DNA of 64,000 nucleotides from Bdellovibrio sp. (GTDB lineage: Bacteria > Bdellovibrionota > Bdellovibrionia > Bdellovibrionales > Bdellovibrionaceae), in NCBI GenBank assembly GCA_036676395.1, contig JAKFCY010000002.1, positions 992,001 through 1,056,000 of the forward strand. The letters are read 5' to 3'. Each line of letters begins with the position of its first letter. Position 1 is the first letter of the stretch. The notes under the pieces are model-generated. The model was not told the origin of the DNA, did not search any database, and saw only the letters and a program-made list of their open reading frames with translations. Below are positions 1-64,000 of this stretch, piece after piece. The translations under genes were made by a program, and so were the position numbers.

Positions 1-885
1 GTCTAAACCAGTTTTGTTCATGATCAGTTTATAAATATGTTTGATTTTTAATTCATATGAATCTTCTTCAGTTGAAGGTTCAATCTGAATCCATTTTAAC
101 AACATTAAAAAATGCAGAGCTTTAAAAAGATTTTTATTGTTTTCAAACAGTAAAGCTAAATCACTGATTTTTTGACCATCGATGATTTCTAAAAAATTTG
201 AGTTGAATAAACTTAAAACTGAATATTTTTGAGAGTCAGCAGGTCGAAAATAACTAAAGTTTACCGTGACCACATAATTGTAATATTCAAGATAATGAGC
301 ATTTAACCAGTCGTGCGAAAACTTACTTAAAATCCAGTCGTGCACTAATAAATGAAATTGTTCGATATTAAGTTCAGAAGATTTTATTTTCGTTTGTGAT
401 TCTTTAATGCGAATCGAAAACTGCTCATCGCTGATAAGTTTCGAAAGACGGGTGCGGGATTGTGTTAATAACACCGAGCCGATTTGTTCTTTGTTGATGA
501 TGCCACGTTGAACTAAATAGGCCCCGATTGGGACGCCGGTTTGTTCTTTAAGAGCTTGTTCAAGCTGCTGTTGGGTAATTAAACGGTGATTGACAAGCAG
601 GGTACCGATACGTGTATCAGTGTCTGAAAGTTCAATGAATTGAATCTGACCTTCCTGAAAAACAACAGCGTTAATTTGTCCGGTTTTGGTTTCAAGTTCT
701 ACGCGGCCGCTTAAACCGTATTTTTGAAACAGAATGATAATTGCGGTAATATCATAACCGTAACAAGATTTAAGTTTTTCAATATCGGCAAGAATTTTAG
801 GGCCATTCGTATGCAAAGAGAAAAGGTTTTGGTAAAACCTTGCGCGGGTTGAATCTAAATCCATAGCTGTTCCAGTTGATGACAT
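1..885 (-). CDS. DUF4388/PatA_N-like protein with tandem MshEN-like motifs (3' end beyond window edge)
   Basis: Not in ORF track (no stop in window). ATG at 885 (alternative 864). Reads MSSTGTAMDLDS...SGRVELETKTGQINAVVFQEGQIQFIELSDTDTRIGTLLVNHRLITQQQLEQALKEQTGVPIGAYLVQRGIINKEQI. Confidence 0.65.
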   Translation of the reverse strand, partial: MSSTGTAMDLDSTRARFYQNLFSLHTNGPKILADIEKLKSCYGYDITAIIILFQKYGLSGRVELETKTGQINAVVFQEGQIQFIELSDTDTRIGTLLVNHRLITQQQLEQALKEQTGVPIGAYLVQRGIINKEQIGSVLLTQSRTRLSKLISDEQFSIRIKESQTKIKSSELNIEQFHLLVHDWILSKFSHDWLNAHYLEYYNYVVTVNFSYFRPADSQKYSVLSLFNSNFLEIIDGQKISDLALLFENNKNLFKALHFLMLLKWIQIEPSTEEDSYELKIKHIYKLIMNKTGLD

Positions 886-978
886 TGCTATGACAATTTT
901 AGTCTAATTTCACTCTGCGAGAAAGCATTACGATTGCGGTTAGCCTAAAGACCAGTTGATTGTACTTAATTGACCCAC

Positions 979-998
979 TTGTAGCTTGCAAGCTACAA
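979..998. promoter_or_regulatory. perfect 20-bp palindrome TTGTAGCTTGCAAGCTACAA, probable autoregulatory operator
   Basis: Exact inverted repeat 7 nt before the ATG of the HTH gene, just after TTGACC (970-975). Confidence 0.7.
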
Positions 999-1005
999 AT
1001 TAACT

Positions 1006-1302
1006 ATGTCAAAAGCGCAAATGTACAAACAAGCTATCATCAAAGAGACTTTAAAACGTAATCCTCATTCTGAGATCGTCTACTTGCAAAGTGCCATCGA
1101 TGAGTCACAAAACGCCGATGAAATTCTATTAGCGATGCGAACCGTAGCCTCGGCTCGTGGTTTTAAAAAATTTGCTGAAGAAGCTGATTTGAACCGCGAA
1201 AATCTTTATCGCGTGCTTTCTGAGAACGGCAATCCAAGATTAGATACTTTTTTAAAATTAATTGATCTTATGGGTTTTAAATTAAGTCTTAAACCGAAGT
1301 AG
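1006..1302 (+). CDS. addiction-module antidote / HTH protein (HI1420-like)
   Basis: AMRTVASARGFKKFAEEADLNRENLYRVLSENGNPRLDTFLKLI is typical of the family. Confidence 0.85.
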   Translation: MSKAQMYKQAIIKETLKRNPHSEIVYLQSAIDESQNADEILLAMRTVASARGFKKFAEEADLNRENLYRVLSENGNPRLDTFLKLIDLMGFKLSLKPK

Positions 1303-1410
1303 CTTTAAAACTACAGTCAAAACTACATTAAACGCCACATCAAAACGGGCAATGCGCCTCATTTATATTCCGCACGATTTTTGCTGATTTTATCTTGTTG
1401 GAGGTCATAT

Positions 1411-1830
1411 ATGAATGCAAAAAATTTCGCCCTTGTGGGTGGTATTGTAATGTTAGTGCTAGGAGCGTTATCTTTGATTCCGGCATTTACAGGATTATCG
1501 TTTGGTTTGCCGATATTAAAAGTAGAAACAAGTTATGGTCTGTTTTTAGGAATTTTTCCGTTAAATATTATCAATAAGGCTATTTTAATTGGATTCGGCT
1601 TATGGGGAATCGCCGCAGCTAGCGATCCAGCTCTTAGTGTTCCACGCTCAATCACATTTTCACGTGCGGTGTTTGTGTTATCTGCGGTTTTTGCGGTGTT
1701 AGGTTTGTTTCCGCAAACCAATACGTTATTTGGCTTTGTTCCATTATTTGGAGCAGGAATCTGGTTACATTCTGTGATGGCCTTATTAGGTGGAATTTTC
1801 GGGTATAGCGTGGTGAGACGCACGGTTTAA
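1411..1830 (+). CDS. DUF4383-like 4-TM membrane protein
   Basis: GGAGG before ATG 1411; LFLGIFPLN...FGFVPLFGAGIWLH motifs. Confidence 0.7.
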   Translation: MNAKNFALVGGIVMLVLGALSLIPAFTGLSFGLPILKVETSYGLFLGIFPLNIINKAILIGFGLWGIAAASDPALSVPRSITFSRAVFVLSAVFAVLGLFPQTNTLFGFVPLFGAGIWLHSVMALLGGIFGYSVVRRTV

Positions 1831-1834
1831 GCTT

Positions 1835-2977
1835 GTGACGTTGCAAACATGGAGTGACGTAAAATTTTATTTTACTGGTGATGGGTACTTTCAATCTATC
1901 TTAGAAAGAATTCGAGCCTCCGTTCGTGAAGTTCGCATAGAAATGTATATGTTTAATTTTGACGAGCTCGGTAAAGCCGTCTTAGAAACTTTAAAACAGG
2001 CTAGGCTTCGCGGTGTTGAAGTTTATTTGCTTGTCGATGGCATTGGATCGATTGGCCATTTAGCCGATCTGGATGATTATTGTCGCCAGAATAAAATTCA
2101 TTTTAAAATTTATCACCCGTTGCCAATACGCCTACATTTTTTACAACGGTTTTCACTTAAAGCGCTTACCTGGAAAAACATTCGCTGGTTTTTTATCATG
2201 TTTCGTAAAATGAATAATCGCGACCACAGAAAAGTTTTTTTAATCGATCAAAAAATCGCTTTTGTCGGCAGTCAGAATATTAGTAAAGTTCACAGTGAAA
2301 CCTTAACGCCCCATGGAAAAGCCTGGCGTGATACCGGCGTTGAAGTGCAAGGTGCGCCTGTAGATCAGCTTGTCAGTACCAGTGAATTTTCTTGGAATAA
2401 GGCCAAGCATGGTCTTTCGTATTCATGGCGATTTCATGAACATGTTTTGCGGTTAAGTTCGCGCCGTAAACATCGGCTGTCGCGCGTGCGCGAAATGATA
2501 AAGTCATTTAATGAAGCCCAGCAAAGAATCTGGATCACGACCGCTTATTTTTTACCTAATCGTAAAACTGTAAAGTCTTTAGGAAATGCCGCCCACCGAG
2601 GCGTTGATGTGGTATTATGTTTGCCGGCAAAAAGTGATATCCCATTCATGAAATGGACATCAAAGCTTTTGTATGACCGCTTATTAAAAGCCGGCGTTAA
2701 AATTTATGAATATCAAGATCGGGTTTTGCATGCAAAATCTTTGATCGTCGATAATTGGGGAACGGTGGGCACGTATAATTTTAATCATCGCAGTCTTATT
2801 CATGATTTAGAAGTTGAAGTTGTGATCGACCAGCCACAGTGGATCGAAAAGCTTGAGCGCCAGTGGCAGCTAGATCTTAAAAAATCAAAATTAATTGAAC
2901 CCAATGGCAAAGGGTATTCAAATATTTTTTTACGGGGCATCGCGAACATTTTTTACTGGTTTAGGTATTGGTTATGA
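1835..2977 (+). CDS. clsB: cardiolipin synthase / phospholipase D (ClsB-like)
   Basis: Two HKD motifs (DHRKVFLID, LHAKSLIVD); coupled to a YbhP-like gene. Confidence 0.8.
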   Translation: MTLQTWSDVKFYFTGDGYFQSILERIRASVREVRIEMYMFNFDELGKAVLETLKQARLRGVEVYLLVDGIGSIGHLADLDDYCRQNKIHFKIYHPLPIRLHFLQRFSLKALTWKNIRWFFIMFRKMNNRDHRKVFLIDQKIAFVGSQNISKVHSETLTPHGKAWRDTGVEVQGAPVDQLVSTSEFSWNKAKHGLSYSWRFHEHVLRLSSRRKHRLSRVREMIKSFNEAQQRIWITTAYFLPNRKTVKSLGNAAHRGVDVVLCLPAKSDIPFMKWTSKLLYDRLLKAGVKIYEYQDRVLHAKSLIVDNWGTVGTYNFNHRSLIHDLEVEVVIDQPQWIEKLERQWQLDLKKSKLIEPNGKGYSNIFLRGIANIFYWFRYWL

Positions 2978-3711
2978 AAATAAAAGTAATGACATATAAT
3001 ATTCATAAAGGTTTTTCGACGGGTGGGGTAAAATATATTTTGCGCACCATTAAAGAAGCCTTAAGCACAACAGCGGCAGATATCGTTTTATTGCAAGAAG
3101 TGGTCGGTGAGCACCGCAAAAGTGAAGAAAAAGATTGGCCCACAGAAAGTCAGTTTGAATATTTGGCTGATCAACTATGGTCACACTATTCGTATGCCAA
3201 AAATGCAATTTTTTCGCAATTTCATTACGGCAATGCCATCTTAAGCCGGTTTCCGATTGTTCAAGAAAAGCACACCGTAATGTCGACCAATCGTTTTGAA
3301 CAACGTGGGTTATTGCACTGTGAAGTTGAAATACCGGATTCAAAACAAAAGATTCATTTGTATAATGTGCATTTAGATTTGTTACGCCGTGGGCGTAGAA
3401 TTCAATACAAAAAAATCGTTTCTCAGATTCATCTAGATGTGAATGAAAAGGAACGATTTATATTAGCCGGTGATTTTAATGATTGGACCGGAGAATTAAA
3501 CCAGATGTTTATTGAAGAGTTGGGTTTAGAAGAGGCACACACCAAGTTTCATAATCGTCCGGCTAAGTCGTTTCCGAGTTTTTTTCCGATGTTAACTCTA
3601 GACCGCATGTATTCGCGCAATATGGATATTTTAAACTGCAAGGCGCTGATCGGAAAACCTTGGGCAAAGTTATCCGATCATATCCCCTTATTAGTTGAGT
3701 ATGCTTTGTAA
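2974..3711 (+). CDS. endonuclease/exonuclease/phosphatase family (YbhP-like)
   Basis: TYNIHKG, LQEV, GNAILSR, AGDFND, LDR and SDH motifs; ATGA overlap with clsB. Confidence 0.85.
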   Translation: MKIKVMTYNIHKGFSTGGVKYILRTIKEALSTTAADIVLLQEVVGEHRKSEEKDWPTESQFEYLADQLWSHYSYAKNAIFSQFHYGNAILSRFPIVQEKHTVMSTNRFEQRGLLHCEVEIPDSKQKIHLYNVHLDLLRRGRRIQYKKIVSQIHLDVNEKERFILAGDFNDWTGELNQMFIEELGLEEAHTKFHNRPAKSFPSFFPMLTLDRMYSRNMDILNCKALIGKPWAKLSDHIPLLVEYAL

Positions 3712-6417
3712 GTAAGTCTCAAGCTCTTGAATTTTGTCGCCGCGGTCGTATTTATCGCGCACATCGATTTTACGCAAATCGTATTCAGGCGACTCAGGAA
3801 ATAACGGCGTCGATGTCGCCTTTAAATCTTTAATTAACGTTTCTGGGCTGAACTCAGGGTGTGTGTAAATATCAGTCGTTGCTAATTTCAGGTTCTGTGC
3901 TTTTTTAAGAACTAAATCACCAATCACGCCGGCAACTGCAGGTGTTGCCATTGATGTTCCGCTGAATTTTTCGCGGTGATCAGAGAACTTCATCGCTAAA
4001 TGCATTTTTAACGCAGAAACAGACGCTACGACTTGGCCAAAGCCAGCGCTCAAGTAAGCGCCGATTCTAGATTCTGCTTTATCGTTACCTTTAAGTGCTG
4101 CAAAGATGTCTAATTCAGCAAGTTTAGGAACCATGCGCGAATCAGAAGTTCCAACGGGCGGAGACAATGCCGGAATTTTTTTATTCACAACACTGATGAC
4201 CGGAGAAAGATCGGTGCTCTTAATCGGAGATAATACGTCTTCGCCCACGGCAAAGATGATATTTGTTTTTAAGCCTAATAATACATTTGTAAAGTCTGAT
4301 AAATCTTCATCAGGGCTTAAACTGCCAACACCTAGAATATTCACTAAGTGATTATTCGGGGCAATGAAATCAGCATTATCTTCAAATGGTTTTAAAAAAC
4401 GAGACGATAAATCTACAGGTAAGGCGCTGTGCGTTTTGCCGTCGATCCATGTGCTTGAGTTACCTGCAGCAACCACGAATAAAGTGTCTTTAGCTTTAGT
4501 AGAGATAATTTCGCCTAAGTGAAATTTTACGAATTCATAGTTTAAGAATGTAAAAACCGTACGTAAATCAATTTCAGGATCTAAATCTTTAAACTGCGGA
4601 ATGCGGTTATTCACTTCAGTGCCTAAAGAAATACTGGCCACTTTAATTTTTTTCTCGGCCACGTGTAAGAATGATTCTTCTAATTCTTTAAAGAATAAAA
4701 AATCTAAAGGATTTTCTTCAAAAGCGACATCCATACCCACTTTTAATTTAGCCATTAAAAGCTCTGCAAAGGCTTCGCGTTCGCTTTTAGTTTGTGGCTC
4801 AGCATTTGGGCCAACCGGATTAATAACTACCAGCTTTGGTAATTTACGGTAAATCGCGCGCGCAACGACAGGTTTTGCTAACCAAGCTTTAAACTCAGTG
4901 CTGAATTTATCTAAAAGTTGTACTTTTTCTTGTTTTGTCACTAACGCTGAACGTGTTGTGATACGGATTGGGTAAATGCGGATGTTTGCATTTTGTTTGG
5001 CAACGATACCCGAGGTGTGCGTGCCGTGGCTTTCATCCTGAGAAAAGTCTGAAATATACGGGTGCATAGATCTAAAGAAATGTTTACGGTAAAGACTTGA
5101 GTGGTCTGATTTAAAATCAACGTCAAATAAACGGTGAAGTTCAGGTCTGCGTAACTCAGCAAATGCGCGCGCTGCTTTTAAATAGGTAGCCAGATTTCTG
5201 TTATAAGTTTTGAAATTTAATTGCTCAACGGCTGTTTTTTCAATTGAGGTTACTGCATCGCCGTAAATTTTAATTTTAGCGATACCTGAATTTAAAGATT
5301 CGAAATAGCTGTTTTGATTTAAAGTTAATACCGGGTAATCAGTAGGGCTGCGTAATAGATCTAAATTAGCCAATTGTTCATATTCAGTTTGGCTTTTTAA
5401 ACCCATAATCGGATCAGCAACGATGCTGCCACGTTTATGGTATTCAACGGCATTTGATAGAAAACCACAGGCGCCAGCCACTTCGTCTTCGCGAACTGTG
5501 TTTAGGGCGTGATCGCGGCCTAATCTGAAATCGACAACTTTTTCAATCCCTGCTTTTAATTCGGCAAGACGTGAAAACTCGTTCATCGTGTCTTTAATCA
5601 GGTTAAACATTAAATCGCCGTGCTCTACCGAGTTTAATGAAAAGAAAATATCAGCAACGCCGCTGCCTGAAGAGAACGTCCAAGCTGCTTTATCAAAGTA
5701 GTAATAAGCTTCATTTAGGCTGCGCTCTTGTAAAGCCGTGCTAGAAACCACTGCTTCACGAAAATTAATGCTTAATAATTTTCCGGCGTCTAAATTTTCT
5801 TTGTAAGTTGCAGGGTCGAAATAACCTTTGGCCATTTTTTCGCTGATAATAAATTTGTATAAACCAAATACGTTAAATGATTTATCGCTGATTTTAGCAA
5901 ATAGTGACTGACTCAAAATCGGGTCAGCTTTAAGCTTTTGCATGAAAAGTTTAGAAAAATCCGCATCTAACGATAACATTTTTTTAAATACGTTTTCATT
6001 GCCGTGGACGATTAAGCCATTTTTAATTTCAATCGCAGTAAAGGCGAAAAGTTCGGGGTTAATTAAAACAGCTGACGGGAAACGATCATCACCCATAAAG
6101 TCATGGCCCACGCCTGTGATTTTACCGTTTTCAACTTGGTAAGAGTATTTTTCGATTAAATCAGGATGAGCTAAATCCATACCGTTATCGATAACAGCGA
6201 TATCTAAATTTGCGCCGCGATCTTCAGTTTGAACACGTGCTGCGATTTCGCTTTGGTAACTATTAAGTTCATTCGTCTGATTGGCTAATTTTAAAAGTTC
6301 TTGCGGTAATGCCTGATTGTCGAAAGATTCGCGCGCTTTTTGCGTTTCGACCGAACAGCCACTGACTAACAGTAAACTTAAAATTAAACTAACGCTAAAA
6401 AGTAGAAATTTAGACAT
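3691..6417 (-). CDS. S8 subtilisin-family serine protease, lipoprotein, with large inserts
   Basis: Lipobox VSGC; IAVIDNG, HGTHTSG, AAGN and GTSMATP catalytic motifs. Confidence 0.88.
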   Translation of the reverse strand: MSKFLLFSVSLILSLLLVSGCSVETQKARESFDNQALPQELLKLANQTNELNSYQSEIAARVQTEDRGANLDIAVIDNGMDLAHPDLIEKYSYQVENGKITGVGHDFMGDDRFPSAVLINPELFAFTAIEIKNGLIVHGNENVFKKMLSLDADFSKLFMQKLKADPILSQSLFAKISDKSFNVFGLYKFIISEKMAKGYFDPATYKENLDAGKLLSINFREAVVSSTALQERSLNEAYYYFDKAAWTFSSGSGVADIFFSLNSVEHGDLMFNLIKDTMNEFSRLAELKAGIEKVVDFRLGRDHALNTVREDEVAGACGFLSNAVEYHKRGSIVADPIMGLKSQTEYEQLANLDLLRSPTDYPVLTLNQNSYFESLNSGIAKIKIYGDAVTSIEKTAVEQLNFKTYNRNLATYLKAARAFAELRRPELHRLFDVDFKSDHSSLYRKHFFRSMHPYISDFSQDESHGTHTSGIVAKQNANIRIYPIRITTRSALVTKQEKVQLLDKFSTEFKAWLAKPVVARAIYRKLPKLVVINPVGPNAEPQTKSEREAFAELLMAKLKVGMDVAFEENPLDFLFFKELEESFLHVAEKKIKVASISLGTEVNNRIPQFKDLDPEIDLRTVFTFLNYEFVKFHLGEIISTKAKDTLFVVAAGNSSTWIDGKTHSALPVDLSSRFLKPFEDNADFIAPNNHLVNILGVGSLSPDEDLSDFTNVLLGLKTNIIFAVGEDVLSPIKSTDLSPVISVVNKKIPALSPPVGTSDSRMVPKLAELDIFAALKGNDKAESRIGAYLSAGFGQVVASVSALKMHLAMKFSDHREKFSGTSMATPAVAGVIGDLVLKKAQNLKLATTDIYTHPEFSPETLIKDLKATSTPLFPESPEYDLRKIDVRDKYDRGDKIQELETYLQSILN

Positions 6418-6533
6418 CGGGCCCCACCTTTGTTTGTTGATGCTTTGAATGCGATCACAACTAGCAGGCGGGGGTGGGCGAGTCAGTAAAATTTTGTTTT
6501 GCCGGCTTTATTCAGCAACATTTTCGTGCTTAG

Positions 6534-7754
6534 TTATAAAGCAATTATTCCTAGAGAGGTTTTGCGATCGATAATCTCTAATTTGCCTGCAGAATCGGTT
6601 GATACACCAAAGTCATTGTCATTAATAATGGCTAAGGTTTTATCATCTATTATCGTCAGGCCTTCGATTTTTTCAAATTCATGATAGCCACCTAGAACTA
6701 AATCCGCAGCTAAAGTTTTTTGCACGGGCGTTACCTTTGCTAAAAGTTCTTTCGCTGGGTAAGTCTCTGGATCACGTGTCAAACGCGATTTGACAAGATT
6801 TGTGGCCTTCGTTAAATCAACTTTGTAAACCACATGAACACTGTCTTTGCCGGTATCGCCGTTTTGTTCGATCACATAAAAATGCGTCTCATCGATCATC
6901 ACTAGATCGCCGATTTTATCTACTTTTTTCTGTGTCAGCGGGTAGAGATATTCGCCTTCATACATTCTGGTTTTTGTATTGAACACGCCAATTCGAATCA
7001 CAGAAAATTCTTTATCTTTATGGGCCTCGCTGACACCTAGAGGGCTTTGCGACATAAAAAATATTTTATCATTTTTGTGTCCGATGGCTTCAAAACCGCG
7101 ATTGAATTTACGAAAACTAAAGGCATGGGGAATTTCATTTTTCTTTAACATAGCTTTGGCATCAGCGGCCGGGATAACACGTGCAAGAAGCTTTCCTTTT
7201 TCATTAAATTCTAAAATGGACGGCAGGTATTCATCACCTACCCAAAAGTGCTTGTTATTGTCGATAGTCATTGATTCAGAATCAACGCCATTGTTATCAG
7301 TTTCGATGTTTGCGCCATCTGTGTTCGTTGCTTGCTCCATTTTAGCCAATGAATCTTTTGGCGGAAGGCCAGTCATCGGTTTATTTTGCAGATCTTTAAA
7401 TGCGATAGTTTTTACGACGATAACTTTGTTTTCAGCTTTGATGAATTTCAATTGCACAAAGCTAGGGGTAAAGTTTGGGCTTATAAACGGACGATGTCTT
7501 TTTTTGTTTTTCTTGAATTCGGCGCCATTGGGGCCACGATCTGTCAGTGTCCAAAATAGCAGATCGCCATTAGCTTCTTTTTTAAGAAAATGCAGCCCTG
7601 AGAAGCCGCCCCATTTAAAATTAAAATCTTCAATGGTTTTTAGGGTGACTTCGATTTGTGTGATTGGCGGTGCTGTAGGGGTTGTTACAGGGGGGCTGGT
7701 AGGAGCTGCTTGGCAGGCTAATACAAATAAGGGCAAAATAATTAAAAATTTCAT
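6534..7754 (-). CDS. esterase-like activity of phytase family lipoprotein
   Basis: VLAC lipobox; GGFSGL, TDRGPN, DSE, DEYLP, NRGFE, KIEGL and NDNDFG motifs. Confidence 0.85.
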   Translation of the reverse strand: MKFLIILPLFVLACQAAPTSPPVTTPTAPPITQIEVTLKTIEDFNFKWGGFSGLHFLKKEANGDLLFWTLTDRGPNGAEFKKNKKRHRPFISPNFTPSFVQLKFIKAENKVIVVKTIAFKDLQNKPMTGLPPKDSLAKMEQATNTDGANIETDNNGVDSESMTIDNNKHFWVGDEYLPSILEFNEKGKLLARVIPAADAKAMLKKNEIPHAFSFRKFNRGFEAIGHKNDKIFFMSQSPLGVSEAHKDKEFSVIRIGVFNTKTRMYEGEYLYPLTQKKVDKIGDLVMIDETHFYVIEQNGDTGKDSVHVVYKVDLTKATNLVKSRLTRDPETYPAKELLAKVTPVQKTLAADLVLGGYHEFEKIEGLTIIDDKTLAIINDNDFGVSTDSAGKLEIIDRKTSLGIIAL

Positions 7755-7779
7755 CCATAAATTGTATAATTAAGTCTTA

Positions 7780-8157
7780 TTATGAAACAACTCTTAGCTG
7801 TTCATTGTGTTTAAAAAAATTGTCGACGTATTCAATCAGGTGAAAGATCTCTGATTTTGCAAAGCATTTAAGAACAGGAACGCCTACTTCTATGGCTTTT
7901 GCTTCTTGTGATCCAGAAAAGAAAATAAAAGGCACGTCAACTTGTTGGCTTTTAAGAAAATCGACGATCACTTGGCCATTGCCATTATCCATTTGATAGT
8001 CAGATATGATTAAAGCAAACTTTTCTTGGGTTGATATGGTGGTTATGGCCTCAGAGCCAGAGCCGGCTTCGACCACGATAAATTTATGTTTAGCCTGAAA
8101 CACATTAGCTAAGGCAAATCTAATTTCTTTGTCATCATCTACAAGTAAAATTCTCAT
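7780..8157 (-). CDS. single-domain response regulator
   Basis: ILLVDDD, ISDYQM (phospho-Asp), FFSG and K motifs. Confidence 0.85.
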   Translation of the reverse strand: MRILLVDDDKEIRFALANVFQAKHKFIVVEAGSGSEAITTISTQEKFALIISDYQMDNGNGQVIVDFLKSQQVDVPFIFFSGSQEAKAIEVGVPVLKCFAKSEIFHLIEYVDNFFKHNEQLRVVS

Positions 8158-8285
8158 AAAAAACCTCACATATATCGACTACAGAATAGCGAAGAGCGTT
8201 TTTTATATCCAATGGAGTTATCTACATATATGGAGTTTGCTTAACAAAGATGTGGCATTTTGACTCGTTTTCAGAGGTATTCTGC

Positions 8286-8301
8286 TGGCACTAACGTTGC
8301 T
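8286..8301 (+). promoter_or_regulatory. sigma-54 promoter TGGCACTAACGTTGCT
   Basis: Near-consensus -24/-12 (TGGCAC-N5-TTGC). It overlaps the TTG start called in the track, so the true start is probably downstream. Confidence 0.7.
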
Positions 8302-8314
8302 TTATTGGACAGTT

Positions 8315-10153
8315 GTGGAAATCGAACCCAGCTTAAACACTGTTAGAAAAAAACCAGATAAAAACACCCCAAAGTCTGGTGCAATAGCGGATAAAGCTTC
8401 TGTAAAAGTTTTTATTGTTGAAGACGAGCCCACTACAATTATCCTAACCGAAGCTATGTTAGACCAATTGGGCTATACGCCTGTAGGTGTGGCGACTAGC
8501 TTTGAATCGGCGATGGCCGTACTTAAGGTGACTGCGGTTGATATTGTTCTTGTAGATATCGTGTTAAGCGGCACAAAAACCGGCTATGATGTCATCAAAG
8601 AATTAAATAAATTAAATATACCGTGCGTTCTAATTTCGGGAAGCATTAATGAAACAACATTAAATAAATTAGTGGATCTTGATGTCTATGGATTTTTACC
8701 TAAACCTTACGATCAGTTAGCTTTGGCGACAGCCATACAATTAGCCCTAAAAAAGTTCAGCCGTATGCAGGATCGCATCTTTGAAGAAGCTGATGAGGTA
8801 AAAAGTCGTATATTAGCAAGCCAAGCTTTAGAAAATGAATTTGGTATTTCAGAGAAATTTTATTTAATCAAAAAAAAATCCGACGATAAAAAAAAGACGC
8901 AAAGGCTAGGCTTTTTTTCATACCAGCGGGCTATCGAATGGATAGTGGGCCTTAGTTTGTTTGTTGTCGGTATGGCATGCCTTGGTTATCTGTTAAATGA
9001 GCCATTTTTATTAATGTATGCATCTAGTGCGGCAACGATAAAATTTAATGTCATCCTGTGTACTTTATTGTTTATTTTTTCATTAGGCGTAGAAAACTCG
9101 TTTCGTGCAACGAAAGCCTGGCGCCTGGGTTCATTGTTTTCAATGTTCATCGTATTTTGCATTAGTGGTCTAACCTTACTGCAATATATAATGTCTACGA
9201 ATTTTGGGGTAGATGAATTTTTTGTGCAAGATCGCTTTGCCAATGAATTTAATTTGCCTGGGCGGATGGCGATTCCGACAGCCATTTGTTTTATGGCTCT
9301 GCCGTTAGCTTTATTTTTTAACCGCTTAAAAAAATACAAATATCGAACACAATTAACTGAAGGTTTTGCTTTGATCACCTTCTTTTTATCGATAGCGGGT
9401 CTGATTGGCCATTTGTTTAACCAAGATGAATTTAATCGGTTGATTCCTTACTTGTCGCAATCACGAGTCACATTAGCCATTGAATTATTATTAAGTTTAG
9501 GTGTTTTATATTTAAATCCTAAAAATGGATTAATGTCGATATTCTCAAATCAGCGGGTAAGCGCAAAGCTGGGGCGCAAGATGTTATTTTCAGTCAGCGG
9601 ATCATTAGTTTTAATCAGTTTTTTAATCTACTATTATGTGCCGCAAAGTGAATATGAAAATTTAGAAGTAATTTTTACTTTAATCACCACCATAACAATT
9701 TTGAGCGCAGTTATTTTGTGGTCGACTTTACAACAAATAAAAAACGAGATTCACATCGAACAAACGATCAAATTATTAAAAAATCGCGAGCGTGAACTTC
9801 AATTTGTATTGAAGCGTGTGCCATACCCGGTGGCCGTTTTGGATAAAGACTTACGCTATGTTTTAGTAAGTCGTAAGTGGATTGAAGACTTTAACCTAAA
9901 CAGTCATATTTTAACCGGACTTTCAATTTATGAAACTTTTTCTGCGGTTCCAGAGAAAATTCAAATAATGCACCAACGCGCACTGCGCGGAGAAGTTATC
10001 AAAATGTCAGATGAAGAAATCGTTGATTCTTCGGGTAATAAAATAAGTATTAAAGGTGAAATGCGCCCGTGGTACGATATTAATGATCAAATTTCCGGGA
10101 TTATTATTTTTTATGAAAACTCTATTTTTTTACCAGTGGATCCACTTCAATAA
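8315..10153 (+). CDS. receiver + multi-TM + PAS signalling protein lacking an output domain (start uncertain)
   Basis: VFIVEDE...LVDIVL...PKP receiver; about 7 hydrophobic helices; C-terminal PAS (VAVLDKDLRYVLVSRKW...RPWYD...GIIIF), then stop. Confidence 0.75.
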   Translation: MEIEPSLNTVRKKPDKNTPKSGAIADKASVKVFIVEDEPTTIILTEAMLDQLGYTPVGVATSFESAMAVLKVTAVDIVLVDIVLSGTKTGYDVIKELNKLNIPCVLISGSINETTLNKLVDLDVYGFLPKPYDQLALATAIQLALKKFSRMQDRIFEEADEVKSRILASQALENEFGISEKFYLIKKKSDDKKKTQRLGFFSYQRAIEWIVGLSLFVVGMACLGYLLNEPFLLMYASSAATIKFNVILCTLLFIFSLGVENSFRATKAWRLGSLFSMFIVFCISGLTLLQYIMSTNFGVDEFFVQDRFANEFNLPGRMAIPTAICFMALPLALFFNRLKKYKYRTQLTEGFALITFFLSIAGLIGHLFNQDEFNRLIPYLSQSRVTLAIELLLSLGVLYLNPKNGLMSIFSNQRVSAKLGRKMLFSVSGSLVLISFLIYYYVPQSEYENLEVIFTLITTITILSAVILWSTLQQIKNEIHIEQTIKLLKNRERELQFVLKRVPYPVAVLDKDLRYVLVSRKWIEDFNLNSHILTGLSIYETFSAVPEKIQIMHQRALRGEVIKMSDEEIVDSSGNKISIKGEMRPWYDINDQISGIIIFYENSIFLPVDPLQ

Positions 10154-11066
10154 AGTTTTCAGTTTGTTCCCAATCGACGCTGTCTTCATATTTTGCCAGG
10201 GCAGCATCGACTCGGCGTAAAGTCTCGAGCGAGTTCTCAATTTTTTGAATTGCAGCGTCTTCTTCTGGGTGTCGTTGGCGTATTAACTGCACCGTCAGAT
10301 CGATAGTTTGAAACGGGGTATTTACTAAATCACGAAGTTGAATGAAGGCGCGCGCCATGTTTCGCAGTGAGGCCTTTTCAGCGCGATCAAGGTAATCGCG
10401 TCCAAGCTCTAAAGCACCGACAAGACTAAAAATTGAAAATAAAGTGATCGTAAAAATTAAAATGTAATTATTAATACCCCACAGATAATGAGATGAAATA
10501 ATTCCGGTACGAATGAGCGGGTAAACTGAAAGTCCAACGACGCCAATGCCGCAGCCGATGCGTAACATTAAAGTGGATGTGTTTTTTGATTTATAGCGAA
10601 TACATAAAATGAGCGTTGTTACGTAAAAAATAATATTGGCTAATGAGGCCATACGAAATAAGACCACTGTGGGATAGACAATTCCTGCAAAACGAATGGA
10701 TAGAGCGGTAATAACAAGCGTTTTATAAAATCGGGATGTAACGAATTTAAAGGCCGGAAATGGCTGAAAAGCCGAAACGAAGAGCCGGTAAAAAGCATAC
10801 ACAATAAGGCCGCCAGAAAAGTGGGTGAGGCGCTTTAAGATCGGTTCATTTTGTAACGCTGAAAATTGCGCGGGCATGTGGTCATACATGACCATCATAA
10901 ATTGAAACGCAAAAATCGCCAGACTTAGATTTAAAAGAGATTGATGGCGAAATTTAAAATAAAATGAAATACATAACAAGCACGCCAGTACACAGATAGC
11001 TAAACTAAAACCTAAGATGACACTGGACTCAGTGGTGAGTAAAAGCGAACCAAGCAGTGAATTCAT
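10122..11066 (-). CDS. 7TM membrane protein with degenerate HisKA-like helical tail
   Basis: About 7 TM helices, then AFIQLRDLVNTPFQTI; no HATPase domain. Confidence 0.6.
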   Translation of the reverse strand: MNSLLGSLLLTTESSVILGFSLAICVLACLLCISFYFKFRHQSLLNLSLAIFAFQFMMVMYDHMPAQFSALQNEPILKRLTHFSGGLIVYAFYRLFVSAFQPFPAFKFVTSRFYKTLVITALSIRFAGIVYPTVVLFRMASLANIIFYVTTLILCIRYKSKNTSTLMLRIGCGIGVVGLSVYPLIRTGIISSHYLWGINNYILIFTITLFSIFSLVGALELGRDYLDRAEKASLRNMARAFIQLRDLVNTPFQTIDLTVQLIRQRHPEEDAAIQKIENSLETLRRVDAALAKYEDSVDWEQTENFIEVDPLVKK

Positions 11067-11437
11067 TTTTTAATCGCTGTTCGAATGGCTTCACATAAAG
11101 CGTTGGCGTACATGGGCTTTGTCCAGATTTCGGCACCGATGTCGCAGGCGGCTTGCAACATAGGATGAGTCTTTCCGTGACCGGTCAGAAAACAGATTTT
11201 TCCGGTATAGCCTTGTGACTTTAACCAGTGAAAGGCATCAACACCTGTGGGTTGGTCACTGCCTAAGTTAATATCCAAGATGGCCACTTTGGTTTGTAAA
11301 ACTTCAGCGCGGTGTTCGATAAGATCAGCAAGCCGGCTAAAGCTAAGAGCTTCTTCGCCAAGTTCAGATTTGGTGACTTCAGATAGAACTTCGCGCAGTT
11401 CTTCATTGTCTTCTAAAAAAGTTATGCTTGCTGCCAT
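11063..11437 (-). CDS. single-domain response regulator
   Basis: FLEDN, ILDINL, LTG and KP motifs; ATGA overlap with the next gene. Confidence 0.85.
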   Translation of the reverse strand: MAASITFLEDNEELREVLSEVTKSELGEEALSFSRLADLIEHRAEVLQTKVAILDINLGSDQPTGVDAFHWLKSQGYTGKICFLTGHGKTHPMLQAACDIGAEIWTKPMYANALCEAIRTAIKK

Positions 11438-11547
11438 GACGAACAGAGTATGTGGTGAAAGGCTTTGTCGCGCAACAAATACCATAGATAAATGATTGAT
11501 TTGTGAGGCTGCGTAAGAATATCCTTACAGCATAAGGATACAATTTT

Positions 11548-12759
11548 ATGATCTTAACAGTTCTTTCATTGACGGCGTTAACAAGTTTTTTACCCCATTA
11601 TAAAAGTGAACTTTTAGCTCGTACAAATGGCTCAAGTACCTACAATATGCCAGCTTATAGTTCGATGGGTAACACATCACCAAGTATTAATGATCAAGGC
11701 GATGTTGCCTTTAAAATACTCTCTGGTGGCTTTGATCAGAGTGGTGACCACAGTGAACAGTCAGCCATTTGGTTAAAGACCAGCAAAGAAATTGATGGTC
11801 GTGCGGTTTATTTTGGCCCGAAAGAAAAGTTCATCGGTGATCCGGAAATGTTAAGTCACGGAGACATTTTATTTACTTTATTTAATGAAGCTGCCAATGA
11901 TGGCCTTTTTATTTATGAAACGAAAAATCAAGCCAGTAAAAATATTTTTCCGGCAAAAGATATGGCGGCATTAAGTTATGCCCAGTTAATTAACGATAGC
12001 GCTTATGTTTTTCGTACGACCGATTCTGAAAATAATCGTGCATTTTATGAATGGCGTTCAGACAAACTTTGGCCGATTGTCGATGAAGATGGCGGCTACG
12101 CGTATTTATTTGGTCCGAGCGTAAACGACCGTTCACAATGGTTATTTAAAGCTCGTTTGGGTGAAAAGTTTAACTACGCCGAAGAAGCCAAAGATCAAAT
12201 TGTTTTATTAACACCGCAATTTACAGCCACAGGTGAAAAATCTTATCAAAAGTCAGTTATTGCCCAGGATAGTGATGCGGATGTGTTATCGCCGTATAAA
12301 TCTTTTGATAATAGCCCTTTCTTATCAAATGCCGGCTATGCCGTATTTGGGGCGACTTTAAAAGATAAAACTAGAGTCATTGTGGCAGTGAAAGACGGAA
12401 AACATTTTACCGTCGCGCAAGAAAAATCAGATAACATCTCGCAAATTGAAATGTTCTCGCAAAAAATTAACGACAACGGCCTTGTCGTGTTTCGTGCTAA
12501 AGATGAAAACGGCTTGCGCGCAATATTTATAGCAAACCCTTTTGCTGTTACACCCGAGATAAAAAAACTTATCGGCGAAGGCGATGCGATTATGGCTGAT
12601 CAGGGAATGGCGGCAATTCTTAAGCGCGATCAGTTTCCAGGATTCGCTGGCAATATTGATATCAACAATAATAACGAAATTGTGTTTTCAGCCGTCATTG
12701 CTACAGAAAATCACAAGTGGATTTTTGGCTCGGCCATTTACAAACTTCACCCGTTATAG
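11548..12759 (+). CDS. secreted beta-propeller-like repeat protein (NxxGxxxF repeats)
   Basis: Repeats INDQGDVAF, INDNGLVVF, LSNAGYAVF, INNNNEIVF. Confidence 0.6.
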   Translation: MILTVLSLTALTSFLPHYKSELLARTNGSSTYNMPAYSSMGNTSPSINDQGDVAFKILSGGFDQSGDHSEQSAIWLKTSKEIDGRAVYFGPKEKFIGDPEMLSHGDILFTLFNEAANDGLFIYETKNQASKNIFPAKDMAALSYAQLINDSAYVFRTTDSENNRAFYEWRSDKLWPIVDEDGGYAYLFGPSVNDRSQWLFKARLGEKFNYAEEAKDQIVLLTPQFTATGEKSYQKSVIAQDSDADVLSPYKSFDNSPFLSNAGYAVFGATLKDKTRVIVAVKDGKHFTVAQEKSDNISQIEMFSQKINDNGLVVFRAKDENGLRAIFIANPFAVTPEIKKLIGEGDAIMADQGMAAILKRDQFPGFAGNIDINNNNEIVFSAVIATENHKWIFGSAIYKLHPL

Positions 12760-12875
12760 GGCGTATTGACCCTTCATCGCGAAAAATATCCCCAGGCATT
12801 TTTTTTTATTTCTCATTGTTAATCAGAGAGAGCTAAAATGCCTACAGATAAACCCATAAGAAGGAGTATTTCGTT

Positions 12876-13277
12876 ATGAAAAAACTAGCTATATTTTTAA
12901 CGGCATTTGCCATGGTTTCGGCAATCGCCGCATTCGCAGCTGATAATACAAAAAAACAAACGACCACAACCACGACCACAGAAAGTAATACGGTTGCTGG
13001 TGTTAAACAAGACATGGCCATGTTCAAACAAGAAATGTCTGTGAAGCTTGAAAGTGCTGAAGCCCAAATTTCTGCTTTAAAAGAAAAAGCTAAAGTTAAA
13101 GGCTCTAATGTTAAACAAGCCACGATTGCAGATCTTGAAAGCACGAAGTTGAAAATTAAAAATGACCTTGCGGCTTTAGATAAATCATCAGAGACCACTT
13201 GGACTACGATGAAATCAAAAATCGCAACGGCGATGGATGATTTAAATACTAAAACGCAAAAATTACTGCGCGAATAG
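12876..13277 (+). CDS. secreted helical (coiled-coil) protein
   Basis: AAGGAG RBS, AFA signal peptide, helical bundle with W..MK motif. Confidence 0.7.
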   Translation: MKKLAIFLTAFAMVSAIAAFAADNTKKQTTTTTTTESNTVAGVKQDMAMFKQEMSVKLESAEAQISALKEKAKVKGSNVKQATIADLESTKLKIKNDLAALDKSSETTWTTMKSKIATAMDDLNTKTQKLLRE

Positions 13278-13279
13278 TT

Positions 13280-14524
13280 TTAATGCGCAGATAGTTTGTC
13301 CAGCTCCATTTTGCGTAAAGCTGGAGACCAATATGCGATCAGGGCTACGGTCAGTAAACACATCGTGGCCCCGAAATAAACCGATGGTACGGTTCCGAAT
13401 AATTTTGCTGCAATTCCGGATTCGACTTCACCTAATTCATTTGATGAACCAATAAAAATAGAATTTACCGCAGAAATTTTACCGCGCATATGATCTGGCG
13501 ATGACAACTGCACAGCAGCAGATCTGATCATCATGCTGACGCTGTCAAATAGGCCACTAAAAGCTAAGGCGACCATAGAAATCCAAAATGTGGTGCTCAT
13601 CGCGAAAAATAAAATACATAATCCAAAACCAGTCACCGCAGAAAATAACCACGTGCCTGAATGCCCTTTAAGGGGGTTGCGCACTAAATATAAACTGGTG
13701 ATCGTAGCACCTATAGCAGGGGCGGCACGTAAAAAGCCTAAACCTTTGGGGCCGACCATTAAAATTTCATTCGCAAAAATCGGTAAAAGTGCGGTGACGC
13801 CGCCAAATAAAACCGACACCATATCTAATGACAACGCCGGAAATAAGATGGGATGTTTGAAAACAAAGCGTGCGCCCGATAAAAGTTCATCTTTGATGGT
13901 GGCATGCTTATGCAAAGTCTCAGGTGCTGGAATATCTTTTTTAATCAGATACATCGATGTCACAGAACAGATAAGCAATAGACAAACTAATGACGATGTT
14001 ACGGTGACACCGAAAAAACCAAAAATAAACCCACCGGCGGCAGGGCCAGCGATACGGGCAATCTGCATTGCAGAACTGCTGGTCGCTGTCGCCTGTAAAA
14101 GTTGGTTGCGTTCAACTAAACGCGGAATCGATGCAAAGATGGCAGGCTGAGAAAATGAACGCGCGATCCCTGTTAGAAAAGCGGCGCCGTATAACATACC
14201 AGCTTGTGCATGTAAGGATAATTGCGGAGCTAGGTAATTTTCTAAAAGCACCATCAAACCAGAAAGAAGACTTACATAAATGACTCGTCGATAAACCATT
14301 AAGGGTCTTAAACGATCGACCAAATAGCCAGCGTATAAAGCCAAGCCAATCGCCGGTACAGCTTCGGTTAAACCAATCATACCTAAAGCTAATGGATCTT
14401 TTAATAGATCGTAAATGCGCCAGCCAAGAACGACGGCTTGCATTTGTACAGCAAACGAAAAGAAAAACCGGGCTGTGACTAATTTTTTAAAATCTGAAGG
14501 TAGAGAACTGAAGCGGTTACTCAT
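13280..14524 (-). CDS. MFS transporter (MFS_3/EntS-like)
   Basis: About 12 TM helices; AGYLVDR motif A; PDHMRGKISA. Confidence 0.9.
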   Translation of the reverse strand: MSNRFSSLPSDFKKLVTARFFFSFAVQMQAVVLGWRIYDLLKDPLALGMIGLTEAVPAIGLALYAGYLVDRLRPLMVYRRVIYVSLLSGLMVLLENYLAPQLSLHAQAGMLYGAAFLTGIARSFSQPAIFASIPRLVERNQLLQATATSSSAMQIARIAGPAAGGFIFGFFGVTVTSSLVCLLLICSVTSMYLIKKDIPAPETLHKHATIKDELLSGARFVFKHPILFPALSLDMVSVLFGGVTALLPIFANEILMVGPKGLGFLRAAPAIGATITSLYLVRNPLKGHSGTWLFSAVTGFGLCILFFAMSTTFWISMVALAFSGLFDSVSMMIRSAAVQLSSPDHMRGKISAVNSIFIGSSNELGEVESGIAAKLFGTVPSVYFGATMCLLTVALIAYWSPALRKMELDKLSAH

Positions 14525-14993
14525 GTGCTTTTAGTAAACCAACTGGATCTTTCGAAAAAATGCTGCTTACGATTACGCGATTTTTTGTTTCTTGATTGTA
14601 ACCGTATTTTAAAAACAGATGCGAGATCACTGTTTTTTGATTTATTTGTAGATTCTGAAAATGCATACCGCACTCTAAAGCAGTCCATTCTCCACTGCAG
14701 TCAGCAATTCCTTGCTCGTTTTCAAAATGTTTATTGCCGTCTACTTCAGAAATAAGTGGCATTTTAATCGTCATTGCATCGCCGGTTAAATCATCTGGCA
14801 AGGTGTAAGACATATATCTTACACCTTTGTTATTTGTCATGATCTGAAAGTTTGTAATTTCAAAAGTGGCTAAATGAGCAAATTTTTCTGACGGCACTGG
14901 AACCTGAAAGGTAGCCTTTAGATTTATAACTTCGTCAGCTAATAAGAATTGAGAAAATAGAAAGCAGGCTGTGATAAGTATTGTTTTGAACAT
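14517..14993 (-). CDS. secreted hypothetical protein
   Basis: Signal peptide, Cys pair; overlaps the MFS start. Confidence 0.65.
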   Translation of the reverse strand: MFKTILITACFLFSQFLLADEVINLKATFQVPVPSEKFAHLATFEITNFQIMTNNKGVRYMSYTLPDDLTGDAMTIKMPLISEVDGNKHFENEQGIADCSGEWTALECGMHFQNLQINQKTVISHLFLKYGYNQETKNRVIVSSIFSKDPVGLLKAHE

Positions 14994-15024
14994 GGCTCAT
15001 TTTAAGAGCGATAAGTGATTAGGG

Positions 15025-15366
15025 TCAATCGCGAACACGAACTTCTAAAAGCTCGACATGAAAGATCAGGTTTGAATGCGCAGGGATTTTGCGTTTTTCA
15101 CGCTCACCGTAGCCTAAATGCGCCGGTACGAATAGAGTGCGTTTACCGCCTTCTTTCATGCCCATCAGGCCGAGATCCCAGCCTTGAATCACACGTTTTG
15201 AACCGATCACGAACTCGAAAGGGCGGCCATGATCGTGCGATGAATCAAATTTAGTCCCATCTTCTAAAAAGCCTGTGTAATGACAAAAAAGTAATGCGCC
15301 TTTAACAGCCGCTTTGCCTTCGCCAATAACTGTATCGGTGATGATTAGTTCAGTTTTATTATCCAT
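15025..15366 (-). CDS. FKBP-type peptidyl-prolyl isomerase
   Basis: HYTGFLEDGTKFDSS, VIQGWD, LGYG, IPAHSNLIFHVEL. Confidence 0.95.
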   Translation of the reverse strand: MDNKTELIITDTVIGEGKAAVKGALLFCHYTGFLEDGTKFDSSHDHGRPFEFVIGSKRVIQGWDLGLMGMKEGGKRTLFVPAHLGYGEREKRKIPAHSNLIFHVELLEVRVRD

Positions 15367-16367
15367 TACGCGCTTAATGATAAAGAAACAATTTTAGCAA
15401 TCAGATCTTCGTAATCCACACCAGCTTTGTTGGCTGATAGGGCATAGTCTTCGCGTTTACCGATCGAAGGGTTTGGATTAGCTTCAATAAAATAGATATC
15501 TTCGCCTTTGATGCGTAAATCAATACGCCCAAACCCTTGAATACCTAATAAGCGGTAAATCTTTTTACAGACCTCATTTAATTTTTTCTGCATCGGTTCT
15601 GGAAACTCTGCAGCCCAGCCAGAATCAATACCCCATTTTTTGCGGTAGGCTTGATCCCATTTTGATTTGTAAGTTGCAAATTTTGGTTCATCTTCAGATT
15701 TTTGTTTGAAGAATAATTCGCGGGGCGGAAATACTTTTAAATTTTCATTGCCTAAGATGCTGACGTAAACTTCGCGGCCATCGATGAATTCTTCGATAAT
15801 CGCGTCAGCATCTAAACTATTGTGAATAAATTTAACCCGCGCAAGAGCTTCTTTTTCGTTTTTAACAAATGAACTTTGTGAAATACCTTCTGAAGATTCT
15901 AAATCTAAGGGCTTAATAAAAGCAGGAAAAGGAAAACCCTTTAATGAATTCATCGAACGGGATTTTTTAGCTACAACAAATTTTGGAATTTTAATCTGAT
16001 GATAATCTAAAATGACTTTCGTTAAACCTTTGTCTTTGCATAGTTGTAAACTCATCGGGCCAGCGCCGGTAAAAGGAATACCCATTAATTGCATAAGCGA
16101 AGTTAAATTTGGTTCAAAATCGCGTTTACCTAAAAAAGCTTCAGACATGTTAAAGACTAAATCGGGTTTTTGTTCTTTAACAATTTTTAAGAAAGGTTCA
16201 ATATCATCATGAATTCCGTAAGGAATGACCTGGTGACCGAGTTTGATCAAAGTGTTTTTCACATCTTTTTCAATTTTCCAGTCAGGAGTGTTCCAGTAAT
16301 CAGGATACTGCTCGGGAGTTAGCTTTAATGATAAATCAAATAGAAGTACGATCTTCAGTGATTTCAT
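15366..16367 (-). CDS. ATP-grasp ligase (D-Ala-D-Ala ligase-like)
   Basis: PDLVFN, IPFTG, DKGLTK, IKP, EEFIDGRE, GRIDLR, IEANPNP. Confidence 0.85.
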   Translation of the reverse strand: MKSLKIVLLFDLSLKLTPEQYPDYWNTPDWKIEKDVKNTLIKLGHQVIPYGIHDDIEPFLKIVKEQKPDLVFNMSEAFLGKRDFEPNLTSLMQLMGIPFTGAGPMSLQLCKDKGLTKVILDYHQIKIPKFVVAKKSRSMNSLKGFPFPAFIKPLDLESSEGISQSSFVKNEKEALARVKFIHNSLDADAIIEEFIDGREVYVSILGNENLKVFPPRELFFKQKSEDEPKFATYKSKWDQAYRKKWGIDSGWAAEFPEPMQKKLNEVCKKIYRLLGIQGFGRIDLRIKGEDIYFIEANPNPSIGKREDYALSANKAGVDYEDLIAKIVSLSLSA

Positions 16368-16370
16368 AAA

Positions 16371-17408
16371 TTAGGCCTCTCTTTTAAACTTTCCAGTGAA
16401 TAAGTAATTTTTCACCAGACTGGTCAGAAAGCTTGCGGCTTCCATCGTTGTCTGGTTTTCAGATTTTCCAAGTCGTAATTCAAGTTGAGCACAGCGATCG
16501 ATCAGACGTTTTACTAAGGCGTCTATCGTAAATTTGCGTTCTTTCGTTGCCCACGCGACGGCGGCAACGATGGCTTTTTTATGGCGCTTCATAAACCGGC
16601 GCGCCGATAATTCAGTCTTTAACGCTGGATCGCCGTTGAAAATCATTTTTAGATCGGTGTCATAAAAATCTGGATATTCATCTGCATTTTCTCTGCGGCG
16701 CTTCTGATAATATTTTTCTAGGGTTGACGTAAGGTTTGCGACATTGCTTGGGGCACGGCCTTTTTCAGACGCGTTTTTTAATTTCACGCTTTCTTTAGCT
16801 AAAGACTCCATGTAGTTTAATTTCTTTAAAGCTCCGGGCCATTTACTGTATTCTTTTTTCCAGTCAACAGAGGGCGATAACCAGACCGCAAATGTTTCGG
16901 CAAAATCTTCATCTGGATGAGCTTGCGCATACCAACGTTCTAAATGTTTTACATAACCTTTAGAGTAGGGCTGCGGGCGATAAGTTTCAGGAGCATAATC
17001 TTGCGAAGGTGAACCAAACACCTGGCTCCATTTTTTTCTTTTTGAAAATCTATAACAATGATCAAAACAATGGCCGGCTTCGTGACGCAGAAGTTTCATA
17101 AACCATTCTGGATTGCCACCTTCAACTTCTAACATCATTGATTTTTCCAAATGTTTCAGGCGGGTATTGGCCAGGTAAAACGGTACAGCGATCGCGTTCA
17201 TGCCTTCAGGGCTAAACCATTCGTCACCAAAAAATATTTGTGGTTTGAAATTTAAACCTTTAGCTTCAAGTTCTTTATAAAGCTGATCGACATAGTCTTG
17301 CACTTCGCTTTCAGCAAGCGAGAGTTGAATATTTTTAAAACGCAGTTTTAAAATATCCTGATCAGATAATTCGGCTAATTCTTCAGCTTTAATAGTCTTC
17401 GATGACAT
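16371..17408 (-). CDS. putative zinc-binding metallopeptidase
   Basis: HEAGH zincin motif and YAQAHPDEDFAETF. Confidence 0.85.
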   Translation of the reverse strand: MSSKTIKAEELAELSDQDILKLRFKNIQLSLAESEVQDYVDQLYKELEAKGLNFKPQIFFGDEWFSPEGMNAIAVPFYLANTRLKHLEKSMMLEVEGGNPEWFMKLLRHEAGHCFDHCYRFSKRKKWSQVFGSPSQDYAPETYRPQPYSKGYVKHLERWYAQAHPDEDFAETFAVWLSPSVDWKKEYSKWPGALKKLNYMESLAKESVKLKNASEKGRAPSNVANLTSTLEKYYQKRRRENADEYPDFYDTDLKMIFNGDPALKTELSARRFMKRHKKAIVAAVAWATKERKFTIDALVKRLIDRCAQLELRLGKSENQTTMEAASFLTSLVKNYLFTGKFKREA

Positions 17409-17502
17409 ACCGTTTCCTATCGGTCAGTCTCATTCTGATATTAAGCATGACAGCAAGGATTAGGCCTTAAGTCTTTCGCTAAAGGTCCGGGACTAATTGG
17501 TG

Positions 17503-17937
17503 CTACCGGCAGTAAAGCCCTGGTTGATCACCCAAATCTTTGAAATTAAAATAGGCTTTCGCATCCAAATCATTGATAAACACTTGGCCTGTGTAGTGGG
17601 TGTATTCACCCTCAGTCGAAGTTTGCGGGTATAAACGTAAATGCACACCATCGGTATCACCGCGCAAATTGATGTCGGTTGTGTAAATTTCAGGAGTCAT
17701 GCGAAGACTTTTGTTTTCATAAACTTTTACATCGTTTTTAAACACTGAAAGTGTGGCGCTGAAAAATAAAAAACCGATAAACGGGTGCATTGGATCAATC
17801 GGGCGAAAAAAAGAAATTGCAACGGTGTGATCTTCACTTTTTGCTGTTTTGCAATTAATTGAGTTCAATGCAACAGCAGAAGCTTTATTCGAGATGGTTA
17901 AGATTAAAACAAGAATTAAAAATTTTAGGATATTCAT
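17503..17937 (-). CDS. secreted hypothetical protein
   Basis: Start at MNILKF gives an ASA signal peptide; terminal Cys pair. Confidence 0.6.
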   Translation of the reverse strand: MNILKFLILVLILTISNKASAVALNSINCKTAKSEDHTVAISFFRPIDPMHPFIGFLFFSATLSVFKNDVKVYENKSLRMTPEIYTTDINLRGDTDGVHLRLYPQTSTEGEYTHYTGQVFINDLDAKAYFNFKDLGDQPGLYCR

Positions 17938-18058
17938 GGCTTTGTTTTTAAAACACCGATGAATTGAATGGCAAGCAAACAGTCTAGTTGTAGCTAGATA
18001 AAACTCACATGAGAAATCAAGACTTGAGAAGTGTGCTTGCCTTAGTTTTAATATTAAT

Positions 18059-18712
18059 ATGTTTAAAAAATCGCTTATTTCTGTTGCTGTTGTATCTTTT
18101 TTTTCAATGAGTTCTTTAGCCGCGGATAAGGGCCAAGGCAGATTGTTTTTAGGTTCTACAAAAATTAATCCTGAAAATGTAAACACTGAACTTGAATCTC
18201 AAGGCTTAAAAGAATTCGACATGATCAATCAGTTTGGTGTTGAGATTACATTGCCTGCGCTAAAATTTGCCAATGCGGGTTTTCGTTATACACATAGAAT
18301 GATTAAAGAAGAAGAGCTAGCGGCCAGCACGGTTACTGATTACCATGCAGAACTAACTCAACAAGTGTTTGCCGGAATTTTAAGAGCACCGTTAAATAAC
18401 AGCGACTATGCAAAATTTGATTTATTTGTCGGTGCGGGTGTAACAAGCAGTGAATTAAAAATTAAATCACTTACACAAGATGGTTCAGTTGATAAAAAAG
18501 GTTACGCATCACCTATGGCCGTAGCCGGCGGATCAGCTTCATTTGGAGTTAAGAGTATATTTTTTACGATTGAAGCGGGTTACGAATACAATAAAGTAAC
18601 CGGTCTTAAGGAAACGGATACAGTCAGCGGTAATATCGATGAATTCGATTTATCGGGGGGATATTTAACGATTGGTTTAATGTTCGACGGCGTTCCGGTA
18701 TTTAAGAAGTAG
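18059..18712 (+). CDS. outer-membrane beta-barrel protein
   Basis: Signal peptide; amphipathic strands (GYLTIGLMF). Confidence 0.7.
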   Translation: MFKKSLISVAVVSFFSMSSLAADKGQGRLFLGSTKINPENVNTELESQGLKEFDMINQFGVEITLPALKFANAGFRYTHRMIKEEELAASTVTDYHAELTQQVFAGILRAPLNNSDYAKFDLFVGAGVTSSELKIKSLTQDGSVDKKGYASPMAVAGGSASFGVKSIFFTIEAGYEYNKVTGLKETDTVSGNIDEFDLSGGYLTIGLMFDGVPVFKK

Positions 18713-18852
18713 GCTTTGCAGAATTTTGCATCGCTATTATGATCCTGCAAGCTGCAGGTCGGGCATGCTTGCGTTGATACTTTGTGATGGCTTGATGCGC
18801 GCGCAATTTCAGAAGTCACGATACCTGTCGGAATCGCAATGATCGCATAGCC
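18713..18852 (-). pseudogene. C-terminal remnant of an ion transporter (voltage-gated K+ channel family)
   Basis: Reads GYAIIAIPTGIVTSEI...CPTCSLQDHNSDAKFCK, an S6 helix plus Zn-ribbon tail. No start codon, pore or voltage sensor. Confidence 0.7.
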
Positions 18853-18854
18853 AC

Positions 18855-20135
18855 TTACTGTTCAGCGCACAGAACTGATAATGATGTTGAACATAATACG
18901 GATGCAGAACCGTAATCAGGTGTCGCGCTTCCTGCGTTATTCACAAAGCCGTTGAAAGTTGGTTCAGACCAGCCGCCGCAGTGTTGAAACGTAGCTGAAA
19001 GCGCTGCCGAGTTTGTCATTCCGCTCCAGTACTGACCGCCACTAGCAATGGGTTCTTCAAATTCATCTTCGAAATAACCATGAACATTAGTAGTCCCAAT
19101 AAAAGTCACGTTATCAGCACGGCGATAATTCATGTTTGGGTATAAAACCCAGTCAATAGATTGCTCCATTGCCGTTGCGCCACTACAAGCACCTGATTCG
19201 CACACACGACGAACCACCGAAGTGCCGCCTCCTGATGGATTTTCACGTCCAACGACAACTGCTTTATAAGTGCCAGTTAAACCGTTGGTGACAGCATCAG
19301 CGGCGCACACACTATCCATAGCAGGAATTCCGCCATCACCGCGCACACCAGTTGTCGACATAAATAATCGTTTATAGTCACCTGGTGGTGGTAACTGTTT
19401 TGTTTGCACACAATAGATCGGATGTTTTTGATCGCAGAATTGTTTCGTAGGGTCCTGATTGTACACAAAGGGTGAACCCCAAAATTGCGTATAGCCTAGA
19501 TCGACATACTCGTCGTCTATACCAAAATCTAACGACGACTTACCATAATTCGCCATCGTAGCGCCTGTGTTATCGTTATCATTGCGCGACCAATCCGAAC
19601 AGTTCATGGAATCAACTGCCCAGTTATTTGTTAACCCAGTCCACGGGAGCAAGTTATTGCCCGGTGCGGTGATTGAAGTGCTCGATGCGGCAGGAATAAT
19701 GATTCCGTGGCTTGCATCATCTTCTGCGTAGCCGATGACCGTCGTTAAATCTTCACGACGATATTCTTTACCTGCGCGTAAAATCCAGTCAGTGCCATTC
19801 GCGTAACGCTGATTTACACCGATCATTGCTTTAAATGTTCCGCCAAACCCCTTAGTTACTTTTTCTGTTTCACAAAGGGCATCAAAACTAGTTAAGCCAG
19901 ATCCTGTACCACTAGCGACGCCAGTGCCGTTAACTTCAGTGGTTGTTACAAAAACAATGCGATAGTTTTCCTGGGTGGTCATCGCTGGAGTTTCGCCATC
20001 GCCGTCGCCAGTTCCGCCACCATCAGTACTTGGAGTCTCGACAACTTCTTCCTTTTTTTTCTCGAAGCATCCTGTTAATGCAAGCGATACGGTAAACAAT
20101 AAAATCGGAAAAAGATTGTGTAATTGTAATTTCAT
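18855..20135 (-). CDS. lipoprotein with two DUF1554 (endostatin-like) domains
   Basis: LTGC lipobox; two repeats IVFVT..DALC..FKA..W.L...YRR.D...WTG...C..W...C......C. Confidence 0.75.
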   Translation of the reverse strand: MKLQLHNLFPILLFTVSLALTGCFEKKKEEVVETPSTDGGGTGDGDGETPAMTTQENYRIVFVTTTEVNGTGVASGTGSGLTSFDALCETEKVTKGFGGTFKAMIGVNQRYANGTDWILRAGKEYRREDLTTVIGYAEDDASHGIIIPAASSTSITAPGNNLLPWTGLTNNWAVDSMNCSDWSRNDNDNTGATMANYGKSSLDFGIDDEYVDLGYTQFWGSPFVYNQDPTKQFCDQKHPIYCVQTKQLPPPGDYKRLFMSTTGVRGDGGIPAMDSVCAADAVTNGLTGTYKAVVVGRENPSGGGTSVVRRVCESGACSGATAMEQSIDWVLYPNMNYRRADNVTFIGTTNVHGYFEDEFEEPIASGGQYWSGMTNSAALSATFQHCGGWSEPTFNGFVNNAGSATPDYGSASVLCSTSLSVLCAEQ

Positions 20136-20241
20136 GTAGAACACTTCGGAAAAAAACAGATAGAAGTTGAGCGAAACTTGGTCTGGGTATTCTCAAGATA
20201 AGACACTTCAATCAGGAACCATTTATGACGATAGGTTCGTT

Positions 20242-20544
20242 ATGAAAAACACCAAATTAAAAATCACGTTAGTGGTTGCGATACTTACAATTTGCACCAG
20301 CTGCGGTCTTAAAGTGATCAATCCGAACGAACCCAATAACAAAGGCACCCTGGCTTTAGATGTGTCATCGGGCAGTCCAAAACTGGTTGAAACTTACACC
20401 TGTAAGCTGCAATGGATGGGAAATCGCTTTTCAGCCGTGGGTAAAACTGAAGCAGAAGCTCGCACCGAAGTCGTGGCGAAATGCCAAGATCGTACGTTGA
20501 TTTCTAACTGCAAAGCTGATAACGCTAAGTGCGAAAAGAACTAA
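20242..20544 (+). CDS. small Cys-containing lipoprotein
   Basis: CTSC lipobox; C-terminal Cys pattern. Confidence 0.65.
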   Translation: MKNTKLKITLVVAILTICTSCGLKVINPNEPNNKGTLALDVSSGSPKLVETYTCKLQWMGNRFSAVGKTEAEARTEVVAKCQDRTLISNCKADNAKCEKN

Positions 20545-20564
20545 CCCCAAACCAGAGGAATTTT

Positions 20565-20891
20565 ATGCCAGTTTTCATTGCAAAAGTAATGTTACAAGAA
20601 GTCGAGAGCGAAGATATTTACGAAGAATTAGATCAAGCGATGGCTGACGAAGAAGGTTACCCGTACATTACTGATGAAAACGAAAAAATTTACGCGTTAC
20701 CACCAGATGAATATGAATTTGAAACTGAACTTTCTGGTAAAGAATTATTAAACATCATCAAAACTATTTGTGGCACCATCGAAAAAAAGCACAAACTAAA
20801 AAAATCTCCGATTGTATTAGTTGAAGCTGAAGATGTTTTTCACGCCAATCTAGAAGAATTATCTGACGAAGATTTTCAGTCACTTAATTAA
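20565..20891 (+). CDS. GhoS/DUF2622-like small acidic protein
   Basis: GAGG RBS; F...V.L......YE.L..AM...G...I......Y.LP..EY pattern. Confidence 0.55.
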   Translation: MPVFIAKVMLQEVESEDIYEELDQAMADEEGYPYITDENEKIYALPPDEYEFETELSGKELLNIIKTICGTIEKKHKLKKSPIVLVEAEDVFHANLEELSDEDFQSLN

Positions 20892-21430
20892 TGGCTTTAC
20901 CCTCAAAGCTTTACAGATTTAAGATTGAACTGTCTGATCTTGAAAAAGGATCATACCAATCGTTAGACTTTCGGGTGGCGCAACATCCGTCTGAAAGTCT
21001 TTCATATTTGTTAACCAGAGTTTTAGCTTACTGTTTAAGTTATGAAGAGGGTCTTGAATTTTCATCGCAAGGTTTAGCTGACCCTGACGCTCCCGCGATC
21101 AGTGTGCCGACACCAAACGGTAATCCCAAAGTGTGGATTGAAATCGGCAACCCTTCAGCGCGCCGAGTTCATAAGGCGTCTAAAACCGCAAATACCGTTA
21201 AAATATACACCTATAAAGACCCGCAAGTTTTATTAAATGAACTGAATTCTGAAACAGTTCATCGCAAAGAAGAATTGCAAATCTATTCGTTATCAGCTGA
21301 ATTTTTAAATCAGTTAGAAAACGCTATGCAAAAAGATAATAAATGGACTGTGATCAATATGGATGGCGCTATTATGGTGAATGGCGAAAATTTTGATTTA
21401 CAGTGTGATGTAAAACGCCACCAACTCTGA
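20891..21430 (+). CDS. yaeQ: YaeQ family protein
   Basis: AQHPSE, RVLAY, GL..PD.P, WIEIGNP motifs. Confidence 0.9.
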   Translation: MALPSKLYRFKIELSDLEKGSYQSLDFRVAQHPSESLSYLLTRVLAYCLSYEEGLEFSSQGLADPDAPAISVPTPNGNPKVWIEIGNPSARRVHKASKTANTVKIYTYKDPQVLLNELNSETVHRKEELQIYSLSAEFLNQLENAMQKDNKWTVINMDGAIMVNGENFDLQCDVKRHQL

Positions 21431-21501
21431 CAAATTACCCCGTAATAAATTAAATTTTACTTTTTATGTAGCGCTTTGCTGCATTTTTTCTGTATTTCAT
21501 A

Positions 21502-21517
21502 TGGCACATTTTTCGCA
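21502..21517 (+). promoter_or_regulatory. sigma-54-type promoter TGGCACATTTTTCGCA
   Basis: TGGCAC with GG-N10-GC spacing, upstream of the BON gene. Confidence 0.55.
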
Positions 21518-21568
21518 AACTTTAATTCATTTGAAAATTATCTTAACCCAAGCAAAGGAAAGAAGAAA

Positions 21569-22012
21569 ATGATGAATCGAATTATTATTGCCGCAGTATT
21601 AGTAACAGCAGGATTTGCATGCGCAGAAAAACCATATAGAGCCAATGAAACCAGTGCTCAATCGAACCCGCAAAGTTATGAGCGCTCTACAGCCGCTGAA
21701 ACTGAAACCACTGACATGGATAATACAGCAATGAACAAACGTGATGCCGAAGGAAGACTTCTGCCGACAGATCAAATGCAAGGGTCAACGGCTGATATCG
21801 AATTAACCCGCAAAATTCGCGAGATGTTAACCGATGAAGATTCATTATCTATGAAAGCGCAGAATGTAAAAATCATTACCTTAAAAGGGATCACTACATT
21901 ACGTGGCCCGGTAAACACGATGGCTGAAAAAAGAAAAATCGAACAGTTAGCTAAATCCGCTGGTGCGAAAAGTATTAAAAATCAACTTGAAGTCACAACA
22001 AAAACTGAGTAA
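21569..22012 (+). CDS. BON-domain lipoprotein
   Basis: Signal with Cys; D.ELTRKIR...NVKIIT..G..TLRGPV...NQLEV. Confidence 0.88.
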   Translation: MMNRIIIAAVLVTAGFACAEKPYRANETSAQSNPQSYERSTAAETETTDMDNTAMNKRDAEGRLLPTDQMQGSTADIELTRKIREMLTDEDSLSMKAQNVKIITLKGITTLRGPVNTMAEKRKIEQLAKSAGAKSIKNQLEVTTKTE

Positions 22013-22038
22013 CAACAAAATAACGAACGGAGAATAAA

Positions 22039-22641
22039 ATGGAATTTAAAAAAAGCGATAAAGTAGTTTATGGATTATTTGAAACAAGAGCGGCTCTTGA
22101 AGCTGCTGTTAATCAATTAAAAAGCGCGGGCTTTTTAAACAGCGACATTTCAGCGTTGCTTCCTTCAGTGGGAGACACCAAAGAATTTGCGCATGAAAAA
22201 CAAACTAAAGCACCAGAAGGTGCAACGACAGGTGTCGCTGGCGGCGCTGTGATCGGTGGAACCTTAGGCTGGTTAGCGGGTATTGGTACCTTAGCGATTC
22301 CAGGCATTGGACCATTTGTAGCAGCTGGTCCGATCTTAGCTGGTCTTGCTGGTGCTGGTGTTGGCGGAGCCGTTGGGGGTATTGCTGGTGCCTTAGTCGG
22401 TATGGGAATTCCAGAATATGAAGCCAAACGTTTTGAAACTGCAGTTAAAGAAGGTGGTATTTTATTATCAGTTCATGCGGGCGTGGGTGACTGGGTTTCT
22501 AAAGCGAAAGACATTTTAAAACAATGCGGCGCTCATGATATTTCATCTACATCAGAAGCAAAAGGTGATGATGATTACGAACGTAGAGATATGCCCTTTG
22601 AACCTAAATCTACAGACACGAACCCAAATAAAAGATACTAG
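22039..22641 (+). CDS. general stress protein with Gly-zipper
   Basis: TKAPEGATTG...LAIPGIGPFVAAGP...GIPEYEAKR. Confidence 0.8.
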   Translation: MEFKKSDKVVYGLFETRAALEAAVNQLKSAGFLNSDISALLPSVGDTKEFAHEKQTKAPEGATTGVAGGAVIGGTLGWLAGIGTLAIPGIGPFVAAGPILAGLAGAGVGGAVGGIAGALVGMGIPEYEAKRFETAVKEGGILLSVHAGVGDWVSKAKDILKQCGAHDISSTSEAKGDDDYERRDMPFEPKSTDTNPNKRY

Positions 22642-22667
22642 TATATAGAGTATTTAATAAAGTCTAT

Positions 22668-22707
22668 AAGGCAGCTCGAGGTAATTTGCTTCGAGCTGCT
22701 TTTTTTT
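22668..22707 (+). terminator. intrinsic terminator
   Basis: GCAGCTCGA/TCGAGCTGC stem followed by T8. Confidence 0.85.
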
Positions 22708-22829
22708 AGTTGTCTACAGAGTTGACAGTCCTGTTGCTTTTTCCTGTTAACAAGAAAAATCACCCAATAAACAAAACCCATGATATTTTTCTGCCTCACC
22801 AAACCCCAATCCCCTTTATGGAGGCTCTA

Positions 22830-23885
22830 ATGAACAAGAAAAATATCATTAATATCTCGAAAGCTATTAGCTTAAGTGCTGCATTGGTCGTAAGCTTTTC
22901 AGTGCAAGAAGCTTCGGCTCAATCATCAAAATCAAAACCGAAGTACTTAGTTATTCAAAACGTTGCGACAGAAAAAACTCGGGTTTATGAACTTTGTTAC
23001 ACGGCTCCGGGCTGCGCGCATAAAATGGTTTTTGAAACTGTGATGTTAGTTGGTAAACGTAACGAAGAAAGCCAGCAAACTATTCTGGGCACCTATCGTA
23101 TCAGTCAGTGGGTAAAATTCTATCAAGATAATGCTAAAAACTATCCAAGCTGGTATGACCCAGCATTACCAATGCCACCCAAAGCAGACAAAGCGGCTAC
23201 AAAATGGTTTAAAGATGATTACATGCCAAACGGCGGTGAAATGCGCGGAGCCTTTGGTTGGTATGCAGCTTTAGCTGAACCAAATGCTTTCGGTCAATGG
23301 ATGCATGGAACAATCGGCTGGGGAGCGGACGAAGATAAATTCATCAACCGCGCTAAAAAAGGATTCTTTTCTTTATTCGCAGATTTACGTTCACATGGTT
23401 GTACTCGTCATGAAAACAGAGCGATCGCTTATCTTCAGCATTTAGTGCCAGCGGGCACTCCGCTAATTAAAGTTTACGCGGAAGAAGTGGCTGATGACCC
23501 AAGCTTATCGCGTTATGCTGATCAAAAGAATCAATTCTTATTCAACTACGCTTTAACAAAAGCTGATGTGCGTTCAAGTAAAGCGTCTAGTTCTGAATAC
23601 TCTGTGACAATGGCCAAAATAGCTAAAGGCGAAATTAAGCAAGAAGATGTGTTAGAGCAAGGCAGTTACTTAGTTGACCGTGTTCCAACAATTAATGCGA
23701 TCAACACTAAAAAATCTTCTAAATCTGGTGAATCTGGAGATGTGTATGAAGTGGGTCGTGAAAACTTTCGCGGTACATATTCAGTAGATACAGGAAGATT
23801 TGCTAATTACGTTCACCCAACAAAATTAAAAGTTGGCGGAGACCAGTCTTTATTAACTTTACCAGATCTTGTTAAGACGAAATAA
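22830..23885 (+). CDS. L,D-transpeptidase (YkuD family), secreted
   Basis: GGAGG RBS, ASA signal peptide, WMHGT...RSHGCTR catalytic motif. Confidence 0.85.
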   Translation: MNKKNIINISKAISLSAALVVSFSVQEASAQSSKSKPKYLVIQNVATEKTRVYELCYTAPGCAHKMVFETVMLVGKRNEESQQTILGTYRISQWVKFYQDNAKNYPSWYDPALPMPPKADKAATKWFKDDYMPNGGEMRGAFGWYAALAEPNAFGQWMHGTIGWGADEDKFINRAKKGFFSLFADLRSHGCTRHENRAIAYLQHLVPAGTPLIKVYAEEVADDPSLSRYADQKNQFLFNYALTKADVRSSKASSSEYSVTMAKIAKGEIKQEDVLEQGSYLVDRVPTINAINTKKSSKSGESGDVYEVGRENFRGTYSVDTGRFANYVHPTKLKVGGDQSLLTLPDLVKTK

Positions 23886-23906
23886 TTTTTTAAGTTCAAA
23901 TTTTAG

Positions 23907-23946
23907 AAAATAAAAAAGCCAGGTTCATCGCCTGGCTTTTTTATTT
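23907..23946. terminator. bidirectional intrinsic terminator
   Basis: AAAAAAGCCAGG-loop-CCTGGCTTTTTT. Confidence 0.85.
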
Positions 23947-23959
23947 GAAGCCAGACCTG

Positions 23960-23988
23960 TTGACAAATTACTCAATCTAACTTAGATT
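23960..23988 (+). promoter_or_regulatory. sigma-70 promoter TTGACA-N17-TAGATT
   Basis: Consensus -35, 17-bp spacer, TAnnnT -10. Confidence 0.75.
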
Positions 23989-24040
23989 ATATTTATTCGC
24001 GGCAATCAAGCCTGCAAAACTTTTCACCCAGGAGGTCTTT

Positions 24041-24085
24041 ATGGAAAATTTAACTATCAAGGGCCTTCTTGCGAATTTGATCTAA
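24041..24085 (+). CDS. 14-aa leader peptide MENLTIKGLLANLI
   Basis: AGGAGG RBS 5 nt upstream; embedded in alternative hairpins before rsgA. Confidence 0.65.
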   Translation: MENLTIKGLLANLI

Positions 24086-24161
24086 ATTAAAAACATATTA
24101 GATTTCTATTTAAGGCCCTTAAGTCAGTTCGGTTTTTTTGAATTAAACTTAAGGAGTACAC

Positions 24162-25256
24162 ATGCTTAATTCCGATAAGGGATTTTTACAGTTATTTGGT
24201 TGGGATGACTTTTTTGAAAGTCAGATGACCGACAATGTTAATACGTTATATCCAGCTCGAGTTATTTGCGAAGAGAGAAATCTTTATCGAGTGCAAATCG
24301 CACTTGATAAAGTCGTGATGGCTACGATCAGCGGCAAGGTTCAACATAATGCCGTAACTAGGGTTGATTACCCAGCCGTTGGCGATTGGGTTCTGATTGA
24401 ACCTTCAGGTCAGTCAGACAGGGCATTGATTAATCAGGTCTTGCAACGAAAGACGATTGTTCAGAGAAAGCAAGCGGGCTTAACTTCGGATATACAAATT
24501 CTTTCGACCAATGTAGATCATATTTTTATCACTTCGGCCGTAAATCATGATCTGAATTACCGTCGTATCGAACGCTACTTGGCCATCGCCCGTGATGCAG
24601 GTTCAACCCCGGTGGTTCTTTTAACAAAGGCCGACACAGCAGCAGATATTGCTCAAGTGATCGCCGGTGTAGAAAATGAATTTCCAGGTGTGAGTGTTCA
24701 TGCACTTTCAAAAGAAAATTTTGAAAGCGCAGAGTTTTTTAAAGACTATTTAAAAAAAGGAACGACATCGGTGGTGATCGGTTCTTCAGGAGTTGGTAAA
24801 TCGACGCTGGTTAATTTTTTAATTAATAGCGACGAAATTAAAACTCAAACGGCCAGGGGAGACGACTGGAAAGGTCGTCATACCACGACATCGCGCAATT
24901 TGTATGTGAGTCGCTACGGTGGACTCATTATCGATACGCCAGGAATGCGTGAGCTACAACTATCTGATCATTCAGAAGGTATCAGCTCGCAGTTTTCAGA
25001 TGTTGAAGACCTTATAACAAGTTGTCGCTTCAGTGATTGCCTGCATGCGACTGAACCAGGTTGTATGATTATCAAATCACTTGCTGATGGCACGTTGCCT
25101 GATGAAAGATGGCGAAATTATCAAAAGCTTCAAGCCGAAGTTCGTAATGGTCTGCGAAAACAAGATAAAGCCATTGCCGCAGAAGACCGAAAGGTTTGGA
25201 AAAAAAGAAGTATCGATGCCCGTAATAACGGTCGTCCGAAAAAAGGAATCTATTAA
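24162..25256 (+). CDS. rsgA: ribosome small subunit-dependent GTPase A (RsgA family)
   Basis: PAVGDWV OB fold, TKAD, GSSGVGKST, GRHTTT, DTPG, CRFSDCLH.EPGC Zn site. Confidence 0.93.
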   Translation: MLNSDKGFLQLFGWDDFFESQMTDNVNTLYPARVICEERNLYRVQIALDKVVMATISGKVQHNAVTRVDYPAVGDWVLIEPSGQSDRALINQVLQRKTIVQRKQAGLTSDIQILSTNVDHIFITSAVNHDLNYRRIERYLAIARDAGSTPVVLLTKADTAADIAQVIAGVENEFPGVSVHALSKENFESAEFFKDYLKKGTTSVVIGSSGVGKSTLVNFLINSDEIKTQTARGDDWKGRHTTTSRNLYVSRYGGLIIDTPGMRELQLSDHSEGISSQFSDVEDLITSCRFSDCLHATEPGCMIIKSLADGTLPDERWRNYQKLQAEVRNGLRKQDKAIAAEDRKVWKKRSIDARNNGRPKKGIY

Positions 25257-25290
25257 AGAATGGCGGGGAAACCCGCCGTTCTCATTTATT
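25257..25290 (+). terminator. GC-rich hairpin / probable terminator
   Basis: AGAATGGCGGG-GAAA-CCCGCCGTTCT with a weak U tract. Confidence 0.55.
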
Positions 25291-25331
25291 GAGTCTGAAT
25301 TTTGCTTACTCTGTAAAACAGGGCGGTAAAT

Positions 25332-26714
25332 ATGACTCATATTCCTGTGTTGATTGCTGGTGCTGGGCCTACGGGTTTAGTGTTAGCCCTGTGGTTAACT
25401 AAAATAGGCATTGCCGTCCGGATTATTGATAAGGCGACAGAGAAAGAAACCACATCGCGCGCGTTGGTCATCCATGCGCGCACGTTAGAGTTTTACCGTC
25501 AGCTACAAATTGTTGATGATATTATCGAAGCCGGTTTTAGGTTTCCGGCGCTCAATTTATGGGTAAATCATATTCAGCGCGCAAAAATTAAAATTTCAGA
25601 TATCGGCAGTGGCAGCACACCCTATCCTTACATTATAATTTTGCCGCAAGACCAACACGAAGAAATCCTGATCGAAAAATTAAAAGCACTTGGCGTAAAT
25701 ATCGAAAGAAACACCGAACTGATAAATTTAGAACAAAACGATAAAACAGTCACCGCACAAATTAAGTTACCTAATAACGAAATTGAAACGCTTACGGCAG
25801 ATTACTTAGCTGGCTGTGATGGTGCACACTCGGTGGTGCGCAAGAAATTAAATGTCAGTTTTTCAGGAAGCACTTATCCGCATTTATTTTACGTAGCCGA
25901 TGTAGCAGGACAGGGACCAGCCCTAAATGGCGAGCTGCATGTATCATTAGATAAATCTGAGTTCATGGCGTTTTTTCCGCTCAAAGAAAAAGGGCATGCA
26001 CGCCTGATCGGAGTCATCCGCGAAGACCAGAAAAAAGATCCCACTTGGGATGACGTTAACCCACGGCTTTTAACAGAGATGGATGTGACCATCGAAAAAC
26101 TAAAATGGTTTTCGACTTACCGGGTGCATCACCGGGTGGCCTCGCATTTTCAAAACGGTCGTGTTTTTATATTAGGTGATGCCAGTCACATTCATTCGCC
26201 TCTTGGCGGGCAGGGCATGAACACGGGCATTGGCGACGCCGTAAACCTGGCTTGGAAGTTGGGTGATGTGTTAAAGAAAAAATCAGGCCCTGAACTTTTA
26301 GCGACGTATGAAACTGAACGTATTAGTTTTGCTAAGCAATTAGTGAAAACCACAGATCGTGCTTTTCGTTTTATTTCGAATGACGGAAAACTTGCGCGCT
26401 TTGTGCGAACCCAGTTAGTTCCGGCAATTTTGCCGCGGTTATTTAAATTTTCACGCACCGGCCGGTTTATCTTTCGTCGCCTTTCGCAGACGGCGATTAG
26501 CTACAGCGGGCATCAAGATCGGCTACCTTGGATTGAAAGTGTTGATAATTATAAACCACTGCAGTCACTCGACTGGCAGATTCATGTTTACGGCGATCTT
26601 CGGGTAAAGACAGAATATGATGTGCATTATTTTTTATGGCATGAAGAGATGAAAAGAAAAGGTTTAGAAAAAAATCGGGTTTATCTCATTCGTCCTGATG
26701 GCCATATCAGTTAG
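25332..26714 (+). CDS. FAD-dependent monooxygenase
   Basis: GAGPTG, DGAHS, GDASH.HSP.GGQGMNTG, IRPDGH. Confidence 0.92.
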   Translation: MTHIPVLIAGAGPTGLVLALWLTKIGIAVRIIDKATEKETTSRALVIHARTLEFYRQLQIVDDIIEAGFRFPALNLWVNHIQRAKIKISDIGSGSTPYPYIIILPQDQHEEILIEKLKALGVNIERNTELINLEQNDKTVTAQIKLPNNEIETLTADYLAGCDGAHSVVRKKLNVSFSGSTYPHLFYVADVAGQGPALNGELHVSLDKSEFMAFFPLKEKGHARLIGVIREDQKKDPTWDDVNPRLLTEMDVTIEKLKWFSTYRVHHRVASHFQNGRVFILGDASHIHSPLGGQGMNTGIGDAVNLAWKLGDVLKKKSGPELLATYETERISFAKQLVKTTDRAFRFISNDGKLARFVRTQLVPAILPRLFKFSRTGRFIFRRLSQTAISYSGHQDRLPWIESVDNYKPLQSLDWQIHVYGDLRVKTEYDVHYFLWHEEMKRKGLEKNRVYLIRPDGHIS

Positions 26715-26744
26715 GCAAATTTCCCCAAATGATTAGCAACTGAG

Positions 26745-26796
26745 AGACAAAGTCTAGTTTGTCCACGCTTAACTTTGGACAAAGCTATGTTGTCCA
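26745..26796. promoter_or_regulatory. tandem operator-like array (GACAA..TTGTCCA x2)
   Basis: GACAAAGTCTAGTTTGTCCA and GACAAAGCTATGTTGTCCA start 32 bp apart; inner arms TTTGTCCA-N10-TGGACAAA. Confidence 0.6.
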
Positions 26797-26891
26797 TAAA
26801 TCAAAAAAAGCAGCGCTTGTTTCAATTTACAAACTTCGCAAGATCAGCGAAACACCAGTCATCCACAAAAAACAATATCAAAGGAGATATT

Positions 26892-27359
26892 ATGAACAAA
26901 CTTATCGCAATGATCGCTTTATTAGCTGCAACAACTGCATCTGCATATACAGCTTCAACTTCTTGGGAGACTTTAGAAAATGATCCAAGAATTCAAATCG
27001 ACGCTCCAACTGTATTCATGGGTCACGCTGTTGATTACATGTTCACATGCGTTGACGGTGCTAACTTACGCACGATCAAGCCAGTTAAACAATGTGAAAC
27101 TATTTACATTGGTAAAAATCAATCTAAAGAAGTTTGCAAAGGTTCAAAATACTTATCAACTCCAATCAACTACACACGCACTTCTTGGGATTGCAAATTC
27201 ACTGGTGGCCGTGGTGATCACCGCGTTTGTGAAGATAAAGTGATCTCTGGAACTTACCCACTTTCTGTAATGGTTAAAGTTTCTAAAGTTATGGGTGGTA
27301 AAAACGACCGTGTAGAGTTTTTATTTAACAAGCAATTTAACGTACCAAATTGCCACTAA
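26892..27359 (+). CDS. secreted 6-Cys hypothetical protein
   Basis: AAGGAG RBS, ASA signal peptide, codon usage resembling highly expressed genes. Confidence 0.8.
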   Translation: MNKLIAMIALLAATTASAYTASTSWETLENDPRIQIDAPTVFMGHAVDYMFTCVDGANLRTIKPVKQCETIYIGKNQSKEVCKGSKYLSTPINYTRTSWDCKFTGGRGDHRVCEDKVISGTYPLSVMVKVSKVMGGKNDRVEFLFNKQFNVPNCH

Positions 27360-27383
27360 TCACTTAGTTTTAGCTTAATTAGT

Positions 27384-27423
27384 AAGCGCTCTAGAGTCAC
27401 CCCTCCGACCTAGGGCGTTTTCT
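27384..27423 (+). terminator. intrinsic terminator
   Basis: AAGCGCTCTAG...CTAGGGCGTTTT hairpin. Confidence 0.6.
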
Positions 27424-27478
27424 CGTTGTGCCTGATGAATTGTTAAGATAATCAGAAACTTCAAAATTTAAGGTGAAA

Positions 27479-28273
27479 ATGAATATTAACGTCGATACCA
27501 ATTCGAACGCTATGGCTAGCTCTATCCCTGATCAAGTATCACGGGATATCGAAGCTTATTTATTGCGTTTTAAAGACCCGAAAAAGGGTTTGAATATGTT
27601 AGCGACAAAAGCGCAAATTCACGTAAAAACTTTAAATCGTCTGCGCGAAAAAATTCACACACCAACTTATTCTACTTTATATAAACTTTATTCTTGTCTG
27701 TTAGATACGCGCATTATCAATGATCTGATCGAAAAAGCGCCGCCGGTCATTCGCGAAAGAATTAAAAGCGCTGATCCGCAATTAAAATCTTCGCCGTTAA
27801 ATCGTTATCATTTGGATTTAGAAACTGATCTGCAAAAAGATCCCTGTTTTGCCGAACTGTATGTTTTGGCTGAAACAAGACCTTTCAGCACTCACTACGT
27901 TGAACAAAGATTTGGTTCTTACGGGCTTGAGACTTTAAAACGCATGATCGATCAAAAAGTGATTCGTCCTTTAGGCAATGGTCTTTTTGGTCAGGGCGAA
28001 GTGAGCTCTAGTTTTTCTGCCGAGACGATTAAATCTGTAGGTTTACGTTTAACAGAGCGCTTTTTAAAACCAGCCAACGCTGATTTAGATGATGCCAATT
28101 ACATGTCGCTTTATTTCGAGTCGGTCAGTGCAGAAACTTACAAAGAATGGGTCATGATCGAAGAGCGCGCTTTTAAAGAGCGCATGAAATTATTAGAAAA
28201 ACCAAACGCCAAAGGCAGCATTCCTGTTTTTGCATTTACTGTTATTGATACCCTATTGGAGAACGAACAATGA
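27479..28273 (+). CDS. XRE-like HTH + winged-helix protein (TIGR02147/DUF4423-like architecture)
   Basis: LNMLATKAQIHVKTLNRL...PTYSTLYKL HTH; central wHTH-like segment; about 265 aa ending in a beta strand. Confidence 0.6.
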   Translation: MNINVDTNSNAMASSIPDQVSRDIEAYLLRFKDPKKGLNMLATKAQIHVKTLNRLREKIHTPTYSTLYKLYSCLLDTRIINDLIEKAPPVIRERIKSADPQLKSSPLNRYHLDLETDLQKDPCFAELYVLAETRPFSTHYVEQRFGSYGLETLKRMIDQKVIRPLGNGLFGQGEVSSSFSAETIKSVGLRLTERFLKPANADLDDANYMSLYFESVSAETYKEWVMIEERAFKERMKLLEKPNAKGSIPVFAFTVIDTLLENEQ

Positions 28274-28407
28274 AACTTTTTATCACCCTAAGTTTAACAG
28301 CATTACTTTTAATTATGACCGCAGCTTCTGCTAACGCTGGTTCTAAAAACGGTGGTGGCTCAGCTGGTGGTGGCGGAAGAAACAACTTCGTACCTGTTGG
28401 TCGCTAG
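28270..28407 (+). CDS. 45-aa secreted Gly-rich micro-peptide
   Basis: MKLFITLSLTALLLIMTAASANA|GSKNGGGSAGGGGRNNFVPVGR; GGAG RBS; ATGA overlap with the regulator stop. Confidence 0.75.
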   Translation: MKLFITLSLTALLLIMTAASANAGSKNGGGSAGGGGRNNFVPVGR

Positions 28408-29242
28408 TATTTCTTTTCAGTTAGTCTTTCTTACGGCAATCACCATGGTGGCTTTCGCAGCCAACTCTGTTTTTTGCCGCTTAGCTCTTGCAGATCCTAA
28501 TAATAGCCCGATCAGTTTTACTTTGGTTCGCTTGGCCGCAGGCGCTATTGCCCTGTTATTTTTATTTATTAAATATCGCAAAGAAGAGCCCATCACTTTT
28601 AGTAAAAACATATTGCTGGCTCCGGTGATGTTGTTTTCATATGCGCTGTTTTTTTCGCTAGCCTACGTTCGCATCAGCGCAGGCACCGGGGCTTTGATTC
28701 TATTTGCCAGCGTTCAGTTGACGATGATTATCACAGCCTTGGCCAGAGGCCAGAAACTAAATATGAATGAATGGTTTGGCTTTAGTTTAGCTGCGGGCGG
28801 TTTGATTTATTTATTATTGCCTAGTCTTGATATGCCACCATTGCTTTCGATGTTAGCAATGACCATTGCTGGTGTTTCTTGGGGAATTTATTCTTTACTT
28901 GGCCAGAAGTCTAAAAATCCATTTTTATCGACTGCACGAAACTTTTTATTGATCTTACCTGCTGCCGTTGTTTATTTAGCGGTCGACTCTGTTCATTTAA
29001 CGAATCAGGGTTTGCTTTGGGCGGTGTTATCAGGAGCTCTGACTTCAGGAATGGGTTATGTGCTTTGGTATGTGGTTTTGCGAAAGCTTGCTACAAGTAC
29101 GGCGGCGATTGTGCAACTAAGTGTACCAGCGATAGCTGCATTCGGTGGAGTTTTATTCTTAGGTGAAATTATTCATCTTCGATTAATTATTGCCAGCCTT
29201 CTGATTTTTTCTGGAATTACGTTAAAACTTTTCAGTAAATAA
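28397..29242 (+). CDS. EamA/DMT family transporter (start uncertain)
   Basis: AFAANS..CR.AL, FFSLAY, GALILF, SG.GY.LWY, QLSVP; about 10 TM helices. Confidence 0.85.
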   Translation: MVASISFQLVFLTAITMVAFAANSVFCRLALADPNNSPISFTLVRLAAGAIALLFLFIKYRKEEPITFSKNILLAPVMLFSYALFFSLAYVRISAGTGALILFASVQLTMIITALARGQKLNMNEWFGFSLAAGGLIYLLLPSLDMPPLLSMLAMTIAGVSWGIYSLLGQKSKNPFLSTARNFLLILPAAVVYLAVDSVHLTNQGLLWAVLSGALTSGMGYVLWYVVLRKLATSTAAIVQLSVPAIAAFGGVLFLGEIIHLRLIIASLLIFSGITLKLFSK

Positions 29243-29255
29243 CTATAACATCTCG

Positions 29256-30341
29256 TTAGTATTCTAACTGGGTAAACTCTCGAGCGGCGTTTGCCTCAGC
29301 GGGGATGACTTCAAAATAATATCTAGAAATTTCTGATCCGATGCTAGTTTCTACCGTGATCATCCATTCGCCGGGCTGAAAATTAGCCTTGGTGGCAAAG
29401 CCGCGAAAACCTTCTTTTCTGCCGCCCTGGATGTTTAACGGCACTTTATCTGTCGTTGTCCAGTCGCCATTTTTATTTTTCATATGCCAGTGTAAAATGA
29501 TTTGATCGGCGATACGTGCCGGAGAATAAATCTGGGCGTAAAAATAAATTTTATCACCCGCAGCGGCTTTAAACTCTTTGTCAGAGTCTTGCCAGAACTT
29601 CCATGTTTTTTCGTAAGATAAAATAAATTTTCCGTCGCGCTTTTCTAAATTATGGTAAACACCTTGCGCCTTAACACTTAAAGGCACTGGCGGAATCCAA
29701 CCTAAAAAGTAAAATAAGCCAAATACCCCAAGAACCGCTACACACGGGGCGGTGATGGCTTTTTTTAATATGTTAGCATCGATGTGCGAGCGTTCTAGCA
29801 TTTGAATCTGGGCGATTAATATTAATACAGTGCTGAGTGCTGAAAGCAGAAAGGGCGTCCAGCCAACAAACCCCAGAATGATCGGGTAGAGCACCGAGAA
29901 AAACGAAAATAAACAAATCGCAAAAAAGCCCACTTTAAGACTGACCTTCGCAGATTTTACGAAAGAAAGTTCATTAATTAAAATTAATGCGACCAGCAGA
30001 CTTAGAAAAATAAAACTACTTAAGATTGAAGCGCTCTTAATATAAAAAAGCGAGTACACACTTAAAAGTGATCCTAATAAAAAGTGCAAAGTGAAATCAC
30101 GGTAAGACCAGAGTTTTTGTAAAGAGTCTTTCGGGCGCCATTTATGCAGACGAAACAGCAATTCGTAATGAATAAGGGCTGCGATAATAAATAAATAGAC
30201 CGCCTGTTGGGCGATTGAAAACAAATCATCAGGGTCTGCGATAAACAAAATATCAAATAAGAAGCCGCCAATGAAGAAGGCGATTTCAAGTTTGGTGTCA
30301 TGCTTATTGATAAATTCTGCCGATTTTTGTTTAATATTCAT
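29256..30341 (-). CDS. multi-TM protein with C-terminal DUF2914-like domain
   Basis: FFIGGFLFD, WIPPVPLS, GGRKEGFRG...PGEW. Confidence 0.75.
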   Translation of the reverse strand: MNIKQKSAEFINKHDTKLEIAFFIGGFLFDILFIADPDDLFSIAQQAVYLFIIAALIHYELLFRLHKWRPKDSLQKLWSYRDFTLHFLLGSLLSVYSLFYIKSASILSSFIFLSLLVALILINELSFVKSAKVSLKVGFFAICLFSFFSVLYPIILGFVGWTPFLLSALSTVLILIAQIQMLERSHIDANILKKAITAPCVAVLGVFGLFYFLGWIPPVPLSVKAQGVYHNLEKRDGKFILSYEKTWKFWQDSDKEFKAAAGDKIYFYAQIYSPARIADQIILHWHMKNKNGDWTTTDKVPLNIQGGRKEGFRGFATKANFQPGEWMITVETSIGSEISRYYFEVIPAEANAAREFTQLEY

Positions 30342-30488
30342 TACCGACGAGCCTACCATAAGCGCTAGCTTTGAGCTAGTAATGGATCAGAGGCTAGTTT
30401 TTTGCTTTTTTGTTTGTTCAACTAAAAATACATTTTATAAATAATTTAATATTTGATATTGTTAAGCCTCATGAGACACAAAGACGAT

Positions 30489-30998
30489 ATGAACTTAGAA
30501 CAATGGATTCAGTCCACCAGTGAAGACGTTTTGGCCGGATTATTGGTCGATATGTTGTTGTCTGACGGGACAACTTACTGTGGTTATATCAATACCATGG
30601 TTAATACCGGCGATACAGAAAGTATATTGTTAACAAGCCGAACACCCCAAGCGGGAATTTTTGAAGGCAAAAAAATCAAAAAAACTGACATTGTCGGATT
30701 TAACTTTTCAACATCACCACGCGCAAATTTTGGCGTGCACCATATTCATATCACCGAAAAAGGTGCAAATTTTCAATTTCAGCACGCCATTCACGATCAG
30801 CAAAAACAGGTATTAACTAATTCTGAAAAATCAGTCGATGCCTTTAAAGTTGAATGTTTAGCCTATATCAAAAGACTAAGCCTGGATATGCTGCCTAATG
30901 AAAAGCTGAGTCTTACCCTGACAAAAGAGCTAACTGTTAAATACAGTTTAGATATCACTCAAGCAGATCGAAAAATCAGAGATTTTCTGGGGCTTTAA
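30489..30998 (+). CDS. hypothetical protein
   Basis: Open frame with no recognised motif. Confidence 0.55.
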   Translation: MNLEQWIQSTSEDVLAGLLVDMLLSDGTTYCGYINTMVNTGDTESILLTSRTPQAGIFEGKKIKKTDIVGFNFSTSPRANFGVHHIHITEKGANFQFQHAIHDQQKQVLTNSEKSVDAFKVECLAYIKRLSLDMLPNEKLSLTLTKELTVKYSLDITQADRKIRDFLGL

Positions 30999-31030
30999 AA
31001 AAATGTCTCAGGCGGATTCCGCCCAAGACA
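30997..31030 (-). terminator. intrinsic terminator
   Basis: TGTCT..GGCGG/CCGCC..AGACA hairpin preceded by A7. Confidence 0.65.
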
Positions 31031-31044
31031 AGTCGTGTACAAAA

Positions 31045-31524
31045 TTATTTAGTGACTAATTTTTTCTCAGGAACTGTATCCCATTTACCGCGCGCATCTA
31101 CGAAAATAATGCACTCACTACCTGCTGCACACATTGTTGCATGAGGTTGTTTTTTCTTAAACGAGAAAAATGACCCAGGCGATAAACGACGTTCTACTCC
31201 GTCAACAGTTAATACAAAGTCTCCTTTGATCACTGTGACAAAATTATCTGCGCTGTGATGATGCAGAGGTGCCGAAAAGCCAGCGTCAAATTTCATAAAT
31301 GAATGATGCGCGCCTTTAGTAGAATCACCTTCAACCACTGCCATCTGTAAGCCCGGAAACTCTGCTACGGCTTGCCATTTGATGTCTTTGGCTTCCATAA
31401 AGACTGCCTTCGCCATCGACTTGGCTGGATTCATTTTGCTGGTCTCCATTTTAGTCGCATCTTTAGCTGCCGCAGTGAATGAAAATAGTGTTAATAAAAT
31501 TGTAATTAAAGAAATACGTTTCAT
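31045..31524 (-). CDS. secreted cupin (DUF4437-like), paralog 1
   Basis: Signal peptide; PLHHHS..VIKG..L.PGSF..PH.T.C. Confidence 0.85.
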   Translation of the reverse strand: MKRISLITILLTLFSFTAAAKDATKMETSKMNPAKSMAKAVFMEAKDIKWQAVAEFPGLQMAVVEGDSTKGAHHSFMKFDAGFSAPLHHHSADNFVTVIKGDFVLTVDGVERRLSPGSFFSFKKKQPHATMCAAGSECIIFVDARGKWDTVPEKKLVTK

Positions 31525-31570
31525 TGTTAAAATCCTTTCAAAGATCGGTTGTAATTAACCGCACTAAACC

Positions 31571-31587
31571 TAGCAATATCGTGACCG
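31571..31587 (-). promoter_or_regulatory. sigma-54-like site GGTCACGATATTGC
   Basis: GG-N10-GC with TTGC; conserved upstream of both cupin paralogs. Confidence 0.5.
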
Positions 31588-31658
31588 CGTTGTTTGAGTC
31601 ACAAGAGTACATAGATAGAAGCCTGCTTTTTGCTAGTAGCTCAAGAACGGAGGAAAGT

Positions 31659-32036
31659 ATGCACAGGCAACCCACTGTAGAAATTTTGAAAGCGTTTCTT
31701 GAAGCCTTTAACCGCCATGACCTTGATGCGATCATGGATTTTTTCTGTGAAGATTGTATTTTCGATATGCCACGCGGCCCTGAACCCCGAGGCCGCAGGT
31801 ATTCTGGTAAAAACGAAGTGCGCGCAGGTCTTGCGACTCGCTTTGAAGGCTTGCCAGATGTTCACTATGCAAATGACCGTCATTTTGTCAGTGGTCAGCA
31901 AGGCTGTTCGCAGTGGCTGCTAACCGGCACGCGCCCTAACGGCGAACGGGTTGTAGTACAGGGCTGTGATTTACTTGAATTTAGGGGTGATAAGATTTTT
32001 CATAAAGATTCTTACTGGAAGCTTGTTGAAAAATAA
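31659..32036 (+). CDS. SnoaL-like / NTF2 family protein
   Basis: GGAGG RBS; AFNRHDLDAIM...GCDL..F...I..KDSYWK. Confidence 0.9.
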   Translation: MHRQPTVEILKAFLEAFNRHDLDAIMDFFCEDCIFDMPRGPEPRGRRYSGKNEVRAGLATRFEGLPDVHYANDRHFVSGQQGCSQWLLTGTRPNGERVVVQGCDLLEFRGDKIFHKDSYWKLVEK

Positions 32037-32038
32037 AC

Positions 32039-32395
32039 TTAATCAACTACAGTCGCGCAAACGCCTAAAGCATTTTTTTCGACGTTAGAAATCTCATCGA
32101 TAATAAAATTTCGCATGTGCGTGATTTGATTTTCAAGTTCGGTGTGAGTTCTGAAAATATCGCCGTTGGTGCAAAGAGTTTTATTTAAATAGCGCAAGTA
32201 CGAGAAAAGAAATTGCTTAACTTGATCATTATTTTTATTTTGATAAGTGTCGACCACTGTGCTGATGGATTCAAAGATTTGTTTAACATCTTGTTTTTTT
32301 AACGAAATAGTTTCGCTGTTTTTATAGCGATCAATAAGACCGTTAATTTGCGTGTAAGCTTTCATTATTTTTTCTGTAACATTTAGTGCTTCCAT
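32039..32395 (-). CDS. hypothetical helical protein
   Basis: Open frame only. Confidence 0.5.
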   Translation of the reverse strand: MEALNVTEKIMKAYTQINGLIDRYKNSETISLKKQDVKQIFESISTVVDTYQNKNNDQVKQFLFSYLRYLNKTLCTNGDIFRTHTELENQITHMRNFIIDEISNVEKNALGVCATVVD

Positions 32396-32432
32396 AGGGT
32401 TTATGTTAGCAAGTTACGCAGGGAGTTCAATG

Positions 32433-32460
32433 AAAAACCCGATCCGATTGGACCGGGTTT
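32433..32460 (-). terminator. intrinsic terminator
   Basis: AAAAACCCG.TCC/GGA.CGGGTTT. Confidence 0.65.
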
Positions 32461-32465
32461 AAAGT

Positions 32466-32909
32466 TTAGTTGTTCGTAATTAAACTTTTCTCCATCATCA
32501 CATCCCATTTTCCGCGAACGTCTACAAAAAGGATACATTCTGCACCCGGAGCACAGACCGTTGTGTGTTTCTGTTTATTCTTATAGGTGAAAAAAGATCC
32601 CGGCGTTAAACGGTGTTCGGTGCCGTCCATCGTTATAATCATAGTTCCGGCAATAACAGTAGCATATGTTACACTGCTGTGATGATGCATAGGCACGCTA
32701 ACACCAGCGTCAAACTTGTGCATAGCATGGTGATTCCCTTTTTTCAGATCACCTTCGACCACAGCGACCTGAATGCCCGGCGTCTCTGGTACGGCTGTCC
32801 ATTTCATGTCTTTGGCTTCTATGAATACGGCGTTTGAATCTTTCATTTTCGCGAAAGTGCTGATTGAAAAGATGGTGATTAAGATTGAGATTAGTGAAAT
32901 ACGTTTCAT
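32466..32909 (-). CDS. secreted cupin (DUF4437-like), paralog 2
   Basis: Clearly homologous to 31045-31524. Confidence 0.85.
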   Translation of the reverse strand: MKRISLISILITIFSISTFAKMKDSNAVFIEAKDMKWTAVPETPGIQVAVVEGDLKKGNHHAMHKFDAGVSVPMHHHSSVTYATVIAGTMIITMDGTEHRLTPGSFFTYKNKQKHTTVCAPGAECILFVDVRGKWDVMMEKSLITNN

Positions 32910-32953
32910 TGGTAAAATCCTTTCGGGGTGGTTGTTCTATAACCGAAAGGATT

Positions 32954-32970
32954 TAGCAATTATGTGACCA
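32954..32970 (-). promoter_or_regulatory. sigma-54-like site TGGTCACATAATTGCTA
   Basis: Same GG-N10-GC element as at 31571. Confidence 0.5.
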
Positions 32971-33040
32971 TGTGCTTTGGGTCAATTTGGGAGAAGTTAT
33001 TTTGGATTCATCAATTCCGCGAGCTGTGATCTAATTGCTC

Positions 33041-33400
33041 CTAGAACTGTTTAAAATTACAAGATACTGAAAGGCGTGGTCCATTCGGCAAATTCAAATC
33101 AGTAAATGAATCGTTGTGAGGGTAAGTTGGTACTCTCGCGGTGGTAAACAGAATGGATTTTTCATTTTGAGTAATTGTGGTATAAATGGTGTCTAAGTTT
33201 ACATCCCAATTTACTTCGTATTTGTAGCCATTTAATACAGTGGCTTGCTTCCAGTTTAAATGTGTTTGTTCGCCTTTGGCCATTACGGCTTTTTCAAGCT
33301 GTTCGCCGGGGTTTTGAGACCAAGCTTCGCAAACCATTTCTAAGGCAGATGCCTGTAAACTGAATGTAAGAAAAGAAGATACGATGAAAAATTTAACCAT
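33041..33400 (-). CDS. secreted hypothetical protein
   Basis: ASA signal peptide, terminal Cys pair. Confidence 0.65.
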   Translation of the reverse strand: MVKFFIVSSFLTFSLQASALEMVCEAWSQNPGEQLEKAVMAKGEQTHLNWKQATVLNGYKYEVNWDVNLDTIYTTITQNEKSILFTTARVPTYPHNDSFTDLNLPNGPRLSVSCNFKQF

Positions 33401-33434
33401 AAAATGCTCCAGTCGATATTTCTGAATGTATACA

Positions 33435-33914
33435 CTATGTAATCGTTAATTCAACTTCGTAAATTCCGCGAGCGGCGATTGCTTTTTCGGGGCTTTTAAT
33501 AGGTCGTACATCAGTCAGCTCCCAGGCGTAATAGCCTGGTTCCCATTTTGTGGCACAAGCTGGCGTAATATCAGATTTTTCAAAGGGCCTGACGTTTTTA
33601 ATCTTAACGATGGCCACAGGAACTCCATCAGGATCGATTTCGCCTTCTTGGCGCAGAAAATTTTTATTTTCGATGATAAGCAAGTCATCAGCGAAGCCTT
33701 CGGGTGGTAACCATGACCTGACTTCGATCGTTTTTTCGCCGCGGGCGATTTTAGTTCCGCTAGGGTAGACGATGGATAGGGCCTTGAACTTTATTACGGG
33801 CTTAGGATTAAAGAATTTAAGAAACACGTACCAGTAAGCGAAAATGAACAGGGCAAAGACTGCGACAAAAGCCAGAAAGAAAAATAACATCCACGGCTCA
33901 AAGCTTTGCATCAT
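33435..33914 (-). CDS. ASCH domain protein with N-terminal TM helix
   Basis: ALSIVYP....I..GEKTIEVRSW ASCH signature. Confidence 0.85.
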   Translation of the reverse strand: MMQSFEPWMLFFFLAFVAVFALFIFAYWYVFLKFFNPKPVIKFKALSIVYPSGTKIARGEKTIEVRSWLPPEGFADDLLIIENKNFLRQEGEIDPDGVPVAIVKIKNVRPFEKSDITPACATKWEPGYYAWELTDVRPIKSPEKAIAARGIYEVELTIT

Positions 33915-34367
33915 TTAGGGTGAAGCTTCTGATTCAGTAGAGATGTCGCACTTTGAACAAAAGCCATAAAACAACATAGACAGATTTGCCTTAGAAAAGT
34001 CGTGAATGTCTTTGAGGGCTTTTTCAACTTTTTCAAAAAGTTCAGCATTTCCCTTATTCATTTTTCCGCAGGATTTACAGATGTAGTAATGGTGCATTTT
34101 TTTGCCAAAAACGTACTGATAGACTTTTCCGACTTTGGGTAAGTCTAATTCTTGAATTAAGCCTAATGAAATAAATTTTTCGATATTTCTATAAATAGTC
34201 GTTCGATCAACGTCTTCAATATGTTTACTTAAATAATCGTACAATTCTTTAATGGGAACATGGCGACTTTTATTATCTAAAAAAAATTGAATGAGTATTT
34301 CTTTAGATGGGGTCATGCGAAGCCCCTTTGATTTTAAGTAAGTGATAAGTTCAGCATGTTTTTTCAT
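33915..34367 (-). CDS. Fur-family transcriptional regulator
   Basis: GLRMT, TTIYR, HHYYICKSCG, GFCSKC. Confidence 0.9.
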   Translation of the reverse strand: MKKHAELITYLKSKGLRMTPSKEILIQFFLDNKSRHVPIKELYDYLSKHIEDVDRTTIYRNIEKFISLGLIQELDLPKVGKVYQYVFGKKMHHYYICKSCGKMNKGNAELFEKVEKALKDIHDFSKANLSMLFYGFCSKCDISTESEASP

Positions 34368-34379
34368 AATACACCGTGA

Positions 34380-34401
34380 TTATTGCCTAATGATGCAATA
34401 A
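34380..34401. promoter_or_regulatory. palindrome TTATTGC-N8-GCAATAA (box 1)
   Basis: Inverted repeat in the 43-bp divergent fur/yoaK spacer. Confidence 0.65.
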
Positions 34402-34410
34402 CATTCAAGT

Positions 34411-35145
34411 ATGTTTCAACATAAGATAAACGATACAGCAAGCCTTAAAACTTACTTTGATTGGTTTGTTTTAAGCTTTCTGGCTGGAAGTATTAATACG
34501 GGCGGGTACCTTGCGTGTCACCGTTTTGTGTCTCATTTAACTGGGTTTGCGACGCTTGCGGGCATCTCGTTTGAGAGGTTAAACCTACTCGAAGCTTTCG
34601 GAACTTTGTTGGTGCCCATATTTTTTGTGGCCGGTGTTATGTTATCGGCTTATTTAACTGAACGAAAACATGTACACAAGTTACGGGCGCAAAAATATTC
34701 GCCGGTGATGGGATTGGTAGCTCTTTTATTGGGAATCGTGGCCTTAGGCGGAAGTCTTAACTGGTTTGGCCAGTTTGGTGACCCTGCGCAAATCAAACAT
34801 GACTTTACATTGCTGGCTTGTCTTTGCGGCGCTTGTGGATTGTTAAATGGGGCAATTACTTCGGCTTCTGGTTTTACCATCAGAACAACTCATTTAACGG
34901 GGCTGGCTACAGATCTTGGTTTAGGGTTAGTGCGTACTAAATTACACGGTTTAACCGGCGACGAAAAAGCTCGCGAGACTAAGGCCAATTTACTGCGTAT
35001 GGGAACAATCATTTCATTTATTGTCGGGTCGCTTGCTGGTGCTTTTGTATTTATGCGGTTTCAATATAAAGGATTTTTATTTCCGATGTTGCTTTCAATT
35101 TATTTTTCTTATGTCGCGTATAAGGCGCAAGCGCAAAAGGTCTAA
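34411..35145 (+). CDS. YoaK/DUF1275 membrane protein
   Basis: AG.IN..G, FVSHLTG, IRTTHLTGLATDLG. Confidence 0.88.
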   Translation: MFQHKINDTASLKTYFDWFVLSFLAGSINTGGYLACHRFVSHLTGFATLAGISFERLNLLEAFGTLLVPIFFVAGVMLSAYLTERKHVHKLRAQKYSPVMGLVALLLGIVALGGSLNWFGQFGDPAQIKHDFTLLACLCGACGLLNGAITSASGFTIRTTHLTGLATDLGLGLVRTKLHGLTGDEKARETKANLLRMGTIISFIVGSLAGAFVFMRFQYKGFLFPMLLSIYFSYVAYKAQAQKV

Positions 35146-35150
35146 ATTTA

Positions 35151-35567
35151 TTAAGACTTTTCAGCGATGCGTGCTTTAACTTTTAACAGGGCTAATGACA
35201 GCGATATTGACATAAAATCAGAAAATACAGAGTAAATTTTATTATTATTTTTTATGTTTGGCAATTTTTGATAAGCCCATTTTTTTTGTTCTTCAGACTC
35301 AAAAATATTTATGATAAGCACGTTTTTTCTGGCTTTAGCTTCGGTCAAACATTTTAAAATCGACCCATACTTGTCTTGCAAACACCAATCCAGAATTAGA
35401 ATATCGAATATCAATGCAGACTTGAATATGAGCTTTCCATCCGGGGCCGAACGCGAACTTTGACAAGCGACAAGGTCACCAAGAATAAACCGGATCACTG
35501 CTTTGATGGATTTATTGGGCGAAATAATTAAAGCTTTTGCTCGTTTCTCGTATTTACTTATTGGCAT
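35151..35567 (-). CDS. degenerate receiver-like protein
   Basis: ALIISPN...FDILILDW. Confidence 0.45.
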   Translation of the reverse strand: MPISKYEKRAKALIISPNKSIKAVIRFILGDLVACQSSRSAPDGKLIFKSALIFDILILDWCLQDKYGSILKCLTEAKARKNVLIINIFESEEQKKWAYQKLPNIKNNNKIYSVFSDFMSISLSLALLKVKARIAEKS

Positions 35568-36012
35568 GTGTTGCGTCTGTGCAAAAATTTGATTCAAGCT
35601 CGGTTAATTTTTGCACGACTAAACGGTCAATGTCTGTGCTTTTCAGATTTTCAGAAGCCGCTATGACTCGCGATACTGTTTTAATAATATCGTGCAGTTG
35701 AACAGAGATACTTTTTTTATGTTTTTTTAACGCAATTTTTTTCTTTTCAACGGCAGAGAGGTTTTGCATCTCTTTAATTCTATCGGGCTGCATGTAAGGA
35801 TTGTCGGTGTAAGCATTGCTAGAGACGGATTTTTTTTGCGCAAGCAGGCTTAATTTATTCTCGATGGCCTTAAGCTCTTCTAGGCGGGTGAAGAGTATTC
35901 GATTAAGAGTTTGAATTCGTTCATTCTTTATCGGAGCCAGTGCGTCACAAACATGCAGCATGGCTAAATAAACATTTAAATTTCGTAATTGTTCGGTCGT
36001 TTCCATTCTCAT
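35554..36012 (-). CDS. hypothetical coiled-coil protein
   Basis: Open frame, helical. Confidence 0.5.
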   Translation of the reverse strand: MRMETTEQLRNLNVYLAMLHVCDALAPIKNERIQTLNRILFTRLEELKAIENKLSLLAQKKSVSSNAYTDNPYMQPDRIKEMQNLSAVEKKKIALKKHKKSISVQLHDIIKTVSRVIAASENLKSTDIDRLVVQKLTELESNFCTDATHANK

Positions 36013-36022
36013 ATATGATTAT

Positions 36023-36042
36023 TATTGCAATATGTTGCAATA
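36023..36042. promoter_or_regulatory. palindrome TATTGC-N8-GCAATA (box 2)
   Basis: TATTGCAATATGTTGCAATA in a divergent spacer; same geometry as box 1. Confidence 0.65.
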
Positions 36043-36086
36043 GTAAAGACTTGCCATGACATAACATTATGGCCTATGAATGAGGA

Positions 36087-36515
36087 GTGAATTATCAATC
36101 AAAGTCATTACAAATACCTGTTGAGCTTTTTTACACTAAAAACCATGAGTGGTTAGCTGTCGATGAGAATGTCGTTACTTTTGGGATTACCGAAAGGGCC
36201 TCACAAATGCTGGGAGAAATTTTATACGTAGATCTTCCAGATGAAGGCAGTCGTATCAATATCGGGTCTCAGGTGGCATCACTTGAAGGTGTTCGCGATA
36301 TCATGGATTTAATCGCCCCGTTCAGTGGTACCGTGCTTGAGATCAACCCGCGGCTTCTGGAAGATCCAGCTTTAATCTCTGATGATGCTTACGGCGAAGG
36401 CTGGCTATTTACGGCTGAATTAGATCATGAAAAAGATCTGGCTCAACTTGTTAGACATTCAGAATACAAACAGCAGTTATTATCGCAAGACAACACTTCT
36501 GATGCCGCAAAATAG
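36087..36515 (+). CDS. glycine cleavage H-like protein lacking the lipoyl lysine
   Basis: YTKNHEW, GIT, LGEI.YVDLP, DAYGEGWL; lipoyl site reads EGVRD. Confidence 0.8.
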   Translation: MNYQSKSLQIPVELFYTKNHEWLAVDENVVTFGITERASQMLGEILYVDLPDEGSRINIGSQVASLEGVRDIMDLIAPFSGTVLEINPRLLEDPALISDDAYGEGWLFTAELDHEKDLAQLVRHSEYKQQLLSQDNTSDAAK

Positions 36516-36870
36516 TGAAAACATAAAAATCTATATTCTTAGCTTTAAGCCAGATTTGGTCGCAGACGCAATTTCTTATCTCAGTAAAAAAAAGTTTGAT
36601 GTTTTGGTGTTTGAATCTGCAGTCAAATTGATTGAAGCTATGAAAGCAATAAAACCAAAATGCGTCATGTTAAGCTCTGATGCGATAGAAAATTTAGAAG
36701 AAATTCCTAAAAAATTAGCCCTTCATTTTAAGGTTCCGGTGGTTGGTTACGTCGAACAAGAAAACATGTTGTCTCTTGCGCGGCTTCACAAAATGCAGAC
36801 AGAATATAAAATTCGGCCTCCAATAACAGGTGCCGCAAGTTATAGAGTGATTCAAAAAATCATTTCTTAA
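36502..36870 (+). CDS. atypical receiver-like protein
   Basis: (beta/alpha)5-like pattern (KPKCVMLS, VPVVGY) without an acidic pocket. Confidence 0.5.
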   Translation: MPQNSENIKIYILSFKPDLVADAISYLSKKKFDVLVFESAVKLIEAMKAIKPKCVMLSSDAIENLEEIPKKLALHFKVPVVGYVEQENMLSLARLHKMQTEYKIRPPITGAASYRVIQKIIS

Positions 36871-37088
36871 ACTATTTTAACTGAATGATTACCGAAGACC
36901 ACAACTTGGCCGGCAGTTAACTTTAAGGCTTTTCTTGTTTCGACTTTGCCATCAACACGAACCTGGCCAGCTTCGATAACAGACTTAGCCTGGCCACCAG
37001 TTTCACATAGATTAGCGACTTTTAATAAATTTTTTAGTTCGATATGTTCGTGACCATCTAGATCAAATTCGATTTCTTGAAGTTTCAT
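36867..37088 (-). CDS. S4-domain RNA-binding protein (YbcJ-like)
   Basis: IELKNLLK..GGQAK..I..G.V.VDG.VETRK. Confidence 0.9.
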   Translation of the reverse strand: MKLQEIEFDLDGHEHIELKNLLKVANLCETGGQAKSVIEAGQVRVDGKVETRKALKLTAGQVVVFGNHSVKIV

Positions 37089-37100
37089 AATATTTTTTTT

Positions 37101-37808
37101 CTATGTCATGATCTGAACATCTGGAAGTGTACTTATGTGGGTGCGCATTTTTTTAAGTTGATCTTCGCGAGTTTTATTTTCGTCATCAGTAGACATCAGC
37201 GTTAATGCTTTTGCTAAACGTTCGCCTTCGGCCATAGGGCTAGAGCGATGGCTGAAAACGTGTTTTAGCTTCATAACCTGAGCATAAGTAGTTTCAAATT
37301 TTTCAGCTAAGATTTTTTTAGCTTCTTGTTTTTGACCCAGTTGGTAGGTGATCCACGCCCATGAATAAGAAGATTCATTAAAGGTCTTTTTTAAAAGGTC
37401 ACTGCTATCTTTTATTTTCTCAAGATTAGAATTTGAAAGGGGTTCATCCCAGTTTGATTTTTTTTCAATAGCTTGTTGCATTACATTTGTGACGTGATTC
37501 AAGGTAATAGCTTTTTCTTTATCAGTTTTTAAATAGGCAGGAATCTTGAAATCTTTAACTTCGAAAACGTCTTGCGCTAATAACGATAATTTTAGAATGT
37601 GAGCTTCATTTTCACTAAGCTTTTCGCTGTTTTGTTTTTTAGTGTAAAAGCTGATAACTTCAGAGACCGGAAAAGCTTGTTGCTGCATTGGGGGAGCCAA
37701 AGACATGTCAGCGGCCATTTTAGCAAAAATCGTTTCGCTGGTAAACAACACGACCAGTAATAAAGCTAAAAAAGTTTTAAAGTTCAGATTGTTCTGTGTA
37801 TAATTCAT
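37101..37808 (-). CDS. secreted helical hypothetical protein
   Basis: Signal peptide; TPR-like helix. Confidence 0.65.
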   Translation of the reverse strand: MNYTQNNLNFKTFLALLLVVLFTSETIFAKMAADMSLAPPMQQQAFPVSEVISFYTKKQNSEKLSENEAHILKLSLLAQDVFEVKDFKIPAYLKTDKEKAITLNHVTNVMQQAIEKKSNWDEPLSNSNLEKIKDSSDLLKKTFNESSYSWAWITYQLGQKQEAKKILAEKFETTYAQVMKLKHVFSHRSSPMAEGERLAKALTLMSTDDENKTREDQLKKMRTHISTLPDVQIMT

Positions 37809-37922
37809 GGTGTATCCCCAGTGTTATAACTTAAATGCTAACTTTACTTGAGCAGGTTTGTAAACATGATAAATATTGCGACACAGCTAGATCATCTTCG
37901 CGCTATCGTGTTGCGCCTGACT

Positions 37923-38963
37923 ATGAAGAGCAGCTATTTACGTGAAATTTACTGTGATCGTTCATATCGGCTTAGCTTAAGTTATATTTTATTAAGCGCC
38001 ATTTACCTGTTCTTAAGCTTGAAATATTCAGTCGTTCTTTTGATCTTAGGGCCTCTGCTTTTGGGGTACCCGCACTTAGTCGCAAGCTATCGCTTCGTGC
38101 AAAAAACAAATTTAGGATGGTCTTTGCGCTTGCAAACAACGGCCGTTTTTCGTTTTTTTATTTTTTTAACGGCAAGTTCATTGTTTATTCGTTTTGCATT
38201 GCCAAAGTTTATAAATGTACCGCAACTACCTTATGGCGTTTGCGAAATCTTATTATCGTTATCTGTTTTGGCTATCGTAAAAATAAAATTAAACTCAATC
38301 TTTGATATATTGGTCGCAGCAATGACTTTAGTGTTAACAGCAGGGGTTTTAAAACTAGCCTGGCATGACCCGCTGGCCTTTGTCGGCATTGCTTTAATTT
38401 TTCATAATTGGGTGGCCTTTGGTCATTGGTTTTTTGCGGCCAAAGATTATAAAAATAGGGCAGTGGCCTTTTCGGCGCTACTGATCTTTGCGCTGATTCA
38501 TTTTGTAGTGCTGTTAGGTTATTTCGATGCGCAGATTTTATTTCCAGAAATTAGTTTTCTTTCTGAACAGTCATTTGGCGTACGCGGTTGGGTCTTAGCG
38601 CCCTGGACATCCGATGAAATGATCTGGAACCGCATCATCGTTTTATACACCTTTGGTTTGTCGGTGCATTATTTTATTTGGTTGCGAGCGATTCCGCAGT
38701 GTTTAGATGAAAAGTCTGTTCCGAATTCATTTCGCAATAGTTTGCGACAGCTGCGTAAAGACTGTGGGCCAAAAACGACAAGTGTGCTTTTACTTGTAGG
38801 AACACTGGTTGGTTTAGCGATGTGGTTTCACACAGCCCTTGCTGGCCGAATCTATTTTGGGATTGCGATGTTGCATGGATGGATCGAGATGGTGTTTTTG
38901 ATGATCGCATTGAGCGCGTATTTTTTGAAATTACTTCTTCGATCTGCGCCACGAACGAATTGA
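37923..38963 (+). CDS. polytopic membrane protein with membrane His residues
   Basis: About 9 TM helices; GYPHL, FHNW, VHY, LHGW.E. Confidence 0.65.
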   Translation: MKSSYLREIYCDRSYRLSLSYILLSAIYLFLSLKYSVVLLILGPLLLGYPHLVASYRFVQKTNLGWSLRLQTTAVFRFFIFLTASSLFIRFALPKFINVPQLPYGVCEILLSLSVLAIVKIKLNSIFDILVAAMTLVLTAGVLKLAWHDPLAFVGIALIFHNWVAFGHWFFAAKDYKNRAVAFSALLIFALIHFVVLLGYFDAQILFPEISFLSEQSFGVRGWVLAPWTSDEMIWNRIIVLYTFGLSVHYFIWLRAIPQCLDEKSVPNSFRNSLRQLRKDCGPKTTSVLLLVGTLVGLAMWFHTALAGRIYFGIAMLHGWIEMVFLMIALSAYFLKLLLRSAPRTN

Positions 38964-39028
38964 GCTGGCTTTTGCAGACCTTTGGCTCTGGATCTTGTAT
39001 ATGTCACACATAAGGCTACCATAAAGAG

Positions 39029-39265
39029 ATGAAAGTCTTTAAATCGCACATCGAAAACACCTCTATTTTTCTTGCTTGTGAAGACTCGTCAGGAAATGTC
39101 TATCAATCAAAGATGCTTATTAGCAGTGAAGCCGAGTACACGGCCTTGTTAGCGCGTTTAAAAATGCGCCCCGATGATAAAGTTATGCTTGATAATAATA
39201 TCACGACAGCAGATATGGTTTATGTTTCGCTTTCACGTCGAATTGCTAGCCGTATTAAGAAATAA
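39029..39265 (+). CDS. small hypothetical protein
   Basis: Open frame filling the gap. Confidence 0.45.
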   Translation: MKVFKSHIENTSIFLACEDSSGNVYQSKMLISSEAEYTALLARLKMRPDDKVMLDNNITTADMVYVSLSRRIASRIKK

Positions 39266-39268
39266 AAA

Positions 39269-41107
39269 TTAAAACCGATCCGGTAATAACTTTTTTAGTC
39301 GATCTAAGAAAGTAAACTTTTCTTTACCCAAGCCGGGTGATGGATGACCATCGACCCGTAATTGAAAAAGAAAATAGGGCGGAATACATGATCCCTTGCC
39401 ACTAGAAGTTCTGGCGCAGATATAATCATCACGGCAAAATTTATCAGAATCACATTCTTGCATCGAGGCCGGTCTAACGTTTTCACTCAAACATTTAGCA
39501 AATGGTATTTTACCAGTAGCTAAACAGCTATTGAATTCATGTAGGATAGCGATAGATCCACAAGTTTCACCAGCTTTTAAGTTTGCACAAGAGCCTGCGC
39601 ACATGCCATTCGGAAAGCCCACAGATGTGTCTTCACAGACTGAATTGCTGCCGCAGAAAGAATCTGTCGACAATTTAAGACTGTCTTTTTTGGGATTCGT
39701 ATTGTGAACCATGCGTGCGGCTGTACACGGTGATCCTGAAATTTTACTTGTCGGAACGCAAATTCCTGTAGGGCTTATCACTTTATCTGCTGTTAAAGAC
39801 TGGCACTCGTAACCTTCACTGCAGGTCCAAGCTGCAAAAGATGGATCACCTAAGCCACAATGACTTCCCATTTTACCTTCGCCAGAAACAGCGCGCACTG
39901 AAAGCGGGCGGCTATGGGGAAGGTTTTCTTTTTTCTGGATGGCTTCAATAAAAAGGCTGCGGCGTTTTTGATCTAACAAAAAATGCGGAGATGAAGATGT
40001 GAAAATAGAATTTACGGCATCAGTCGCAGCTTTATCCTTACCTAAGAAGTGAAACCCGGCAACTGTTCGGCCTTGGTGGCAGCCGATGCAAGACATATCA
40101 TTTAATCGTCGCAGTAATCCCATCGAAGTTTTAAACGAACTATAATCTTTTAATTCTGTTTCAGAAAAATCCTGGGCTTTAAAAAGTTGCGAGAAATTTG
40201 CGTTATGAGTGCGGTGAGTTCCATGCAGGGCTACCGAAGTTGCTTTAGTCGCCAAAAATTTTTCAGGAATTACAACAATCCCGTCATCAATGTTTTTAAG
40301 GTTCTTTTTTTCGGTTAGCCACGTAAGTAGTTCTTGGCGAAGTTTTTTGTCTGCTAAAAGTTTTTTTACATCTGGCGTGTTTTCAAGTGTGCCTAGAGTA
40401 GTTTTTCCATTTTTCGGCGTAAAAACCCGTAACATGTATTCAGCGTATCCTGCCATATCAGGGCGAATCGTTGATGGCCAGCGTACTGACTGCATATTCA
40501 CTTCAATTGATTTTAGTTCGCCTAAAGTAAGACTGTTTTTTGACAGACTAGAAATGTTTCCTTTTTCAGTAAGTGCTACAAACTCGGTCCATTTCTGAAG
40601 TGGGGTGAGACAGCCATCAGAACCATTTGGAATCCAAAAAACTGAATTGATCGTCATAGGTAGGCGTGAATAAGTCGAAGGTTGCGCCAATGTCTTATAA
40701 GATAGGCGATAGATAAAACGAATCTCGCCACAGCTTTCGGGGTGAAACGACAACCGATCCATGCGATTAACGATTCCTACTAGTTCATACGACGCATAAT
40801 TTGAAATTAACCACTGTGAATCAAAAAGGCGGTGTGAACCTTTCATCGAAATGAAGAGTTTGGGGTCTTCTTTTTTAAGGTCTTCGATTTCAGTCCCTAA
40901 ACTTTTTGCGATAAACGCGTAGGAAGGGTTTTTTAAGAGAAGTTCGTTGTTGGCGCGAGGGATAGGTTCATTAAATACAAGACGGGCTATATCAAAACCT
41001 TGTGATTCTAATTGGATAAGAGTTTGAGGATTGTCGATAAAGAGTGTGGCTGCCTGAGCTTGGCAAAAGCTGAAAAAAAATAAAACAAGAGGCAAGTAGA
41101 TTTGCAT
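39269..41107 (-). CDS. secreted protein with CxxCH heme motif and Cys-rich C-terminus
   Basis: Signal peptide; SCIGCH; many C-terminal Cys. Confidence 0.7.
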   Translation of the reverse strand: MQIYLPLVLFFFSFCQAQAATLFIDNPQTLIQLESQGFDIARLVFNEPIPRANNELLLKNPSYAFIAKSLGTEIEDLKKEDPKLFISMKGSHRLFDSQWLISNYASYELVGIVNRMDRLSFHPESCGEIRFIYRLSYKTLAQPSTYSRLPMTINSVFWIPNGSDGCLTPLQKWTEFVALTEKGNISSLSKNSLTLGELKSIEVNMQSVRWPSTIRPDMAGYAEYMLRVFTPKNGKTTLGTLENTPDVKKLLADKKLRQELLTWLTEKKNLKNIDDGIVVIPEKFLATKATSVALHGTHRTHNANFSQLFKAQDFSETELKDYSSFKTSMGLLRRLNDMSCIGCHQGRTVAGFHFLGKDKAATDAVNSIFTSSSPHFLLDQKRRSLFIEAIQKKENLPHSRPLSVRAVSGEGKMGSHCGLGDPSFAAWTCSEGYECQSLTADKVISPTGICVPTSKISGSPCTAARMVHNTNPKKDSLKLSTDSFCGSNSVCEDTSVGFPNGMCAGSCANLKAGETCGSIAILHEFNSCLATGKIPFAKCLSENVRPASMQECDSDKFCRDDYICARTSSGKGSCIPPYFLFQLRVDGHPSPGLGKEKFTFLDRLKKLLPDRF

Positions 41108-41139
41108 AACTCATAGTTGTCTGAATTCATGCTAAAGGC

Positions 41140-41174
41140 AAAAATAAAAAAACCGATTATGTCTAATCGGTTTT
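41140..41174 (-). terminator. intrinsic terminator
   Basis: AAAAAAACCGATTA-TGTC-TAATCGGTTTT. Confidence 0.7.
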
Positions 41175-41209
41175 AAACTTCGCATTTGAGTGCCACTTTG
41201 CAGGAGCAG

Positions 41210-41673
41210 TTATTTACATTGTTTATCGTTAATCAGTAATTCTTTGGGTGCAGATTCTAAGATGAACTCTTGGCTGAAGGTACCAAAAACGAGTTTAGCT
41301 TTTGTTTTGCTAACGTGCGGATCGCACTTAAAAAGAAAATCAATAACACCTTGATCATCCGTGCGTCCTTTGTAATGGCCACTTTTTAACTTGAGTTGCA
41401 TATCTTTCAGCTTTAAAGATTTAGTGCTTCCAAACCCATAATCACATGTGACTTTCATTCGAAGTCTACAGATGCCATTTTTATCGCTATTTTTTCTTAC
41501 AAAAAAGCCATAGTCGTCGTTACCAGGCATAAAATCTTTTTCTTCAGTGGTTCACCGATTCCTACGTTAGGCACAAACACAGGTTTTATTTTTGTGCCCT
41601 TAAGAATAATTCTTTCCTCTTGTGCCTGAGTTTGAATTGATAAAAATATGATTAGAAGTAGGATTAAATGCAT
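41210..41673 (-). pseudogene. frameshifted secreted protein gene
   Basis: Signal-peptide frame MHLILLLIIFLSIQTQAQEE... from 41673 is out of frame with EEKDFMPGNDDYG...; shift near 41545-41555. Confidence 0.6.
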
Positions 41674-41691
41674 ATCAAAATCTTAGGTACT

Positions 41692-42459
41692 TTAGTTTTT
41701 CTTTTTTAATATAAATTTGAAGGTTTGTTCAGTAGGATTTGGTGCTATGTATTTAGCTTCTTCAATAGTTTCATAGCCTTCTTTTTCAACGATAAATGTG
41801 TATTCACTATTTGCATCAAGTCCCTTTTGGCAGGCAGTTTGACCAATATTAATATTAGGATCTTTGATTGAAATAGTTGCGCTAGATGGATCGGATTGAA
41901 AATTCACATGCACTATCACTTTTTCCAAACTGTTTTTGTATTTAGTATAATCAGCAATTGTCGGAGCGCGCTGACTAGCTGTAACGGCATATGCAAGAGA
42001 ATCATGAACGACGCTGCCGATCGCCATGTCAACGCTAGCCATTTTTAACGCGTAATCCATAGAATCTTTTTTGATAGCCGCAGCTAATTTTTTGTCTTTT
42101 ATTTTAGTGTTGATAAATTGTGATTCTAAGATTTTGGCGTACTCGCTTTTGATAAAATTAACTCGCCAATTCTGTAGTATTTTTCTAGCGATGTTATCGT
42201 TGACTAACGTGTTAGGTGTTGATTTTACCCACGAGTGAAAATTTTCACGTGAAGTGGTTTTATATCCTGTAGTTTCAAGAGAGCATATTTCAGCTAGAAA
42301 ACGAGCTCGTGCTGATTCTGAAATTTTTTTCTTTTCGACTTTAATTTCGGCATCAAGAGAATGGTTAATAATTCCGGATGTTTCACAGTTGTTTAGCTGG
42401 GCTTTCGCGAGACTACCAACGGTCAATAGGACTAAAAGATTAAAAATATTTTTATTCAT
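41692..42459 (-). CDS. secreted protein with C-terminal PEGA-like domain
   Basis: Signal peptide; SDPSSATISI...IGQT...VEKEGYE. Confidence 0.65.
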   Translation of the reverse strand: MNKNIFNLLVLLTVGSLAKAQLNNCETSGIINHSLDAEIKVEKKKISESARARFLAEICSLETTGYKTTSRENFHSWVKSTPNTLVNDNIARKILQNWRVNFIKSEYAKILESQFINTKIKDKKLAAAIKKDSMDYALKMASVDMAIGSVVHDSLAYAVTASQRAPTIADYTKYKNSLEKVIVHVNFQSDPSSATISIKDPNINIGQTACQKGLDANSEYTFIVEKEGYETIEEAKYIAPNPTEQTFKFILKKKN

Positions 42460-42961
42460 GATAACTCCAAATATTAAAGATGTAGCCAAGCCCGATTGAA
42501 CATATTGCGCAAAGAAACCTGTAAAATTCTTTAGATAGGTACATTACTGCTACACTGTTTTTTGGTTTTAATGCTATTTGATTTTGACTCATTTGGTTTA
42601 GGACTTCATACATAGATTTATAGCCATAGAAGAACGCGATACTCACGGCGGTTACCCCGAATACAATTGTATATATTGTTAACTCACTTTTCTTTTTTGA
42701 GTTGTGTGTAATCCCGAGAACTGCAAATAATGCTCCAGATAATGTAAGTAAAAAAGTATTTAGTTGTACTATTAAATCTATGGATTTTGAATTGAACTCG
42801 CTGAGGCTTTGAGAAATGTTCGTATAGTTATTAAATTGTGTTTCCCAAAAAAAATATTCATAACCGACAGCTATACAGATAATCAAAAGAGAAACGATTT
42901 TAGTTCTGGTGGTTTTTTCTAAGAATAGGTTTAGTAATGATTTTAGTAAATTAACTTTCAT
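42452..42961 (-). CDS. 4-TM membrane hypothetical protein
   Basis: Hydrophobic helices; overlaps the next gene by 8 nt. Confidence 0.6.
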   Translation of the reverse strand: MKVNLLKSLLNLFLEKTTRTKIVSLLIICIAVGYEYFFWETQFNNYTNISQSLSEFNSKSIDLIVQLNTFLLTLSGALFAVLGITHNSKKKSELTIYTIVFGVTAVSIAFFYGYKSMYEVLNQMSQNQIALKPKNSVAVMYLSKEFYRFLCAICSIGLGYIFNIWSYHE

Positions 42962-43144
42962 TTATAAAATTTAATAAATTCTTAGCTTACTTGTCGAACA
43001 AATTTAAAATAATACGCGACAACTAGACTACTTGTAGATATCTGCTGCCGATCCTTCGAAATAGCTAAGATGAATGTTAGGGATGGTAAGCGAAGTTTTT
43101 TGGTCTCTAGATCTTTATTTTGTCGGTATTAGCGAAACTGTTTG

Positions 43145-43438
43145 TTATTTTGAAGGGGATTTTGGTTTGTGCTCTTTGTTTTGTATCAAATACCAAGCAT
43201 CAGTTCGAAGCCAGCCATAACTGTTTTCAGTTACTTCAGATATTATGAATCGGCCTTTTGTTGCTTTCTCGCGAATTTTTATTGAAATCTCTTCTGCAGA
43301 GTAAGTCGAAATAAGGTAGAACATGTTCGGCAAGTCATATCTCCAAGTGTGTACTTCATCAATCTCATCGATATAATTTCTTATTTCTTCTCTGGTCCCA
43401 ACAGAGTCATTGTATACAAGAAGGTAAGCTTTTTTCAT
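43145..43438 (-). CDS. small ferredoxin/Cas2-fold-like protein
   Basis: AYLLVY...W......FYLIS..SAEEI...IR......FIISEV....GWL...W pattern. Confidence 0.55.
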   Translation of the reverse strand: MKKAYLLVYNDSVGTREEIRNYIDEIDEVHTWRYDLPNMFYLISTYSAEEISIKIREKATKGRFIISEVTENSYGWLRTDAWYLIQNKEHKPKSPSK

Positions 43439-43809
43439 TACTTATCCTCTCTTGAGGTAATAGCAATTGGCTTGGGTATAATATCTAAGATCTCTTCATC
43501 TTTAACAATTAATGGAGAGCTGTCGCCCTTTTGTTCGATAATTTCCAATGATCTTTTCTTAATTTGATAGTCTTCAGATTGTAACTTGTCTCGGTCGAAA
43601 AAAAGCAGAAATATAAAACCGAATATTGCAGCAAGTACAGGGGTAAAAATTAGAAGTATAATCCAAGTGGGTGGTTGGCTAACTACTGATACGACTACTA
43701 ATGCTGGAATCGTAACAATGGCACAAAGCCATAAAATCGGATTTAGAGCACTAGAAACTTTTAAGTTTCCGCCTGCTTCTATTGATTTTGAAGCTATGTT
43801 ATTTTTCAT
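43438..43809 (-). CDS. 2-TM membrane protein
   Basis: LNPILW helix, second helix, then DKLQSEDYQ; TAATG-coupled to the next gene. Confidence 0.7.
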   Translation of the reverse strand: MKNNIASKSIEAGGNLKVSSALNPILWLCAIVTIPALVVVSVVSQPPTWIILLIFTPVLAAIFGFIFLLFFDRDKLQSEDYQIKKRSLEIIEQKGDSSPLIVKDEEILDIIPKPIAITSREDK

Positions 43810-43842
43810 TAAGATATGCTCGCTTGTAGCAGTTAGAAAATT

Positions 43843-43918
43843 TGGCGTTCCCAAGGGGATTTGAACCCCTGTATCCTCCGTGAAAGGGAGGTGTCCTAGG
43901 CCACTAGACGATGGGAAC
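43843..43918 (-). tRNA. tRNA-Glu(TTC)
   Basis: GTTCCCATCGTCTAGTGG...CCTCC CT TTC AC GGAGG...TTCAAAT...GGGAACGCCA. Confidence 0.96.
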
Positions 43919-43950
43919 CCGTTGGACTTCGAAAAAAACTACCATAAAAA

Positions 43951-44026
43951 TGGTGGCTCGCGATGGATTCGAACCATCGACCCCTTCATTAAAAGTGAAG
44001 TGCTCTACCAGCTGAGCTAGCGAACC
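43951..44026 (-). tRNA. tRNA-Lys(TTT)
   Basis: GGTTCGCTAGCTCAGCTGG...CTTCA CT TTT AA TGAAG...TTCGAAT...ACCA. Confidence 0.96.
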
Positions 44027-44115
44027 GTTTAATCGAGTCGTCAATTTCATATAACTTCTCGGGGCAGTCAAACTTTTTTTATAAAAAGTTTTTGATGCCC
44101 AATTCAAGGTCAGAA

Positions 44116-45414
44116 TTAGTCTTTATAGAGTGGTTTTACCCATAAAGTTTGCTCTCTATCTGGGCCAACTGAAATAATATCGATCGGAGTGCCCAATTGG
44201 CTCTGTACGTAATTGATATAAGCAGTCGCTTTGACCGGTAAATCCTGAAGGGTTTTTACCTTTGTAAGATCTTCCTTCCAACCTGGGATGTATTCGATCA
44301 CAGGCTCAAGCTGAGCAACTAATTCAGTCGATGTTGGGAACTCGTGAATGATCTCGCCATTCAGTTTATAGGCTGTTACAACGCCGACTTTATCAAGGCA
44401 TGAAAGAACATCTAATTTCATCATCGCAAGGCTATTAATGCCGTTTAAACGGATCGCATACTTAAGGGCTACTAGATCTAACCAACCGCAACGACGCGCG
44501 CGTCCTGTAGTTGAACCGAATTCGTGACCTTCTTTTTGAATTTGTGCCCCAACGTCGTCTTTTAACTCAGACGGGAACGGGCCGCTGCCAACGCGTGTGC
44601 AATAAGCTTTAAACACACCTACGATTTTAGATAAGTGATGAGGGCCAAGGCCCGCAGACACTGAACCAGAACCAGCTAAAGTGCTAGAGCTTGTCACATA
44701 CGGGTATGTGCCGTGGTTGATATCTAAAAGTGTACCTTGTGCACCTTCGAATAATAATTTTTTATTCAATTTTAGCTTTTGTGAAACGAATAATGACACA
44801 TCTGTTAAACGGTAAGGGCGTAATTCTTCAATCACTGGCTTAATTTGCTCTAAGATCTCTTTTGCCGATAATTCAGGAGCATCATAAAGATTTTTAAGAA
44901 GAACGTTTTTTTCTTTGATCGCAAATTCGATTTTTTCTAATAGGTCTTTAGAATCAAAAAGATCAGACATAATTAAGGCTCTACGAGACGCACGGTCTTC
45001 GTAAGCCGGGCCAATGCCTTTGCCAGTGGTGCCGATTTTACCTGCTTCTAAGGCTTTTTCGCGCGCTTGATCTAAAGCCTTGTGATACGGAAGCAACACA
45101 GTCGCATTATCTGCAATTAATAATTGCGCGTTTGTAAGCGGAAGACCCGTTAATTTTAGTTTTCTGATTTCTTCAGCTAAACCTAAAATATCGATCACAA
45201 CACCAGAGGCAATCACGCAGGTTTTATCTGAATGTAGAATTCCTGATGGAATTAAATGTAGAACTGTTTTTTGGCCATTCACAACTAATGTGTGGCCGGC
45301 GTTTGATCCGCCTTGAAAACGTACAACTGTATCTGCATGTGATGCAAAAACGTCGACTAATTTACCTTTACCTTCATCGCCCCACTGAGCCCCAATAACA
45401 ACAACTGCTGACAT
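44116..45414 (-). CDS. purA: adenylosuccinate synthetase
   Basis: QWGDEGKG, NAGHT, GIGPAYED, EGAQG, GTYPYVTSS. Confidence 0.98.
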   Translation of the reverse strand: MSAVVVIGAQWGDEGKGKLVDVFASHADTVVRFQGGSNAGHTLVVNGQKTVLHLIPSGILHSDKTCVIASGVVIDILGLAEEIRKLKLTGLPLTNAQLLIADNATVLLPYHKALDQAREKALEAGKIGTTGKGIGPAYEDRASRRALIMSDLFDSKDLLEKIEFAIKEKNVLLKNLYDAPELSAKEILEQIKPVIEELRPYRLTDVSLFVSQKLKLNKKLLFEGAQGTLLDINHGTYPYVTSSSTLAGSGSVSAGLGPHHLSKIVGVFKAYCTRVGSGPFPSELKDDVGAQIQKEGHEFGSTTGRARRCGWLDLVALKYAIRLNGINSLAMMKLDVLSCLDKVGVVTAYKLNGEIIHEFPTSTELVAQLEPVIEYIPGWKEDLTKVKTLQDLPVKATAYINYVQSQLGTPIDIISVGPDREQTLWVKPLYKD

Positions 45415-45429
45415 AATCTTATTTTTCCT

Positions 45430-46410
45430 TTAGTCATTAAACATCATACTGCCCCAATTATTCTGAAACGGGAGAGTATTTTGAGTTTTATTCGTTTTTA
45501 AAAAATCTATACATAAATTTGTAGCTTCCAGCGAAGCTTTCGCGAAAGCCTGTTCAGTCATAGCACCAATATGCTGAGTTAAAACCACTTTTTGTGATTT
45601 TAGTAATTTTGATTCACGTGAAAGCGGTTCTTTGGCAAAGACATCAAGGCCGCACATGCGCACAACACCTTCATCAAGGGCATCAACCAGGTCATCTTCG
45701 TTGATCACCGAGCCGCGAGACGTGTTAATCAACACCACATCTTTATTGGTGTATTCAAAATGTGAGCGGTTCATCATGTTTTTAGTCTCTTTAGTCAGAG
45801 GCACATGAAAAGAAATAATATCTGATTGTTTTAATAATTCTTCGTAAGATGAACGTTCTAATTTTAAAGTCTCGAACACTTCATCTTCTTGGTACGGATC
45901 AAAAGCCACAACATTCATAGCGAACGCTTTGGCAAAGCCTGCAATTTTTTGCCCGATACGGCCAAGACCAACAATACCGATGGTTTTACCGGCTAATTCA
46001 AAACCAGCAGGTAATTTTTCGCGATCCCATGTTCCGGCTTTGATTTGTTTATGTGATTCTTGGATCGGGCGGTGAGTGTTTAAAATTAAACCCCACGTAA
46101 GTTCTGCTGCAGATTGGGCGTTCGCATTTGGCGTGTACATCACCTGAATGTTTTTTTCTTGGGTAGCTTGTAGATCAATATGATCAAAGCCACTTGTGCA
46201 AGTGATGATTAGTTTTAAATTCGGAGCCGAAGCTATAAGTTCGCGGGTAATTTTTGTTTTACTGCGAATAATCAGGCCTGTGGCTTTTGCTAAGTGGTCA
46301 GCTAATTCATCTATACTGGTTAGTTTAACAACATCAGCAAGGTTAGAACTTTTTAAAGTCACTAGTGCTTCGGTCGAGAATTTTTCGCTGATAACGATGT
46401 ATGGTTTCAC
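45430..46410 (-). CDS. serA: D-3-phosphoglycerate dehydrogenase-like, no ACT domain
   Basis: GLGRIG, HVPLT, NTSRG, DVF..EP, HIGA; GTGA-coupled start. Confidence 0.7.
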   Translation of the reverse strand: MKPYIVISEKFSTEALVTLKSSNLADVVKLTSIDELADHLAKATGLIIRSKTKITRELIASAPNLKLIITCTSGFDHIDLQATQEKNIQVMYTPNANAQSAAELTWGLILNTHRPIQESHKQIKAGTWDREKLPAGFELAGKTIGIVGLGRIGQKIAGFAKAFAMNVVAFDPYQEDEVFETLKLERSSYEELLKQSDIISFHVPLTKETKNMMNRSHFEYTNKDVVLINTSRGSVINEDDLVDALDEGVVRMCGLDVFAKEPLSRESKLLKSQKVVLTQHIGAMTEQAFAKASLEATNLCIDFLKTNKTQNTLPFQNNWGSMMFND

Positions 46411-47558
46411 AGATTTTCCTTTAACCATAATAGCGAAGCATCGCGTACAGTTTGTAAGTCTAGACTCATTCCGAAATCATTTAACCCTGCGGCTAAACGT
46501 TCAGTGGTCTGGTGCAGATCTTGGTCAGTGATATAACCCATGTGACCTAGGCGAATGATTTTACCTTTTAATTGGTCTTGTCCGCCCATCACAGTGACGT
46601 TGTAAGCTTTTTCTAAGTGTTCACGAAATTTTGCGCCATCAAAACCTGTGGGTAGGGTTAACGCGGTCACCGAATCACTCGGAGCTTTTGAATACACTTC
46701 AAGGTTTAAAGTTTTAGTCATCGTGCGTGTGTAATCTGCACGACGTTTAATAGTTTTATATAAACCTTCTAAGCCTTGTGTTTTGATATCTTTTAACACG
46801 AAAGCTAAGGCTCTGATTAACGTAACATTAGAAGAGAAAAATGTTTCACCTTTGTCATTTGCAACTAACTCGCGGCGAACATCAAAATAATATCTTGGTG
46901 TAGGGTTAGCTTTAATTACTTGCCACGCTTTTTGCGAGAATGAAATTAAGCTTAATCCTGTGGGTAACATAATCGCTTTTTGGCTGCCAGCAACTAAACC
47001 ATCAATCTGCCATTGATCCATCGGTAGCGGCATTGCACCTAAAGCTGTGATCGCATCGACTAAAAACAACGCTTTCGTTTTTGCGACGATGTTTGCTAGT
47101 TCCTGAATCGGGTGAACGCTCGCCGTACTTGTTTCACAAGCTTGCGTCATTACGATTTCAGTATCTGGATTTTCATCTAAGAATTTTTTAACATCATTTG
47201 GATTAACGGCAGAACCCCATGGCACATTTAGTTTGTGAACTTTGGCGCCAAACACTTCAGCCATCTCGGCCCAGCGTTCGCCGAATTTTCCAGAGATAAT
47301 CGCTAAGACTTTACTTTGTGGTTTAATCACATTGATGAGTAAAGCTTCCATGCCGCCAGAGCCCGTGCTTGTTAAAATAAAAACTTTTTCGTTTGTAACA
47401 AATAAGGTTTTCAAATCAGCGAGTACAGATTTTAAAATTTGATCGAACTCGGGTGTGCGGTGATGGATCATCGGTAACGATAATATTTTTTGGACTTCCG
47501 GATGCAGTTGTACGGGACCCGGTGCTAAAAGTAAGGATTTCGATGTATCAATTGACAT
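46407..47558 (-). CDS. class V aminotransferase (AGAT / serine-pyruvate family)
   Basis: PGP, HHR, ETST, VDA, GSQK (PLP Lys), RLGHMG. Confidence 0.9.
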   Translation of the reverse strand: MSIDTSKSLLLAPGPVQLHPEVQKILSLPMIHHRTPEFDQILKSVLADLKTLFVTNEKVFILTSTGSGGMEALLINVIKPQSKVLAIISGKFGERWAEMAEVFGAKVHKLNVPWGSAVNPNDVKKFLDENPDTEIVMTQACETSTASVHPIQELANIVAKTKALFLVDAITALGAMPLPMDQWQIDGLVAGSQKAIMLPTGLSLISFSQKAWQVIKANPTPRYYFDVRRELVANDKGETFFSSNVTLIRALAFVLKDIKTQGLEGLYKTIKRRADYTRTMTKTLNLEVYSKAPSDSVTALTLPTGFDGAKFREHLEKAYNVTVMGGQDQLKGKIIRLGHMGYITDQDLHQTTERLAAGLNDFGMSLDLQTVRDASLLWLKENL

Positions 47559-47588
47559 TTTCGGCCTTTCCGCGGTTTGATTACAACA

Positions 47589-48167
47589 ATGAAACCACAC
47601 TTTGTCGAAGCTTTTATGCTCGCTTTTACCCTATGTATTACAGGTTGCGCTTACAAACTTAGCAGCAAGGTTGATACGCTTCCGCAGAATGTGCGAGTGA
47701 TTTATGCGCCGTTGTTTAAAAACGTCTCTACCGAACCTGGTTTAGAGGTTTACTTTACCAATTCTATGAAACGCGAGCTTTTAAACTCGAAGGTAGTTAA
47801 ACTTGTTGATTCTGAATTAGTTTCAGATGCTGTTTTGTACGGAAGAGTGTCTAACGTTGAGATCGTTTCTGAAGAAGGGGCAATTGAGGCCAAAGACACG
47901 CAGTTTTTGCCTAAAAATACGATCTTAAGCACGACAACAAAAATTACGGTGACCGTGGATTTAAGACTTCAGCGCAAAAATTCTTCTGAAGTGTTGTGGA
48001 GCAGTCAATTTAAGCAGAGCAGAAACTACACACCGCCGCAGCTGACTTTGCCAGTCATTAATTCGGCGAACAATCTTTACAATCTATCGGCTCGCAGGCA
48101 GACTTTAGAAACTTTATCAGAAGAGATGATGCAGCTCGCATTTGACCGTCTGGTAGATAACTTTTAA
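47589..48167 (+). CDS. lptE: LPS assembly lipoprotein LptE
   Basis: ITGCAY lipobox, FKN...EPGLE; lies upstream of holA. Confidence 0.8.
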   Translation: MKPHFVEAFMLAFTLCITGCAYKLSSKVDTLPQNVRVIYAPLFKNVSTEPGLEVYFTNSMKRELLNSKVVKLVDSELVSDAVLYGRVSNVEIVSEEGAIEAKDTQFLPKNTILSTTTKITVTVDLRLQRKNSSEVLWSSQFKQSRNYTPPQLTLPVINSANNLYNLSARRQTLETLSEEMMQLAFDRLVDNF

Positions 48168-48191
48168 TACGTATATTTTTTAAAGTAGCTA

Positions 48192-49193
48192 ATGGCGATA
48201 ATTGATCAAAATAAATTTTATAAAGATTTAGAAACAGGAAATGTTGCTCCTGTTTATTTTATTTTTGGTGATGAGCCATTTCTGATCGATCAATGCGTGA
48301 ACCGTTTTAAATATGGTTTGTTAGACGAAAATTCTTTAGATTTTAATTATTCATTATTTTACGCAGGCGATGCCGATATCTTTGCGATTAAAGACACGGT
48401 TGAAACATTGCCGGTGTTTGCGCAACGTCGTGTGGTGATTTTAAAAAACTCGCACGAATTAAAAGACTCTGAGTGGAACGAATTAGAATCTGTTTTTAAA
48501 AATCCCGTTGATTCAACTTGTTTTGTTTTATTTGCCGATAAAATCGATAAACGCAAAAAACATTTTAAAAATGTTATGGATATCGCCTCATCTATAGAAT
48601 TTAAAAAACCCTACGATAATGAAATTCCCCGTTGGATTAATTACTATGCCTCTCAGTATGAACTTAAATTAACCCAAGCTGCAGTTCACAGGCTGCACCG
48701 TTTGGTGGGTAATAATTTATCTGAAATCTATGCGCAGTTAGAAAAAATCAAAGTTTATCTAGACGGTGCAACCCATGTTGAAGCCGAACATGTCAATGCT
48801 GTCGTGTCTAACAGTCGTGAAGAAAACGTTTTTGATTTTACTAAAGCCGTCGGGCAAAAAGATCGTGTTCGTGCGCTAGAACAAATCGTAAATTTATTAG
48901 ACCAGGGCCAAAGTGAAATCGGAATCGTGAATTTACTGGCTCGGCATATGAGAATTTTATTAACTGTGCGTACGGGTTTGGATCAGGGCATTGGCGGCGC
49001 AAAACTGGCCAATCTTGCGAATGTTTCACCTTATTTTGTTGATGAATATGCAGCCCAAGCTAAAGGCTGGCCAGTGCGTAAACTTGAAGATTCATTGGTT
49101 CTTCTTGGCGAAACAGATAAAGCTTTAAAATCATCGCCGTTATCAAGTCACATCTGGCTTGAAAACCTAGTTCTTAAATCATGTTCTATGTGA
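48192..49193 (+). CDS. holA: DNA polymerase III delta subunit
   Basis: VYFIFGDE.FL, TLPVFA.RRVV, LEKI, VFDF, D..LK. Confidence 0.92.
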   Translation: MAIIDQNKFYKDLETGNVAPVYFIFGDEPFLIDQCVNRFKYGLLDENSLDFNYSLFYAGDADIFAIKDTVETLPVFAQRRVVILKNSHELKDSEWNELESVFKNPVDSTCFVLFADKIDKRKKHFKNVMDIASSIEFKKPYDNEIPRWINYYASQYELKLTQAAVHRLHRLVGNNLSEIYAQLEKIKVYLDGATHVEAEHVNAVVSNSREENVFDFTKAVGQKDRVRALEQIVNLLDQGQSEIGIVNLLARHMRILLTVRTGLDQGIGGAKLANLANVSPYFVDEYAAQAKGWPVRKLEDSLVLLGETDKALKSSPLSSHIWLENLVLKSCSM

Positions 49194-49307
49194 CGGCAAA
49201 AACTGTCTCATTGTATATCTCTTGAATAGTTTTTAACCGCCAAAACCCATATATTGCTTAATGCGATGGAATCGATATCGCTATGAGACATCTCGAAGAG
49301 GTGTTTT

Positions 49308-49586
49308 ATGAAGATGACCCATATCCTTGCGGCTTTAACATTATTATTAGCTACGCTGACTTTTCACGTTGAAGCGTCTGCCACTTACTCTAAAAAAACC
49401 TTTAAGGGCCAAGTTATTGATGTCAATCAAGACGAAGAAGGTGCCTCGATAGTTGTAAAAGCAGCTAATGGTCTTACGCAATCTATATATGCGCCTCGCT
49501 CACGCGCTAATGATCAAATCGTTGAACGCGCCATTAAAGCTCGTGATACCAAAACTAATTTTACAATTTCAACTCAGAATTTATAA
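49308..49586 (+). CDS. small secreted OB-fold-like protein
   Basis: GAGG RBS, ASA signal peptide. Confidence 0.65.
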   Translation: MKMTHILAALTLLLATLTFHVEASATYSKKTFKGQVIDVNQDEEGASIVVKAANGLTQSIYAPRSRANDQIVERAIKARDTKTNFTISTQNL

Positions 49587-49598
49587 GAAGGCGCATTC

Positions 49599-51470
49599 AT
49601 GAAAACAATTAAATTAGCCCCGTTTATTTTAGGTATGGTTTTCTCAGCTCAGGCATTGGCTCAGGTAGTTCCAGCAGGATTAGCCGCAGTGCCTGCAAAT
49701 GTTATCACTCCGGTGGTATCTACTGTGGCCGTGCCGTTAACGAGTGAAACACTGGTTCTGCGCAGCCAAGGTGCTTTACTGCAGCATGTGTACTTAAATA
49801 AAGTAAACGAATTACTTATGTTAGCTGATGCTGAGGGTATGCAACGTGACTGGTTTGTGGATGACCAAGTTGCCAATTTATTAAATTCTTATGCACAGGC
49901 AAATAATGCAAACGAACTGCGTAAAGCGGCTTATAACGTTGTTTACAAAATGATGACGATTTTAAATCGCGGTTATGTTCAGCCAGAACAACTCGGCGAC
50001 AAAACTCTTATTAGTGTTGCAAAAATCAAAGGGTCGGCGAAAGGGTTGCCGGCATTGATTCAAAAAGAATTATTTCGTTTTGAAAAGGGTGAAATCTCTG
50101 CCGAGCAATTATTTGCAACGTTTCGCCCGAAAAATGCAAGTTATTCAAGATTATTATCAATGTATCAAAAAATTTCGACAATGTATAAAAACGGTCAGGT
50201 GTCAGATGCAGAAATTCCTGCTGCATTGACGGTAATTAAAAAAGGTTCAAAAGATACAGCTTCGATTAAATTTGCCCGTAAGCGTTTAGCTTTATTGGGT
50301 TACCCGAACAACGAACTTGATGCAGCCTACACTGACGACTTAAAACTTGCGATCGAACAGTTACAAGAAAATAATCTTTTATCTATTGATGGCGTTATCG
50401 GTAAAAATAGCTATGGTTTAATAACTACACCTATTGCGCAAATTATTACACGTTTAAAGATTAACTTAGACCGTTCTCGTTGGTTACCAGATGATTTAAG
50501 TTCTGAATTTGTTCACGTAAATTTAGCAGCACAGCGTTTTTTCTATTATAAAGATAACGCCATTGCTTTAACTTTCAGAACTATTAATGGAGCGAAAGAT
50601 CGTCCAACTCCAATTTTAACAAGTAAAATCACAACGATGATCTTAAACCCGACTTGGACAGTTGCGCCGACTCCTTATTTTAAAGATAAAACTAAAATGT
50701 TTTCAGGCTGGGGTGGGCTTGATGATGTGAATGAAAAACGTTACACATTTTTAGTTGAAAATCTAAAAATTATCGAAGAGTACAATCAGCAATACAAAAT
50801 GGCTACTGGCGAAGAATATCCTTTCATCGATGTTATCAGAAGATTTACGAACCCAATGGATAACACGATTAATGCCACGACAGAAAACTGGCCAGCTTTT
50901 ATGAAGCTATTTCAAGACGAAAAAGCAAGATTTGAAGCCACTGGTTTAAGACCAGATAAAACAGCCCGCGCTTTGCGTATCGTACAAAGACCGGGTGGTG
51001 AACAAAATGCATTAGGTTGGATTAAGTTTCCTCTTAACGGAACAAACAGCATTTATATGCATGATACTAACGATAGAAAGTTATTTGGCAATACTGACCG
51101 CATGTTGAGTTCTGGTTGTGTTCGTATGGAAAAACCTTGGGATTTAGCCATCATGTTACTTGGTGGTACTCGTGACCCATTAACTGGAGAATATCTTGGG
51201 GCGACGATTGATCCGTTAACTGGAATGTCTCATACAGTTGAGTCTTTACACGCCAGAACTATCACGCGTTTTCCGATTGCGGATAGACCAGATCCAAATT
51301 TAGACCTAGGTCGTTCAGTGCCAGTTTACTTTCTTTACGATACGGCGCACATCAATGACATTGGTCAGATGACATTAGTTAAAGATAACTACGGTATTGA
51401 TTTAGACATGTACAAGCTGATGATGGGAATTCCATTAGTGAGCACTGTAGAAGATCCAGCAGGAGAATAG
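49599..51470 (+). CDS. YcbB/LdtD-like L,D-transpeptidase with PG-binding domain
   Basis: DGVIG PG-binding motif, NLDRSRW, NPTW, NALG.IKF, YMHDT...SSGCVR. Confidence 0.9.
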   Translation: MKTIKLAPFILGMVFSAQALAQVVPAGLAAVPANVITPVVSTVAVPLTSETLVLRSQGALLQHVYLNKVNELLMLADAEGMQRDWFVDDQVANLLNSYAQANNANELRKAAYNVVYKMMTILNRGYVQPEQLGDKTLISVAKIKGSAKGLPALIQKELFRFEKGEISAEQLFATFRPKNASYSRLLSMYQKISTMYKNGQVSDAEIPAALTVIKKGSKDTASIKFARKRLALLGYPNNELDAAYTDDLKLAIEQLQENNLLSIDGVIGKNSYGLITTPIAQIITRLKINLDRSRWLPDDLSSEFVHVNLAAQRFFYYKDNAIALTFRTINGAKDRPTPILTSKITTMILNPTWTVAPTPYFKDKTKMFSGWGGLDDVNEKRYTFLVENLKIIEEYNQQYKMATGEEYPFIDVIRRFTNPMDNTINATTENWPAFMKLFQDEKARFEATGLRPDKTARALRIVQRPGGEQNALGWIKFPLNGTNSIYMHDTNDRKLFGNTDRMLSSGCVRMEKPWDLAIMLLGGTRDPLTGEYLGATIDPLTGMSHTVESLHARTITRFPIADRPDPNLDLGRSVPVYFLYDTAHINDIGQMTLVKDNYGIDLDMYKLMMGIPLVSTVEDPAGE

Positions 51471-51477
51471 TCATATC

Positions 51478-51942
51478 ATGAAAAATATTTTAATCGGTTT
51501 TTTCTTAATCAGCAGTACGTTAACAGCAAACGCCAACGATATCGCACAGAACGTAAATTCTGAGTTGGCTAAAGTAGAAACCGAAATGGATGCTTGTGGG
51601 GCTGTCATGCCGGTCAACAAGCTGATAGCCCTTGGTAAAAAAGATCGCTCAGGTTCAATCGTTGATTCTTTAATTGCAGCTTTAAAAAATGATAAGCTAG
51701 GTGCTTATTCTAAATCGGGTGCTGCAATGGCTTTGGGTCAAATCGGAGACGCACGTGCCATAACTGATTTACAAAAGTCAGCTGATACAGCCACAGACGC
51801 TATGTTAAAATCTATTTCTCAAGATGCTATTTCGTTAATTAAGGGCGAATTTAAAAGTGAAGGTAAAATTTATGTTTATTCATTCGCAATTAAAAAACTA
51901 AAAACTGATTGCGAATCAGGAATTTCAGAAATCGTTAAATAA
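51478..51942 (+). CDS. secreted HEAT-repeat protein
   Basis: ANA signal peptide; AAMALGQIGDARAI. Confidence 0.75.
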   Translation: MKNILIGFFLISSTLTANANDIAQNVNSELAKVETEMDACGAVMPVNKLIALGKKDRSGSIVDSLIAALKNDKLGAYSKSGAAMALGQIGDARAITDLQKSADTATDAMLKSISQDAISLIKGEFKSEGKIYVYSFAIKKLKTDCESGISEIVK

Positions 51943-52004
51943 TTGCTTAATTTTCGACGCTCTTGTTTTCGGTTTACACTTTTTTTGTAAACCGAAATAC
52001 AGAG

Positions 52005-52040
52005 TAAAAAAAAGCCAAGGTTTTATCCTTGGCTTTTTTA
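52005..52040. terminator. bidirectional intrinsic terminator
   Basis: A8-GCCAAGG/CCTTGGC-T6 between convergent genes. Confidence 0.85.
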
Positions 52041-52085
52041 TTTGTGAAACGCGCTGCTCCCGAAAAAGGGACGGCGTACCTAAAA

Positions 52086-53249
52086 TTATCTTTCAGAGAT
52101 CGGTTTTACATTGCGTTGTGGAGCGCCGATGTACTCAGATAACGGGCGGATAATTCTGTTATTCGCCGTTTGTTCCATAATGTGCGCTGACCAACCTGTA
52201 GTGCGCGCCATGACAAAAATTGGAGTAAAGAAATCGATTTCAAAGCCCATCATGAAGTAAGCAGGACCTGCTGGGAAATCTAAGTTAGGGTAGATTTTTT
52301 TCTTTTCGACCATGACTTTTTCTAAAGATGTGTACATCTTCATCCATTTTTGTTCGCCAGTGACATCAGCCATAACTTGCGCGTACTTTTTCATTGTCGG
52401 AACACGTGAATCCCCTGATTTGTAAACGCGGTGACCAAAGCCCATCACTTTACGTTTGTTTGCTAACGCGTCTAACATCCACTGTTCAGCTTTTTCTGCA
52501 TCTGCGATTTCGATCATCATGTGCATGACCATTTCATTGGCGCCGCCGTGTAAAGGGCCTTTTAAAGCGCCGATACCAGCAGTTGTTGCAGAATAAATGT
52601 CAGATTGAGTTGAAGTTACAACACGTGCTGTGAAAGTCGACGCATTGAAAGAATGCTCAGCGTATAATACTAAAGAGACGTCAAAAGCTTTAACTACTTT
52701 TGCATCTGGCACTTTGCCAAAACACATGTGAAAGAAGTTTTCTGCGATTGATAAATTAGGGTTTGGCGCAATAAAGTCTAAACCTTTTTTAAAACGGTAA
52801 TCAGCAGCAACCATAGTTGGGATTTTTGCTAATAAACGGATCGCTTTATCCATGTTTACAGCCGGAGATGCATCCCAGATTCTTTCGTCTTCACAACCTA
52901 AAAACGAAACACCTGTGCGGATAGAATCCATCGGGTGACACTTTTTAGGTAGAGCTTTGATAACATTTAAATTGTCTTTAGAAATATCACGTAATGATTT
53001 TTCTTTGGCAGAGAATTCAGCAAGCTGAGCTTTATTCGGCAGTTCGCCGTTATACATTAAGTACGCTACTTCTTCAAAAGAGCAGTTTTCAGCTAAATCT
53101 TGAACAGGGTAACCACGGTAGACTAATGAATTTGTCTCGGCATTTACTTTAGATACAGATGATGTATCCATAACAACGCCTTCAAGACCTTTTTTAACGT
53201 TCATTTTTTCTGGTTCAGCTACGTAATCCGGATTGATATATTCAGCCAT
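52086..53249 (-). CDS. prpC: 2-methylcitrate synthase
   Basis: YAEHSFNASTF, GPLHGGANE, GFGHRVY, PNLDF; in prp operon. Confidence 0.92.
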   Translation of the reverse strand: MAEYINPDYVAEPEKMNVKKGLEGVVMDTSSVSKVNAETNSLVYRGYPVQDLAENCSFEEVAYLMYNGELPNKAQLAEFSAKEKSLRDISKDNLNVIKALPKKCHPMDSIRTGVSFLGCEDERIWDASPAVNMDKAIRLLAKIPTMVAADYRFKKGLDFIAPNPNLSIAENFFHMCFGKVPDAKVVKAFDVSLVLYAEHSFNASTFTARVVTSTQSDIYSATTAGIGALKGPLHGGANEMVMHMMIEIADAEKAEQWMLDALANKRKVMGFGHRVYKSGDSRVPTMKKYAQVMADVTGEQKWMKMYTSLEKVMVEKKKIYPNLDFPAGPAYFMMGFEIDFFTPIFVMARTTGWSAHIMEQTANNRIIRPLSEYIGAPQRNVKPISER

Positions 53250-53277
53250 GGTTTCCTCTTTCTTTTATATTTTTTTA

Positions 53278-54180
53278 TTATGTGTTTAATTTAAAATTAA
53301 AAATCGATTGGTCAAACGAGTTGTACGCTTCGTAATTTGTTAGATCGTACAATTGTTGACGAGTTTGCATCATTGGAATTGCTTCTTCTTGAGAGCCAGT
53401 CTTTTTGATAATATCAAGACCTGCAGAAGTTGCACCCATGGCTAAACGTAAAGTTGTCACCGGATAGATCACCATGTTGTAACCCAGGTTTTCTAATTCA
53501 GTTTTAGAATATAATTTGCCTTTACCGAACTCAGTCATGTTCGCTAACAGGGGAACACTGATCGCTTTTCGCATCGCTTCGAATTCTTTTTCGTTTTGCA
53601 TAGCTTCTGGAAAAATCATCTCAGCACCGGCATCCACATAAGCTTTTGCGCGGTCGATGGCTTTATCTAAGCCTTCTGAAGCACGTGAATCTGTGCGCGC
53701 GATAATTAAAAAATTTGCATCTAATTTTTTACCGTTAACTGCAGCTCTGATTTTTTTAGTCATCTGTGAAGTTTCAACCACTGATTTATTATCAAGGTGG
53801 CCGCAGCGTTTTGGATTTTCTTGGTCTTCAAGATGGCAACCAGCCAGACCCATTTCGATAAATTCTTGGATCGTGCGGGTTACATTCATGGGTTCGCCCC
53901 AACCAGTATCTGCATCAATGATAGATGGTAATTTAGTTGTGCGTGCGATTTGGCGACCACGGTTTGCAACTTCTGTTAAAGTTGTCAAACCGATGTCTGG
54001 ATAGCCTAGATCATTTGATAGAACTGATCCCGAGATGTAAACACCGTCAAAACCTTTTTGTTCAATCATCATACTCGTCAGCGGAGAAAATGATCCAGGA
54101 AACTGTAAAAGTTTTCCCGTTTTTAATTGATCACGAAAATTCTTTCTTTTTTCAGCCGCTGTCAGAGTAGGAAACATCAT
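53278..54180 (-). CDS. prpB: 2-methylisocitrate lyase
   Basis: DADTG, EDQ..PKRCGH, IARTD, NMTEFG. Confidence 0.95.
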   Translation of the reverse strand: MMFPTLTAAEKRKNFRDQLKTGKLLQFPGSFSPLTSMMIEQKGFDGVYISGSVLSNDLGYPDIGLTTLTEVANRGRQIARTTKLPSIIDADTGWGEPMNVTRTIQEFIEMGLAGCHLEDQENPKRCGHLDNKSVVETSQMTKKIRAAVNGKKLDANFLIIARTDSRASEGLDKAIDRAKAYVDAGAEMIFPEAMQNEKEFEAMRKAISVPLLANMTEFGKGKLYSKTELENLGYNMVIYPVTTLRLAMGATSAGLDIIKKTGSQEEAIPMMQTRQQLYDLTNYEAYNSFDQSIFNFKLNT

Positions 54181-54206
54181 AATTAGCTCCATTCGCCTTC
54201 GGCGAA

Positions 54207-55715
54207 CTAGAAAATACCTTTTTGGTCGCGTTTGTTGTTGATTAATTTGTCGATTGGAATCTGAACGTTTAACTGTTGAACTTCAGCAGCGGTTAATTCA
54301 GGTAAGCGCTCGCATAAAGAAATGAAACGGTTACGTTCTTCTTTTGTGATCACTTCAGACGTTAACGTATCAAACTTGCGGATATAATCTGCGCGTTTGA
54401 ATGGTTTTGCTCCTGCAGGATGGGCGTTAGCTACGCCTAATTCATCAACGATTTTATCACCGTTGTTCATAGTGATTTCTACACGACCACCGAACATTTT
54501 TTTGTTTGGATCTTGGTCATGGTAAGCTTCAGTCCATTTTGCTTCTTCAGTCGTTGTGATTTTGTTCCATAAACGAACTGTGTCTGGGCGGTTAGCGCGC
54601 TCAGGAGCATAGCTGTCTACGTGGTGCCAAGTGCCATCTTGTAAAGCTACGGCGAAGATGTACATGATCGAGTGATCTAATGTTTCGCGAGACGCTTTAG
54701 GGTCCATTTTTTGTGGATCGTTAGCGCCTGTACCAATAACGTAATGTGTGTGATGAGACGTGTGGATCACAACAGATTTAACATCATCAAAGTTTGAAAT
54801 TTTAGTTTTCATACGCGAAGCTAAATCGATTAACGCCTGAGATTGGTATTCAGCCGAATGTTCTTTAGTGTAAGTTTCAAGGATAGCGCGTTTTTCTTCG
54901 CCAACTTCTGGAAGTGGTACAACGTATTTACCGTCTTTACCATCTAAGCAGTAAGCAATAACTGAATCTTCACCTTCATAAATCGGAGACGGCGCTCCTT
55001 CACCGCGCATTGTTCTATCAACTGCTTCGATAGCTAATTTACCAGCGTGAGCAGGTGCATAAGCTTTCCAAGAAGAGATTTCACCTTTACGAGATTGGCG
55101 AGTGGTAAATGACACGTGAACCGCTTGTTGAATTGCTTGAAACACAGTTTCAGTTGGTAAACCTAAAAGCGTACCGATGCCGCCAGCAGTAGCCGGGCAT
55201 AAATGCGCAATGTGATCTTTTTTATGTTTGTGTAAGCAAATTCCTTTGACTAGGTCTACGTGTAATTCATAACCAGCAACGATAGCTTTTAATAACTCTT
55301 TACCGTTTTTACCAGTTTGTTGAGCCACGGCTAAGATTGGTGGAATGTTATCACCTGGGTGAGAATAATCTGCGGCTAAGAAAGTATCATGGTAATCTAA
55401 TTCACGAACTGCAGTTCCGTTAGCCCAGGCTGCCCATTCACAAGAAAATTTTTGATCATTTGGCATTCCAAAAACTGTAGCACCACCAGCGCGTGGGTGC
55501 GCAAGCGCCATTGCGCGAGCTGAAGCTACCGGGTGACGGTTAGCGGCTGCGATAGCCACAGAAGCATTGTCGATAATGCGGTTAATAACCATGTCGATAA
55601 CGTCTTCTTTGATGGGAGCATTATCAGTACAGATTTCAGCCATTTTCCAAGCAAGTTGGTCACGGCGCTCAAGTTTTTCTTTAGATGGGTAAACGCGAAC
55701 GGTATGTTGACGCAT
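54207..55715 (-). CDS. prpD: 2-methylcitrate dehydratase
   Basis: RELDYHDTFLAADYSHPGDN, ISSWK, TLDHS. Confidence 0.93.
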   Translation of the reverse strand: MRQHTVRVYPSKEKLERRDQLAWKMAEICTDNAPIKEDVIDMVINRIIDNASVAIAAANRHPVASARAMALAHPRAGGATVFGMPNDQKFSCEWAAWANGTAVRELDYHDTFLAADYSHPGDNIPPILAVAQQTGKNGKELLKAIVAGYELHVDLVKGICLHKHKKDHIAHLCPATAGGIGTLLGLPTETVFQAIQQAVHVSFTTRQSRKGEISSWKAYAPAHAGKLAIEAVDRTMRGEGAPSPIYEGEDSVIAYCLDGKDGKYVVPLPEVGEEKRAILETYTKEHSAEYQSQALIDLASRMKTKISNFDDVKSVVIHTSHHTHYVIGTGANDPQKMDPKASRETLDHSIMYIFAVALQDGTWHHVDSYAPERANRPDTVRLWNKITTTEEAKWTEAYHDQDPNKKMFGGRVEITMNNGDKIVDELGVANAHPAGAKPFKRADYIRKFDTLTSEVITKEERNRFISLCERLPELTAAEVQQLNVQIPIDKLINNKRDQKGIF

Positions 55716-55769
55716 GTCAGTCTCCTATAAATTACTTTTTCAGTAGTTAAACAACCCTGAAAAATTAAC

Positions 55770-58577
55770 CTAGAAGATACCGACTGACAAATGAAAAGCC
55801 CCTTCTGACTCGTAGCTCTTTCTGTCGAGCTTTCGGGCATATTCTAAATTAAGCGGACCCACTGGCGTATTGTAGCGTAAGCCTACTCCGGCAGCATCGC
55901 GGTAACGGTCTTCGAATGAAATATGGTCAACAATCACTTCGCCGCCGTCGTAAAACACAGCCCCAGCCAAGTTTTCAGAGCCAAACAGCGGAAATCTGAA
56001 TTCAGATTTGATTAATTGGTAAACTGAATAATTGTCTAAACGGTAGCTGGCCGGTAACTGTAAATTAGTGGTCGGGAAAAATTCGCTCGATTCAAAACCC
56101 CGGATTGTGCTTCTGCCGCCTAAAATAAAACCTTTTTTATCAAAGGGAACACCAAATTCATGCGTGCCCAGAGTTTTAACATAACCGGCACGGTAAGAGT
56201 TAACCCAGATCAAACCTTTTTCTTCCCAAATGGGGCTGTAAAGTGTGAACTGGCCGGTGGCGCGGTAAAAATCATCGACATTGTGATTACCCTCGGATGA
56301 ATATTCTAAAGTCAGGCGTGTCCAGTGGCCATCGGTCGGGTTTAAAATATTATCACGGTAATCAATATCAATTGTTGGCCCGATGGTGACGATCACCAGA
56401 TCTTGGCGGGTATAGCCAAATTTAATTTCATCGTCTTTATCAATGCCTTCATCGACGTAATTAGAAATGTTGGGTAATTCAAAAATTCCGGTAATGTGAG
56501 ATGTAAAATCCTGTTCAAACGAAAACACTGTTTGATTGGTGATCGTTGATTTACGAATGCTGATATCTGAAATTTCGCGGGCTGTGGTGTAGTTCACGCG
56601 AAAACGCGCGCGGGTATCAAATAAATAAGGTTCAAGGTATCCAGCAGTGGCTTTATATTCGACAAAGTTAATAATTTCAGGATTGTACTTAGCTTCACCT
56701 CTGAGTGAAGCCCCACGGCCCCAGCCGCCGATATTGCGATAAGCGATGCCGGCAAAGCCATGCAGAGTTAAATTATTTTCGTTAGTTATACCGGCACCTG
56801 CGGTAAAAACGCCGGGCTTACGTTCGTTGACGCGCACGACGACCGTGCGCTCTTGCGTGCTGGTGTTGGCTTCAAGCGTGTAAATTTCAATGGTCGAAAA
56901 ATGACCCGTTCGTTGTAAGCGGGTGGTTGATTCATCAAGTTTAGTCGGTGTTAAAAGTTCGCCGACTTTAAAATCAAGTTCAGTTAAGATCAGTTTAGCG
57001 TGAGTCATGTCGTTACCTTCGATTAAAATCGAACCAACGCGAATTTGCGGACCTTCGAAAATATCTACACGAATTGAAGCTTCAGTTAAACTGTCAGAGT
57101 ATTGAATTAGATTTTTATTTTCAGACAGTAATTTTGATTCGATAAACCCATTATCAGCATAAAACACTTTTAAATTATTTAAAGCCGTTTCAAGTTCGAT
57201 CAGGCTAAGTTTTTGCCCGGTTTGCAGAGCTAAAACTTCGTTAATTTTATCTGTCGAAAAAAACTTATTGCCAGTGATGGTGATCTTATCAATTGTTGCC
57301 TGTGGGCCTTCTTCGATTTGTAAAACCACAAGGGCTTTATTTGACCTGCGGTTTTCTGAGCCGACTTGAATACGAGAAAGTTTTGCGTTTACAAACCCTT
57401 CATTCTGAAGATAAGTGATCAGATTTTTGGCGGCCTGTTCGACATCAGCCTGAATTAAAACGTGTTCTTGGGTTTTAGATGAAGATAATTTTTCGAACAA
57501 ATTAACATAATACTTTTCTGGTCGAGAAATATTACCAATGACTGAAATTTTATTAATTTTAACCAGGGGGCCTTCATTGACATTTAAGGTGATAATATTT
57601 AATTCACCTTCTTTACGTTCGAAATGTAAAACTTCGCAGAAAGCGTAACCTTCAGCCAGGTAGCGTAATCTGATTTTTTCGGCCAAATCCGAACCAAAGT
57701 TTTGATCGCTGGTAAAGTACTCATCAAGTTTTAAGACTTCGTTAAACAAAACCGGTTTATTAATTGAAAGTTCATTGGCATCTTTATGCTGAAACCGCTG
57801 GCCAATGATTTCAATTTTATACTTTGGCAGCGGTGTTAACTTAAAATTTAAACGGGTGCGCTGTTCATCGGCACTAAACGTGATCGACGGCGAAGGAATA
57901 TTTACTAGGTAATAACCTTCTGCATTTAAAGATTTTCTTAAACTTTTGCTGACGGTCTTAAGATTGGTGTCAGATAAAATTTTACCTTTACCGTTCCAGG
58001 TAAAATCGCGTTCAATTTTAAGGGTTTCATCGGCAGGTAAACCATCGATTTTAATCTCAGAAATCCTGGTTTTTTTGCCAGAGTTAACATCAATAAATAC
58101 TTCGCGGGTTGTCGTGCTTTTGTTGACGATGCGCGAACTAATCTGCACCTTGCGGTACCCGATATTTTTAAAATAATTTTGCAGACGTTCAACCGCCGCA
58201 GCAATTTTGTTTTCGTCCTGAGCGTCGGCTAAGTTTAAAGCTAATATTTCTAAAGCCTCTTCTTCATCGATTTCATTAAGATTTGTGAAGTTAATGGCTT
58301 CAACTTTTGAGCTTAAGGTGCCGACTAAATAAAGTTCATCATCTTTTTCAACGACTTTAAGCTGGGTAAAATTAAGGTCGCGGTGGATATCTTTGATTAA
58401 GACTGAAATTTCTTCGGCAGTAAAACTTTTCTGTAGTAAAGCCGGGTGCTTTTTTGCCAGCGGCGCTATGATATCTGCCGGCCAGTCATTCAGATTGAAC
58501 GCAGGATATGTCTGTGCAAACGCAGGGCGCACGATGAATAAAAATAGCAAAGAGCATAATAAGCTTTTAGTTAGCAC
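55770..58577 (-). CDS. tamA: Omp85-family translocation and assembly module protein (TamA/BamA-like)
   Basis: Multiple POTRA repeats; LGG..TIRGF; YNTPVGPL; C-terminal F; coupled to tamB. Confidence 0.85.
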   Translation of the reverse strand: MLTKSLLCSLLFLFIVRPAFAQTYPAFNLNDWPADIIAPLAKKHPALLQKSFTAEEISVLIKDIHRDLNFTQLKVVEKDDELYLVGTLSSKVEAINFTNLNEIDEEEALEILALNLADAQDENKIAAAVERLQNYFKNIGYRKVQISSRIVNKSTTTREVFIDVNSGKKTRISEIKIDGLPADETLKIERDFTWNGKGKILSDTNLKTVSKSLRKSLNAEGYYLVNIPSPSITFSADEQRTRLNFKLTPLPKYKIEIIGQRFQHKDANELSINKPVLFNEVLKLDEYFTSDQNFGSDLAEKIRLRYLAEGYAFCEVLHFERKEGELNIITLNVNEGPLVKINKISVIGNISRPEKYYVNLFEKLSSSKTQEHVLIQADVEQAAKNLITYLQNEGFVNAKLSRIQVGSENRRSNKALVVLQIEEGPQATIDKITITGNKFFSTDKINEVLALQTGQKLSLIELETALNNLKVFYADNGFIESKLLSENKNLIQYSDSLTEASIRVDIFEGPQIRVGSILIEGNDMTHAKLILTELDFKVGELLTPTKLDESTTRLQRTGHFSTIEIYTLEANTSTQERTVVVRVNERKPGVFTAGAGITNENNLTLHGFAGIAYRNIGGWGRGASLRGEAKYNPEIINFVEYKATAGYLEPYLFDTRARFRVNYTTAREISDISIRKSTITNQTVFSFEQDFTSHITGIFELPNISNYVDEGIDKDDEIKFGYTRQDLVIVTIGPTIDIDYRDNILNPTDGHWTRLTLEYSSEGNHNVDDFYRATGQFTLYSPIWEEKGLIWVNSYRAGYVKTLGTHEFGVPFDKKGFILGGRSTIRGFESSEFFPTTNLQLPASYRLDNYSVYQLIKSEFRFPLFGSENLAGAVFYDGGEVIVDHISFEDRYRDAAGVGLRYNTPVGPLNLEYARKLDRKSYESEGAFHLSVGIF

Positions 58578-61500
58578 TATTTAAACTCCTTCTTATATTC
58601 GAGATCCACGCCGTAATTACCTTTATCGTTTTCATTATTTTGAATAATGCTGGTTTCATTAGTGTCTGTCTGATTTTGATAATTTAAATTCAGCGAGTAA
58701 TCAGGGTGAAACAGCCATTGTAATTTTACTTCATTACTTTGTTGTGAACCGGTCAAGGGTCTTGAATACGAAGCATTGATTTTTTTAGTGATTTTACGGC
58801 TGACCACCACTTTAGGAACCGCAATATTTTTAGTTGAATCAACTGAGGGAGCAATTTGTACGTTAAGGCCCAATTTTTCTTGAATCTGCTTATTAAATTT
58901 AGACTGATTAGAAATAGCCGCAATCACTTCAAGACCGGTTTGTTTTTGCTGGGTATCTGAAGTTAAGTTTTGGTCTTGTTTGGCAGAGGTAAAACCTAAA
59001 GCTAATAATGAAAAGATATCATTTTCACTTAACGGTGGTTGCGACGTCGGTTTGATTGACAGGGTTTTAGCCTGGCCCGAAATCAATAAAGTGATGTCGT
59101 AATCACTGACCCGTGAACTGGCGTTTAAAAAGATTTCGGGATTTATATCAGCCGTTTTTTGATCGCCGGGGTTGAAAATCACAAAACCGGTTAAAATATC
59201 AAAGGGCTTATCTTTAAAGATAAGTTTACTGCCCTGGGCGATATCAACACGGCCAGTGATAATCGGAATTTCAGGTGAGCCGGTAATGCGTAATTCGCCA
59301 GTGGCTGTGCCTTCTAAGATCGAATTTTTAATAATAATCCCTTTAGAAAATTTAGGATTCACATCCAGTAACAGTGTAGGGCTTTGTTGGTTTAGCTGTT
59401 GCGGGGGCAGATAACGGCTTGGTGCCAGCGTCAGCTTCATATCCTCGTCGCCGCCAGAGAATTCTTTAGTCACTAAGCCCTGGTCAATGTTGTAATCAAT
59501 TTTTAACGTGTACGGAATCCATGACCCTAAGATCTTAACTTTGACTAAACCCGATGTTTGCATTTGCGGCGGAAACTCTAAATCAACGCGCGAACTTTCA
59601 GCCTGTATATTAATATCAATATTTTGGGTGCCTAAAAAATTAATAAATCCAAATCCTGTAATAGGTGATTGGTTTAATTGCGCTTGTACATTTGAAATAA
59701 TTAATTTCGACTGTGAAAAATCAAGGGCTGCGTTGATTTCTTTAATCGGGTACGGAAACCCTTTGAATTGCACAACCCCGTTTTTAAGAGCGCCGTCGCC
59801 GGCTAAAGATAATTTATGCGAATTTAAATTTAGACCGAAATCAAATTCAAGCTGACCATTTAGATTTTCTAAAAACGGCACTAAAAATTGTAACGGGCGC
59901 AGTAAAATTTTGCCGTTAAAATGAATCACCGAGTTTTGTTGGCTAATATCAAGGTTTTGATCGGCGCCACGCAGGCTAATCGGCGTCAGCGTTTTTAACC
60001 CAGAGGCAAAAATAATTTCACTGGGGCGTTGTAATTTTAAAGTCTGGTTGCTTCGCTGTAATAAAAAATTATTCAGCTTAATAAAACCTTTTAAAGTTGT
60101 TAGATCGATCTTACGCGAGCGCAAATCGACCTCGGCAGTAACCAGCGCCGTTGTATCGACTGACGGAGGCGGAATTTTAATCAACGGCAAAAACGTCAGG
60201 GGATTTAAATCACGTAACTGCGCTTTAATAATAAAATCATGGCTATCATTAAATGGCAGTTGCAGTGCTGTTTGGGCTTGGCGGCCAAACACCTGGCCAT
60301 TAAAACTTAAGAAGTTTCTATTAATAATCACATCACCCTGGCTTGATAAGAGCGATTGGCCTTCGATGGTGAAATCACGCAATGAAGTTTGGCCAGAGAT
60401 CTGAATGCGATCAATCGTTTCTGTGACTTTGCCATTCAGAGATATTAAGCCCGTTGATTTGGGTAAAAGTTTAACAAAGTGATCTACTTCTTCGGCGCGT
60501 AAATTTTGTGAAGTAATATCTAAATTGAAACGGGGATCGTTTTGTTGGGTGTCAATGTGCCCGCCAACGATAATTTGGCCAGAAGGCTTAGTTAATAACA
60601 CGCGATCAAAATTTACTTTTTCGCCAGTAGCATTAAGATTTGCAATCAATTGATTAAAAGACTCTTCAGCAACAGCACCGCGATTAAGTTCTGCCTGTAA
60701 GCTGTATTTCATTTTCCAGAAGTCTAACGGGCCAGAAAAAGCCATGGCTCCTTGGCCTTGGCCAGTCAGCGTAAAAGGCAGATAAAAACGATCTTTTAAA
60801 ATCGAGATTACGCTTTTTCCGTAAAGTTTTGGAAGTTTAACATCACCATTAATAGAAGAATCTTGAAAATTTATTTCAAGGCCCCCGTTGTACAGACTTT
60901 TTTCGATTTCGCCCGAGATATTATGCAATGTTAAGGCAGAGGCTTTATAACCTAGATCGCCCGAGATATTGCCAAGGTGAAATTTGTCGATATCAAAGTT
61001 TTTAGCATTAAGTTTTGCATTAATAACGCCCCAGTCTGTTGTGCCATTGGTGTTCAGTTCGCCAGAGATAAGACCTTTTAAATTAAGATGGGCTAAATTG
61101 TCGATATGAGCTAATTCAAAGTTCGTCGCTTTAAACTTCATATCAAAGCCCTCATCGAATCCAACTTTACCGGTTGCGATGAACTCAGATGTGGCAAGCT
61201 TTGCCTGCGCCTCGTAAGCGACACCTTGTAAATTTAAGTTAACTTTGCCGCCGACCAGGGCTTTTTTAACCTGCACGATGTATTTATCATTTTTAAGACT
61301 GGATTTGACCCAGATGTTTTCAGCGATGATTTTAGTATCGCAATTAGAATCAAAGGGTAAAAGCTGGCCTGTGCAATTTGCTAAAACCGAGGCATTCAAG
61401 TCAGCAGGAATATTTTTTAGTTCAAGTGAGTTAAATAATTTTTGTAAGTTAAATTGGCTAACCTGAACTTTGCTTTTAAATTTAAACGGCTTTTCTTGGC

Positions 61501-62560
61501 TAAATTGCACATCAGTTAAGTGCGCCTGGCCCGCTGGGTGATCAAGGTTGATTTCGTCAAAGGCCACGTTATTGTCTTTAAAATTCATTTTAATTTCGGC
61601 ATTGCCGAACTTGATAAAATTGAATTTCAGGTTTTCGGTTTGTAATAAGAAGTGTCCAGAATTTTTTGTAAAGCCTGCACCTTGCAATTGGCCAGAAAAT
61701 TTTAATTGGCCTAAGATCTGTGGCAGGCGCCGATTTGTCGTATCGAAAAAGTAATAAAATGGTTTTAAGTTTTCAAAGATAAGGGTGCCATTCGTTTTAA
61801 CAGCGAATTCAGGCTTAATCATCGCCATTCTAAAGTTATTTAAAGTGCCGCTGGCATTAATAAATGAGTTTTCAACTTTTGAAGTTAATTTATGTAATTC
61901 AAGTTTGTTTTCGCTTAATGACGCCTGCCCGGATAGACGTATTGTTGCCCCGGTGATTTTAGAAATATTTTTTGTAACCAGTTCATGTTCAGAATCAGAT
62001 AAGGCGATAACCAGGGTTTTCTGTTGATTAGCGACAGTGAGTAAATCGATATTTGATTTAAGCTGAGCCGCCTGGCTTTGAATTTCGAAAGTGAGCTGCG
62101 TGTCGTTGATCACGACTTTATCGACGGGAATTTTAGGTAATAATTTAAATAACGGCTTTAGATCAATTTCTTTGTTATCAGTTTTAGGTGTTAAGTTTAA
62201 AACCGTTTCATTTAAATTAATTTTAGCATCATCTAAACGTAAGTAAGATATATTAAGTTGCCCGATTAATAAATTAAACGGGTCAATTTGCAGGCGAACA
62301 CTTGGAACCGTTACTGTATTGCTGGCATCTTTATTTAAAGTAACACTAATATCGTTGGCATAGGCCTGAAGTTTAATTAAAGAAAAATCCAGAGTGCCAA
62401 CTTCTAGTTTAACCAGGTCTTGCATTTGATTAAGTTTAGGAACTTGGTCTTTTACGGTTTTTAAAACCCAGGGTTTGATCGTGGTTAACCACAATACACC
62501 CAAAAGCGCTAATGAAACAGCCGGCGTTAAAGCCAGACTAATCTTGGTGGAACTCTTCAC
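58577..62560 (-). CDS. tamB: TamB (AsmA-like, DUF490)
   Basis: N-terminal TM anchor, long beta-rich body, SQPPLSENDIFSLLALG. Confidence 0.88.
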   Translation of the reverse strand: MKSSTKISLALTPAVSLALLGVLWLTTIKPWVLKTVKDQVPKLNQMQDLVKLEVGTLDFSLIKLQAYANDISVTLNKDASNTVTVPSVRLQIDPFNLLIGQLNISYLRLDDAKINLNETVLNLTPKTDNKEIDLKPLFKLLPKIPVDKVVINDTQLTFEIQSQAAQLKSNIDLLTVANQQKTLVIALSDSEHELVTKNISKITGATIRLSGQASLSENKLELHKLTSKVENSFINASGTLNNFRMAMIKPEFAVKTNGTLIFENLKPFYYFFDTTNRRLPQILGQLKFSGQLQGAGFTKNSGHFLLQTENLKFNFIKFGNAEIKMNFKDNNVAFDEINLDHPAGQAHLTDVQFSQEKPFKFKSKVQVSQFNLQKLFNSLELKNIPADLNASVLANCTGQLLPFDSNCDTKIIAENIWVKSSLKNDKYIVQVKKALVGGKVNLNLQGVAYEAQAKLATSEFIATGKVGFDEGFDMKFKATNFELAHIDNLAHLNLKGLISGELNTNGTTDWGVINAKLNAKNFDIDKFHLGNISGDLGYKASALTLHNISGEIEKSLYNGGLEINFQDSSINGDVKLPKLYGKSVISILKDRFYLPFTLTGQGQGAMAFSGPLDFWKMKYSLQAELNRGAVAEESFNQLIANLNATGEKVNFDRVLLTKPSGQIIVGGHIDTQQNDPRFNLDITSQNLRAEEVDHFVKLLPKSTGLISLNGKVTETIDRIQISGQTSLRDFTIEGQSLLSSQGDVIINRNFLSFNGQVFGRQAQTALQLPFNDSHDFIIKAQLRDLNPLTFLPLIKIPPPSVDTTALVTAEVDLRSRKIDLTTLKGFIKLNNFLLQRSNQTLKLQRPSEIIFASGLKTLTPISLRGADQNLDISQQNSVIHFNGKILLRPLQFLVPFLENLNGQLEFDFGLNLNSHKLSLAGDGALKNGVVQFKGFPYPIKEINAALDFSQSKLIISNVQAQLNQSPITGFGFINFLGTQNIDINIQAESSRVDLEFPPQMQTSGLVKVKILGSWIPYTLKIDYNIDQGLVTKEFSGGDEDMKLTLAPSRYLPPQQLNQQSPTLLLDVNPKFSKGIIIKNSILEGTATGELRITGSPEIPIITGRVDIAQGSKLIFKDKPFDILTGFVIFNPGDQKTADINPEIFLNASSRVSDYDITLLISGQAKTLSIKPTSQPPLSENDIFSLLALGFTSAKQDQNLTSDTQQKQTGLEVIAAISNQSKFNKQIQEKLGLNVQIAPSVDSTKNIAVPKVVVSRKITKKINASYSRPLTGSQQSNEVKLQWLFHPDYSLNLNYQNQTDTNETSIIQNNENDKGNYGVDLEYKKEFK

Positions 62561-63621
62561 GATTTCCACTCCACTAACAGGGCTTCAGCAGAGCGGTAAA
62601 AAGGAACAACTTGTAAAATGCTTTCCATTAAGCGGATCGCGAGGTCTTTTTTGCCTAAACCGTGGTAAGCAATCGCTTTTAAATAAGTAGCGCCAAAAGC
62701 GGTGTCGGTCGACTGGCTTTCTTGATTTTCAAGATATTCTAAAATATGCAGCAGCTCTAAGTATTTTCCGGCCTCTAAGAGCGCTTCAGCGCGCAGCCAG
62801 TTTCTGGCAGATGTTTCTGGAGCTTTTTCTAAAACGTTTAAACAGGCTTCATATAATTCAAACTGAAAAGCCAAGATAGCTAAATTGTATAATTGATCAG
62901 GCTGATTTTGTTTTAAATCGTCAGCGATTTTCATGATGTTAGCGTGCATTTCAGTTAAAAACTGTTCGTTGTTCGCACTTTTATCAAGGCTGGTTTTTGG
63001 TTTAACGAGCACACGTTTTGAAATGACCCGCTCTAAGATTTCGTCGGCTTTTTTTTCTAAGTGGGCTTGTTTTAATAAACCGATCTCTAAATCTTGTGGG
63101 TACAGTTTAGTTAACTGCTGGATGACGGCTTCTTCTTGGTCTTGCAATTGCGCCGTACGATAGTGATTGAGTTGTTCGATCAATCTGGTTTTCTGGCGCA
63201 GACGATCTTCGGTGTAATTTTTTTGAATCTCTTTTAATTCTTTCGCGACACTGACTGAAAAAGTTTTTACGAAAGGTTGCTGTAGGGCAGTGGCTTCGAA
63301 AGGTTGTTTTTCGATGATCTCTTCGCAAACATTAAAGGCCTGGTCAGTGATCGGTTTATTTTGCTTTGATAAAGCTTCAATCAAAAAGCCTGTCGGAAAT
63401 AATCCGATTTTTCCGCGTTCGACACATTTTACATAAAGTTTTTTTAATAAATCAAACCGACCGCAGGTGATTAAAAAATGCGAAAGCCCTTCAATCTCTG
63501 AAGGGCTTAGAACTTCCATTTTTTCGTATTTAGCGACTAGCTCGCGGCTGACAAACTCGGTCGAGGTGCCCTCTTGAAAGTAATTATGAATTTCAATTTC
63601 GAGGCTGTTTGTTCCGGCCAA
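62557..63621 (-). CDS. TPR protein (Bd2492-like)
   Basis: C-terminal TPRs (YLKAIAY...A...PFYRSA); lies between efp and tamB. Confidence 0.7.
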   Translation of the reverse strand: MAGTNSLEIEIHNYFQEGTSTEFVSRELVAKYEKMEVLSPSEIEGLSHFLITCGRFDLLKKLYVKCVERGKIGLFPTGFLIEALSKQNKPITDQAFNVCEEIIEKQPFEATALQQPFVKTFSVSVAKELKEIQKNYTEDRLRQKTRLIEQLNHYRTAQLQDQEEAVIQQLTKLYPQDLEIGLLKQAHLEKKADEILERVISKRVLVKPKTSLDKSANNEQFLTEMHANIMKIADDLKQNQPDQLYNLAILAFQFELYEACLNVLEKAPETSARNWLRAEALLEAGKYLELLHILEYLENQESQSTDTAFGATYLKAIAYHGLGKKDLAIRLMESILQVVPFYRSAEALLVEWKS

Positions 63622-63642
63622 AACCGATCCTTGGTTTTAAAT

Positions 63643-64000
63643 TTATTTTTGACTTACGCGCTCTACGTAAGCGTCTTCTGTAGTATCAATTCTTAAAATA
63701 TCGCCTTCGTTGATATGAAGAGGAACGTTAACTACTAATCCGGTTTCCATAGTTGCATGTTTTGTCGCGCCAGTTACACGGTCACCTTTGATGCCGGGCT
63801 CTGTTTGAGCTACTTTCATGTTAATAGCTTTTGGAAACTCTACGTTCACTGGTTTATCGTTATAGATTGTGATAAATACCGCTAAATTTTCGATTAGATA
63901 ATTTTTAGCATCGCCGACTTCGTGATCCATCATGCAAATTTGTTCGTAGTTGGCTTGATTCATAAAATTATAACCGTTGTCGTCTTTGTATAAATAAGTC
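63643..64000 (-). CDS. efp: elongation factor P (5' end beyond window edge)
   Basis: YLYKD...FMN...YEQ, TEPGIKGD, METG...VP..I..GD...IDT...YVER. Confidence 0.95.
   Translation of the reverse strand, partial: TYLYKDDNGYNFMNQANYEQICMMDHEVGDAKNYLIENLAVFITIYNDKPVNVEFPKAINMKVAQTEPGIKGDRVTGATKHATMETGLVVNVPLHINEGDILRIDTTEDAYVERVSQK

What the first reader, a model, noticed from the sequence alone, without database searches (positions are those of the whole stretch)
27479..28407. Candidate peptide-signalling pair: HTH regulator coupled to an unannotated secreted Gly-rich micro-peptide
Seen: a 45-codon ORF (28270-28407) with its own SD overlaps the regulator stop (ATGA). It encodes a textbook Sec signal peptide (ASANA cleavage) and only 22 mature residues, GSKNGGGSAGGGGRNNFVPVGR, and its end overlaps an EamA transporter gene. 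The upstream protein has an XRE-like HTH, a wHTH-like segment and a C-terminal domain resembling the TIGR02147/DUF4423 family, which is expanded in Bdellovibrionota and uncharacterised. Known: regulator + adjacent exported short peptide is the layout of Gram-positive RRNPP/arbitrium systems. Inference: an analogous, non-TPR peptide-sensing or secretion-monitoring system in a Gram-negative predator that controls the upstream secreted gene. Best candidate for an undescribed system here.
Basis: partly seen in the sequence, partly recalled or inferred. Interest (0 to 1): 0.82.

Follow-up and report, generated by a model that had tools for sequence, protein, structure and literature searches.

The report
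Predator regulator with co-evolving exported peptide
In predatory Bdellovibrio-type bacteria, an unstudied DNA-binding protein is encoded together with a real, conserved exported mini-peptide whose sequence changes in step with the regulator, which suggests an undescribed peptide-sensing switch unrelated to the known Gram-positive ones, although binding has not been shown.

Summary
The micro-ORF (28270-28407) is a real gene. It is coupled to the regulator in all 24 closest loci and is under purifying selection (dN/dS 0.08-0.26). It belongs to a module found across Bdellovibrionota: tandem palindromic operator, secreted gene X, leaky terminator, regulator (XRE-HTH + wHTH + Kfla_6221-like domain; distant TIGR02147/DUF4423 relative, no TPR), then an exported precursor bearing a G-x-G-[GD]-x-x-G-G tag (116 of 146 loci). 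In 90 loci the tag heads a longer protein, often an X paralogue. The mini form arose by losing that body and kept only signal peptide plus tag, sometimes duplicated. Tag position 2 co-varies with regulator residue 213: Gly pairs with F/V/I in 37 of 37 loci, and A/S/T/V/I/F pair with small residues in 53 of 53. All 4 switches fall on the same tree branches (family-wise p about 0.002). This points to direct contact. Best model: the tag is exported, clipped, re-imported, and switches the regulator on X's operator (0.5). EamA is a non-conserved neighbour and probably does not overlap. Not found in the papers searched.

The parts
26746..26763 (.). Candidate operator site 1, palindrome GACA-N10-TGTC
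   Evidence: A tandem pair 31-32 bp apart is present in 17 of 24 short-peptide loci. The pattern occurs in 40 of 146 upstream regions against 8.2 in shuffles.
26776..26796 (.). Candidate operator site 2 (TGGACAA-N7-TTGTCCA), three helical turns downstream of site 1
   Evidence: The exact GGACAA-N7-TTGTCC occurs once in the genome.
26826..26855 (+). Conserved TTTACA (-35-like) hexamer followed 17 nt later by GAAACAC; probable activator-dependent promoter of X (inferred)
   Evidence: Alignment of relatives. The sigma-70 scan found no consensus site here.
26892..27359 (+). Gene X: 155-aa secreted beta-rich protein with conserved cysteines and no known family; lacks the tag; probable regulated target
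   Evidence: AF2 pLDDT 88.5. No Pfam or PDB match (best Z 2.5).
27384..27424 (+). Terminator-like hairpin with a short U tract between X and the regulator (probably leaky)
   Evidence: -19.9 kcal/mol, z -4.1. Hairpins of -13 to -24 kcal/mol in most of 26 relatives examined, weak in several.
27479..28273 (+). Regulator, 264 aa: XRE-HTH (about 14-98), wHTH (about 110-180), Kfla_6221/DUF4423-like C-terminal domain; no TPR, no signal or membrane segment
27872..27874 (+). Codon E132: second co-varying position (D/E/N/T when tag position 2 is Gly)
   Evidence: 3 of 4 switches coincide.
28115..28117 (+). Codon F213: main co-varying position, between conserved N207 and E214
28258..28261 (+). Shine-Dalgarno GGAG inside the regulator 3' end
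   Evidence: Sequence; GGAG at the same place in most close relatives.
28270..28407 (+). Micro-ORF: signal peptide (aa 1-23) plus 22-aa mature peptide
   Evidence: Homologues of 41-42 aa are annotated as hypothetical proteins in Bdellovibrio records.
28351..28371 (+). Core tag GGGSAGG (aa 28-34), the candidate ligand
   Evidence: GGG[STA][AS]GG is present in 24 of 24 short ORFs of this clade and duplicated in L004-L006.
28445..29242 (+). EamA transporter; lineage-specific neighbour, not part of the module
   Evidence: PF00892; 2 of 30 loci; start inferred.

Best explanation
A one-component peptide-sensing switch. SHOWN (computationally): the regulator has two DNA-binding folds and a C-terminal domain; it is translationally coupled to an exported precursor carrying a Gly-rich 7-8-residue tag; tag and regulator residue 213 change together; a tandem palindrome tracks the regulator family and sits just upstream of the promoter-like element of gene X, or of the regulator itself where X is absent. 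INFERRED: the precursor is exported by Sec; signal peptidase and periplasmic or extracellular proteases release the tag (here about N-GGGSAGGGGR, between K26 and R37); an Opp/Dpp-type permease brings it back; it binds a pocket lined by E126, E132, K185, G188, N207, F213 and E214; the liganded dimer activates X from the tandem operator; read-through of the hairpin makes more regulator and peptide, a positive loop. The switch would report cell density or confinement, for example inside the closed prey cell. In the ancestral form the tag rides on an X paralogue; this clade dropped the body and kept a dedicated pro-peptide.
For: Coupled signal-peptide-plus-Gly-tag ORF in 116 of 146 regulator loci; 96 of 116 start at or before +2 of the regulator stop; the tag starts by residue 26 in 81 of 93. 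The tag is kept while bodies vary or vanish: 26 short, 90 long, with independent shortening in L027 and L158. The tag is repeated in 14 of 116, as Phr autoinducers are (PMC5199041 passages). dN/dS 0.08-0.26. Co-variation: top MI-APC pair z 5.9 on 48 representatives; Gly with F/V/I in 37 of 37 and A/S/T/V/I/F with A/S/C/T in 53 of 53; 4 of 4 tag switches share a branch with a size change at 213, best of 1080 column tests, branch-length-weighted family-wise p 0.002. Only columns 213 and 132 stand out, which argues against plain linkage. In held-out loci, 8 of 9 core-clade loci fit on the non-Gly side. Regulators without a coupled tag gene have lost the E126, K185, G188, N207 and W224 consensus. 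In this genome, Gly-rich mature N-termini occur in 13 of 22 secreted ORFs next to TIGR02147-like genes against 74 of 843 elsewhere. Four peptide-binding-protein matches over cut-off and four oligopeptide ABC ATPase matches exist in the genome. Operator.
Against: There is no binding, processing, import or expression evidence. The co-variation rests on only 4 switches; treekit's independent-pairs test had 3 supported pairs and gave p 0.25. The trait was chosen after seeing the MI result, and five other tag traits were also tried, which raises p to about 0.01. Five rows of doubtful register were dropped and 18 more (including the GEVTGAG class) were never in the set. Three rows with D or W at tag position 2 pair with large residues, as does held-out L192. 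The held-out set held no Gly case in the core clade, and a distant locus with a poly-Gly tag (L214) aligns N at 213. Co-variation shows contact at best, not where it happens. A Gly/Ser 7-mer carries little information for a specific signal, and most partners are long proteins, unlike Phr/PapR. About 30 regulators work without a coupled tag gene. The enrichment criterion was set after seeing the examples, and signal peptides were called by a rough rule.
Confidence: 0.5

Rival explanations
1. Cytoplasmic export monitor. The regulator binds the tag on the precursor before it is translocated, so precursor that backs up when Sec is slow switches the regulator. No release or re-import is needed.
For: It explains the co-variation, the tight translational coupling and why the tagged partner is often a paralogue of the secreted target X (34 of 46 loci). 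It resembles FlgM/ExsE-type logic (recalled).
Against: The tag sits at or near the predicted signal-peptidase site in most loci, and conserved acidic residues would suit a free amino terminus (inference). Lys/Arg-spaced repeats look like processing units. Many paralogues with different tags in one genome are more than one export monitor needs.
Confidence: 0.18
2. The tag is an envelope sorting or attachment signal read by another machine, for example an N-terminal Gly attached to peptidoglycan by an L,D-transpeptidase. The regulator simply controls the operon, and the mini form is an anchored peptide or decoy.
For: Outer-membrane proteins are attached to peptidoglycan through N-terminal Gly or Ala (10.1101/2021.02.21.432140 passages). 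Many tags begin with Gly at the predicted cleavage site. A YkuD protein is encoded at 22710-23885.
Against: Mature peptides also start with Ser or Arg, or carry the core 4-5 residues in (L001, L003, L018-L024). X, the likely abundant product, has no tag. A general machine would not co-vary with residue 213 of each neighbouring regulator.
Confidence: 0.15
3. The tag does bind the regulator but as an inhibitor or in another role: a repressor-releasing or antagonist peptide, or a report of the proteolytic fate of the X-like partner rather than of cell density.
For: The same co-variation. Nothing here fixes the sign of regulation; the operator's place upstream of a -35-like hexamer only suggests activation.
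Against: No positive evidence separates it from the best explanation. The constitutive-looking mini form has no body whose fate it could report.
Confidence: 0.12
4. Relic or linker. The micro-ORF is the leftover 5' end of a lost secreted gene, and the Gly run is just a flexible linker after the signal peptide.
For: The short clade is nested among long precursors with a near-identical start (L026, L082).
Against: dN/dS 0.08-0.26; length held at 39-49 aa across two genera; tag duplicated after the truncation; residue-specific co-variation.
Confidence: 0.05

Closest known systems
RRNPP systems (Rap-Phr, PlcR-PapR, NprR-NprX, Rgg/ComR) of Gram-positive bacteria
   Same: Short exported pro-peptide gene directly downstream of a cytoplasmic receptor; intragenic duplication of the putative signal; many paralogous pairs with different peptides (PMC5199041 abstract and passages; PMC5007282 passages).
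   Different: No TPR domain; the receptor is XRE-HTH + wHTH + alpha/beta domain. The host is Gram-negative. The tag usually heads a 100-230-aa secreted protein that is often paralogous to the target. The peptide is Gly-rich. No function has been tested.
TIGR02147 (Fsuc_second) / Pfam DUF4423 (PF14394), function unknown
   Same: Same length and domain order; hhalign 96.6%, E 5.5e-10 over 218 columns; ESM Atlas neighbours at 0.92-0.93 carry DUF4423; a B. bacteriovorus orthologue is named 'DUF4423 domain-containing' by UniRef (P0186); this genome's TIGR02147 genes are also flanked by Gly-tagged secreted genes.
   Different: 0 of 150 family members match TIGR02147 or PF14394 at E <= 0.01 among the families listed; the window gene is not among 19 TIGR02147 matches in its genome; 13% identity in the profile alignment. 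It is a sister family.
Kfla_6221 from Kribbella flavida (PDB 4g6q), function unknown
   Same: Best structural match to residues 109-259 (Z 9.4, rmsd 6.5, 143 aligned; Foldseek prob 0.96, E 0.15).
   Different: Lacks the N-terminal XRE domain; 8-10% identity; no ligand known from the entry title.
HetR-PatS of cyanobacteria (recalled, not tested)
   Same: Gram-negative, non-TPR transcription factor controlled by a short peptide.
   Different: No structural match of note (HetR 4hri at Foldseek rank 42, prob 0.20). As I recall, PatS has no Sec signal peptide and is not coupled to hetR.

Membership tests
RRNPP | C-terminal TPR peptide-binding domain | tested here: not met
   The AF2 model (pLDDT 90.6) shows wHTH plus an alpha/beta domain. 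ComR matches only through the N-terminal HTH (5fd4, residues 8-98, Z 6.3). No TPR Pfam among the families listed for 150 members.
RRNPP | Short ORF with secretion signal immediately downstream, same strand | tested here: met
   Met in this clade (24 of 24); family-wide the partner is long in 90 of 116.
RRNPP | Receptor-peptide co-diversification | tested here: met
   Residue 213 versus tag position 2; it rests on 4 switches.
RRNPP | Processed peptide re-imported by an oligopeptide permease | not testable with these tools
   Only the presence of SBP_bac_5 and oligo_HPY genes was checked.
RRNPP | Peptide binds the receptor and changes its activity | not tested
TIGR02147/DUF4423 | Score over the curated HMM cut-off | tested here: not met
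TIGR02147/DUF4423 | Homology over full length (HTH + wHTH + C-terminal domain) | tested here: met
   hhalign 96.6%, E 5.5e-10; Atlas.
Secretion-monitoring arrest peptides (SecM/MifM/VemP type; recalled) | Leader ORF upstream of the regulated secretion gene | tested here: not met
   The ORF is last in the module and the gene after it is not conserved.
LDT-anchored proteins (N-terminal Gly/Ala) | Free N-terminal Gly or Ala on the mature chain | tested here: inconclusive
   Gly in many, Ser or Arg in others, by eye; cleavage sites were not predicted by a tool.

The most novel reading that the evidence does not exclude
The TIGR02147/DUF4423 superfamily and this sister family are an independently evolved class of cytoplasmic peptide receptors in Gram-negative bacteria. 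Each reads a Gly-rich tag clipped from the N-terminus of its own exported partner. This would give predatory Bdellovibrionota up to about 17-20 parallel, orthogonal channels per genome for sensing density or confinement inside prey and for timing secreted-protein expression.
Probability: 0.4. Interest if true: 0.92.

Novelty: categorically new. Interest (0 to 1): 0.8.

Why it matters
Reviews treat re-imported peptide signals as a Gram-positive trait (PMC5007282 passages). A non-TPR receptor family doing this in a Gram-negative predator phylum would be a new signalling class and would give the large DUF4423/TIGR02147 expansion its first function. How Bdellovibrio senses that it is inside prey and times its secreted proteins is an open question (own knowledge). 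DUF4423 proteins of B. bacteriovorus already show stage-specific abundance: Bd3700 rises from 3.9 to 6.6 at 4 h, and Bd3758 peaks at 1 h (PMC12546842 supplement). This locus makes the idea cheap to test, since ligand (a 7-10-mer), pocket residue (213), operator (GACA-N10-TGTC pair) and reporter gene (X) are all named, and an orthologue exists in the laboratory species (P0186/P0032).

Tried and rejected
RNA runs: no RNA holder listed, so nothing can be said on expression. The search for related loci with the deep alignment gave no usable seed; the genome search was used instead. Longer or fused forms of the regulator: none among 8000 candidates, weak evidence. Gene X: no Pfam, PDB-sequence, Foldseek, VIA or Atlas match; this shows neither a new fold nor a function. 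Sigma-70 promoter and terminator scan: counts at chance level. Co-variation at five other tag traits gave best nominal p of 1e-4 to 1e-3, about the null median of 6e-4, so rejected. K101 and E147 versus tag Asp failed the independent-pairs test. EamA as exporter or importer: rejected (2 of 30 loci). An attempt to find the B. bacteriovorus locus tag of the orthologue in papers failed. Literature searches: TIGR02147 0 papers; DUF4423 1 paper, a table row only; listings showed nothing on this system (titles and abstract starts only). Subscription journals are not covered, and supplement files 5 and 6 of PMC12546842 could not be searched. The search of earlier findings by place, sequence and long word list returned nothing.

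Full report
Observation. The ORF at 28270-28407 is as described: 45 codons, a GGAG at 28258-61, an ATGA overlap with the regulator stop, a signal-like N-terminus ending ASANA and a 22-residue Gly-rich tail. The closest named regulator homologue is from Bdellovibrio sp. qaytius (89%), and all named hits are Bdellovibrio. The claimed overlap with EamA is probably an artefact of a GTG start: an in-frame ATG lies at 28445, and the nearest relative has a stop inside the match to the extended protein. EamA follows in only 2 of 30 loci.

The small gene is real. A single-protein search found regulator homologues in 39 of 182 genomes of the family. In the 30 best loci a signal-peptide plus Gly-rich ORF overlaps or abuts the stop every time: 39-49 aa in 25 and 116-166 aa in 5. 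The core GGG[STA][AS]GG is present in 24 of 24 short ORFs of this clade, with all Gly codons and both Ser codon families used. Pairwise dN/dS is 0.08, 0.26, 0.15 and 0.13 in four groups covering 22 of the 24. Some databases already call the 41-42-aa homologues 'hypothetical protein'.

The regulator. It has no Pfam or NCBIfam hit. A profile search found 408 representatives at E <= 0.001. AF2 on a 150-row alignment gave pLDDT 90.6. Fold searches place an XRE-HTH first, then a wHTH and a C-terminal domain most like Kfla_6221 (4g6q: Z 9.4, rmsd 6.5, 143 aligned). There is no TPR domain. Residues 203-217 and 241-264 are mostly confident but unpaired in the monomer model, which suggests strands completed by a dimer or a ligand (inference). 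The genome has 19 TIGR02147 matches that do not include this gene, but profile comparison links the two families (96.6%, E 5.5e-10), as do Atlas neighbours.

The module. The family occurs in 156 of 401 sampled genomes of the phylum (150 of 419 matches were listed, and I fetched 100 regions from the lists). Of 146 distinct regulators, 116 have a coupled exported ORF with a Gly-rich tag (26 short, 90 long) and 30 do not. Most of the 30 fall in one subclade that has lost the E126, K185, G188, N207 and W224 consensus. Short forms are nested among long ones and arose separately in L027 and L158. The tag consensus is G-x-G-[GD]-x-x-G-G, with a GE[VLFI]TGAG class. It starts by residue 26 in 81 of 93 precursors and is repeated in 14 of 116. 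Upstream usually lies a secreted gene X without the tag; where both could be compared, the tagged partner's body is an X paralogue in 34 of 46 loci. X has a confident beta-rich model and no structural match. A hairpin (z -4.1) separates X from the regulator. Two palindromes GACA-N9/10-TGTC, 31-32 bp apart, precede a conserved TTTACA hexamer before X in 17 of 24 short-peptide loci. The pattern occurs in 40 of 146 upstream regions against 8.2 in shuffles, and sits before the regulator itself where X is absent (L027, L060, L072, L129). In this genome, secreted ORFs next to TIGR02147-like genes have Gly-rich mature starts in 13 of 22 cases against 74 of 843 elsewhere (rough rule, set after seeing examples, and the window's own ORF is counted).

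Co-variation. Among 98 pairs with the main tag class, mutual information picked tag position 2 against regulator residue 213 (z 5.9 on 48 representatives). After dropping 5 rows of doubtful register, Gly pairs with F/V/I in 37 of 37; A/S/T/V/I/F pair with A/S/C/T in 53 of 53; D, D and W pair with F, L and I. The window has Gly with F213. On the tree, all 4 Gly/non-Gly switches fall on branches where 213 changes size class, including a reversal in L025 and a lone switch in L171. This is the best of 1080 column tests, with residue 132 second. A branch-length-weighted null gives family-wise p 0.002, about 0.01 allowing for six tag traits. Against this: the independent-pairs test had only 3 supported pairs (p 0.25). 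In 44 held-out regulators, the 9 of the core clade gave 8 non-Gly tags with A213 (one tag read by eye) and one Trp with V213. No Gly case was among them, and distant clades use other tags or do not follow the rule (L214). The result favours direct contact but does not prove it.

Mechanism. I judge direct regulator-tag contact about 0.75-0.8 likely in total, and the specific route of export, clipping, re-import and activation of X with positive feedback 0.5. Peptide ABC components exist in the genome. Gene order and intragenic repeats parallel Rap-Phr (PMC5199041, abstract and passages). Rivals are cytoplasmic export monitoring (0.18), an envelope sorting or peptidoglycan-attachment tag (0.15; 10.1101/2021.02.21.432140 passages), inhibitory or fate-reporting binding (0.12) and a relic (0.05).

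Known or new. It works like RRNPP by layout but is not a member (no TPR). It is a sister of TIGR02147/DUF4423, below the HMM cut-offs. Searches found no paper naming TIGR02147 and one listing DUF4423 proteins in tables (PMC12546842; passages and supplement rows seen). Five further searches showed nothing on this system in their listings. PMC5007282 (passages) describes oligopeptide signals as the Gram-positive mode. PMC2797640 and PMC11318664 (passages) had no bearing. Earlier AI notes of this scan describe what appears to be the same module in another genome and TIGR02147 genes with a different tag; these are leads, not support. HetR-PatS, FlgM/ExsE and arrest peptides are recalled, not looked up.

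Verdict. A real, selected, undescribed regulator-peptide module with specific evidence of co-evolution; its signalling role is plausible and directly testable but unproven. Interest 0.8.

Noticed in passing
G000 TIGR02147 loci L031-L046: About 16-17 paralogous regulators; most have a coupled or divergent secreted gene whose mature start is Gly-rich (GGDRVNNGGG, GPVFIGNGGN, TGNEGNG types), and one has the motif internally. Possibly a set of parallel channels.
   Followed up: partly
L127-L155: A regulator subclade with no downstream tag gene; instead a 220-330-aa secreted gene lies directly upstream, in three cases (L140, L142, L151) starting with GGE[ATF]SGG.
   Followed up: partly
L156-L168: GE[VLFI]TGAG tag class, usually twice per precursor about 30 residues apart; L158 is a 53-aa two-repeat mini form; L157 and L166 keep only an internal variant.
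   Followed up: partly
L204-L226: Distant regulators coupled to secreted genes with other N-terminal tags (QEGYGG / QDGYEN / QTGYNN; GNFSGSG; Gly runs followed by RP). L205 is a 41-aa short form of L204.
   Followed up: no
L004-L006: Gene X is tandemly duplicated and the tag is duplicated within the peptide in the same three loci.
   Followed up: no
L077, L080, L088, L089, L131, L137, L145: Whole modules occur as tandem pairs about 2.3-2.5 kb apart; in L077, L080, L088 and L089 the two copies carry different tags.
   Followed up: no
window 26892-27359: X family: elongated beta-rich secreted protein with invariant C53 and C154 and no fold match (best Z 2.5); possibly a new fold or a fibre subunit.
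   Followed up: partly
window 22710-23885: Secreted YkuD (L,D-transpeptidase-like) protein 3 kb upstream; linkage to the module was not tested.
   Followed up: no
window 31045-31524 and 32466-32909 (- strand): Two similar secreted cupin-like proteins (annotation by eye) 1.4 kb apart, probably a local duplication.
   Followed up: no
G000:C2:1802333-1813489 and C3:103919-104572: Secreted ORFs with tag-like starts (GPETSGGG on a 3718-aa protein; GEVGGSNG) that are not next to a detected regulator.
   Followed up: no
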